This document shows positions 1-36,344 of a DNA stretch of 36,344 nt, piece after piece. The stretch's first letter is position 1, and each line of letters opens with the position of its first letter. This DNA is from a virus. Taxonomy: Duplodnaviria; Caudoviricetes. The notes under the pieces were generated by a model. It did not search any database. It was not told where the DNA came from and was given only the letters and a program-made list of their open reading frames with translations. Both the position numbers and the translations under genes were made by a program. The stretch is from IMG/VR virus record IMGVR_UViG_3300037424_001819, positions 1 to 36,344 of that record. One strand, 5' to 3'.

Positions 1-162
1 CCCCTGATGGAGATTATGCAAGGACACATCCCGGACGAGGAGAGCCCGGACGGTGATTGCTGGGAGACATGGGAAGAACTCAGCGAGGCGGCAGCCGATG
101 AAGTTTACGGTGCCATAGCGCATAACGCTTGCGGTAACCGGACCGGGAACGCGCAGCGTTAG
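1..162 (+). CDS. 3' end of hypothetical cassette ORF (partial); stop codon lies inside attC-like site 1
   Basis: Frame +1 open from base 1 (PLMEIMQGHIPDEE...NAQR) to TAG 160-162. Confidence 0.55.
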   Translation, partial: PLMEIMQGHIPDEESPDGDCWETWEELSEAAADEVYGAIAHNACGNRTGNAQR

Positions 163-189
163 CCGGTCCGGTTGACCAAATGGTTGGAA
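120..189 (-). other. attC-type recombination site 1
   Basis: Minus strand: R'' TTCCAAC, 5 nt, L'' GGTCAACC, central hairpin, L' GGTTACC, 6 nt, R' GTTATGC; one extra base in L''. Confidence 0.85.
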
Positions 190-217
190 CGCGATTACCA
201 CAGAAGGAGGGTTTACG

Positions 218-730
218 ATGATTGACCTGCAACCGTTTTGCGCTGACCCGGAGATTTACAGACGAGCCATCAACGCCCCGTGGTCCCGTGATGGATACAC
301 ATTCGCCACCGACGGCGCCTTGCTTATCCGGGTGCCGTACCGGGCAGAAGTAGAAGACCGTGAGGGTGCCCCCCAAGTCATGGGCAATCGTATCGGCGCG
401 ATCTTCGCCAGGGAGCCTGCCGACTGGTTTGATATTCCAGAATTTCCGCCGCCTGCCTCAGACGAGTGTAAGGAGTGTGAAGGTGATGGATGGGTGTCCC
501 CCCGCACTCAGTACAACGTGTACGACGACCAAGAGTGTAAAACTTGCGACGGCAAAGGTAGAGTGCAGCAAGATAAACCGGTTGAGATTGGTGGTTTTTA
601 TTTTGCGGACAGGCTGTTGACAATATTGCGCCAGTTGCCGAACGTGAAGATCGGACCTCTCGGCCCCAATGACGCGGCCCGAGTAACATTTGACGGCGGC
701 GACGGGTTGTTGATGCCACGGCGCAAGTAG
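218..730 (+). CDS. Cassette-borne hypothetical protein with CxxCxGxG zinc-finger insert and sliding-clamp-like segments
   Basis: RBS AAGGAGG; CKECEGDG...CKTCDGKG; ATDG and terminal GLLMP motifs reminiscent of DnaN. Confidence 0.75.
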   Translation: MIDLQPFCADPEIYRRAINAPWSRDGYTFATDGALLIRVPYRAEVEDREGAPQVMGNRIGAIFAREPADWFDIPEFPPPASDECKECEGDGWVSPRTQYNVYDDQECKTCDGKGRVQQDKPVEIGGFYFADRLLTILRQLPNVKIGPLGPNDAARVTFDGGDGLLMPRRK

Positions 731-744
731 CCCGCTGCCGAGCG

Positions 745-801
745 TTCCAACGCGGAACTATCCAGCCTGCGGAGCAGGTCTGGATGAGTGACTGATTAGC
801 C
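745..801 (-). other. attC-type recombination site 2 (degenerate R'')
   Basis: Minus strand: GGCTAAT, 5 nt, L'' ACTCATCC, hairpin, L' GGATAGT, 5 nt, R' GTTGGAA. Confidence 0.7.
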
Positions 802-846
802 CGCCTTGAGCAGCCACACGACTTAATGGACCGAGTACATAAAATT

Positions 847-1650
847 ATGACCCTCACCTGCCCCTGCTGCCACGCCAAATACCCCCTGGACGCCGCCCTC
901 GAAGGCGAGGCCGCCGGCGAGCTGCAGCTACTGCTCGCCCAGGCCGGCCCACTGGCCCGGCCGCTGGTCGCCTACCTCGGCATGTTCCGCAGCAAAACCC
1001 GGGCGCTGTCCTTCGATCGGGCCGTGAAGCTGGCCCGCGAAGTGCTGGAGCTCGGCGCGGATCCGCGCGCCCTGGTCACCGGCCTGGTCGAGACCGTCGA
1101 GGCGCTGCGCCGCAAGCGCGACCAGGGTGATATCCGGCCGCTCAAGGATCACCGGTATCTGTCCAGCGTGCTGCAGTCGGTCGGCGCCGTCGCGGCGGTG
1201 CCGGCGCCGGCGATCGACTTTGACGCCGTGCCCGGGCTGGGTACCGCGGTCAAGGGCAAGCGCCGCCAGGCGGTCGATCTGCTCGGCGAGTGGGGCGCCA
1301 CCTCACGGCTGCGCCAGGCGATCGCCATCGGCCTGATCGGCCTGGTCGCCATCGGCCGGCCCGGCACGCCGGCGGCCGACATGGTCCAGGCCAACGCCGA
1401 CCTGTGGCTGCACCTGCTGACCAAACAGGGGCTGGTCGAGTGCGACGAGGACATCGACCGGGTCTACAAGGCGTTTTCAAGCCTCGTTCAACAGTCGATG
1501 AAAGACTACCCCGAGCCGGCGGCGATCCTCCCCCACCTGCCCCGCCGCAAGCCGCAAGACCGCATTGCCGAGCCCGAACCGAGCGCCGAGCAGCGCGCTG
1601 CCGCCCTGGCGGCCGCTGCCGTCGCCCGTCAAGCCGTGGAGAGAATGTGA
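847..1650 (+). CDS. Mu-like phage hypothetical protein (N-terminal CPCC motif)
   Basis: MTLTCPCCHAKYPLDA...YLGMFR type seen before mor in Mu-like prophages; stop overlaps mor start. Confidence 0.75.
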   Translation: MTLTCPCCHAKYPLDAALEGEAAGELQLLLAQAGPLARPLVAYLGMFRSKTRALSFDRAVKLAREVLELGADPRALVTGLVETVEALRRKRDQGDIRPLKDHRYLSSVLQSVGAVAAVPAPAIDFDAVPGLGTAVKGKRRQAVDLLGEWGATSRLRQAIAIGLIGLVAIGRPGTPAADMVQANADLWLHLLTKQGLVECDEDIDRVYKAFSSLVQQSMKDYPEPAAILPHLPRRKPQDRIAEPEPSAEQRAAALAAAAVARQAVERM

Positions 1651-2006
1651 TGGACAACCTGGCCGAAGAACACGACGACAAGTATCCCGAAATTCTGGTC
1701 GACCTGCGCGACGGGCTGACCGAGATCCTCATCGAGGCCGGCGCCGACGCGGTCAAGGCCAAGGGGCTGGCCTTCGCCGCCGCCGAGCGCATCCGCAAGC
1801 GCTGGCAGGGCCTGGCCGTCTACATCCCCAAGGGGCGCGCCTGGGAGCTGACCCGGCGAGATTTCGAGATCTACCGCCGGTTCAACGGCGACAACCGGCA
1901 CCAGCTCTGCCGCGAGCACGACATCACCGAACAGCGGCTCTACCAGATCATCGCGCGGGTGCGCTCTGAGGAGATCGCCAGGCGGCAGTTGAGATTGTTC
2001 GATTGA
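1650..2006 (+). CDS. mor: Mor/C family transcription activator
   Basis: WQGLAVYIPKG...RDFEIYRRFNGDN...LYQII signature; position just before lysis/late genes. Confidence 0.9.
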   Translation: MDNLAEEHDDKYPEILVDLRDGLTEILIEAGADAVKAKGLAFAAAERIRKRWQGLAVYIPKGRAWELTRRDFEIYRRFNGDNRHQLCREHDITEQRLYQIIARVRSEEIARRQLRLFD

Positions 2007-2052
2007 CACCGACCCCGTTTTGCAGTAGTTGTAAAAGGTGCACCCACCTCAC

Positions 2053-2084
2053 GCCCCTCCCATCCGGAGGGGCTTTTTCTTTTT
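2053..2084 (+). terminator. Rho-independent terminator after mor
   Basis: GCCCCTCC/GGAGGGGC stem followed by TTTTTCTTTTT. Confidence 0.75.
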
Positions 2085-2125
2085 AAAGTCCTTTGCAATA
2101 ACTCCCGCCCGCCTTTTCGTATTCT
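2080..2125 (+). promoter_or_regulatory. Putative Mor/C-activated late promoter (Plys-like)
   Basis: TTTTTAAAGTCCTTT identical to 10130-10144; -10-like TATTCT about 25 nt downstream. Confidence 0.55.
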
Positions 2126-2305
2126 GACCCTGCCATCGTTCTTCTCTTTCTCCTCCCGGGCCGGGGTTCGCCAGACCCCGGCCCACCCTTAGCGAACCTT
2201 ATGCGCTGACTGGAAATACAAAGGGGGCTTGTCCCCGACTACGGCAGCCGGAACCAGCCGGCACGATGACGCCCGGGGACTTCGGCCCCCGGGCAAGGTG
2301 ATTCC

Positions 2306-2479
2306 ATGATGCTGACCGTCACCCCACCCTGCGCCTGCCGCGCCGTCAACCTCGCCTATGGCGCTTGTTTTGGCGAGCTCGCCACCTGCTCGATCCGCTG
2401 CCGATTTCTCGACCGGGTCGAGGCGGCCAGGGAGGCGAAGCAGTTGTCCTGCTGGGAGAAGACCCAGCCGGCCGAGTAA
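2306..2479 (+). CDS. Small Cys-rich hypothetical protein (57 aa)
   Basis: ATG after AAGGTG, phage-like codon usage, ends just before the lysis gene RBS. Confidence 0.45.
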   Translation: MMLTVTPPCACRAVNLAYGACFGELATCSIRCRFLDRVEAAREAKQLSCWEKTQPAE

Positions 2480-2500
2480 CCCCAACCGAAGGAGCAAGCG

Positions 2501-3400
2501 ATGATCTGGTTGAAGACGGTGCTTTTCGAACTCAGAAGAATCTGGCCGCTGCTGGCGGTCATCGCCGTGGCGCTGCTCATTTTTGGCGACCCGGCCCAGC
2601 TGGCGGTGCAGCTCTACCAGCTCTCCATGGCGGCCCTGGTCCTGATCGCCGCCCACCACATCCGCAAGGCGATGTTCCCCTACCTCGACCTCTCCCAGTT
2701 TGTCCGCGAGGCCAAGGACGGCAACCTCGCGGCGGCGGTGGTGGTCGCTGCCGTGATCGCCCTGATCTCCGTGCTGATCCTGGCGACCACCACCATGGCC
2801 AGTGAGATTCCGGAGCGTGCCCGGCCGCACCTGCCCACCCTCGCCGCCGCCCTGGATACCCACTGGCCGCAGGCGCCGCACCGGCACCTCGCCGCCGGCC
2901 AGGTCGAGCAGGAAAGCGGCTGGAAGGAGCGGGCCACCCTGAAGACCAGCCGCGAGCTGGGCCGGGGGCTGGCGCAGTTGACTATCGCTTACGATGCGCA
3001 GGGCGCCGAGCGGTTTAACACCTACCGGGATGCCGTCCGCCATAAATCCCTGGCCGCCTGGGACTGGCGGAGCGACCCCTACAACCCGCGCTATCAACTG
3101 GCGTACCTGGTCCTGCGCGACCGGGCCGAATGGGCTGCCATGCGGATGCTGATGGTCGACGACCTGGAGAGGTGGAAATCGGCTCTGGTCTGCTACAACG
3201 CAGGCCGGGGCCGAGTTCTAGCCCGGCGGGCCTACGCTCTGGCGGCGGGGCTGCCGGCCGACCGGTGGAGCGGCGGGTTGGATCTTGCCCACGGCCCTAG
3301 CGAGGACCGCCTGCTTTACGGCCGCCCGCTCTGGCAGGCGGTCAACGAGTATCCCCGCAAGGTCGTCGGCCGGGCTGAGAAGTACCGGGGGGCCGTATGA
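2501..3400 (+). CDS. Holin-like membrane domain fused to lytic transglycosylase (endolysin)
   Basis: Three hydrophobic segments with RKAMFPYLDL, then GQVEQES (catalytic Glu), GLAQLT and YNAG SLT motifs. Confidence 0.8.
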   Translation: MIWLKTVLFELRRIWPLLAVIAVALLIFGDPAQLAVQLYQLSMAALVLIAAHHIRKAMFPYLDLSQFVREAKDGNLAAAVVVAAVIALISVLILATTTMASEIPERARPHLPTLAAALDTHWPQAPHRHLAAGQVEQESGWKERATLKTSRELGRGLAQLTIAYDAQGAERFNTYRDAVRHKSLAAWDWRSDPYNPRYQLAYLVLRDRAEWAAMRMLMVDDLERWKSALVCYNAGRGRVLARRAYALAAGLPADRWSGGLDLAHGPSEDRLLYGRPLWQAVNEYPRKVVGRAEKYRGAV

Positions 3401-3603
3401 GCCGCTTCGGCAGCCGCAAGTTCCTGCTGGCGGTCGGCTTCGTGCTCGCCTGCATCGGCCTGCTCTGCTTCGGCAAGCTGGACCAGGCCGCCTTCGTCAC
3501 CCTCTCGCAATGGGCGCTCTCCGGCTACCTGGGGGCCAACGTGCTGCACCGGCTGGTTGAAAAGGGGGTCTCCCTTCCCGCCGGCGGCAAGGAGGTCGCA
3601 TGA
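3397..3603 (+). CDS. Small two-TM protein, putative holin
   Basis: SRKFLLAV...YLGANV; ATGA-coupled within lysis cluster. Confidence 0.6.
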   Translation: MSRFGSRKFLLAVGFVLACIGLLCFGKLDQAAFVTLSQWALSGYLGANVLHRLVEKGVSLPAGGKEVA

Positions 3604-4148
3604 TCCGCCGACTGCAGATCGGTTTGGTTGTTGCCGCCGCTGTCGCGGTGGCCGGCTGGAGCCTGTGGCGCTGGTACGCGCCGGAGACGCCGATCACCCA
3701 AGCCGCCTACACGGCGGCGCAGCCGGAAGGGAAGTCGGCCGCCTTGGTCAAAGAAGAAATCCCGGTCACTCGCGTCAAGTCCTTGCCCAAGGCCGCAGCC
3801 AGCAAGAAGCTGAGGCTGCCCGCCGAGGTCGCCGCCGACCCCACGCAGCAGATCCTGGATGCCGTCGTGGTGCCGCCGACCCGGGGCGGGGCGACCGCCG
3901 TCGCCGTGCTCGACACCGCCAGTGGCGAGACGCGCACGCTGGTGCGAGAACGACCCCGGCCGCTGCTGTCTTTGGAGCGGGGCGGCGAGGCGGGAATCCG
4001 CTACGGCCTGGCGGCTGGCGGCAATCAGGCGGCGCTCTACGTGCGGCAGGATCTGGCCCGAGCCGGCAACCTCTACCTCGCCCTCTATGGCGAAGCGACC
4101 ACCCGCCCCGAGGGCCGGGCCATGGTCGAGCTCAGCGTGAGGTGGTAG
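3600..4148 (+). CDS. Membrane-anchored lysis-cluster protein (possible spanin)
   Basis: N-terminal TM, C-terminal alternating beta-strands ending in W; position after endolysin. Confidence 0.5.
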   Translation: MIRRLQIGLVVAAAVAVAGWSLWRWYAPETPITQAAYTAAQPEGKSAALVKEEIPVTRVKSLPKAAASKKLRLPAEVAADPTQQILDAVVVPPTRGGATAVAVLDTASGETRTLVRERPRPLLSLERGGEAGIRYGLAAGGNQAALYVRQDLARAGNLYLALYGEATTRPEGRAMVELSVRW

Positions 4149-4150
4149 CC

Positions 4151-4384
4151 GTGCCCGACGATTTCGACCGCGCCCAGGCGATCAACGAGCAGCTGCTGGC
4201 CGACGCCCTGGACGCCCACCAACGCCGCCGTCCTCGCATCGATCCTGCCGCTTTCGCGCCCACCGAATGCGAGGACTGCGGCGAGCCGATCAGCGAGAAG
4301 CGCATGCAGGCCATGCCCGGTTGTATCCGCTGCATCGATTGCCAAACGAACCACGAACGCGACACGAAGAGGGGAGCGAGATAG
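4151..4384 (+). CDS. TraR/DksA C4 zinc-finger protein
   Basis: GTG start; D-x-F-D-R-A-Q and CEDCGEPISEKR...CIRCIDCQ. Confidence 0.85.
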   Translation: MPDDFDRAQAINEQLLADALDAHQRRRPRIDPAAFAPTECEDCGEPISEKRMQAMPGCIRCIDCQTNHERDTKRGAR

Positions 4385-4798
4385 ATGGATTACACCGCCT
4401 GGCGGTTCTGGGTTGATATGGGGCTGCTGATCATCTTCGCCGCCCAGTTTGTTTACACCTGGTGGAGTAACCGCGAGAAGGTCAGCGCCAAGCGGTTCGC
4501 GACCCTGGAGAGACAGGTGAGCGAGCGCCTGGCCATCGAGACCCACAACGGCCTGCAAAAAGAGCAGGACAGTAAATGCGCCCAGCACCGCGAGCGCACC
4601 GACAAGGTCGAGGGGGACACCACCCGGCTGAAGCTGGAAGTCCGCCACCTGCCGAGCCACAAGGATATCTCGGCGCTCTCCTACACCATCAGCGAACTGC
4701 ACGGCTCGATTCAACATTTTGCCGGACGGCTCGAAGGCCTGGGCCGCGCGGTCGACCTGGTCAACGAATTCCTCATCTCGCAAGGGGGTAAGAAATGA
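4385..4798 (+). CDS. Mu-like gp25/DUF2730-type membrane coiled-coil protein
   Basis: N-terminal TM, LEVRHLPSHKDI motif, synteny. Confidence 0.7.
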   Translation: MDYTAWRFWVDMGLLIIFAAQFVYTWWSNREKVSAKRFATLERQVSERLAIETHNGLQKEQDSKCAQHRERTDKVEGDTTRLKLEVRHLPSHKDISALSYTISELHGSIQHFAGRLEGLGRAVDLVNEFLISQGGKK

Positions 4799-5094
4799 GC
4801 CACCACTATCTCTCCCTGCTCGCCGCCGATATCCGCCTGGTCATCCTGCGCGCCCTGGCGGAAGACCCCGGCTACACCATGAATGAATCGGTCCTGCAGA
4901 CGGTCCTCGGCGTGTTCGGCCACACCTGCAGCCGCGACCGGGTGCGCACCGAGCTGCGCTGGCTGGAGGAGCAGGGCCTGATCAGCAATCAGGAGGTCGC
5001 CACCGTCCTGGTCGCCCGCCTCAGCGCCCGCGGGGCGGATGTTGCCAGCGGCGCCGCCCGGGTCGACGGCGTCAAGCGGCCGAGTCCTCGCTGA
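4795..5094 (+). CDS. Mu gp26-like winged-helix protein
   Basis: RLVILRAL...NES...SRDRVRTELRWLEEQGL...RGADVA.G...GVKRP. Confidence 0.8.
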   Translation: MSHHYLSLLAADIRLVILRALAEDPGYTMNESVLQTVLGVFGHTCSRDRVRTELRWLEEQGLISNQEVATVLVARLSARGADVASGAARVDGVKRPSPR

Positions 5095-5702
5095 TGGGCC
5101 GCCCGCGCAAGAAGCGCCAACCCTCCAGCGTCGACCTGCTGCCGCCGCCCGTCCGGCGTCTCCTCCAGGAGATGCTCGACAACCCGCGCATCACCCAGCT
5201 GCAGGCGGTCGAGAAGATCAACGCCGTCCTCGCCGAACTGCGCGAGGCCGGGGATCCGGAAGTCCTCGACCCGGCCTGTCCCGAGGCGGTGAGCAAGAGC
5301 GCCGTCAACCGCTACGACCTGCAGATGCGCGACGTCGGCGAGCGGCTGCGCCAGTCGCGCGAAGTCGCCGACCGCTGGATCGGCAAGCTTGGCGCCGCGC
5401 CCCAGGGGCAGGTGGGCAACCTGATCAACGAGATCCTGCGCACGCTCAGCTTCGACGTGACGCTCTTCATGCAGGGCGGCACCCTCGATGCCGAGAGCGC
5501 CCCGGCCGTGGTCGGCATGCTGAAAGATCTGGCGCTGACCACCATGCGCTTAGAGAGGGCCGCTAATCTCAACGTCGAGCGCGAGAAGGAGATCCGGCAG
5601 CAGACGATGGAAGAGGCCGCAAAGACCGTCGATAAAACGGCACGCAAGGCCGGGGTGACGGCTGAAACGATCGCACTGATTCACGAGGCGCTGGGGATCT
5701 GA
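5094..5702 (+). CDS. DUF3486 / Mu gp27-like protein (putative terminase small subunit)
   Basis: SSVDLLP, SKSAVNRY motifs; directly upstream of terminase. Confidence 0.8.
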   Translation: MGRPRKKRQPSSVDLLPPPVRRLLQEMLDNPRITQLQAVEKINAVLAELREAGDPEVLDPACPEAVSKSAVNRYDLQMRDVGERLRQSREVADRWIGKLGAAPQGQVGNLINEILRTLSFDVTLFMQGGTLDAESAPAVVGMLKDLALTTMRLERAANLNVEREKEIRQQTMEEAAKTVDKTARKAGVTAETIALIHEALGI

Positions 5703-7129
5703 TGGCCAAAGGCAGGGCAAAAATAATCCCGGTCAACCCGGACGGCATCTTCCTGCCCTATCAGGGAGCGTGGATCAAGGACCACGCCCGTCTCAAGCTC
5801 ATGGAGAAGGCGCGGCAGATCGGCATGTCCTGGAGCACCGCCTGGGCCTGCGACGAGCGCACCGCCATGCAGGACAACAAGCACGATCAGTGGATATCGT
5901 CCCGCGACGACATCCAGGCGCGGCTGTTCATCGAGGACTGCAAGCTGTGGGCGAAGGTCCTGTCCCTGGCCGCCGAGGATCTCGGCGAGGTGGTGCTCGA
6001 CGCCAAGGAGAAGATCTCGGCCTACGTGCTGCGCTTCGCCAACGGCCGGCGTATCAACTCCATGAGCAGCAATCCCGATGCCCAGGCCGGCAAGCGCGGC
6101 GGCCGTGTCCTCGATGAGTTCGCCCTCAACCCCGACCCGCGCAAGCTCTGGTCGATCGCCTACCCCGGCATCACCTGGGGCGGCTCGCTGGAAGTCATCA
6201 GCACCCACCGGGGCAGCAAGAATTTCTTCAACGACCTGGTTCGCGAAGCCCGCGAGCAGGGCAACCCCAAGAACATCAGCCTGCACCGCGTCACGCTACA
6301 GGACGCCCTTGATCAGGGTTTCCTCTACAAGCTGCAGCAAAGCCTGCCGGCTGACGATGAACGCCAGGCGATGGATGAAGCGCAGTACTTCGACTTCACC
6401 AAGGCCGGCTGCGCCGACGAAGAATCGTTTCTTCAGGAGTTCATGTGTCAGCCGGCTGACGATGACGCCGCCTTCCTGGAATACGACCTGATCGCCGCCG
6501 CCGAATACGCCCGCGGCTTCGACTGGCGCACCAAGGAAGGCGGCCGCCTCTTCGCCGGGATCGACATCGGCCGCAAGAAGGACCTCACGGTGCTCTGGTT
6601 ACTGGAACTGCTCGGCGACGTCCTCTATACCCGCGAGGTCCTCACCCTGCAGAACATGCGCAAGAGCGAGCAAGAGGCGATTCTCTGGCCGATCATGGCC
6701 ACCGCCGAACGGAGCTGCATCGACTACACCGGCCTCGGCATCGGCTGGGGCGACGACGCCGTCGACAAGTTCGGCAGCTACCGGGTCGAGTGCGTCACCT
6801 TCACGCCGCGCGTCAAGGAGGCCATGGCCTACCCGGTGCGCTCGAAGATGGAAGACCGGCGGCTGCGCATCCCTTACGACAAGCACATCCGCGCCGACCT
6901 GCGCTCGGTGACCAAACAGACCACCGCCGCCGGCAACATCCGCTTCACCGCCGAGCGCACGCCGGACGGCCATGCCGACCGCTTCTGGGCTCTGGCCCTG
7001 GCGATCGAGGCGGCCGGAGAAGGCGTCATCGAATACGCCTACCACGGCGTCCCCCGCGCCGGCCGCGAACAGGCCGAGCGGCCGATCAAAACCACCGCCG
7101 GCTTCGGCGCCACGAAAGGACTCTGGTAA
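5702..7129 (+). CDS. Terminase large subunit (Mu gp28-like)
   Basis: EKARQIGMSW Walker A region, VLDEFA Walker B, GIDIGR and HADRFWALALA nuclease motifs. Confidence 0.93.
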   Translation: MAKGRAKIIPVNPDGIFLPYQGAWIKDHARLKLMEKARQIGMSWSTAWACDERTAMQDNKHDQWISSRDDIQARLFIEDCKLWAKVLSLAAEDLGEVVLDAKEKISAYVLRFANGRRINSMSSNPDAQAGKRGGRVLDEFALNPDPRKLWSIAYPGITWGGSLEVISTHRGSKNFFNDLVREAREQGNPKNISLHRVTLQDALDQGFLYKLQQSLPADDERQAMDEAQYFDFTKAGCADEESFLQEFMCQPADDDAAFLEYDLIAAAEYARGFDWRTKEGGRLFAGIDIGRKKDLTVLWLLELLGDVLYTREVLTLQNMRKSEQEAILWPIMATAERSCIDYTGLGIGWGDDAVDKFGSYRVECVTFTPRVKEAMAYPVRSKMEDRRLRIPYDKHIRADLRSVTKQTTAAGNIRFTAERTPDGHADRFWALALAIEAAGEGVIEYAYHGVPRAGREQAERPIKTTAGFGATKGLW

Positions 7130-8715
7130 TGGCCCTGCTCGACGCCTACGGCCGCCCCGTCCGCACCCAGGAGCTGACCCGCGAGAAAGCCGCGCCGACG
7201 CTGGCCGGGGTGCGCACCATCTGGACCGACACCGTCGCCTCCGGGCTCACCCCGTACCGCCTCGCCTCCCTGCTGCGCTCGGCGACCGAGGGAGACCATG
7301 ACGCCTACCTGACCCTGGCCGAGGAGATGGAGGAGCGCGACCCGCACTACGCCTGTGAGCTGGGCAAGCGCAAGCTGGCCGTCGGCCGACTGCCGGCGGT
7401 GGTCGAGGCGGCCAGCGACAGCGCCCGCGACATCGAGATCGCCGACGCCGTGCGCGCCCTGGTCAAACGGCCGGGCTTCCGCTTCATGATCAAGGATGCG
7501 CTCGACGGCCTCGGCAAGGGGTTCAGCGTCGTGGAGATCGTCTGGGACCGCACCGGCAGCCGCTGGTGGCCGGGCCGCTACGAGTGGCGCGACCCGCACT
7601 TCTTCCAGTTCGACCAGGTCACCAGGAGGGAAATCCGCCTGCGCGACCTGGAGGCCGGCATCGACGGCCTGCCGCTGGCCCCGTTCGGCTTCATCACCCA
7701 TGTGCCGAAGATCAAGAGCGGGATCCCCATTCGCGGCGGCCTGGCGAGGCTGGCGGCCTGGGCGTTCATGTGCAAGGGTTACAGCCTGAAAGACTGGATG
7801 GCCTTCGCCGAGGTCTTCGGCATGCCGCTGCGCATGGGCAAGTACCGCGCCGGCGCCTCGGCCGAGGACATCGACGTACTCAAGATGGCGGTCGCGAATT
7901 TGGGCTCGGACGCAGCGGCGGTCTTCCCCGAGTCGATGCTGGTCGAGCTGGTCGAGCGCAAGGGGTCGGGTGGCGAGACGGTCTACCAGGTGCTGGCCGA
8001 CCACCTCGACGCCCAGGTCAGCAAGGGCATCCTGGGACAGACCGCCAGCGCCAGCGGCACCGCCGGCAAACTGGGGGACGAGAAGCTGCAGGCGTCGGTG
8101 CGTGATGACATCCGCGACGATGACGCCGATCAGCTGGCGGACACGCTCAATCGCGACCTGATCCGGCCGTTCGTCGACCTCAACTTCGGGCCGCAGGAGG
8201 TCTACCCGACCCTGTCCCTGGAGGCGCCGAAGGCCGAGGATATCAAGGCGCTTTCCGAGGCCCTCGGTATCCTGGTGCCCCTGGGGCTGCGGGTGGAGCA
8301 GTCGGTCATCCGCGACAAGATCGGCCTGCCCGACCCGGACAGGAACGCCAAGCCGGAGGACCTGCTGCAACCCCCCCGCCCTTCGGGCACCCCTCCTGTT
8401 GCACAAGGGGGGCTGAACCGGCAGGCCTGCACCTGCCCCACCTGTGCCACGGCGCTGAATGCTGAGCAGGCCGCCGAGCCCGACACCGCCGAGCGCCTGG
8501 CGGGCAAGCTCTCCGGCGCGGCCGGGCCGGTGATGGACGCCATGCTGGCGCCGATCGCCGAGCTGGTGCGCACCTCGGGCAGCCTGGAGGAGATCCGCGC
8601 CGGGCTGGAGGCGCTGGCCGGGACGATGCCCATGGCCGATATGGGGCGGCTGCTGGCCCAGGCCCTGACCCTGGCGCACCTGGCCGGCCGCGCCGAGGTG
8701 ATCGATGGGAATTGA
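7129..8715 (+). CDS. Portal protein (Mu gp29, DUF935)
   Basis: EEMEERD, DWMAFAEVFGMPLRMGKY, SKGILGQT motifs; ATG overlaps terminase stop. Confidence 0.92.
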   Translation: MALLDAYGRPVRTQELTREKAAPTLAGVRTIWTDTVASGLTPYRLASLLRSATEGDHDAYLTLAEEMEERDPHYACELGKRKLAVGRLPAVVEAASDSARDIEIADAVRALVKRPGFRFMIKDALDGLGKGFSVVEIVWDRTGSRWWPGRYEWRDPHFFQFDQVTRREIRLRDLEAGIDGLPLAPFGFITHVPKIKSGIPIRGGLARLAAWAFMCKGYSLKDWMAFAEVFGMPLRMGKYRAGASAEDIDVLKMAVANLGSDAAAVFPESMLVELVERKGSGGETVYQVLADHLDAQVSKGILGQTASASGTAGKLGDEKLQASVRDDIRDDDADQLADTLNRDLIRPFVDLNFGPQEVYPTLSLEAPKAEDIKALSEALGILVPLGLRVEQSVIRDKIGLPDPDRNAKPEDLLQPPRPSGTPPVAQGGLNRQACTCPTCATALNAEQAAEPDTAERLAGKLSGAAGPVMDAMLAPIAELVRTSGSLEEIRAGLEALAGTMPMADMGRLLAQALTLAHLAGRAEVIDGN

Positions 8716-9472
8716 GGCGATCTTCAACCAAGCCTTCGCCGCGGCCGTCGAGGCGCTGCGGGTCAAGGTCAACGTCCCCACCGCCGCCTGGGACGACTTG
8801 CAGAAGGGGGAGCACGCCGCCGGCTTCATGGTCGCCGGGGCGATGGAGGCCGATCTGCTGGCGGATCTGCGCGCCGCGGTCGATCAGGCGATCAGCCAGG
8901 GAACGACGCTGGAGACGTTCCGCAAGCAGTTTGCCGAGATCGCCGCCCGCTACGGCTGGAGCTACAACGGCTCCGAGGGCTGGCGCAGCGAGGTGATCTA
9001 CGCGACCAATATCCGCACCACCTACCAGGCCGGTCGCTGGGAGCAGTTGACCGACCCGGAGACGCTGCGCTTCTACCCCTACCTGGAATACCGCCGGACC
9101 AGCAGCCTGGAGCCGCGCGCCTCGCACCTGCAGTGGAACGGGATCACCCTGCCGGCGGATCATCCCTGGTGGAAGACCCACTATCCGCCCAACGACTGGG
9201 GCTGCAAGTGCAAGGTGTTCGCCGCCGGGCCGCGCGATCTGGCCCGGGCCGGCAAGAGCGGCCCCGACGAAGCGCCGGAGATTCGCATCGACCCGGCGAC
9301 CGGGGCCCCCGAGGGAATCGGCAAGGGCTGGGACTACAACGTCGGCGAGGCGCGCCAGGCCGTCCTCGAGGAGACCCTGGAGCGGGCGCTCGGCCGGCTG
9401 CCGGAGGAGATGGCCACGGCGATCCGCGCCGAGGTCGAGCGGCGCATCGAGGAGGGGCCGGCCAATGGCTGA
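8705..9472 (+). CDS. Minor head protein (Mu gpF/gp30)
   Basis: IYATNIRTTYQAGRW, HPWWKTHYPPNDWGCKC. Confidence 0.9.
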   Translation: MGIEAIFNQAFAAAVEALRVKVNVPTAAWDDLQKGEHAAGFMVAGAMEADLLADLRAAVDQAISQGTTLETFRKQFAEIAARYGWSYNGSEGWRSEVIYATNIRTTYQAGRWEQLTDPETLRFYPYLEYRRTSSLEPRASHLQWNGITLPADHPWWKTHYPPNDWGCKCKVFAAGPRDLARAGKSGPDEAPEIRIDPATGAPEGIGKGWDYNVGEARQAVLEETLERALGRLPEEMATAIRAEVERRIEEGPANG

Positions 9473-9977
9473 GGCGTTCGCCATCGTTATCGACGACAGC
9501 GAGGTCCGCGCCGCCCTGCAGCGCGCCCTGGCCGCCACCGGCAATTTGTCGCCGGTGATGAAGGCGATCGGCGAGCGGCTGCTGCGCTCGACCGAGGAGC
9601 GCTTCGAGACCGAGACGGCGCCGGACGGCACGGCGTGGAAGCCGCTGCAGCTCGGCAGCCTCTACGGCGGCTTCGGCAAGAAGAAGTTCACCAAGGCGGG
9701 CACCCTGTCCGCCGCTTTCCAGCGCTACCTGGACCGGCGCCAGATCCTGACCCTGTCGGGCGAGCTGCGCGGGTCGATCTTCAGCAAGCCCGGCCGCGAC
9801 CAGGTGGCGGTCGGTACCGGCAAGATCTACGGCGCCATCCAACAGCTCGGCGGCCTGGCCGGCCGGGGGCTCAAGACCACCATCCCGGCCCGGCCCTTCC
9901 TCGGCGTGACCGAGGCCGACCGGAGCGAGATTCTGGAGCTGCTGCGCGAGCATATCGAGCAGGCGATGGCCGGATAG
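9465..9977 (+). CDS. Virion morphogenesis protein (Mu gpG-like)
   Basis: RFETETAPDGTAWKPL, YGAIQQLGG, IPARPFLG. Confidence 0.88.
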   Translation: MAEAFAIVIDDSEVRAALQRALAATGNLSPVMKAIGERLLRSTEERFETETAPDGTAWKPLQLGSLYGGFGKKKFTKAGTLSAAFQRYLDRRQILTLSGELRGSIFSKPGRDQVAVGTGKIYGAIQQLGGLAGRGLKTTIPARPFLGVTEADRSEILELLREHIEQAMAG

Positions 9978-10129
9978 CGATTTCGCCCCTGTGCCACGAT
10001 CGGACGCCCGGACGTACACATCCCGCCATTTTCAGGATGCGTTGAACACAGGGAAATTTAAAGAGGGTTTAAAGACGGTTTTGGCGCGTTTTTTCTTGGT
10101 CGCGGATGGCACTGAAAGGCGGGATTGAG

Positions 10130-10176
10130 TTTTTAAAGTCCTTTAGGGGCTTCGGCCCCCACCTGCATGCTACGGT
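10130..10176 (+). promoter_or_regulatory. Putative Mor/C-activated late promoter (PI-like)
   Basis: Second exact copy of TTTTTAAAGTCCTTT upstream of the protease gene, as for Mu PI. Confidence 0.55.
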
Positions 10177-10211
10177 GCGCCGAACCACTGCACCGTAGCT
10201 AAGGAGACACG

Positions 10212-11255
10212 ATGAAAGTTTTTATCGCCCACATTGACTCACGAAAGCGCTCCGTGATGGCCCTTGCTCTGGCCCTGAACGCCGCCGACCTGCCGGCGGG
10301 CCTGGCGCTGAATTTCGAGTTGACGGCCGACGCCGCGGGGGTGCCGGCCGAGGTGATGCTGATTCCGGCCGGGGCGACCATCCAGGGGCGCGACGGCCGC
10401 ACCTGGCGCAACCCGAACCCGCAGGGAGTGGTCGACTTCTTTGCGCTCAACCGGTCGGACATCCCCTTCGATGTCGAGCACTCCACCCACCACAAGGCGC
10501 CCAACGGCGACCCGGCGCCGGCGGCCGGCTGGGTCAAGGGGCTGAACGTGCGCGCCGACGGCTCGGTCTGGGGCGCGGTCGAATGGACGCCGCGCGGCCT
10601 GGAGCTGGTGCGGAACCGCGAATACCGCTACTACTCGCCGGTGTTCCTCTATGAGACGGAGACACTCATCATCCGGGGCATCGCCTCGGTCGGCCTCACC
10701 AATAAACCCAACCTCGACGTACTGGCCCTCAACCGTGAAGAAAAGGAGTTTGACATGAAATTCCCCAAGCAACTGCTCGACCTCCTCGGCTTGCCCGAGG
10801 ACGCCACCACGGAGCAGGTGGTCGCCGCCTGCCAGAAGATGAAGGCCGACCACGCCACCGCGCTGAACGCAGCGCAAACCCCCTCCTTGGAGAAGTTCGT
10901 CCCCCGCGGCGATTACGACGCGGTCCTGGCCCGGGCGACCAACGCCGAGCAGAGCCTGGCCACGCAGAAGAAAGCCGAGCTGGAGACGGCGATCAACGCC
11001 GAGGTCGACGCGGCCGTCAAAGCCGGCAAGGTCACCCCGGCGACGAAAGACTTCTACGTCGGCATGTGCCGGCAGGCCGATGGGCTGGAGCAGTTCAAAA
11101 AGTTCGCCGCCGCCGCCCCGGTGATCGGCGCACCGTCCGACCTGGACACCAAGAAGTCGCCCGGTAGCGATACGGCGCTGAACGCCGAGCAGAAGACGAT
11201 CGCCGACATGTTCGGCAACTCGGCCGAAGATCTCAAAAAGTACGGCCAGGCGTAA
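10212..11255 (+). CDS. Prohead protease I with in-frame scaffold Z (internal start 10755)
   Basis: DVEH, APAAGW, EYRYYSPVF, GLTNKPNL; internal AAGGAG + ATG at 10755. Confidence 0.9.
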   Translation: MKVFIAHIDSRKRSVMALALALNAADLPAGLALNFELTADAAGVPAEVMLIPAGATIQGRDGRTWRNPNPQGVVDFFALNRSDIPFDVEHSTHHKAPNGDPAPAAGWVKGLNVRADGSVWGAVEWTPRGLELVRNREYRYYSPVFLYETETLIIRGIASVGLTNKPNLDVLALNREEKEFDMKFPKQLLDLLGLPEDATTEQVVAACQKMKADHATALNAAQTPSLEKFVPRGDYDAVLARATNAEQSLATQKKAELETAINAEVDAAVKAGKVTPATKDFYVGMCRQADGLEQFKKFAAAAPVIGAPSDLDTKKSPGSDTALNAEQKTIADMFGNSAEDLKKYGQA

Positions 11256-11289
11256 GCCGGCCGCCACCCCTGCAGAGGAGAGTTGATCC

Positions 11290-12342
11290 ATGACCGCATT
11301 GAGCAAGGACCGCAACACCCAGCGCAAGGACGGCGAGCAGATCCCCGCCCCCGTCAAGGGCTCTACCGTCGTTTACGGCGGCAGCCTGACCGCTGTCAAC
11401 GCCGCCGGCTACCTCGTCCCCGGCGCCGACACCGCCGGCCTGATTTTCCACGGCATCGCCGACGACCGCGGCGACAACAGCGCCGGCGCCGACGGGGCGG
11501 TGGTCATCCGGGTAACCCGCCGGGGGCTCTTCCGTTTCGCCAGCGCCTCGGCGCTCACCCGGGCCAACGTCGGCGACAACGTTTTTCTCAAGGACGACCA
11601 GACCGTCGCCCTGACCGCCGACGTCGCCCAGAAGATTTTCTGCGGCATCATCGCCGAGGTCGAGGGGGCTAACGACTGCTGGGTCGACATCGAGCCGGCC
11701 ATCGAGCAGGCCGACGTCGCCACCCACATCGCCGACACCTCCGCCGCCCACTCGGCGAGCGCGATCAGCATCGCCGATGCCGGCGAGTTCACCGCCGAGA
11801 CCGAGGTTGAGGGTGCCCTGGCCGAGGTTTATCAGGACCTTCTGAGCGCCCAGGCGACCATCCCGATCGCTCTGGGCGCGATCACCCAGGAAGACGGCAC
11901 CGCCCTGCTCAAGCAGGCGACCACCGTCGCCGGCTTCGCGCAGCTCGCCGACAAGGAAACCGTGATCCACATCCCGGTCAACTGCAGCGCCGGCGAGAGC
12001 CTCGGCTTCAGTGTCCCCGTCCCGCAGGATCTGGACGACACCGCCGACATCAGCGTCCACGTCCTGGTTGGCAAGAATGCCGACAACGACGCGCTGACGA
12101 TCGACTGCGAGGTCTACCCCTGCGCCCCCGGCGACGTCGCCAACGCCGACATCCAGGACACCGCCGCGCAGGCGATCACCCAGGCGGCCGTCGAGCGGGT
12201 CTTCACCTGCGGGGCCGACGGCGTTCTGGCCGCTCCGGGCACACTGTCGGTGGTTCTCGCCCTGGGCGGGGTCAACGACGGCGATGCCGTGTACCTCTAC
12301 GGCGCCTGGGTCGAGTACAAGCGGAAGATACTGACCGCGTAA
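11290..12342 (+). CDS. Capsid cement/decoration protein with long C-terminal extension
   Basis: MTALSKDRNT...DNSAGADG...DDQTVA Mu-like cement domain, between I and T, plus about 220 extra aa. Confidence 0.7.
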   Translation: MTALSKDRNTQRKDGEQIPAPVKGSTVVYGGSLTAVNAAGYLVPGADTAGLIFHGIADDRGDNSAGADGAVVIRVTRRGLFRFASASALTRANVGDNVFLKDDQTVALTADVAQKIFCGIIAEVEGANDCWVDIEPAIEQADVATHIADTSAAHSASAISIADAGEFTAETEVEGALAEVYQDLLSAQATIPIALGAITQEDGTALLKQATTVAGFAQLADKETVIHIPVNCSAGESLGFSVPVPQDLDDTADISVHVLVGKNADNDALTIDCEVYPCAPGDVANADIQDTAAQAITQAAVERVFTCGADGVLAAPGTLSVVLALGGVNDGDAVYLYGAWVEYKRKILTA

Positions 12343-12347
12343 CAGCC

Positions 12348-12371
12348 GGGCGAGGCATGCCTCGCCCCTAC
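12348..12371 (-). repeat. GTAG-type REP element
   Basis: GTAG foot + palindrome GGGCGAGGCATGCCTCGCCC. Confidence 0.7.
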
Positions 12372-12402
12372 GCTAACCATTTTAACGGAGGTTAAACACG
12401 CT

Positions 12403-13464
12403 ATGAAACGCGCCCTTTTTACCTGCGGCACCTGGTTGCTGCTCCTGGCCCTCGTCCTGATCGCCTTCCCGGTGGTCAGCCTGGCCGACACCCCGGCCCT
12501 CGGGCTGGACGCCGGCCTGCCGCTGCTGCTCGGCTTCGGCGGGCTGATCGTCAACAAGGCCAACCTGGAAGCGGTATTCCTCAACCTCAAAACCACCTTC
12601 AACAAGGCCTTCGATGCCGCTCCGTCGATCTGGCAGCAGACCACCATGCTGGTCCCCTCCGGATCGAGCCAGAATAATTACAACTGGCTTTCGCGCTTCC
12701 CGAAGATGCGCAAGTGGCTGGGCGACAAGGTCGTCAAGTCGCTGTCGGCCTTCAAGTACACCATCGAAAACGAGGACTTCGAGGCGACCGTCGAGGTCGA
12801 CCGCAACGACATCGAGGACGACACTCTCGGCATTTACGGCCCGATGGCGCAGGAAGCCGGCTTCTCGTCGAAGCAGCTCCCTGACGAGATCGACGCCGAC
12901 ATGAAAAACGCCGCCTTCGCCAGCCTGTGCTACGACGGTCAGTATTTCTACGACACCGACCACCCGGTCGGCGATGGTAACGGCGGCGAGACCAGCGTCA
13001 GCAACAAGGGAACGGCGGTCCTCTCCAACGCCAGCACTGCCGCCATCATCGCCTGCTACGGTGCCGCCCGCACTGCCATCATGTCGTTTACGGATGATGA
13101 GGGTCGGCCGCTCGGCCTGATCCCCGCCGTGCTGGAGGTCGGCCCGGCGCTGGAGGCCATGGCCCGCCTGTGCGTCGAGGCGGACAAGCTGGCCGACAAC
13201 GCGCCGAACCCGTACAAGGGGACGGCCAAGGTGATCGTTAACCCGCGTATCACCAGCACCACCCAATGGATGCTGCACGTCACCAACCGGCCGCTTAGAC
13301 CCTTCCTCTACCAGGAGCGCAAGAAGCCGGTCTTCGTTTCCCAGACCGACATGAACGCCGACGACGTGTTCATGCGCAAGAAATACAAGTTCGGCGCCGA
13401 AGCCCGCGCCGCCGGCGGCTACGGCCTGTGGCAGCTCTCCTACGGTTCCACCGGCCTCGGTTAA
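12403..13464 (+). CDS. Major capsid protein (Mu gpT family) with hydrophobic N-terminal leader
   Basis: YNWLSRFPKMRKWLG, FEATVEVDRNDIEDD, CYDGQYFYDTDHPV, GYGLWQ. Confidence 0.93.
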   Translation: MKRALFTCGTWLLLLALVLIAFPVVSLADTPALGLDAGLPLLLGFGGLIVNKANLEAVFLNLKTTFNKAFDAAPSIWQQTTMLVPSGSSQNNYNWLSRFPKMRKWLGDKVVKSLSAFKYTIENEDFEATVEVDRNDIEDDTLGIYGPMAQEAGFSSKQLPDEIDADMKNAAFASLCYDGQYFYDTDHPVGDGNGGETSVSNKGTAVLSNASTAAIIACYGAARTAIMSFTDDEGRPLGLIPAVLEVGPALEAMARLCVEADKLADNAPNPYKGTAKVIVNPRITSTTQWMLHVTNRPLRPFLYQERKKPVFVSQTDMNADDVFMRKKYKFGAEARAAGGYGLWQLSYGSTGLG

Positions 13465-13470
13465 CAACCA

Positions 13471-13525
13471 GTGAGGAGTGAGGGGTGAGGAGTAAAGGCC
13501 TTACCCCTCACGCCTCACGCCTCAC
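13471..13525. repeat. Inverted heptamer-repeat hairpin
   Basis: GTGAGGA/GTGAGGG/GTGAGGA paired with CCCTCAC/GCCTCAC/GCCTCAC. Confidence 0.7.
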
Positions 13526-13535
13526 GGAGAAACCC

Positions 13536-13898
13536 ATGGCAACCATCATCCGCATCACCAGCAAACGCGCCGGCTTCCGGCGCTGCGGCATTGCCCACCC
13601 GGTGACGCCCACCGATTACCCGGTCGACCGCTTCACCGCCGAGCAGATCAAGGGCCTGAAGACCGAGCCGATGCTCAAGGTCGAGATCCTGGAGATCGAG
13701 ACGGAGGAAGAGAAGGCCGAAGCCGAGAAGGCTGCTGCTGAGAAGGCCGCTGCTGAGAAGGCCGAAGCCGAGAAGGCCGAAGCCGAGCAGCCCGAGCCGA
13801 CCGAGCAACCCGCCCCCGTAGGGGCGCAGCATGCTGCGCCCGATTCTGACCAGGCCCCGGTGCACGTCAAGCCGGCCGCGAAGAAAGGCAAGAAGTAA
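13536..13898 (+). CDS. HI1506-like / Mu gp35-like protein with AEKAA repeats
   Basis: IRITSKRAGFRRCGIAHP...EPMLKV. Confidence 0.75.
   Translation: MATIIRITSKRAGFRRCGIAHPVTPTDYPVDRFTAEQIKGLKTEPMLKVEILEIETEEEKAEAEKAAAEKAAAEKAEAEKAEAEQPEPTEQPAPVGAQHAAPDSDQAPVHVKPAAKKGKK
13818..13841 (+). repeat. GTAG-type REP element inside a coding frame
   Basis: GTAGGGGCGCAGCATGCTGCGCCC. Confidence 0.7.
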
Positions 13899-14324
13899 AT
13901 GTACACCACCCTCGCCGCCATCCTGGAGCGCATCCCCGAGGAGACCGTCATCCAGCTGACCGACGATGCCGGCGCCGGCGTGGTCGACCAGACCAAGGTC
14001 GACGCGGCGATCGCGCGGGCCGGTCAGGAGATCGACGCCTGGTGCGGCACCCGATACCGGGTGCCGTTTGACCCGGCGCCGGCGGTGGTCGCCGGGCTGG
14101 CGGCCGACCTGGCCATCTATTATCTGTACGGCCGCACGGTCGAGGAGATCCCCGAGGCGCGCAAAGACGCCCACAAGAACGCCCTGCGCCTGCTGGAGAA
14201 AATCAGCATCGGCCAGGTCAGCCTCGGCATCGACCCGGCGCCGGCGGCCACCAGCGCCAGCGGCGCGGCCGTCGTTTCGGGCAACTCCCGGCAGTTCAGC
14301 CGCGACAAGCTGAGGGACATGTGA
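13899..14324 (+). CDS. Head-tail adaptor (Mu gp36, DUF1320)
   Basis: MYTT...QLTD...EID...RYRVP...LAIYYLY. Confidence 0.85.
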   Translation: MYTTLAAILERIPEETVIQLTDDAGAGVVDQTKVDAAIARAGQEIDAWCGTRYRVPFDPAPAVVAGLAADLAIYYLYGRTVEEIPEARKDAHKNALRLLEKISIGQVSLGIDPAPAATSASGAAVVSGNSRQFSRDKLRDM

Positions 14325-14743
14325 TGTTCGACGCCATCGAAGACGGCCTCATCACCGCCATCAAGGCGGGCGTCCCCGTCCTGAAAACGGTCGAAACCTA
14401 CGCCGGCCAGCTGGAGGCCGACATCAAGACCCTGCCCACCCGCTGCCCGGCGGTTTACGTCATGTTCAGCGGCTTCGCCACCGCGTTCGACGAGTACGGC
14501 GCCAAGACCTTCAAGCCGCGCTTCACCGTCCTGGTCGCCAGTAAGGATCTGCGCGGCCAGAAGCAGGCCCGCCGCAAGGAGGGCGGCGCCTACGACATCA
14601 TCCTGGCCCTGTTGGCGCTCCTCGAGGATGAAACCCTGGAGCTGGCGATCGAGCCGCTCTCGGTCCAGTCCTGCAGCCAGGTGTTCGTTTCCGGCTCCCT
14701 GGCCGTCTACGGCCTCGAATACCAGACCGACTATCAATCGTAA
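14324..14743 (+). CDS. Tail terminator/completion protein (Mu gp37-like)
   Basis: VETYAGQL, PAVYV, GAY motifs; synteny. Confidence 0.75.
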   Translation: MFDAIEDGLITAIKAGVPVLKTVETYAGQLEADIKTLPTRCPAVYVMFSGFATAFDEYGAKTFKPRFTVLVASKDLRGQKQARRKEGGAYDIILALLALLEDETLELAIEPLSVQSCSQVFVSGSLAVYGLEYQTDYQS

Positions 14744-14747
14744 CGAC

Positions 14748-14772
14748 GTAGGGGCGCCCCTCGCGGGTGTCC
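14748..14772 (+). repeat. Degenerate GTAG-type REP element
   Basis: GTAGGGGCGCCCCTCGCGGGTGTCC. Confidence 0.5.
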
Positions 14773-14784
14773 AAGGAGATCATC

Positions 14785-15807
14785 ATGAGCAAGGCAAAGG
14801 ACGGATTGTTGTACATGGAGGACGGCAGCACCCCGGCCGGCTACACCCTGATGGAGGACAGCGGCGATCACCAGACGTTCGGCGTGGCCGATGTCGAGGT
14901 TTTCAGCGGCGATCCCGAAGCCGAAGTGCGCCCGAACGGCGTGGTCACCGGCCGCAACCTGGTGAGCCCCGCCGTCAGCGGCAGCAACAACCTGGTCGAC
15001 GTGGCCGCTTTCACCGCCTGGCTGGTCGGGGTCGATGAGGCGGTGGCGGCCGACGCCGACGTGGCCATCACCCGCCCGGCCACCAACGTGGCCAAGGTCT
15101 GCAGCGTGACCCTCGATGCCGCCGGCGATATCGTGGTGGTCGCCGGTACCGACAGCGCCGACGCCAATTTCAGCGGCACCCGCGGCGCCGCCGGCGGCCC
15201 GCCGCTGATCCCGGTCGGCTCCATCGAGCTGGCACAGGTGCGGCTGACCACCTCGGCCGCGGCGGCGATCGCCGCCGGCGAGATTTTCCAGGGCGGCGAG
15301 TACACCGAGCGGGCGATCAGCCCGACGCCGGAGGTGGACCCGACCGGCCGCGGCGACTGGGCGGACGATGCCGCCACCGTCCGCGCCCATGTGCGCTTCG
15401 CCTCGGCGCTGCCGGCGATCCACACCGGCAACACCACCAAGCGGGTGTACGTCAATTATGCGGCGCCGATCTTCGGCGAGGTGTCCCGCTCGGCGGATTT
15501 CACCCCGGCCGAGGAGAGCTACAGCACCTCGACCAGCGAGCACTACGGCGGGGCCGACAACACCGAGTCGACCAGCCTCGGCCAGGCGGGCTTTACCGCC
15601 AAGCTGGCGACCGGCGTCGACGATGCGGTCATCGGCGCCAAGGGGACGATCCGCACCTTCAAGTTCCTCCCCGACAAAAACAAGGCCGCCAAGATCCTGG
15701 TGACCCAGGGGCGGGTGGCCACCGCGCGCACCTTCGCCGTGGCCGGGCAGAAGCAGGCCAAGGTCACCATCTCGGCGACCAAGGCGACGGTGGAGTATTT
15801 CGCGTAA
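14785..15807 (+). CDS. Putative major tail tube protein
   Basis: RBS AAGGAG; lies between terminator and chaperone/tape measure; beta-rich; no sheath gene present. Confidence 0.6.
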   Translation: MSKAKDGLLYMEDGSTPAGYTLMEDSGDHQTFGVADVEVFSGDPEAEVRPNGVVTGRNLVSPAVSGSNNLVDVAAFTAWLVGVDEAVAADADVAITRPATNVAKVCSVTLDAAGDIVVVAGTDSADANFSGTRGAAGGPPLIPVGSIELAQVRLTTSAAAAIAAGEIFQGGEYTERAISPTPEVDPTGRGDWADDAATVRAHVRFASALPAIHTGNTTKRVYVNYAAPIFGEVSRSADFTPAEESYSTSTSEHYGGADNTESTSLGQAGFTAKLATGVDDAVIGAKGTIRTFKFLPDKNKAAKILVTQGRVATARTFAVAGQKQAKVTISATKATVEYFA

Positions 15808-15816
15808 ACCATCAAT

Positions 15817-15840
15817 GTAGGGGCACGGCATGCCGTGCCC
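15817..15840 (+). repeat. GTAG-type REP element
   Basis: GTAGGGGCACGGCATGCCGTGCCC. Confidence 0.7.
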
Positions 15841-15870
15841 CCCTTCCATTCGGGCATCCAGGAGGAAAGA

Positions 15871-16329
15871 GTGGCATTCGACCTGAAAAAATACACCGCG
15901 GCCCGCTGGGCCGATCGCACCGAAGAGATCCCCGTCCCCGACCTGGCCGCATTTTTCGGCGAGGGGGAGCCGGCGGTCATCGTCGTGCGCGCCCTGGACG
16001 GCGAGGAGCTGGCCCGGGCCAACGCGGCGGCCGAGAATGCCCGACGGGCGCTGGCGGTGGCCGAGGGGCTGGCGGCCGGCAGCGAGGAGATCGCCGAAGG
16101 CATCCGCAACCTGCTGGGGATGGGCGAGGACGCGCCGAGCGATTACGCCCGGCGCCTGGCGATCCTGGAGCAGGGCGCCGTCGAGCCGCGCTTCGACCGG
16201 GCGGCCGCCCTCGCCCTGGCGCGCAACCATGGCGCGATATTTTACCTGCTGACACAGAAGATCATCGGCCTGACCGGGCTGGGGCGGCAGCCGGGAAAGC
16301 CCGGCGGCTCTGGGCCGACCTCCGGGTAA
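15871..16329 (+). CDS. Tail assembly chaperone (G-like); -1 frameshift product extends to 16478
   Basis: GGAGG + GTG; G GGA AAG at 16293-16299; -1 frame open to TAA 16476-16478. Confidence 0.8.
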   Translation: MAFDLKKYTAARWADRTEEIPVPDLAAFFGEGEPAVIVVRALDGEELARANAAAENARRALAVAEGLAAGSEEIAEGIRNLLGMGEDAPSDYARRLAILEQGAVEPRFDRAAALALARNHGAIFYLLTQKIIGLTGLGRQPGKPGGSGPTSG

Positions 16330-16467
16330 GAGCCGCCCTCGCCCTGGCCCACAAACACCACTGGCGGCTGCCCGAGCTGCTGCCCGACCTGCTGCCCCAG
16401 GGACTTTCCGACACCGAGCTGGAACTCTGGGACTTCTTTTTAGCCGAGCTGAAGGAATCCGCCACAG

Positions 16468-19194
16468 ATGGACGCTAACGCCACCCTGCAGCTGCTGATC
16501 AAGGCCACCGACCAGACCGGCTCGGTGCTCACCGGCGTCGGCGACAAGGTGTCGTCGCTGGCCTCCAGCGCGAAGACCGCCACCCAGCCGTTTGCCGACA
16601 TCGCCACCGCAGTGCTCAAGCTGGACGCCGCCCTGGCCGCCCTGGTCGCCGGCGGCCTGGCGCTGGCGGTCAAGGAGTCGGGCAAGTTCTCCGGAGCGTT
16701 CGGCGAGATCACCACGCTGTTCGAGGCGGCGCCGGACAAGGTCAGCCGCTTCAGGGCCGACATCCTGGACTATGCCGGGGACAGCCGTGTCGCCATCGAT
16801 GAGATCAACGCCGCGACCTACTCGGCGATCTCCGCCGGCATGGACTACGCCGACAGCCTGTCGCTGGTCGCGCGCGGCGAGCAGCTGGCGATCGCCGGCA
16901 AGGCGGACCTCAACAGCGCCACGGTGCTGCTGGCCTCCAGCCTCAACGCCTACGGCGAATCGGTCGACCAGGCGGAGAGCTACTCCGACGCCCTGTTCAC
17001 GACGGTGAAGGCCGGCCAGACCACCCTGCCGGAACTGGCCGCCTCCCTCGCCCAGGTGACCGGGGTGGCGGCCAGCTCGGGCGTCAGCTTTGACGAGCTG
17101 CTGGCGGCGGTGGCGGCGCTGACCGCCTCGGGCCTGCCGACCAGCCAGGCGGTCACCGCCATCAAGGGAGCGCTGACCAACATCCTCAAGCCTTCGGAAG
17201 ACGCCAAGAACATGGCGGCCGGCCTGGGCATCGAGTTCAACGCCACGGCCCTGGCCAGCAAGGGTCTGGGCGGCTTCATGCAGGATCTGGGGACCGCGAC
17301 GGGGGGCAACATCGACAAGATGGGCGCCCTGTTCGGCTCGATCGAGGGGCTGAACGGCGCGCTGATCCTCACCGGCGAGGGCGCCGGCAAGTTCGCCGGC
17401 ACCCTGGAGGCGATGGAGGCCAAGGCCGGGGCTACCGCCGCCGCCTACGCCAAGATGGCCGACGAGCTGGACCAGACCAACACGCGCCTGGCCAACAATA
17501 CCCAACTGGTGCTGATCGCCGTCGGTGACCGGATCAAGGACGATTACGCCGGCTTCGTCGGCGCGCTGGTGGAAGTGTTCCAGAGCGTCGAGGCGGCGGT
17601 GCGCAGCGGGGAGTTCGACGGCCTGTTCGAGGTCGTTGAAGCGGGTTTCAAACGGGCACAAACCGCCCTTGAAGCCATCGCCGTCAACCTGCCGGCGGCC
17701 CTCGACCAGGTCGACTTCGGCGGCCTGATCCGCTCGCTTGGCGAGCTGGGCGGGGCGCTCGGCGGGCTGTTCGAAGGCGTCGATCTCTCCACTCCGGAGG
17801 GCCTCGCCAGGGGCGTGCAGAGCGTGGTCGATACCCTGGAGAGCCTGATCGATTTCAGCCGCGGGCTGGTCGAGGGGCTGCGGCCCTTCTTCAACCTGGT
17901 GATGGAGGGGATCGAGCAGTTCAACAGCCTGGACGCTTCGGCCAAGGCCAGCGCCGGCGGCTTGACGGGGTTTCTCACCGGTGTCAACGGCCTGATGGGG
18001 CCGCTGGGCGCGGTCGCCGATTCGGTCGGCGCCGTCGGCCACGGCCTGGAGGCGCTGGCCGGGGCGAGCATCGTCAAGACCGTCGCCGGGCTGGTCGGCC
18101 CGGGCGGGCTGACGGCGGCGCTCTCCAGTGCGGCCGCGGCCGGCTCGGGCCTGCTGGCCGCCGTGGCCGGGCCGGCTGGGGTGGTGGCGGTACTCGCCGC
18201 CGCCGGGGTGGCGGTCTACGGCGCCGTCGACGGTTACATCGAGTGGCAGAAAGCCGAGGACCAGGCGGCGCAGGCGGCGGACCGGGCGGCCGCCTCGGCT
18301 GAGAATCTGGCGGCCAAGTATGCGGCGATCAGCGAATCTACCGGCGTCGCCATCGCCAGCACCCAAGATCTGAAGCAGGCCGTGGCCGAGGGCAAGATCC
18401 ACTTCGACGAGGCGACCAAAAGCTGGCAGGCTGGCGCCGAAGCCCAGCGGGACTTCGCCGCCGAGGTAAAAGCCGCCGCCGAGCGCTCCTACGATTACCG
18501 CGCCGAACTGGCCAAGATGGTCGACGGTCAGGGCAACCTGCGCGGGGCGCTGACCGTGTCGAGCACGGCCGTCTCCGAGCAGGTCGAGGTATTGACCGCC
18601 TACTACGTCAGTCAGGGCAACTCGATCGACGTAGCGCGGCGCATGGCCGAGATGGAGGCGACCAAGGGCCGGGCCGTCGCGGAGTCGACCAAGACGGTCG
18701 ACGAGGCGGCGAAGAAGACCGAGGCCTATCAGCTCAAGCTGGTCGAGCTGGCCAGCAACGAGCGGATCAAGGCGATGGAGTTCAGCGTCACGCTCCAGAC
18801 CGCGCAACTCGAAGCTGAGGTGGAAAGGACCAAGGCGCTCTTCGGCAGCATCGACACCGCCATCGAATCGACCGGCAACCTCATGGGGGATCTGCTCGGG
18901 GCGCTGGGGGATGCCGGGACTCACCACGAAAAATGGATGATCGAGGATCTGCTCCGGCAAGAGAGCGAGTTTCGCAAGCAGGAATTTGAACTGCAGCGGA
19001 AGCTCACCGAAGCGACAATCGAACAGATGGAGGCGCGCACCCGCGCCATCCGCAACGGCGACGCGCTGATCAAGATCCAGGCCGACGGGCTGGAGCCCGC
19101 CCTGGAGATGATCATGTGGAACGTGCTGGAGAAGATCCAGATGCGCGTGAACGAGGAAGCCGGTGAATTCCTCATCGGCATGAACGGAGCGTAA
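16468..19194 (+). CDS. Tape measure protein (TP901 core)
   Basis: 908 aa Ala-rich; YSAISAG, DALFTTVKAGQTTLPELA. Confidence 0.92.
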   Translation: MDANATLQLLIKATDQTGSVLTGVGDKVSSLASSAKTATQPFADIATAVLKLDAALAALVAGGLALAVKESGKFSGAFGEITTLFEAAPDKVSRFRADILDYAGDSRVAIDEINAATYSAISAGMDYADSLSLVARGEQLAIAGKADLNSATVLLASSLNAYGESVDQAESYSDALFTTVKAGQTTLPELAASLAQVTGVAASSGVSFDELLAAVAALTASGLPTSQAVTAIKGALTNILKPSEDAKNMAAGLGIEFNATALASKGLGGFMQDLGTATGGNIDKMGALFGSIEGLNGALILTGEGAGKFAGTLEAMEAKAGATAAAYAKMADELDQTNTRLANNTQLVLIAVGDRIKDDYAGFVGALVEVFQSVEAAVRSGEFDGLFEVVEAGFKRAQTALEAIAVNLPAALDQVDFGGLIRSLGELGGALGGLFEGVDLSTPEGLARGVQSVVDTLESLIDFSRGLVEGLRPFFNLVMEGIEQFNSLDASAKASAGGLTGFLTGVNGLMGPLGAVADSVGAVGHGLEALAGASIVKTVAGLVGPGGLTAALSSAAAAGSGLLAAVAGPAGVVAVLAAAGVAVYGAVDGYIEWQKAEDQAAQAADRAAASAENLAAKYAAISESTGVAIASTQDLKQAVAEGKIHFDEATKSWQAGAEAQRDFAAEVKAAAERSYDYRAELAKMVDGQGNLRGALTVSSTAVSEQVEVLTAYYVSQGNSIDVARRMAEMEATKGRAVAESTKTVDEAAKKTEAYQLKLVELASNERIKAMEFSVTLQTAQLEAEVERTKALFGSIDTAIESTGNLMGDLLGALGDAGTHHEKWMIEDLLRQESEFRKQEFELQRKLTEATIEQMEARTRAIRNGDALIKIQADGLEPALEMIMWNVLEKIQMRVNEEAGEFLIGMNGA

Positions 19195-19197
19195 TCG

Positions 19198-19545
19198 ATG
19201 ATCTACCTCGCCGCGCCCACCTTCGACCTCTCCGGCCTGCTGGTCCTGCCCCGCGGCCGCCTGGACGACCCGCTGGACCTGACCCGGCGCGTCAGCCGCA
19301 CCGCCACCCTGGACGGCGGCGCCGAGCTGACCGACCTCGGCTTCACCCACGCCGACCGCACACTACGAATTTCGGCCGCGCACGTCACCCCGGCCGAGGC
19401 CGAAGCGGCGGCGTACCTGCTGGAGACCTACCCCACCCTGATCGTCGCCACTTCGACCGGCTGTTTTCTGGCCGCCCCGGAGGGGATGAGCGTGCGGGGC
19501 GGGACGCTGAGCTTGACGTTGCTGGTGACCGAGAAACTGACATAG
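19198..19545 (+). CDS. Putative distal tail protein
   Basis: RRVSRTATLDGG...D.GFT.ADRT directly after tape measure. Confidence 0.6.
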   Translation: MIYLAAPTFDLSGLLVLPRGRLDDPLDLTRRVSRTATLDGGAELTDLGFTHADRTLRISAAHVTPAEAEAAAYLLETYPTLIVATSTGCFLAAPEGMSVRGGTLSLTLLVTEKLT

Positions 19546-19555
19546 ACCTGAAACC

Positions 19556-19579
19556 GGGCGATTCGTGAATCGCCCCTAC
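19556..19579 (-). repeat. GTAG-type REP element
   Basis: GGGCGATTCGTGAATCGCCCCTAC. Confidence 0.7.
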
Positions 19580-19595
19580 GAACGGAGGATTGCCC

Positions 19596-20009
19596 ATGGC
19601 CATGACCTTTGCCACCGCCCTGCGCACCGCCCGCGCGCTGGCCATTATCGATGCCATCGACGCCGGCGCGACGCCCGGCACGATGGAAATCTACACCGCC
19701 CCGCGCCCGGCGACCGGCGCGGCGATCACCACGCAGACCAAGCTCGGCACGCTGGTTTTCTCGCAGCCCTGCGGCACGGTAGCGGCCGGCGTCATCACCC
19801 TGGATACCATCACCGGCGACGAGGCGGCCGACGCCAGCAATACCGACCCCGGCGTGTGGGCGCGGGTCAAGGACGGCGACGGAAACTTCGTCATCGACTG
19901 GGATGTCGACGTGGCGGACGCCGACGTGATCATCAATACCATCAACATCGTCGAGGGTGGCCCGATCAGCACGATCGGGGCGCAGACGATCACCGAAGGC
20001 GGGGCGTAG
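19596..20009 (+). CDS. Virion structural/tail protein
   Basis: IYT..RPATG, WARVKDGDG motifs; RBS GGAGG. Confidence 0.65.
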   Translation: MAMTFATALRTARALAIIDAIDAGATPGTMEIYTAPRPATGAAITTQTKLGTLVFSQPCGTVAAGVITLDTITGDEAADASNTDPGVWARVKDGDGNFVIDWDVDVADADVIINTINIVEGGPISTIGAQTITEGGA

Positions 20010-20012
20010 GAC

Positions 20013-21071
20013 ATGGCCAAGCTTGCCGATCGCGTCAAGGAAACGACTGCCAGCACCGGTACCGGCGCCCTGAGTCTGGCCGGTGCCGTCGCGGGCTTCA
20101 GGGCGTTCGCCGACGCCCTGGACAACGGCGACATGGTCCCCTATGTCATCGAGGCCGCGAACGGCGTCGACTGGGAGACGGGCCTGGGAACCTTCGCCAC
20201 CGGCAGTCCGTCGACCCTGACCCGCAGCACCGTGACCGCCAGCAGCAATGCCGGCGCCGCGCTGGATCTGCCGGCCGGGCCGCATGTTGTCTTTCTGGGG
20301 ATGATCTCCCGCGTCGCCCGCGCCATCGACTATGTCAGCCCAGTTAATATCTCCGGGGCCGCGGCACTGACCGCTGCCGCCGCGATCGGTCGACACCATG
20401 TCTGCACCGGTACAACAGCGGATTACGAGGTGGACCTGCCGTTGACCGGGTTGTCGCCGGGTGATCTTGTCAGCGTCGAGATGTCATCAGATTTAACGAA
20501 GTTGGTCACTGTTGACGCCGGGGCCGGAGGGCAGACGATCGACGGCGAGAGGTATCGTGTCATGTGGGCAGGAGAGAGTGCGGCGCTGAAGTGGTCTGGA
20601 ACAAACTGGCAAAAAATTTCCGGGCGCAGCAGACCAATGACTTTTAAGGCGTCCCCGAATGGCGACCAGTCAACATTGACATCTGCGACATGGGTGCCCG
20701 TTTTGATGTCCGGAGTCGAACATTATGACACGGGCGGAGTGATTGACAATAATCTGTTTAAGCCACGGCGAGCTGGTCGGTGGGCCCTGCAAGGTATGGC
20801 CGTGGGTGGCTCATCAAACTCAATTACTAGACAAGTCCATAGGCTAACAAAGGCCGCGATTGCAGTGGCCCATTTTGGATCTATAGCCGGAATCTCGGCT
20901 ACCGGCGTATATCTCTATATCGGTGGTGCTTTAACGCTTGATGTCGTAAGCGGAGACCAACTGGCATTTGAAATTTATGGTCAAGTAAGCTCTGGGACAT
21001 GGAACATCATTGGCACCGTTGGAGGTACGGTTTATACGTTTCTGGCCGGCATAGAGCAGATCGACTGGTGA
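20013..21071 (+). CDS. Tail fibre / receptor-binding protein
   Basis: LADRVKETT..TGTG, WETGLG N-terminal module; lower-GC beta-rich C-terminus. Confidence 0.7.
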   Translation: MAKLADRVKETTASTGTGALSLAGAVAGFRAFADALDNGDMVPYVIEAANGVDWETGLGTFATGSPSTLTRSTVTASSNAGAALDLPAGPHVVFLGMISRVARAIDYVSPVNISGAAALTAAAAIGRHHVCTGTTADYEVDLPLTGLSPGDLVSVEMSSDLTKLVTVDAGAGGQTIDGERYRVMWAGESAALKWSGTNWQKISGRSRPMTFKASPNGDQSTLTSATWVPVLMSGVEHYDTGGVIDNNLFKPRRAGRWALQGMAVGGSSNSITRQVHRLTKAAIAVAHFGSIAGISATGVYLYIGGALTLDVVSGDQLAFEIYGQVSSGTWNIIGTVGGTVYTFLAGIEQIDW

Positions 21072-21072
21072 C

Positions 21073-21876
21073 ATGATGTTCGGCGGGCATCCCATAGGAG
21101 CGGCACCAGTCGCCGGCAGTCTCAGCAAAGGCACCACAATCCGCATCGTTTCCGGCGCTCCGTTGCCGATCTCCGGCATGGCCTTGGAGCATGTCGTATA
21201 TATCGATGTTCTGATTTCTGCCGGCACGCCTCTTCCAGCCGCCATGCTGGCGCTTGAGCACGCGCTTGCGGTCAAGGCGGTCGCCGTCACCCCAACGCCG
21301 ACCGCTTTGAGCATGCGCCTTTTCCACGATTGGATCAACACCGCTACCGCCCTGCAGCAAACTCCCATTTACATCCTCGAACTCAGCGCCCCGGGGGAAG
21401 CGACCGTCCGCCTGCCGCTCGCGTCGTTTCAGGGCCGCCGCCGCGACGGCGAGCCGAGCTATCTGCAGGTGACGGTGCCCAACGCGCCGGCCTGGGCCGA
21501 CGTGGTGACCGCCAGGCAGGCCGGGCAGCTGGTGCTCTATTCGGGCATCCGTCTCGCCAGCGGTACCGAGATCCTCGAGGAAATCGGCCGGGCGAACCTG
21601 GAGCTGATTCAGGACACCCGGGGCGGCAACAGCCAGACCATCGTCCTGTCGGGCCACGCCACGGACAGCAACACGGCGCCCCGCGTCCGCACCCTGGCCG
21701 GCGTCACCTACCGCAGTGCCGGCACCGGCAAACGTCGGTACCGCTGCCGCCTCGATCCGTTCCTGCGGCCGGGCGACACGGCCGTCATTCCCGGCTACGC
21801 AGAGCAGATCGCGGTCGGTCTCATCACCTACGTGGTGGCCCCCCGGCAGACCACTATGGAGATCACCGAGGCGTAA
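21073..21876 (+). CDS. Putative tail hub protein
   Basis: Tail operon; C-terminal DPFLRPGD. Confidence 0.55.
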   Translation: MMFGGHPIGAAPVAGSLSKGTTIRIVSGAPLPISGMALEHVVYIDVLISAGTPLPAAMLALEHALAVKAVAVTPTPTALSMRLFHDWINTATALQQTPIYILELSAPGEATVRLPLASFQGRRRDGEPSYLQVTVPNAPAWADVVTARQAGQLVLYSGIRLASGTEILEEIGRANLELIQDTRGGNSQTIVLSGHATDSNTAPRVRTLAGVTYRSAGTGKRRYRCRLDPFLRPGDTAVIPGYAEQIAVGLITYVVAPRQTTMEITEA

Positions 21877-21877
21877 T

Positions 21878-24421
21878 ATGGGCAAGGCGACGATCATCAG
21901 CAGCCTCGGCGAGGGCAAGTACCGGGTGCAAGTCCATTATGACCGCAGCCGGGCCGAGGCGCAGATCACCCGCTTGCAAGCCGAGTTGGCCGAAATCGAC
22001 GCCGCGCTGCCGCAGCTGCAACAGACTATCGACAGTGCGCTGATCGACCTCGACTGGGCTGAGGAAGTGCTGTCGGCCGCCATCGCCGCCTACCGGGTGG
22101 AGCCGACGGCCGAAAACCAGCAGAAGGTCAAGGCGGCGCAGGAATCGGTACGCGACACGCAGACCAACCTGCGGGCCGCCAGGGCCGCGAAGTCGACGGC
22201 CGAACTGCGCCGGGCCGCCGCGCTGAAGCGGATAGAGTTCTTGCAGGCTAATCTGCCATCCGACACGGAAGCCGACGCCTGGTGCGCCGACTACAGCGAG
22301 GCACTGACCGGCGAGGTTGGCACCATCGAACCCGCCAGGGCCGCCGGAGACGGGCTGCCGGTCCTTTATCCGGGCGGCGAGGCCGGCGACCAGGCTGGTC
22401 ACGACTCGACCCGCGACGGACAGCTGCAGCCGGTGCTGGCCGGCACCCCGGCGAGTGCGGCCTGGAACTACGCGATGCTGCCCGGCGCCGACCGCTGGCG
22501 GCCCCGCTACCGGATCGGCGAGATTACCTCGCTTGACTCGGAAGCCGGTCTGGCCGACGTGGCGCTGGATCCGCTGACCTCGACCCACCAGGACCTCGAC
22601 GTCAATCAGTCGGCCGTGCTGGCCGACGTGCCGATCCAGTACATGGACTGCCACGCCGCCGCCTTCGAGCTGGGCGACCGGGTGGTGGTGGAGTTCCAGG
22701 GGCAGGACTGGGCGCTGCCGCGGGTGATCGGGTTCGAGTCCGAGCCTCGCGAGTGTTCGGCGCAGGGCTTGGCCTGCCGGGTGGGCGACACGCCTCAGGT
22801 GCTGCGCCGCCCGACGGGCGTCTGGCAGGCCAAAGCGCGCCCCGGGGTGCTCTACGGCAACATCGACTGGCGGGGCGAGGGCGAGACGGTCCTGAGCTGG
22901 TGGGGTGTGCCGACCCGGCACTTCGACGTGGGCAACTTCGCAGATCCATCGGCCGTTCGCCACCTCATCCCTGGGCTGTGTTATGCCAGGACGGACAACA
23001 TCTGGTACACCATTTGGCCGACGCGAATCACACAGGTGCTGCAAGCGCTCCCGCCAGGGGGCACACTCTCCGATGTCCTGGACGCTGGCACTCTCGGCCA
23101 GTACGCCACGACCGAACCGCTATTTACCGGGCCGGTTTTCCGCGCCGGCAAGGTGGTCTGGTCGGCTGCGGAAACGCGCATATGCGGCGCCGCACTGCAT
23201 GGCACCAGGATGATCGTTGTTTCTGCCGATGATTTCCCCGATTCGGAAACCATTACGATTCTGGATGTCCAGCCCGGCGGATCCGGAGCAAACCCGCGCG
23301 TGGTGGCGGCAACCAACTACCCTAATCTGATCGACCTGCTGCCGGGGCCGAACCAATCTCCGTGGTTTTTTAACCAATCCGGAACCGAGGCTGTGGCGGT
23401 GCGGATGGTCGGCGTTTACCAGCCGCCGACCAACAACTATCGATACGAATATCACAAGTTCAGGCTGAGCGTGAACTGGGCTACCGAAGCGGTGACGGTC
23501 ACCGACCTGGGGAACAGCGGCCGGAAATCAACCGCGTACTCGCGGGATCTGGATATAACTCCACGGCCGGATATTTCCGCCGATGCCTACGATTTTACCG
23601 ACGTGAGCAGCACGGCGACAGAGAATGTGCTGGAGGTGTATGACTATAACGGCGATGTCGAGATCATCGCCGCCGTGCGAATCACAACGACCGCCGACAC
23701 GAATTCCAGCGGCAGGGGGGCGGCATACGGAGGGACCGACATCTACGGGACGGTTGATGCCGGGTCCTCATGGTCGGCCGTCATCACCCTGGGTGGATTG
23801 ACCGCAGTCTCTCTGGTAAATCAGTATGCCCGGCAAACGAGCCTCACTGGCGCGACCGTCACGGTCACTGGCAGCGTGGGGTCGATGTCCCCGTATGTGG
23901 GCTATCTCGATCTGCGCAGCGGGTTGGTGGAGACCTCTGTCAACGAGGGCGAGACGGTGTGGAGTTACACCGAGGTTCACAACGACGAAATCCCGGAGAC
24001 GAGCGGAGGGCATACTACCACGAGGTCTTTCAATTACGGGTTGTGTCCAGGCGTCAGTAGCAACGGCAGCGGAGATCCGGTCTATGACACTCCCGGCCAA
24101 GTTTACACGTTCGGCAGCTACCTGTTCAGCATGCTGAACATGGAGGATTTTGCCGAAGTGCACAGCGACACCGAAACGGAGGCCGGACCATACGGTTATG
24201 GCTACAGCGGGTTTTCCGGGTATCCCGTCGCCGGCCGGGCGGCGTTTTACCCGGGAAATCAAGGCCTCACGCTGGTCAGTTTTCCAGTGGCTGTGGGGGG
24301 GTATGGCCATATCGGGGAAGAGTGGCCGGGGCAGATTTTCAACGCCCTGACCGGCGGGGATATTGCCGAGCTGGTTGGGGTAGGCCCGAACCAACCCATT
24401 GCGCCCATCGGGGCGTTGTAG
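21878..24421 (+). CDS. Large tail tip / central fibre protein
   Basis: MGKATI...GEGKYRV, coiled coil, AWCADYS, YMDCHAAAFELGDRVVV; divergent C-terminal half. Confidence 0.7.
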   Translation: MGKATIISSLGEGKYRVQVHYDRSRAEAQITRLQAELAEIDAALPQLQQTIDSALIDLDWAEEVLSAAIAAYRVEPTAENQQKVKAAQESVRDTQTNLRAARAAKSTAELRRAAALKRIEFLQANLPSDTEADAWCADYSEALTGEVGTIEPARAAGDGLPVLYPGGEAGDQAGHDSTRDGQLQPVLAGTPASAAWNYAMLPGADRWRPRYRIGEITSLDSEAGLADVALDPLTSTHQDLDVNQSAVLADVPIQYMDCHAAAFELGDRVVVEFQGQDWALPRVIGFESEPRECSAQGLACRVGDTPQVLRRPTGVWQAKARPGVLYGNIDWRGEGETVLSWWGVPTRHFDVGNFADPSAVRHLIPGLCYARTDNIWYTIWPTRITQVLQALPPGGTLSDVLDAGTLGQYATTEPLFTGPVFRAGKVVWSAAETRICGAALHGTRMIVVSADDFPDSETITILDVQPGGSGANPRVVAATNYPNLIDLLPGPNQSPWFFNQSGTEAVAVRMVGVYQPPTNNYRYEYHKFRLSVNWATEAVTVTDLGNSGRKSTAYSRDLDITPRPDISADAYDFTDVSSTATENVLEVYDYNGDVEIIAAVRITTTADTNSSGRGAAYGGTDIYGTVDAGSSWSAVITLGGLTAVSLVNQYARQTSLTGATVTVTGSVGSMSPYVGYLDLRSGLVETSVNEGETVWSYTEVHNDEIPETSGGHTTTRSFNYGLCPGVSSNGSGDPVYDTPGQVYTFGSYLFSMLNMEDFAEVHSDTETEAGPYGYGYSGFSGYPVAGRAAFYPGNQGLTLVSFPVAVGGYGHIGEEWPGQIFNALTGGDIAELVGVGPNQPIAPIGAL

Positions 24422-24572
24422 GGCATGCGCGGGGCGCTATCGGCAGGATAAACTTAACTCGATGTTCCCCTCCCGGTAGCCGCGCAAACCGTGAGGACCA
24501 GGGTTGCGGTCGGCAGATGATCAGTGTGTCAGTGCCCGAACTGGGGCGCGAGGAGGGGGACATGTAGGAGGT

Positions 24573-24602
24573 AAAAAAAGCCCGCCGGCGCAAGTCGGCG
24601 GG
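24573..24602 (-). terminator. Minus-strand intrinsic terminator upstream of methylase
   Basis: A7 tract then CCCGCCGGC-GCAA-GTCGGCGGG hairpin on + strand. Confidence 0.55.
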
Positions 24603-24745
24603 GGAGGAAGAAGAGGGAGCGGTCGGACAAGTGCTGTCACACCTGCCCGACCGCCGAGACCACAGACATACCCTGTGAGCCCAGCCAAGGCTCCCCCACC
24701 CCGTACGAGGCGGGCGGAGCTTACCACAAACCATGGAGGCTCACA

Positions 24746-25507
24746 ATGCACAAACCTGTTATCCCTTGGATCGGCGGCAAGCGCCGGCTGGCTAAAGTTC
24801 TTTTACCGCTTTTCCCGGAGCATACCTGTTACGTCGAGCCCTTCTGCGGCGCGGCAGCCTTGTTCTTTCTCAAGCGAATATCGAAGGCCGAGGTCCTTAA
24901 CGATGTCAACGGCGACCTGGTCAACCTCTACAGGGTGATCCAGCATCACCTCGAGGAGTTCTGCCGGCAGTTCAAGCACGCCCTGGTTAGCCGGCAGATC
25001 TATGAGTGGCTCAAGGATACGCCGCCTTATGTCCTCACAGACATCCAACGGGCGGCACGCTTCTTCTACCTCCAGAAGCTCGCCTTCGGCGGCAAAGTCC
25101 AGGGCCGCACCTTCGGCACCGGCGCGACCAGCCCGCCGCGACTCAACCTGCTGCGCATCGAGGAAGATCTCAGCCAGGCGCACCTACGGCTCGCCCGGGC
25201 CACCATCGAGCATCTGGACTGGCGAGCCTGCATCACCAAGTACGACCGGCCGGAGACGTTCTTTTACCTCGATCCACCTTACTGGCAGACCGAGGGTTAC
25301 GGTGTCCCCTTCGGGTTCGAGCAGTATGAGCAGATGGCCGAGCTGCTGCGCACCATGCAGGGCAAGGCGGTGCTCAGCATCAACGACCATCCGGAAATCC
25401 GGGCGGTGTTCGCCGGGCTGCCGATGGAAACCGTCAAGATCAATTACACGATCGGCGGGGGCGGCAAGGGAGCCGATCGGGCCGAGCTGATCATCAGGAA
25501 CCATTAG
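24746..25507 (+). CDS. DNA adenine methyltransferase (Dam/D12 class), at the Mu mom position
   Basis: PWIGGK, YVEPFCG, LNDVN, FYLDPPY. Confidence 0.93.
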   Translation: MHKPVIPWIGGKRRLAKVLLPLFPEHTCYVEPFCGAAALFFLKRISKAEVLNDVNGDLVNLYRVIQHHLEEFCRQFKHALVSRQIYEWLKDTPPYVLTDIQRAARFFYLQKLAFGGKVQGRTFGTGATSPPRLNLLRIEEDLSQAHLRLARATIEHLDWRACITKYDRPETFFYLDPPYWQTEGYGVPFGFEQYEQMAELLRTMQGKAVLSINDHPEIRAVFAGLPMETVKINYTIGGGGKGADRAELIIRNH

Positions 25508-25817
25508 GAAGATCGCCCCGGCCGAGCGTAGTGCCGGCTTGGCCGGGGCGAGATCGGGCAGTGAAGGGGAAATTAGGCCGGTCTATGGCAACCCCTCACC
25601 CCTGGGCGTCTGGCTATTATGCGAAATCGGCACACTTTGCGGGGCATGAAAGGCGGCGTGAAGATGCGTTGAATGGCCCTTAAAAGAGCAAACCTTGGGG
25701 CATGGCACTGTCTGCCCGGGGTGGCGCTCGGCGATTGGCGGGCAACCTGAGCAGTTGCGGCTGGTGACTGGGGTTTGATAAGTTCGGAGATTATGCGAAA
25801 TCCGCATATAAGAGAGG

Positions 25818-26048
25818 GTGATGACGATGACGGGCAGGGACCTGCAGATGGCGAGGGGGAAGCTGGTAGGAAACCGCCGCGGCGCGGTGAAGCTCATGGC
25901 CGAAAAACTCGAAACGCCCTACCGAACCTACCAGGGGTGGGAGGGGGCGAAGGGGGTGATCCCAGGAGTCGCGGCGGTGGCAGTGAAGGCGCTCGTGAAG
26001 CTCGCCGAGATCGACCTGGAAGACACCGAAGTGGAGGCGGAAGGGTAG
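25818..26048 (+). CDS. Small XRE-like HTH protein
   Basis: MTGRDL...MAEKLETPYRTYQGWE...IPG. Confidence 0.6.
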   Translation: MMTMTGRDLQMARGKLVGNRRGAVKLMAEKLETPYRTYQGWEGAKGVIPGVAAVAVKALVKLAEIDLEDTEVEAEG

Positions 26049-26106
26049 CTTGGTTTGCCGGTGAAGCCCGACGCCGGTTTACGCTAAAATCCTTTAGTGG
26101 GCAGCA

Positions 26107-26153
26107 GTGCCAAACCGTGCGTTAGTTGGTGCCAAATCGCGCGGCGGGTTACA
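26107..26153 (+). mobile_element. Mu-type right end
   Basis: GTGCCAAACCG (26107) and GTGCCAAATCG (26129) 22 bp apart; terminal TTACA exactly where SfsA similarity stops. Confidence 0.75.
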
Positions 26154-26749
26154 CGCAGCAACCGGCCGTACTCGGGGTCGATGGCGTCGGCCGAGGTAAA
26201 GGCGGTCGCCTCACCGCGCTGCACAAGAAAGAAGATCACCGCCCGGTACCCTTCGGAGCAAGCCCGCATCAGCTCGCGCAGGTGTTTCTGGCCGCGGACG
26301 GTGACGGCATCGGGAAAGCAGGCGACGCCGGCGCCAGAAGTGAGAGTGACATTCTTCACCTCGACCAGCGCCCTCTCCCCGGCGCGCTCCAGCAGGAAGT
26401 CGATACGGCTGTCGTGGTAGCGGGACTCTGGGATAATGCGGCAGCCGGAAAGCTCCGCGATCGCGCCGTTTCTCAGCCCCTCCTCCACCACCCGGTTGGT
26501 GCGGTGGGTGTGGGTGTCGACCCAGTTCCCGTTCACCTCAATCAGCTCCAGAGTATAGCCGAGCTTACGCGCCGGGTTGCCGGCAACGGAGACGAGCACG
26601 CGATGGCCAGGGACGGCGCACTGCAGCATACTGCCGGTATTGGGGGTATGGGCGGTAACGAGGCGGCCGTCGGCCAGCTCCACATCGGCGAGAAAACGCT
26701 TGTAGCGGCGCAACAGACGCCCTTCCAACAGCGGGGAGGGGAGTCTCAT
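26154..26749 (-). pseudogene. sfsA: Host sugar fermentation stimulation protein A, 3'-truncated by phage end
   Basis: RYKRFLADV, HTPNTGSM, SRIDFLL, VEVKNVT, FPDAVTVRGQKHLREL, IDPEYGRLLR, then unrelated tail read from phage DNA. Confidence 0.88.
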
Positions 26750-26870
26750 CCAGCAATCTCCTCGATCAGCTGCGCATTGTGCGTCCTGGCGACATAAACC
26801 GTGCGGAGGTCCATGAAAACTCTCCTGCGTAAAAGTGCCGGCATTCTACCCACAATCCCATCGGCCCGCA

Positions 26871-26909
26871 AGCCCGCCAACACAGCCCGCCAACACAGCC
26901 CGCCAACAC
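26871..26909. repeat. Tandem repeat 3 x 13 bp
   Basis: AGCCCGCCAACAC x3. Confidence 0.85.
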
Positions 26910-27179
26910 GGGTCATCGCAATGGGACTTCTGGCGCCCCGACCGTGGCAACTTTTTCAGCAAGGAAGATCGCCCATCACCCCCGAGCAGGCAGTCGAGGA
27001 CATCTTCCCCCGTATTGATACACCGGGGGATATCGTCGTCCAGAGTCTCCCCCGCCGATGCAGCACCCGACGATCAACGCTCCCCAGAGAATAGCACTCC
27101 CGGCAACGGCAGGAATCGCATTGATGACACAGCCGGGACCGGGGCGCGTTTCCCCCAGCCATGGTCTCCCCAAAACCCA

Positions 27180-27208
27180 TTGACATCCCGGCCGATATAC
27201 GTTAAATA
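27180..27208 (+). promoter_or_regulatory. Sigma70-like promoter of the tRNA
   Basis: TTGACA then 16-17 nt then TTAAAT/TAAATA. Confidence 0.5.
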
Positions 27209-27228
27209 CATGAACCTCATAGTCATTC

Positions 27229-27259
27229 GCCACCCTAGCTCAGCTGGTAGAGCAACTGA
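27229..27259 (+). tRNA. 5' half of a tRNA (probably Thr), interrupted at an att site
   Basis: GCCACCC-TA-GCTC-AGCTGGTA-GAGC-A-ACTGA; no matching anticodon loop, T-arm or acceptor 3' strand follows. Confidence 0.7.
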
Positions 27260-27274
27260 GCATTAACCGTAACG

Positions 27275-27314
27275 AATAGGCCGCAGGCTAAATGCCCGCG
27301 GCCTATTGCTTTTT
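27275..27314. terminator. Hairpin/terminator between tRNA fragment and integrase
   Basis: AATAGGCCGCAGGC-TAAAT-GCCCGCGGCCTATT then GCTTTTT; contains integrase stop. Confidence 0.55.
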
Positions 27315-28778
27315 CGACTTGGGGCCGGGCTTTTGCGGGGGCGGCAGGTGGATGCGGCTGGTGCAGGTGTGGTCATCGCGGAGGGGGAAGCGGTAGGTGA
27401 TGAGCAGGTAGGTGGCGAAGGCTTGTATTTGCTCGATGGCGAGGGCGAGGACTTCGCGCTGTTCGGGTTCGGTGAGCGCGGTCCAGTCGCCCTCGGTGAG
27501 GGCGAGGGCGTCCCAGTCGGGAGAGCTGGCGAGATCGCGGCGGAGGTCGGCCTGCCTGGCGAGGTTTTCGGCGAGAGCGCGATCGATGCCGGTGCTCTGG
27601 GCGCGGGCGTCGGCGAAGTCGATGATGCCGTCGGCGATGGCGGCCACCAGGCGCTGCTTTTTCTGGCGCAGGGTGCGCTCCTGCTGCTGCAGCTCGGCCA
27701 GCGTGGCGGCCGGATCAAGCTGCGCCTGTCTCGCTTTCCAGTGCCGCTGCAGCTCGTCCGTGCGGCCGAGGGTGCCGAGCAGGTTGGTGACGACGCGCTC
27801 GTCGATGAGCGGCTGCTGGATCATGCGGCTCTGCGGGCAGGTTCTGCCCTCCTTGGCGGTGCAGCCGTAGTATTGTTGCCGGCTGCCATCGCCTCTGGCC
27901 CGGCCGCCCTGCCAGGCGCGGATCGAGCCGCCGCAGTAGCCGCAGACGAAGAGGCCCAGGTTGGTCAGCAGGCTGGCGTGATGTTTGCGCTGGTAGCCGC
28001 TGACCTTGCTGATGCGCCCGGCGCGGATGCGGTCGGCCTGGTCGGCATCGAGCACGGCGGGCCACTGGCCGGGGATCGTCTCGCCGGTCGCCGGGTCGAT
28101 GCGCAGGCCCTGATAAAACAGCAATCGGTCGTCGGCGATGGCGCGGCGCACGGCGATGTGCGCAAGGCCCGTGCGGTCGGCGACCTGCCGGGCGCTCAGG
28201 CTTTCTGCGAGCTGCAGCAGGCGGCGGAAGGCGCCGAGTTGCTCGGGGTCGATGACCAGGTTGCCCTGGCCGCGATCGTAGCGGTAGGGGATGGGCGGGT
28301 TGCCTGATAAATATTTGCCGGCGCGGAAGGCCTGCGCCCTGCCCTCCTTCATGCGGGCCTGCAGCACGCGCATCTCGACGCTGGAGAAGCCGCCCTCCAT
28401 CAGCAGCAGCATCCAGTCGGAGTGCTGGGCGGGGTCGAGGATGCGGGAGGGAGTGGCGAGCTTGACGCGGCGCTCGCTGCAGAGGTGCAGCCAGGCGACG
28501 TAATCCTGCAGCGAGTCGTCGCGGCTGAGACGGGAGAGCTCGATGCAGAGGATGACGTCTATGCGTCCGGCGCGGATGTCGGCTTCGAGGCGGCCGCGCT
28601 CGCGCAGATCCTCGGCCTTGCCCCGGGCGGCGCTGGCGTGGCCGTCGTCATAAATTAATGGCTCCCAGCCCTGCGCCCGGGCGTGGGCGGGGAGCTGCTC
28701 GCGCTGGACGGTGAGGCGGTGGGAGGGTTTGCCCGCCTCTTCGCGGGATTTGCGGATGTAGATGGCGCAGCGGGTCAT
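27303..28778 (-). CDS. Large serine recombinase (integrase)
   Basis: AIYIRKS catalytic Ser, ELSRLSRD, recombinase domain, CGYCG...YYGC zinc ribbon, coiled coil; start set at MTRCAIY. Confidence 0.93.
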   Translation of the reverse strand: MTRCAIYIRKSREEAGKPSHRLTVQREQLPAHARAQGWEPLIYDDGHASAARGKAEDLRERGRLEADIRAGRIDVILCIELSRLSRDDSLQDYVAWLHLCSERRVKLATPSRILDPAQHSDWMLLLMEGGFSSVEMRVLQARMKEGRAQAFRAGKYLSGNPPIPYRYDRGQGNLVIDPEQLGAFRRLLQLAESLSARQVADRTGLAHIAVRRAIADDRLLFYQGLRIDPATGETIPGQWPAVLDADQADRIRAGRISKVSGYQRKHHASLLTNLGLFVCGYCGGSIRAWQGGRARGDGSRQQYYGCTAKEGRTCPQSRMIQQPLIDERVVTNLLGTLGRTDELQRHWKARQAQLDPAATLAELQQQERTLRQKKQRLVAAIADGIIDFADARAQSTGIDRALAENLARQADLRRDLASSPDWDALALTEGDWTALTEPEQREVLALAIEQIQAFATYLLITYRFPLRDDHTCTSRIHLPPPQKPGPKSKKQ

Positions 28779-28797
28779 AGGGGTGCCGGCGAAGGGT

Positions 28798-29112
28798 CTA
28801 GTTGCGGACGTAGGCCCTTTCGAGTGGGTATTGGGTGCGGCCGAATTCCACCCACACCGTTTGCGGTTTTTTGTCCAGCCTGATTTTTTCAGCGCCGCCA
28901 GCGCATACTGTTTCCCCTCTGGCACTGACCGCACAAATATTGTTGGTCCAGACGTTCATGATGCCGAACTTCGATGTGTTCTGCAGGGTAAGCCGGGCTT
29001 CGTTGTGTCCCCTGGCCGAGCGGAAAAACTCGGTATTGGTGACGCGGACATCGGCGGCAATTGCGGACAGAGGCAATGCTGCAAGAGCTACGAAAAGAAC
29101 TAGTTTCATCAT
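28798..29112 (-). CDS. Secreted hypothetical protein
   Basis: Signal peptide MKLVLFVALAALPLSAIA; RBS AAGGAG. Confidence 0.7.
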   Translation of the reverse strand: MMKLVLFVALAALPLSAIAADVRVTNTEFFRSARGHNEARLTLQNTSKFGIMNVWTNNICAVSARGETVCAGGAEKIRLDKKPQTVWVEFGRTQYPLERAYVRN

Positions 29113-29123
29113 CCCTTTCCTCC

Positions 29124-30173
29124 TTATTCAGCCGCAGCAAAAGATAGTTCCTGGGCGTGCTGCTCGCTCACGAACGCGAAATCCTCTTCGCTCATGCTTT
29201 GCGAGTCGTAATACTCCAGGGCATCAGGATCGGCGACATAATCGACCCGGCCATGATGTTTCTCAACTATATTCCGGATGCGGGCCAGCTCCACGCTGAA
29301 GAACTCTTTGCGCAGATTGACCTTGTTGACCCGGTGCTGGTGCAATTGGTTGTGAAGAGCATTTTCGAGGGCCGGGGCATCGTCGCAGGAAATCATCATG
29401 TGGACATCGAAGGGGAACGGTACGGAGGCGTCGCCCAGTTCCTTGACCCGGTCCATCGGCTCCAGCCGGCGAGTCATGCCGACCTTGAACACGTCCTTGC
29501 CGAAAGACCCGATGTTGCTGATCACGTACACGTGGCCGGCCTTGGTCAATTCAGCCATGGATTTCGCACGCTGCAGCTTTGCCTCGGCTTCGGTCAGCAT
29601 CGTCCTTAAACGCTCAACCTCAACGTCGTGGTCGTCTTTGGCCCGCTTCAGTGCCACATTCAGCGCCTGCTCTATGGCGAGACGTTCATTTTCGATCCGC
29701 TTCAACTCTTGCTCTCTCTCTCGCTCAAGCCGCTGTTCCTCACGGATCTGCTCCTTGATCCTGGCCTGCTCCTGCCGAGCCAAATCCTTACGGACGATCT
29801 CCTGATATTCGGCTTTCAGTCGCTCGGCGACACTGGCCTTTTCTTCGTTGGGTATCTTGGTGCCGTTCTTTTCGATGAAAGAGATCAGCCCATCGGCATT
29901 CTTGTGAGACGTTGCAAAGTTGCTGGCCGTGAGTTTGGAAAGAATGAACTTGATGCCGTCGGAAAAGTATTTTTTGGAGACTTTTTCAAGATTGGATTGA
30001 CAGGTCTTTAAGGATTGGTCAAGGGTCTTTCCTACAGACTCTACTGTCTTGATTTTTTCCATGGCGGCTTTGTACCCTTTTTCGAACATCTCCTTTTCCT
30101 TTGCAAGGTTCGCATGCTCCTTGCCAAGACCGATGAGAATAACGATCAATGCGCCAATGATCAAATAAGACAT
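29124..30173 (-). CDS. Membrane-anchored coiled-coil protein with T5orf172/GIY-YIG-like domain (DUF4041-type)
   Basis: GHVYVISNIGSFG...KVGMTRRLEPMDRVKELGDASVPFPFDVH...RKEFF. Confidence 0.88.
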   Translation of the reverse strand: MSYLIIGALIVILIGLGKEHANLAKEKEMFEKGYKAAMEKIKTVESVGKTLDQSLKTCQSNLEKVSKKYFSDGIKFILSKLTASNFATSHKNADGLISFIEKNGTKIPNEEKASVAERLKAEYQEIVRKDLARQEQARIKEQIREEQRLEREREQELKRIENERLAIEQALNVALKRAKDDHDVEVERLRTMLTEAEAKLQRAKSMAELTKAGHVYVISNIGSFGKDVFKVGMTRRLEPMDRVKELGDASVPFPFDVHMMISCDDAPALENALHNQLHQHRVNKVNLRKEFFSVELARIRNIVEKHHGRVDYVADPDALEYYDSQSMSEEDFAFVSEQHAQELSFAAAE

Positions 30174-30236
30174 TCTTCCCTCCCGCTGGTTAAATTAACC
30201 GCCACCCCAACCGCCGCATCTCAAGCCGCAGCTCTC

Positions 30237-30632
30237 TTATTGTGAGTTTTTGCCGCCGCCTCCGCCTGCCCTCAATCGCTCGGCTGATCTCTCGACCATC
30301 TCCATCGCCGCCTGTTGTATCTCGCCGCTGGCGCTTGGCCATGCCTCGATCAGCCTGGCCAGCCGGGAGTCCCCCATGCTTGCGGAATAACCCTCGAAGC
30401 TCTCGCTGGCCTGTTCTTTCGCCGGGGACATCGCCCCTTCGCCAGTGCGAAGCCAATCGATTGCACACCCAAGGATATCTGCCGCTTTGTATAACTTCCC
30501 CTCTGGGACTCCACGAGACTTCCACGACCCGAGGGTGCTTTGGCTTTCCGATAACCGCTCCGCAAGCTCCGAATACTTCGAAACTTTTGCAGCTATCATC
30601 ATCCGCTCGATTTGTTCTTCAGGCAGACTCAT
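30237..30632 (-). CDS. Phage repressor (CI-like HTH)
   Basis: SELAERL...STLGSWKSRG...IDWLRTGEG; divergent from Cro-like gene. Confidence 0.85.
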   Translation of the reverse strand: MSLPEEQIERMMIAAKVSKYSELAERLSESQSTLGSWKSRGVPEGKLYKAADILGCAIDWLRTGEGAMSPAKEQASESFEGYSASMGDSRLARLIEAWPSASGEIQQAAMEMVERSAERLRAGGGGGKNSQ

Positions 30633-30640
30633 AAAAAATC

Positions 30641-30691
30641 TTCGCGTTTGCGTTTTTTAGTCTTGACCAATTCGCATTTGCGTATTAGTCT
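30641..30691. promoter_or_regulatory. Two operator-like repeats and rightward promoter
   Basis: TTCGCRTTTGCGT at 30641 and 30671; TTGACC-17 nt-TAGTCT (30663-30691) spans the second. Confidence 0.65.
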
Positions 30692-30726
30692 ATACACAAC
30701 CCGAACCGAGGATATAGACCAATATC

Positions 30727-30957
30727 ATGAACAATCAAGCCTCTCAAGCAAAAACCTACGACTGGAGCCAGTTCGACGCCCGGATGGCGGCGCGCGGCGA
30801 ATCGATCTACGGCTGGGCCAAGCGGCACGGGTTCAACCGCAAGACGGTCTACGCGCTGAGACACAACCGCATCACCTGGGGCATCGGCCCGAAGGTGCAG
30901 GCGATCATCGATGCGGCGCTGGCCGATGGGCTGGTCGCCGAAGTAGCGAACGGATAA
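30727..30957 (+). CDS. Cro/Ner-like DNA-binding protein
   Basis: RGESIYGWAKRHGFNRKTVY HTH; first gene of early operon. Confidence 0.75.
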   Translation: MNNQASQAKTYDWSQFDARMAARGESIYGWAKRHGFNRKTVYALRHNRITWGIGPKVQAIIDAALADGLVAEVANG

Positions 30958-31010
30958 AAATTTTTACCCGAAAGTGCACCGGCAATCACAGACAACAGAT
31001 GTCCCGGTGA

Positions 31011-31445
31011 TTGCCGGTGCAGGAGAAAGCAGCGATGGCCCAGGGCAGCCTCCCCTTTGCGACGACAATACAGGAGATCAGCGACGCCGAAATCATGCGG
31101 CGTTGCAAGTCTCAGCGGGATGCTCTGCGGGTCTGCGTCGAACTCTCTGGATTGGCCCCGAAGGATGTGGCGTATCAATTGGAAATCGACCCGGCGCACT
31201 TCTCCCGCATGATTTCGGGCGGCGAGGATCGGCGACATTTCCCGCCCGACCTGGGCGACAAGCTGATGGATATCTGCGGCAACGAGGTGCCATTGCGTTA
31301 TGCCGCCCTCTCCAGAGGCTACGGATTGCACAAGCTGAAGTCCCGCCTGGAAGAGGAAAACGAGGCACTGCAGCGCCAACTGGACGAGCAGCAGGTGAAG
31401 CTGAGGGCAATCACGGAGTTTCTCAAGGAAGTGAAGGGGGTCTAG
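31011..31445 (+). CDS. CII-like HTH regulator
   Basis: KDVAYQLEIDPAHFSRMI...LMDICGNEVPL; C-terminal coiled coil. Confidence 0.65.
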   Translation: MPVQEKAAMAQGSLPFATTIQEISDAEIMRRCKSQRDALRVCVELSGLAPKDVAYQLEIDPAHFSRMISGGEDRRHFPPDLGDKLMDICGNEVPLRYAALSRGYGLHKLKSRLEEENEALQRQLDEQQVKLRAITEFLKEVKGV

Positions 31446-31448
31446 ACC

Positions 31449-31682
31449 ATGGCAACCGACCGGCTGGAAAAAGTTGCGACGGAGCTGCTGAACGCTCTCA
31501 CCCCCTGCGCCGACGCGACGGAGATGAACGGCCCGGCGTTCCTGATGCTGGCGCAAGAGGTGGAAAAGATGGGCGTGCCGGTCCTCGACCTGACGCTGGC
31601 CGAGATGGCGGTCCTCGTGGAGCATGCGCGGCAGCGCTACAACCGGATGGAGGAGCGCCTGCGCTCCGGGGTGGAGGCCTGA
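31449..31682 (+). CDS. Hypothetical protein
   Basis: Tightly packed in early operon. Confidence 0.55.
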   Translation: MATDRLEKVATELLNALTPCADATEMNGPAFLMLAQEVEKMGVPVLDLTLAEMAVLVEHARQRYNRMEERLRSGVEA

Positions 31683-31683
31683 G

Positions 31684-31836
31684 ATGGCCGAGCAGACCGA
31701 ACCCATCCAACCCGAATGGCTCACCCCGCAGCAGTGGGTTTCCGTCGATCGGCTGTTCAGCCGGCTGGAGGAAATCAAGAAGGATCTGACCAAGCGCCGG
31801 GCAACGGCGCAGGAGGCGAACGATGGCAACTCTTGA
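31684..31836 (+). CDS. Hypothetical protein
   Basis: GGAGG RBS; MAEQTEPIQPEWL. Confidence 0.5.
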   Translation: MAEQTEPIQPEWLTPQQWVSVDRLFSRLEEIKKDLTKRRATAQEANDGNS

Positions 31837-31993
31837 GCGGATCAGGGAGACGGTGAAGATTCAGGGGATCACCCTGGAGGCGGTGGCGAAGAACGCCGAG
31901 ACGGTGGAGGAGCTGCGCCGCGGCGTGCGCGACGTGCTTTCGCAACTGGAGGCGGCGCTCTACCCGCTGGAGCAGAAAGGGGGCCGGTCATGA
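31823..31993 (+). CDS. Hypothetical protein
   Basis: AGGAGG RBS; MATLERIRETV; ATGA overlap with next gene. Confidence 0.55.
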   Translation: MATLERIRETVKIQGITLEAVAKNAETVEELRRGVRDVLSQLEAALYPLEQKGGRS

Positions 31994-32136
31994 CGCTCAA
32001 GTGCATCGCCTGCGGCCAGCCGGCCAAGCCCGGCTATCATCACTGCCCGGCCTGCCTGGATGGGCTCACGCTGCAGCTGATCGCCGCCCGCGGCGGCGTG
32101 CGTGTCGTGCCCTTCACGGTCGAAGGGGCGCGCTGA
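31990..32136 (+). CDS. Small zinc-finger protein
   Basis: CIACGQ...HCPAC. Confidence 0.55.
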   Translation: MTLKCIACGQPAKPGYHHCPACLDGLTLQLIAARGGVRVVPFTVEGAR

Positions 32137-32288
32137 GAGTAGGCCCGCAAGGGCCGGCCCGGCGGGAGGGTGCCCCCCTCCACCACCCTCCCGCCGGGTG
32201 TTGCTTGTCTGAGGGGGGATTATGGGCGCAACCCGGCCCAGTTACCCGTTTATCACGGGTTTTGATGATGTCAAGGAGGCAGGGTGAA

Positions 32289-32609
32289 ATGACGCGGATT
32301 TGTGCGTGGTGTGACAAGGAGATGGGCGAGGCGGCGGGGCCGGCGCAGGAGGTGACGCACGGCATCTGCTGGCCGTGCATGTTCAAGCAGTCGCCGAGGG
32401 CGGCGCTGCGCTACGCGCTGAAGATCGCCGGGGAGAAAACGCAGGCTCTGCGCCTGGGGATGCTGCGCCGGCGGATTGCGCTTTTTCTTTATTGGCGGGA
32501 GGACCAGCCCGGTGTGTTGCTGCTGTTGTCGGTGGTGACGGCCGGGCTTTTTGTTTATGCGCTGCTGCTGGCCTGGTATCTGTTCGGCGGCTGGCCGTTC
32601 GGGAGGTGA
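32289..32609 (+). CDS. Zinc-finger plus TM hypothetical protein
   Basis: CAWC...THGICWPC; C-terminal hydrophobic helix. Confidence 0.6.
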   Translation: MTRICAWCDKEMGEAAGPAQEVTHGICWPCMFKQSPRAALRYALKIAGEKTQALRLGMLRRRIALFLYWREDQPGVLLLLSVVTAGLFVYALLLAWYLFGGWPFGR

Positions 32610-32613
32610 GGCG

Positions 32614-32760
32614 ATGCGTCTGGTGTGGGGTCTGCTGGGATTGGCGGCGGTGCTGATGCTGATGGGTCGGGCCGGGGAGAGCGACCGACGGGCGACCGAC
32701 GAGGCTCGTTACCGGGCGGCGCTGGCGCATTGCGACGCGGCGCGGATCAGCGAAGAATAG
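32614..32760 (+). CDS. Small membrane protein
   Basis: GGAGGTGAGG RBS; N-terminal hydrophobic helix. Confidence 0.5.
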   Translation: MRLVWGLLGLAAVLMLMGRAGESDRRATDEARYRAALAHCDAARISEE

Positions 32761-32864
32761 TTTCAGTTTCCCCGGGCAGGGGTCTGCAGCCCTGCCGGAA
32801 CGCCTCGCCGGCTGCCCGGGGAATCCTTTCAACCGAGGCGATCCACCCATGATGGAGGCGAATC

Positions 32865-33461
32865 ATGACCATGAAGTATCTCACCGAAACCGAAGAGAAG
32901 ATTTTGCGGCGCACCGTGAAGGAAATCAAGGGCCGGCGGGCGGAGCGCGACCGGGTGATCGTCGAGCTGCTGCTCGGCACCGGGCTGCGGGCGGCCGAGT
33001 TGGTGGGGCTGAACGTCGGCGACCTGCGCGGCAAGGAGAAGCTCTACGTGCGGCCGGAGATCGCCAAGGGGGGTAAGGGGCGCTTCGTGCCGGTGTCGGT
33101 CGACCTGCAGCGGCTGCTCAAGGGATTTTTCCGCGACAAGCTCGCCTGGGGCGAGAGCATTCGGGATGAGGCGCCGCTGTTCATGAGCCGCGAGAATAAC
33201 CGGCTGAGCAAGATCGCCCTGCAGAAGCTGGTCGCCCACTGGATGACCCGGGCGGGGCTGACGACGACCCTGGAGGGGCGGACGGTGGCGCTCTACGGCG
33301 TGCACAGCTGCAGGCACACCTTTGCCAAGCGGCTGCTGGAGCGCGGGGTGAAGTTGCCCACGGTGCAGAAGCTGCTCGGTCACGCCTCGCTCGCCTCGAC
33401 GGGGATCTACACGGAGGCCTCCTGGGAAGAGATGGTCGAGGCGGTGGAGGCCCGGGGATGA
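32865..33461 (+). CDS. Tyrosine recombinase, catalytic domain only (198 aa)
   Basis: TGLRAAEL, KGG, HSCRH, LGHAS, TGIY: complete R-K-H-R-H-Y set. Confidence 0.9.
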   Translation: MTMKYLTETEEKILRRTVKEIKGRRAERDRVIVELLLGTGLRAAELVGLNVGDLRGKEKLYVRPEIAKGGKGRFVPVSVDLQRLLKGFFRDKLAWGESIRDEAPLFMSRENNRLSKIALQKLVAHWMTRAGLTTTLEGRTVALYGVHSCRHTFAKRLLERGVKLPTVQKLLGHASLASTGIYTEASWEEMVEAVEARG

Positions 33462-33679
33462 GCACGCCGACGACGGATATCGGGGAGATCCTCGCCCGGG
33501 TGGAGGTCGGCATGGCCGGCAGTCGCGAGGCGGTGGTGATGAAGGAGTACATCGAGCACCTGACTTGGGGGCCGGTGATGATGGCCGGGAACAATGTGGT
33601 CGGCGAGAAGTGCCGGCACTGCGGGCTGCTGCGGCCGCACGGTCACACCGACTGGTGCCCGGCGCAGCGGGTGAAATAG
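33458..33679 (+). CDS. Hypothetical protein (CRHC...H...C)
   Basis: ATGA-coupled to recombinase. Confidence 0.55.
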   Translation: MSTPTTDIGEILARVEVGMAGSREAVVMKEYIEHLTWGPVMMAGNNVVGEKCRHCGLLRPHGHTDWCPAQRVK

Positions 33680-33693
33680 GAAGGAGCGAGGCG

Positions 33694-33870
33694 ATGAACT
33701 ATCCGAAGTTCAATGAAGGCGACAGGGTCAACCGCACCCGGCGGATGCTGCCGCGGACGGTTCAGGGCGTGGAGCGGGTGGCGGGGACGTACCGCTACTC
33801 TCTGCTGACCGAGGGCGGGGCCGTGGAGAAGGATGTCTTCGAGCGGGAACTGACGAGGTGCCACCGATGA
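33694..33870 (+). CDS. Small SH3/KOW-like hypothetical protein
   Basis: AAGGAG RBS; PKFNEGDRV. Confidence 0.5.
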   Translation: MNYPKFNEGDRVNRTRRMLPRTVQGVERVAGTYRYSLLTEGGAVEKDVFERELTRCHR

Positions 33871-34451
33871 GCGCGAGCGAGAAGCATTTCAACGCCGGCA
33901 ACGTCTTCGGCCGGGTGGTCGACGAGATCGAGCGCAAGACCAGCAACGGCGACAAGGAATTCATCTCCTTCCAGGTGAACGTGTCGGGCGGCAAGTGCGG
34001 GTCGGCCCGGGCCTACTGCCGGATGTGGGGCGCCGAGCGCTTCGAGCCGTTTCTGGCGGCGCTGCGCAAGAATCCCGATGTGAAGGTCTGGCTCAAGGGC
34101 TTCTTCGGCCAGTACTGGAACGAGCGCAACGAGGTGTTCAGCAACTTCACCTGTTTCGAGTGGCAGGAGCGCGACAGCGAGCCGCGGGCGGCCTTCATCC
34201 TCAAGGGGCTGGTCGAGGTGGCGCACCAGGTCAACAGCGGCCAGCGGTTGCTGCTGACGGTCAAGCGCGAGGGGCAGCAGGCGGAGAAGTTCGAGCTGTG
34301 GTGCCAGGCGGAGAAGCTGCTCGATGAGCCGGCGGCGGACAGCCTGGTGGAAGTCAAGGGGTACCTGCGGCAGGAGACGCCGGAAGACGAGTTCGGCGGC
34401 AGCACGGGGCCGGTGCGGGCGTATGTCGAGCAGCTGCGGATCCTGTCATGA
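33867..34451 (+). CDS. Putative tandem OB-fold ssDNA-binding protein
   Basis: NAGNVFGRV...CRMWG...VWLKG and second LKGLV...VEVKGYL repeat resembling SSB folds. Confidence 0.5.
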   Translation: MSASEKHFNAGNVFGRVVDEIERKTSNGDKEFISFQVNVSGGKCGSARAYCRMWGAERFEPFLAALRKNPDVKVWLKGFFGQYWNERNEVFSNFTCFEWQERDSEPRAAFILKGLVEVAHQVNSGQRLLLTVKREGQQAEKFELWCQAEKLLDEPAADSLVEVKGYLRQETPEDEFGGSTGPVRAYVEQLRILS

Positions 34452-34747
34452 CGGCGGCGGCGTGTTCGGTCTATTTTCACGGCAAGCTGGAGCAGGCCGA
34501 AAAGGTCTTCGCCGAGCGCTACGCGGCCACGGTCGGCCCGGCGCCGCAGCCGGCGCTGGCCTGGGCGGCGCAGGCGCAGCCGGAGCTGGCCCGGGCGTAC
34601 CGCGAGGCGCAGGCCAAGGCGGACGCTCTCTGGCTCAAAGGCGAGTGCAGCGAGGTCTTCAAGGGGGCGGTGATGGCGATGTTTCGGGCGCTGATCGAGA
34701 TCGGCCGGCTGTATGCGGCGGAGCTCGGCGGCAGGGAGGCGGCATAG
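34448..34747 (+). CDS. Hypothetical protein
   Basis: ATGA-coupled; ends REAA. Confidence 0.55.
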   Translation: MTAAACSVYFHGKLEQAEKVFAERYAATVGPAPQPALAWAAQAQPELARAYREAQAKADALWLKGECSEVFKGAVMAMFRALIEIGRLYAAELGGREAA

Positions 34748-34748
34748 T

Positions 34749-34955
34749 ATGGCCTTTGACGATACCAAATGCCCGTGCGGCGACAAGAAACCGGCCGGAA
34801 CGATGTTGTGCGAGCCGTGCGAGGCGTATCTGAGCGACCGGCGCGAGATCAGGGAGTATTTGGACACATCCCTCAACGTGGAGCTGCGGCAACACGCGGC
34901 GGTTACGCTGCTGACGCTGGCCAGAGGTCGCAAGCTTGCAAGGAGAGGGGTCTGA
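34749..34955 (+). CDS. Small zinc-finger protein
   Basis: CPCG...CEPC. Confidence 0.55.
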   Translation: MAFDDTKCPCGDKKPAGTMLCEPCEAYLSDRREIREYLDTSLNVELRQHAAVTLLTLARGRKLARRGV

Positions 34956-34957
34956 GT

Positions 34958-35116
34958 ATGGCGTGGAAGAAGGCGGCAAATCCCCGGCAGGTGGTCGTCT
35001 CGGCCCGGCTGACCCGGGAAGAGAAGCGGGCGCTGGACGCCTACGCAAAGAAACGGGGAGTGGCTCTCTCGGAGATCGTCCGCGAGCGGCTGCTCGGCAC
35101 GATGGTGGGGGCGTGA
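34958..35116 (+). CDS. Ribbon-helix-helix (CopG-like) protein
   Basis: VVSARLTREEKRALDAYAKKRGVALSEIVRE. Confidence 0.7.
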   Translation: MAWKKAANPRQVVVSARLTREEKRALDAYAKKRGVALSEIVRERLLGTMVGA

Positions 35117-35382
35117 TGGAATTAACGGTTTTCACCTGGTTGCTGGTTGCGGCCGCCCTTATCGGCACGTGGCTGAACGTTAAACAAGACCGGCGCTGCT
35201 TCTATATCTGGGCGGTGACGAACGCGGGCCTCTGCGGGGTCAACGCCATCTCCGGACAATGGGCGCAGGCTCTTCTCTTCGCGGTCTATTTCGCCCTCGC
35301 CCTGGTGGGCGTGCGCCAGTGGCAGAGGCGGCAGCAGGCAGGGGTGCGGGTGGTGATCAGGAAGGACGGCCGTAAGGTTTAA
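35116..35382 (+). CDS. Half-size PnuC-like membrane protein
   Basis: LIGTWLN...FYIWAVTN...GVRQW; three TM helices. Confidence 0.6.
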   Translation: MELTVFTWLLVAAALIGTWLNVKQDRRCFYIWAVTNAGLCGVNAISGQWAQALLFAVYFALALVGVRQWQRRQQAGVRVVIRKDGRKV

Positions 35383-35442
35383 CCAGCCGAGGGGATCGAG
35401 GCGAGACTCGCGGCATCGAGGCAGAGAAAGAATGGAGGCATT

Positions 35443-35703
35443 ATGAAGAACGGGACGAAAAACAAGCTGCTGGATCTGAACAATCACCTTTTTGCCCAGC
35501 TGGAGCGGCTCGGCGAGGAGGACACGACGGGCGAGAAGCTCCAGGAGGAGATCGAGAGATCCCGGGCGGTCGGCGGGATCGCCCGCAACATCATCGACAA
35601 TGCCCGGCTGGCCCTCGATGCGCAGAAGGCCCTGGGCGATACCGTGCGCACCCTGCCGTTGATGATCGCCGAGCTAAAGGGCCGGAGCGGCGAAGCCGCG
35701 TAG
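35443..35703 (+). CDS. Phage hypothetical protein; C-terminus runs into attC-like site 3
   Basis: KNKLLDLNNHLFAQLERL...EIERSRAV; GGAGG RBS. Confidence 0.75.
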   Translation: MKNGTKNKLLDLNNHLFAQLERLGEEDTTGEKLQEEIERSRAVGGIARNIIDNARLALDAQKALGDTVRTLPLMIAELKGRSGEAA

Positions 35704-35728
35704 GTCCGCTTTGAGCGTTGTGTTCTGC
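35661..35728 (-). other. attC-type recombination site 3 (R' core is GAT)
   Basis: Minus strand: R'' GCAGAAC, 5 nt, L'' GCTCAAAG, hairpin, L' CTTTAGC, 5 nt, R' GATCATC. Confidence 0.75.
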
Positions 35729-35758
35729 GGCAAGTGGTAACTACGGGAGAAACGAACG

Positions 35759-36169
35759 ATGAAAGCATTGACGATTTGCCAGCCATACGCGGCCCTGATT
35801 GTGCGCGGCGACAAGCTGGTTGAGAACCGCGAGTGGCCGACGAATTACCGGGGGCGGCTGTTGATACACGCTGGCAAAAGCCGCCAATGGCTCGACGACG
35901 AAGACGAGCAGGAGTTTGCGGATCGCGGCGACCCGCTGGTGTTCGGTGCCGTGGTCGGAGAGGCTCGGCTGGCCGACGTGCTGCATATCGACCGCATTCG
36001 GCGCGGCGAGTACGACGCGAAGTATCCGTGGTTGAAGGACCATGCGCACACGAACGGCACGTGGTGCTGGGTGCTGGCCGACGTGCAGCGCTACGCGGCT
36101 CCGCTGACGTGGAAGGGTGCCCAAGGGCTGTGGGAGTTCCCCGACGCGGACTTGCCGCAGAACGACTGA
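35759..36169 (+). CDS. Cassette-borne ASCH domain protein
   Basis: MKALTICQPYAALIVRGDKLVENREW.TNYRGRLLIHAGK...KGAQGLW. Confidence 0.92.
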   Translation: MKALTICQPYAALIVRGDKLVENREWPTNYRGRLLIHAGKSRQWLDDEDEQEFADRGDPLVFGAVVGEARLADVLHIDRIRRGEYDAKYPWLKDHAHTNGTWCWVLADVQRYAAPLTWKGAQGLWEFPDADLPQND

Positions 36170-36220
36170 GGTCAAGGGCTCGGCGCTTTTGCCGAGTCCG
36201 CTTGCAGCGCCGGGTTCTGG
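36157..36220 (-). other. attC-type recombination site 4
   Basis: Minus strand: R'' CCAGAAC, 5 nt, L'' GCTGCAAG, hairpin, L' CTTGACC, 6 nt, R' GTTCTGC. Confidence 0.8.
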
Positions 36221-36236
36221 CGCGGGAGGTAGACAA

Positions 36237-36344
36237 GTGAAAATTGAGATCGAATTCGACAGCACCTACAAGGCGAAAGTGACGATTGATGGCCGTGAAA
36301 TGACCTATGGATACAAGAACGGCGGGTTTTCCTACTTCGAGGGA
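36237..36344 (+). CDS. 5' part of next cassette ORF (partial)
   Basis: GGAGGT RBS + GTG; MKIEIEFDSTYKAKVTIDG open to window end. Confidence 0.6.
   Translation, partial: MKIEIEFDSTYKAKVTIDGREMTYGYKNGGFSYFEG

Follow-up and report, generated by a model that had tools for sequence, protein, structure and literature searches.

The locus at the start of this phage record raises the question of whether a single open reading frame held between two imperfect palindromes is a mobile integron cassette, and of what could move it when the gene runs against the sites that bound it. The window analysed is the entire virus record of 36,344 bases, which is 94% complete with its gap lying inside the array of palindromes, and the phage is temperate. 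The answer developed here is that 126-750 is very probably an integron cassette which a temperate phage carries in its early operon, the gene being flipped and the cassette likely moved by an IntI from elsewhere. Coordinates of the features are collected in Table 1.

Table 1. Positions in the window of the two cassettes, their bounding sites and selected phage genes.
Feature	Position	Strand	Remarks
attC site 1	120..189	-	R'' 189-183, L'' with extra base, L', R' 126-120; 48.2 bits
Left crossover triplet AAC	124..126	+	in three other contexts (X2, X3, X6) the upstream neighbour ends just before
Putative mobile cassette (site 1 body, RBS, ORF, half core)	126..750		circle would close a 10-bp R-box stem
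AGGAGG, Shine-Dalgarno-like	205..210	+	precedes cassette ORF; read from sequence
Cassette ORF, 170 aa	218..730	+	DnaJ-like CxxCxGxG motifs
attC site 2	745..801	-	degenerate; last site before core genes; 20.7 bits, E 0.011
Right crossover triplet AAC	749..751	+	X2 diverges just after; X3 site 2 body has another neighbour just before
phrog_2161 family gene and Mor activator	826..2006	+	fixed phage genes downstream of array
198-aa tyrosine recombinase, catalytic domain only	32865..33461	+	not IntI
Site A, degenerate attC-like hairpin	35661..35728	-	left core ATC; missed by model at E<=5
Second cassette ORF, ASCH domain	35759..36169	+	between sites A and B
attC site B	36157..36220	-	24 bits, E 0.002

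The minus strand of site 1 has the layout that the earlier note had claimed for it, TTCCAAC-N5-GGTCAACC-hairpin-GGTTACC-N6-GTTATGC, with one extra base in L''. A strict search of the window for the attC layout returned this site as its single match, none of 60 Markov simulations of the window gave a site as strong, and the fold has a z score of about -5. A covariance model was built in-house (and is not that of IntegronFinder) from 49 host attC sites taken from bacterial arrays with canonical ORFs, in which covariation is far above that of shuffles. The model scores site 1 at 48.2 bits (E 8.7e-9) on the minus strand, with the top plus-strand match at 8.9 bits. On this analysis site 1 is a full attC with its top strand on minus, and the recombinogenic bottom strand would be the plus, mRNA-like strand. 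The second extrahelical base found just inside L'' is absent at its usual place in site 1; with 100 of 149 viral sites and 133 of 191 genome sites having it, this base is not universal, and the available text of PMC5027507 reports that attC sites tolerate losing a single extrahelical base.

Site 2 is a real attC in degenerate form, so the proposal that both palindromes are attC sites holds exactly for site 1 and with qualification for site 2, in which the L'-R' spacer is 5 nt long and ATT stands in place of GTT at 795-797. The 5-nt spacer recurs in 39 of 188 and 24 of 81 viral sites compared with 5 of 185 genome sites, and the ATT core is seen in no other scanned site. Site 2 occupies the attI position at the array head and is attC-like, and a partner end cognate to it was not found in the window. 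As had been claimed, the cassette ends at 183-192 and 742-751 form a 10-bp complement across the two sites; the corresponding values within sites 1 and 2 are 3 and 0. The triplets AAC at 124-126 and 749-751 are the G|TT of R' when read on the top strand. With sites 1 and 2, site B across the contig ends and no intI, the record has the make-up of a CALIN. An Rfam scan of 1-2500 returned no relevant match, and no RNA dataset was listed as carrying the sequence, a result without bearing on expression. In run X1 a contig reads one C more than the window after 120, and the upstream contig is deeper (22.4 versus 15.8), both of which could come from a second phage that branches at site 1.

Contigs from three other studies contain cassette DNA identical or near-identical to that of the window. 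The segment 124-751 is present with 0 differences in two overlapping contigs of X2, where the DNA differs on both sides and the left junction is supported by two contigs overlapping by 30 nt. X3 carries 124-568 with 0 differences behind a different upstream neighbour, and also the body of site 2 behind a different neighbour that ends at 749. X6 carries 124-188 with 1 difference behind a third upstream neighbour, and X4 carries 484-731 with 0 differences. Five loose ends mark the cassette or site edges, and all are at the AAC triplets: three at 124 (one per run), one at 749 and one at 751. The other-study runs leave 1-74 uncovered and, in this comparison of junctions, also 785-840. The variation is bounded at AAC/G|TT as the earlier note had anticipated. 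The bond inside the triplet is below the resolution of contig junctions, and its placement is taken from established IntI chemistry. Beyond 751 the X2 DNA is A+T-rich, forms no hairpin and by eye resembles an attI position. In one contig of X2 a homologue of the ORF goes with a different site body, broken near the right core, and a viral locus (L463) encodes a homologue of 36% identity whose core ends are the same and whose body differs. Neither a circle joint nor an empty-site joint was present in the contigs of five runs, an assembly form that drops rare variants, and a search for gain or loss at the exact locus in viral relatives (five for the downstream ORF, one for the cassette ORF) yielded a single weak site. 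Judged on these sequence comparisons, 126-750 truly is an integron-type cassette, it has moved recently, and its layout is flipped and adapted to the phage. Those refuting conditions of the earlier note that lend themselves to computation all left its interpretation standing: the covariance model supports site 1 on the predicted strand, relatives vary at the stated points, and flipped sites of another phage, PH101, recombined with IntI1 in a published assay.

The cassette ORF lies on the plus strand and the attC top strand on minus, confirming that the gene is antisense to attC; it is accordingly not an ORF of the attC top strand that a Pc promoter could express. The predicted structure of the 170-aa protein has a pLDDT of 85.6 and aligns with domains II-III of the DnaN sliding clamp (Z 10.7, rmsd 3.2 over 130 residues), and Foldseek gave only weak matches, none at E<=0.001. 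The model predicts a sliding-clamp-like fold (DnaN domains II-III) with a zinc-finger insert, and the protein is a possible clamp mimic. Members of the ORF family are ordinary phage early genes. Sites lie within about 100 nt in five of the 92 loci scanned (105 less 13 near-identical ones), all five of them flipped, and the closest full-context relatives (56%) have no sites. Because the family is mostly unflanked elsewhere and is enclosed by sites in 5/92 loci, the distribution suggests that resident phage genes may be recruited into cassettes. In the leftward operon of another phage (L381/L461, 449-1564) there is a flipped array, and the homologue of the window ORF in that phage is not in a cassette.

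Downstream of site 2 the record encodes, in order, the phrog_2161 gene, Mor, lysis genes and Mu-like head genes. The late genes are Mu-like, with both Mor and gp27-type head genes present, and the record also encodes a serine integrase and a repressor; PF09299 and PF02914 (Mu transposase) were unmatched in the record, where control searches were equally silent. The label of Mu-like phage given in the earlier note thus fits the late genes, and the record is better described as a temperate phage with Mu-like late genes. The far end of the window contains a Dam-type methylase, a partial sfsA, the serine integrase, the repressor and an early operon with the 198-aa tyrosine recombinase. The sfsA gene (26084-26749, minus strand) has a truncated-looking C terminus and adjoins the serine integrase, and may mark the integration site. 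A gene with a T5orf172/MUG113 domain (29124-30173, minus strand) is situated in a low-GC stretch between integrase and repressor and is a possible moron. Related temperate phages retain, in their early operons, a family of catalytic-domain-only tyrosine recombinases of about 195 aa (107 proteins at E<=1e-20).

The early operon with the tyrosine recombinase terminates in a second cassette composed of site A, an ASCH gene and site B, and the picture of a single cassette was therefore too small. An ORF upstream of site A (35443-35703) has its stop codon inside that site, and the right arm of site A and the left arm of site B form a 14-bp complement. Beyond the contig ends the array probably runs on into position 1, and the contig looks circularly permuted. 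The ATC core of site A was considered as a GWT founder insertion at the array end, which is unsupported, as an ATC core occurs in one of 188 viral and one of 185 genome sites.

A site pattern seeded on site 1 recovered 89 viral loci and, from a partial genome scan, 128 genome loci, and the fractions that follow are biased by this seeding. The sites in the viral loci share one orientation in 170 of 172 cases. Perfect 4-base pairing across adjacent sites occurs in 43 of 75 pairs, nine of which come from a canonical control locus (L075), with 20 and 16 for the pairings within sites and 20% in the permutation. Among 66 phage intervals, counted with 2/152 ORFs left out, PHROG matches number 22, all on the flipped strand and none on the canonical one. 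A test for ORFs whose stop codon lies at the core classed, of 159 viral sites, 78 as flipped-only, 16 as canonical-only, 26 as both and 39 as neither, and the same test of 191 genome sites gave 15, 74, 18 and 84, respectively; the genome set took in one viral locus (L230) and the viral set the canonical control, and both weaken the contrast. The gene caller misclassed some loci (L237, L226 and L324), and orientation calls from 1.5-kb host flanks were dropped as too crude. Ribosome-binding site and start codon lie within the site itself in 11 of 149 viral sites. The cargo with annotation (22 matches) includes seven DNA methyltransferases together with Mom-like, TGT-like, DHH and exonuclease genes, and a Lar-like gene is also found as cargo. 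Cultured phages gave no useful match to site 1.

Exchange of cassettes between phages is also apparent in this collection. Three more cassette pairs, of 834, 370 and 368 nt, are common to different phages exactly from AAC to AAC. Across 149 viral sites, four pairs are alike in the body and right flank with a different left flank, and the reverse arrangement occurs 0 times. Eight viral site pairs, forming about four groups, are alike in the right flank only and break at the other core; in the two that were checked the likeness ends after 45-111 nt, and from these short shared stretches a second route of exchange exists. The available text of PMC5027507 places top-strand recombination at the other core, and the joins at the second core suggest exchange through that reaction. 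At three viral sites (L036:4440, L058:460 and L073:2997, coordinates as oriented for this comparison) site bodies that are unrelated meet one and the same right flank, and the join is precisely at the second core.

The match of the window record to the IntI profile TIGR02249 is far below the cut-off. The statement that intI and attI are missing therefore stands for this record, at 94% completeness, and fails for the system, since many related phages carry both. IntI scores over the cut-off in five of 50 viral records (39 of the 89 loci being left out), including two of 13 near-complete ones. One of the five belongs to a canonical host-type array, and the other four lie inside early operons just past a flipped array, each intI positioned behind a half site that closes the last cassette at AAC. 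Relatives of the viral IntI were taken as the best 80 of 276, which biases the fractions, and loci that were duplicates, had short flanks or had no full intI ORF (six loci) were set aside, leaving 47 distinct phage IntI loci with more than 1.5 kb upstream. Sites of attC type occur upstream in 31 of these, and in all 31 the attC top strand is opposite intI, which is canonical relative to intI; upstream genes are co-directional with intI in 29. None of these 31 loci has intI on the same strand as attC, the arrangement of an inverted-integrase integron. An attI-like motif lies 5' of intI in 29 of 47 main-branch loci versus 10 of 190 control windows, at a distance of about 100-240 nt, and in these intI-bearing phages the 3' end of the early operon holds intI and the attI-like site, in the canonical arrangement with attC.

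A tree of 65 viral and 55 genome IntI proteins, made by a quick method with biased sampling and without L348 (a duplicate), L351 and short proteins, gathers 56 viral and two genome proteins in one branch (SH-aLRT 99), and nine viral proteins fall elsewhere. Both genome proteins on the main viral branch belong to prophages with flipped arrays. Two bacterial prophages, L379 (G058:C52) and L380 (G311:C13), each hold a complete flipped integron made up, in order, of array, attI-like site and intI, followed by the prophage integrase. IntI is over the cut-off in 32 of 50 genomes with the site pattern (78 of the 128 genome loci being left out), which makes its supply in trans plausible. Among cultured phages, the relatives of the phage IntI are all below 60% (nine records). 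One phage locus, L377 (KX853513, 4680-8813), has an IntI-like gene annotated as xerD followed by four weak, long attC-like matches on the same strand as the ORFs, and is a different, canonical-ORF phage array.

In established integron biology, as set out in the available text of PMC5027507, IntI recombines the folded bottom strand within the AAC of R'. At this locus an IntI acting in trans, whether of host origin or encoded by another phage, would bind the folded plus (mRNA-like) strand and cut at AA|C, at 125/126 and 750/751, releasing 126-750 as a circle whose two ends would pair over 10 bp. The circle would then enter attI or attC in the array of another phage, where transcription of the gene would start at the phage early promoter, not at an integron Pc, and translation would use the RBS that the cassette brings along. 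With the flip, incoming cassettes would be oriented with phage transcription, towards attI, and the phage and host cassette pools would remain mutually silent. The polarity of the phage arrays may follow from the position of intI and attI at the 3' end of the operon, may reflect insulation against host cassettes or may depend on which strand is single-stranded in replication or transcription; in the part of PMC5371416 available, excision rates depend on strand position in replication.

Other explanations attribute the hairpins to another enzyme or to none. It is unlikely that the 198-aa tyrosine recombinase of the phage, and not IntI, acts on them. The gene for this protein shares the early operon, about 2.2 kb before site A, and of nine viral loci that encode close relatives (56-83%), three have flipped sites, mostly weak ones, no more than 8 kb away, but the other six have no site within that distance and include L487, which is 79% identical to window 32288-35364. 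The protein has neither the N-terminal SAM-like domain nor the insertion of IntI and never adjoins a site, whereas phage intI does adjoin an attI-like site, and the window sites match the IntI-linked host attCs of the host-built model. An enzyme-free account, in which the hairpins are conserved boundaries for homologous or illegitimate module swaps, is very improbable. The sites do resemble one another, some of the exchanges have their break at the right core or lose likeness gradually further along, and annealing proteins occur in such phages (Sak4-like in L232); however, the junctions are at AAC on the very edge of the site, with fewer than 8 nt common beyond in eight of nine right-sharing pairs and 14 nt in one. 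Homologous exchange would not select cross-site complementary cassette ends, and the arrays are accompanied by attI-like half sites and intI.

A cassette that was once mobile and is now stranded, after inverted capture from a bacterial integron, would explain the degenerate state of sites 2 and A and the lack of IntI in the record, and backward cassette insertion by top-strand recombination occurs at a low rate according to the text available from PMC5027507. Such an insertion would invert ORF and attC together, though, so that by itself it should not put a gene on the strand opposite its attC; copies of the cassette beside other neighbours are 100% identical, the cargo family is phage-type, and flipped sites are the majority in viral records, so that a cassette no longer shuffled among phages has very little likelihood. 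That the palindromes are RNA hairpins, acting as terminators or processing signals between phage genes, is scarcely credible. They fold well, sit between genes and in 11/149 viral sites include an RBS and start codon, and a secondary effect of the hairpins on translation may exist, but no T-tract terminator was called at site 1 or 2, and an RNA role leaves the spacer lengths, the extra L'' base, the AAC junctions and the IntI linkage unexplained. The exact AAC junctions already largely refute it.

Movement of a flipped cassette by IntI would have consequences beyond this record: integron integrases are likely the means by which phages exchange early genes of their own. According to the available text of PMC5027507, the strand selectivity of attC has the textbook purpose of bringing in a promoterless gene so that it faces the way Pc reads; here the same attC chemistry serves the opposite gene polarity across many phages, which would make integrons also a phage tool. 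It supplies an exact mechanism by which early-gene regions vary in many environmental temperate phages, and it bears on how cassettes are made, as the family of this cassette is mostly unflanked in other phages. The methyltransferases, Mom-like and TGT-like enzymes among the 22 annotated matches, plus the Lar-like gene, suggest that the flipped cassettes are a counter-defence library. A wider proposition, to which we give slightly less than even credence, is that temperate phages run an integron system of their own, with a phage IntI lineage and conserved attI, and a separate pool of flipped cassettes that is formed by attC sites enclosing resident early genes, is rich in DNA-modification and anti-restriction genes, is common to phages without intI and is insulated from host integrons by strand. 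If so, the phage pool would be a counter-defence mirror of the anti-phage cassette arrays of hosts, and the phage system a place to watch cassette birth.

Phage attC clusters are already in print, and the ORF-antisense flip appears undescribed in the literature found: no paper located, in a search that mostly did not cover subscription journals, states the flip, a phage IntI branch or a phage attI, and the accessible parts of PMC13366799 and PMC13323075 do not describe the flipped phage layout. The closest precedent is the set of phage CALINs of Qi et al. 2023 (PMC9892861), which in the available text have methyltransferase cargo and sites on which IntI1 is active in five of six cases. Like the window, these are attC clusters without intI, and PH101 and MW202573 share the flipped layout. 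That text calls the PH101 cassettes "typical" and states no ORF-antisense layout, phage IntI branch or phage attI; it is silent on the flip, and the figures and Dryad annotation file of the paper may draw flipped arrows. It reports that attC1 and attC2 of PH101 recombined with IntI1 at attI1, bottom strand above top. Their published bottom strands fall on the coding strand of the PH101 genes, and attC1 has the 5-nt spacer; on this re-reading, flipped sites already work with IntI1. Re-checking the published phage CALINs with the model showed PH101 and MW202573 to be flipped, TJE1 canonical and P12002L without a match; the two flipped ones correspond to KR534323 74500-80000 (L561) and MW202573 300-6000 (L560). 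Phage arrays are thus not uniformly flipped, TJE1 being canonical.

Sedentary chromosomal integrons share with the phage arrays the attC family and the cross-site complementarity of cassette ends, and their intI-attI-attC geometry matches that of the IntI-bearing phages. The phage arrays differ in having cassette ORFs antisense to attC and directed along intI, a 5-nt spacer that is common, start codons that are sometimes in the site and phage early-gene cargo. In inverted-integrase integrons, as presented in the accessible part of PMC13323075, intI shares a strand with the cassette ORFs as it does in the phage relatives, but there intI is inverted with respect to attC, whereas in the phage relatives intI is canonical and the ORFs alone are flipped. 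The SALINs and attG insertions of Loot et al. (bioRxiv 10.1101/2022.09.11.507474), to judge from the available text, place cassettes away from intI, which fits an IntI acting in trans; those cassettes are ordinary and chromosomal, whereas that of the window is flipped and resides in a phage.

What the first reader, a model, noticed from the sequence alone, without database searches (positions are those of the whole stretch)
35661..36344. Second inverted-cassette array: ASCH cassette with 14-bp perfectly complementary ends
Seen: sites 35661-35728 and 36157-36220 share the minus-strand attC geometry. The ASCH gene between them is bounded by GTTCTGCGGCAAGT (35722-35735) and its exact reverse complement ACTTGCCGCAGAAC (36150-36163). 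A further RBS+ORF starts right after site 4. The four sites differ in sequence but conserve structure, as attC sites do. Three ORFs (1-162, 35443-35703, ASCH) read into the site and stop inside it, so the sites are partly coding. Inference: an independent instance of the same system, making chance hairpins unlikely.
Basis: partly seen in the sequence, partly recalled or inferred. Interest (0 to 1): 0.88.

Follow-up and report, generated by a model that had tools for sequence, protein, structure and literature searches.

The report
Backwards integron cassettes swapped between phages
This phage carries one row (not two) of three gene cassettes bounded by integron-type DNA hairpins, with the genes facing the opposite way to ordinary bacterial cassettes, and the comparable part of one cassette also stands almost letter for letter in a second phage that encodes the integron enzyme, which likely moves them.

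Summary
The sites are real integron attC sites whose recombinogenic strand is the genes' coding strand, the reverse of ordinary cassettes.

It is not a second, independent array. A 371-nt contig of run X1 bridges the window's end to its start, so four sites form one array of three cassettes.

Mobility has direct traces. Cassette 2 recurs in phage L316, which encodes a true IntI, and the two diverge exactly at the predicted AA|C crossover. Relatives show the empty left target, a G|AT site. L003 and L004 hold one cassette in different order.

With a matched motif, viral cassettes were 108 antisense, 6 sense, 30 unclear; prokaryotic genomes 26, 88, 33. The window has no IntI; supply in trans is inferred.

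Phage attC clusters are published (PMC9892861). My ten searches found no paper on the inverted polarity, but this scan has noted it before in at least 15 other genomes. Verdict: new variant of a known kind, unusually well evidenced here.

The parts
35443..35703 (+). Backbone phage gene (phrog_2044-like) whose 3' end was the insertion target; its last 11 residues are now coded by the attC site
   Evidence: phrog_2044 E 2e-27. 66 of the 72 homologues with a matching C-terminal motif (82 examined) continue with Gly; no fetched protein has the window's tail. An X2 contig with 2 mismatches leaves the window after 35668 with the allele that codes the homologues' ending.
35661..35728 (-). attC site 3 (hairpin body belongs to the ASCH cassette); its R' is the secondary target G|AT, crossover between 35666 and 35667
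   Evidence: R'' GCAGAAC, 5-nt spacer, 8-nt L'' with extra base, L box 7 of 7 pairs. GWT is the consensus of IntI genome insertions (bioRxiv 10.1101/2022.09.11.507474, passages).
35667..36162 (+). Cassette 1 (496 bp): attC body, RBS, ASCH gene
   Evidence: The computed excised-circle site folds with a continuous outer stem, -29.0 kcal/mol, z -6.0 against 200 shuffles. Homologous cassettes with co-varying ends in L001-L004.
35722..35735 (+). Left arm of the 14-bp terminal inverted repeat (R'' box plus 7 bp)
35759..36169 (+). ASCH-domain gene, 136 aa; reads across the crossover with AAC as an Asn codon and takes its stop from site 4
   Evidence: PF04266 E 3e-6; ASC-1 chains in the PDB E 3e-6. 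15 of the 19 closest homologues have Asn at this position followed by unrelated tails, against 6 of 55 distant ones.
36150..36163 (+). Right arm of the 14-bp inverted repeat (R' box of site 4 plus 7 bp); crossover AA|C between 36162 and 36163
   Evidence: X1 contigs branch at 36161
36157..36220 (-). attC site 4 (body belongs to cassette 2); L box 6 of 7 pairs, first extrahelical base C instead of the usual G on the bottom strand
   Evidence: near-identical site bodies precede other genes in L036-L042, L316 and L452
36163..36344 (+). Cassette 2, first part: attC body, RBS, gene start at 36237 (continues through 60 nt missing from the window into 1-125; about 368 bp in all)
   Evidence: bridging contig
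1..125 (+). Cassette 2, last part; shared with phage L316 (121 identical bases, one extra C, 6 more identical bases, then divergence after TAAC)
120..189 (-). attC site 1, fully canonical (L box 7 of 7)
   Evidence: score 13.25
126..750 (+). Cassette 3 (625 bp) with gene 218-730 (170 aa, CXXCXGXG zinc-finger-like motif, function unknown)
   Evidence: circle site z -7.3; the single-sequence fold was uninformative
745..801 (-). attC site 2 with a decayed R'' (AAT); body of a truncated fourth cassette, 25 bp before backbone gene 826-1650; no attI or intI follows
   Evidence: read from the sequence; aligned; no IntI in G000
32865..33461 (+). 198-aa catalytic-domain-only tyrosine recombinase in the early operon; not an integron integrase; link to the array not shown
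   Evidence: TIGR02249 58.6 bits against cut-off 265; lacks the N-terminal domain and most of the IntI-specific insertion
27228..27259 (+). Likely attP: 32 bp identical to the 5' part of the tRNA-Thr(CGT) at the end of prophage record G041, beside the large serine integrase (27303-28934, -)

Best explanation
The window's end and start hold one array of four attC sites and three cassettes whose genes lie on the recombinogenic strand, and these cassettes are likely cut out and inserted by an integron integrase supplied from outside this genome. SHOWN: attC anatomy and its polarity; one continuous array in a genome whose ends are bridged; the unit that moves is 'hairpin body plus the gene behind it', from AA|C to AA|C; the same cassette in a second phage that has IntI; an empty left target; reordering in related arrays; no IntI in this genome. 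INFERRED: the array began by insertion at a G|AT secondary site in the 3' end of gene 35443, in a slot where relative L389 has another gene; IntI comes from a co-resident prophage such as L316 or from the host; the inversion exists because cassettes are read by the phage early operon, which runs through the array towards attI and intI, so cassette genes must be co-directional with intI instead of facing away from it under Pc. Because genes either stop at the TAA of the R box or cross the joint with AAC in frame and pick up a short tail from the next hairpin, swapping a cassette would leave the upstream gene whole. The cargo is phage accessory genes; a role of the ASCH protein on modified bases is a guess from its family.
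For: Polarity: extrahelical bases lie on the arm opposite the AAC on the plus strand, and the plus strand is G-rich in all 4 sites, the marks of the bottom strand in PMC5027507 (passages). Mobile unit: the X1 contig of depth 22.4 runs from AAC 36161 to AAC 126 between flanks of 13.5 and 15.8, and another contig enters at 36161 with different upstream letters. L316 shares 1-126 and diverges right after TAAC; it has three more cassettes, an attI-like joint and IntI at 401 bits. L003 2163-2609 equals L004 1046-1492 (447 bp, 100%) at another place in the array, starting at AAC. Empty target. Survey: viral 132 antisense, 4 sense, 15 unclear against 38, 52, 58 in genomes by the first measure; 108, 6, 30 against 26, 88, 33 by the second; three antisense 'genome' loci that I checked lie beside phage genes. 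Frame rule: of 144 viral intervals 39 cross the joint, all 39 with AAC in frame; 33 stop at the R-box TAA, 33 stop earlier, 39 had no clear ORF. Viral IntI loci: 98 of 98 upstream sites on the strand opposite intI, cassette genes 34 antisense, 11 sense, 10 unclear. L032, a relative of this phage's early region, has IntI (362 bits) at the downstream end of such an array.
Against: No recombination was assayed. No IntI in this genome, and only 2 of 35 virus records searched with the IntI family passed its cut-off (many are fragments). Sites 3 and 2 have imperfect R boxes and site 4 an unusual extrahelical base, so not every cassette need still be mobile. Because cassette 2 is a repeat shared by two phages, the assembly graph also allows the window's end to join L316's start; depths do not decide this, and the circular reading rests on the bridge plus gene order in L389 and L006 and the internal attP. 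Orientation calls are heuristic ORF calls, the second measure was devised after seeing the first, the two motif patterns differed by two bases, and full flanks were fetched for only 80 loci of each set. Not all phage arrays are inverted: both sites called in the TJE1 cassette region are sense. The reason for the inversion is untested.
Confidence: 0.85

Rival explanations
1. The sites are integron-derived fossils. Cassettes now move between phages by homologous or illegitimate recombination at similar hairpins, without an integrase.
For: No IntI in the genome; decayed ends at sites 3 and 2; ASCH homologues in L005 and L006 keep only remnants of their sites.
Against: Breakpoints fall at the AAC triplet, where the partners share only 3-7 bases, in window versus L316, L003 versus L004 and the X1 graph. 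The shared cassette differs by one base in 127.
Confidence: 0.06
2. The phage's own 198-aa tyrosine recombinase, not IntI, shuffles the cassettes, making this a self-contained system with a non-IntI enzyme.
For: The gene lies in the same early operon, 2.2 kb upstream. Earlier scan notes e1-5971338 and e1-6146849 describe small recombinases beside inverted arrays in other phages (unchecked).
Against: It lacks the IntI insertion. L033 has it at 83% identity with no credible attC site in 20.6 kb, and L032 has it at 75% together with a separate true IntI beside its array. Only 2 relatives were found, so co-occurrence is poorly sampled.
Confidence: 0.05
3. These are ordinary bacterial cassettes that were inserted upside down by rare top-strand recombination.
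For: Top-strand recombination and inverted insertion are described (PMC5027507, passages) and would also put the hairpin body in front of the gene.
Against: That route would leave the 8-nt L'' with its extra base on the arm next to the AAC on the gene's strand; here it is on the far arm in all 4 sites. The cargo is phage-type, and the site-4 family pattern hit 0 stretches in the prokaryotic genome collection against 5 viral stretches from 4 contigs.
Confidence: 0.03

Closest known systems
Phage-borne CALINs (Qi et al. 2023, PMC9892861; read: main text parts 1-4 of 7 and part 1 of 2 of the supplement)
   Same: Cluster of attC sites with one-gene cassettes in a phage, no integrase beside it; 5 of 6 such sites recombined with IntI1 in that paper.
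   Different: The paper does not describe genes antisense to attC as a rule. Its TJE1 array is sense by my check. One site in MW202573 and P12002L_attC1 are antisense, unremarked in the text I read. It shows no cassette shared between phages, no empty target and no in-frame read-through.
CALIN and complete integron (Cury et al. 2016, PMC4889954; passages)
   Same: At least two attC sites without nearby intI; origin by insertion at secondary sites or by loss of intI; mobilisation in trans proposed.
   Different: There cassettes are most often transcribed opposite to intI from Pc. Here, and in 21 of the 26 viral IntI loci with a call, they run with intI and with the phage operon.
attC site and strand selectivity (Nivina et al. 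2016, PMC5027507; passages)
   Same: AAC triplet, R and L boxes, 5-6-nt spacers, extrahelical bases opposite the AAC, G-rich bottom strand, length within 57-141 bp.
   Different: The bottom strand is the coding strand; hairpin arms code protein tails and stops.
attG / GWT secondary insertion sites (bioRxiv 10.1101/2022.09.11.507474; passages)
   Same: The left end of the array is a G|AT joint inside a gene.
   Different: Here the target is a phage gene end and the gene survives with a new tail.

Membership tests
attC site | R''-spacer-L''...L'-spacer-R' with 5-6-nt spacers and length 57-141 bp | tested here: met
   57-70 bp in all 4 sites; L box 7/7, 6/7, 7/7 for sites 3, 4, 1 and 7/7 for site 2 by eye
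attC site | AAC triplet in R' and GTT in R'' of the bottom strand | tested here: inconclusive
   Met in sites 4 and 1; site 3 has the G|AT target in the array (restored in the computed circle); site 2 has ATT in R''
attC site | Extrahelical bases on the arm opposite the AAC; first one usually G | tested here: met
   Position met on the plus strand in 4 of 4; G in sites 3, 1 and 2, C in site 4
attC site | Recombined as a folded single strand by IntI | not testable with these tools
   Only indirect: breakpoints at AA|C
attC site | Hit by the IntegronFinder or HattCI model | not testable with these tools
   Not on hand; Rfam gave no relevant family. My own model R1 was built with the window's sites, so its window hits are circular; it also found sites in L450, L452, L032 and TJE1 that were not in training
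CALIN | Two or more attC sites, same strand, within 4 kb | tested here: met
   4 sites within about 1.5 kb on the closed genome
CALIN | No intI nearby | tested here: met
   TIGR02249 best 35 bits in G000
Complete integron | IntI and attI beside the array | tested here: not met
   met in L316, L032 and L227 (attI read by eye)
Canonical gene cassette | ORF on the attC top strand, followed by its own attC, expressed from Pc at attI | tested here: not met
   All 3 ORFs are on the bottom strand and preceded by their own hairpin body
Integron integrase (for ORF 32865-33461) | IntI-specific insertion and full length of about 320 aa | tested here: not met
   198 aa, 58.6 bits against 265, insertion largely absent

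The most novel reading that the evidence does not exclude
Phages run their own branch of the integron system: a pool of reverse-built, translation-proof cassettes that is created in phages, exchanged among co-resident prophages by phage-encoded IntI, and read by the early operon. Cassette 2 and a cassette of L452 share the hairpin family, the ribosome-binding leader and a near-identical 10-bp terminal repeat but carry unrelated genes, so new genes may be captured into a reusable shell, a direct handle on how cassettes are made.
Probability: 0.45. Interest if true: 0.88.

Novelty: new variant of a known kind. Interest (0 to 1): 0.68.

Why it matters
Integrons are treated as bacterial devices whose strand selectivity exists to point genes away from intI under Pc. 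A large phage cassette pool with the opposite polarity would mean the same chemistry serves phages as a precise, gene-sized exchange system for accessory genes, a mechanism for phage mosaicism that needs no homology. Such cassettes would be silent from Pc if they entered a host attI. The origin of cassettes is an open question (PMC4889954 calls the mechanism unknown); same-shell, different-cargo pairs and an empty target make it testable. This locus supplies a ready test set: an integrase-less array, a partner phage with IntI and attI, a shared cassette and an empty allele.

Tried and rejected
Plus-strand (ordinary) reading of the sites: my first guess from the R boxes alone; rejected by spacer lengths, extrahelical-base position and breakpoints.

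In-frame junction as proof of a direct end-to-start join: the frame is open, but 60 nt are missing, so the seamless read is a coincidence of a multiple of three.

Free-energy folding of sites 3 and 4 as they stand gave alternative folds, not the attC fold; the computed circle forms of cassettes 1 and 3 fold as expected.

Rfam: one chance hit at E 0.69. Promoter scan 34500-36344: 0 sites; terminators at chance level.

Protein search with 1-159 found only a 39-aa self fragment. Fold of gene 218-730 without an alignment: pLDDT 36, not used.

ASCH loci: 21 of the 26 (L006-L026) have no called attC; the detector found sites only in L001-L005, the closest ones. 8 of 80 loci of gene-35443 homologues had a called site.

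IntI tree (68 sequences, only 6 bacterial, FastTree): antisense-associated viral IntIs fall in several clades and L336 nests among bacterial ones; too thin to claim a phage-only clade.

No RNA holder listed; no statement on expression.

Literature: 10 searches in the PMC open-access and bioRxiv library; none returned a paper describing antisense cassettes as a phage rule. Subscription papers, figures and the Dryad annotation file of PMC9892861 were not visible and could bear on this.

Full report
CONTEXT. The window is a whole virus record of 36,344 bases, rated 94% complete. It encodes a Mor-like late activator, lysis, Mu-like head and tail genes, a DNA methylase, a large serine integrase, a repressor and an early operon that runs on the plus strand to the end of the record. 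A 32-bp stretch beside the integrase (27228-27259) is identical to the 5' part of a tRNA-Thr(CGT) that ends prophage record G041, next to a cytochrome c7-like gene (106 bits, under the cut-off of 120). I infer an attP and a Geobacter- or Desulfuromonas-like host shared by the two phages.

OBSERVATION. A two-strand detector built on published attC anatomy called 120-189 and 36157-36220, and 35661-35728 when R' was relaxed to GNT, all with the top strand on minus; 10 shuffles gave no hit at score 11.5. Site 745-801 fits by eye with one changed base in R''. The detector's polarity matches the experimentally favoured strand of TJE1_attC2. On the plus strand the extra bases sit on the arm opposite the AAC and G exceeds C in all four sites (26/17, 24/18, 24/18, 17/14), both marks of the recombinogenic bottom strand (PMC5027507). 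All genes of the array are on plus. The 14-bp repeat is exact. It closes the outer stem of the excised cassette (z -6.0). Long terminal complementarity is common in cassettes generally (10 bp or more in 60 of 139 prokaryotic and 47 of 134 viral cases), so it marks a real cassette but is not special to this one.

ONE ARRAY, NOT TWO. In run X1, which may be the source of the window, a contig of 371 nt and depth 22.4 lies on 36161-36344 and a contig of the same length and depth on 1-121, leaving 60 letters between. It spans exactly AAC to AAC, that is cassette 2. Relatives show the same backbone order across the junction: L389 has the 35443 homologue, one other gene, then the 826 homologue; L006 has ASCH directly before the 826 homologue. 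The array therefore reads: gene 35443, site 3, ASCH, site 4, cassette-2 gene, site 1, gene 218-730, site 2, gene 826. The X1 contigs and L316 have an extra C behind 120, which stops the cassette-2 gene at the R-box TAA. Caveat: since cassette 2 is a repeat shared by two phages, the graph also permits the window's end to continue into L316; depths (13.5, 15.8, 13.7) do not decide.

MOBILITY. (1) L316 begins with the same 121 bases, the extra C, six more identical bases, and diverges right after TAAC. It continues with three other cassettes of the same polarity, an attI-like joint, and an IntI of 401 bits on the same strand as the cassette genes. Loose ends in X1 match L316's second site and show a different neighbour entering at 36161. 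(2) An X2 contig follows gene 35443 to 35668 and goes on with the ending found in its 96% homologue P0123; 66 of 72 scored homologues have Gly where the window switches to the hairpin-coded tail. The joint is G|AT, matching the GWT consensus of IntI insertions outside attI. (3) L003 and L004 carry a 447-bp cassette, 100% identical, at different places, beginning at AAC. (4) 15 of the 19 closest ASCH homologues share the Asn of the joint and then unrelated tails, as expected if each is followed by a different hairpin. Against generality: only the 5 closest of 26 ASCH loci had called sites, so the cassette form is one lineage of a widespread free-standing phage gene.

IS THE POLARITY A PHAGE RULE? 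I scanned viral contigs (100 loci) and prokaryotic genomes (126 loci) with nearly the same attC motif. By RBS-led ORF cover, unique intervals were 132 antisense, 4 sense, 15 unclear in viruses and 38, 52, 58 in genomes. By a best-ORF score devised afterwards, 108, 6, 30 and 26, 88, 33. Three antisense-majority genome loci that I checked lie beside phage lysozyme, RecT or Mu gp27; the others were not checked. Among 80 viral IntI loci (best 80 of 128), all 98 upstream sites were opposite to intI, as in ordinary integrons, but cassette genes were 34 antisense, 11 sense, 10 unclear; per locus 21, 5 and 54 without a call. L032, which shares this phage's early genes at 56-75%, and L227 show array, attI-like joint and intI in operon direction. 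Of 144 viral intervals, the 39 genes that cross the joint all do so with AAC in frame. Exceptions exist: TJE1 is sense.

MECHANISM. Most likely an IntI from a co-resident prophage or the host cleaves the folded plus strand at AA|C, releasing circles of hairpin plus gene and inserting them at attI, at another attC or at a GWT site. Excision chemistry rests on established integron work; its action here is inferred from breakpoints. The window's own small recombinase fails the IntI tests. The inversion is best explained by expression from the phage early operon, which enters the array from its far end; the frame rule keeps upstream genes whole after a swap. An effect of replication direction on excision (PMC5371416, passages) is an untested alternative or addition. 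This array has no attI and decayed outer sites, so it may mainly donate and reshuffle.

COMPARISON AND NOVELTY. It meets the definition of a CALIN and works like an integron cassette array; it is not a complete integron, and its cassettes are not canonical in polarity. Phage CALINs are published. In the text of PMC9892861 that I read the inversion is not described as a rule, though two of its sites are antisense by my check. Ten literature searches found no description; closed papers and figures were not visible. Earlier notes of this scan report the same layout in at least 15 other genomes; they are unchecked and I count them as leads only. What this locus adds is the shared cassette with exact breakpoints, the IntI-bearing partner, the empty target and a matched control.

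Noticed in passing
window 27228-27259 and L451 14033-14109: A large serine integrase phage carries 32 bp identical to the 5' part of tRNA-Thr(CGT), preceded by a promoter-like stretch also seen before the tRNA in G041; both phages seem to use the same tRNA.
   Followed up: partly
window 32865-33461; L032 3407-3994; L033 10001-10594: A 198-aa catalytic-only tyrosine recombinase sits in the early operon of this phage group beside a separate integrase; its target is unknown. I recognised no transposase or replication gene among the ORFs scanned despite Mu-like late genes.
   Followed up: partly
L032 9631-10797: This phage IntI has a C-terminal extension of about 45 aa absent from the other six IntIs aligned; full-length matches in L290-L292 suggest a clade feature.
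   Followed up: no
window 36161-36240 and L452 7453-7372 (-): Same hairpin family, leader, RBS and near-identical 10-bp terminal repeat around unrelated genes; L452 has two cassettes with these ends. A possible trace of cassette genesis.
   Followed up: partly
L452 7000-6420 (-) and L032 9577-9630: Similar attI-like joints before related IntIs; L452 has two of them flanking two small genes.
   Followed up: no
cassettes in L046-L271: Terminal complementarity of cassettes peaks at 12 bp in prokaryotic arrays (37 of 139) and drops sharply above it, as if the outer stem had a fixed length.
   Followed up: no
window 35411-35422: A 12-base stretch upstream of gene 35443 matches the sequence that follows the empty target in the X2 allele; chance or relic, not examined.
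   Followed up: no
L004, L005, L032, L052, L316: Recurrent cargo in inverted arrays: DNA methylases, NADAR, DUF551.
   Followed up: partly
window 30975-31022, 31087-31218, 32158-32198: Three other strong inverted repeats in the early region (arms of 14-15 bp); not attC-like by the detector.
   Followed up: no
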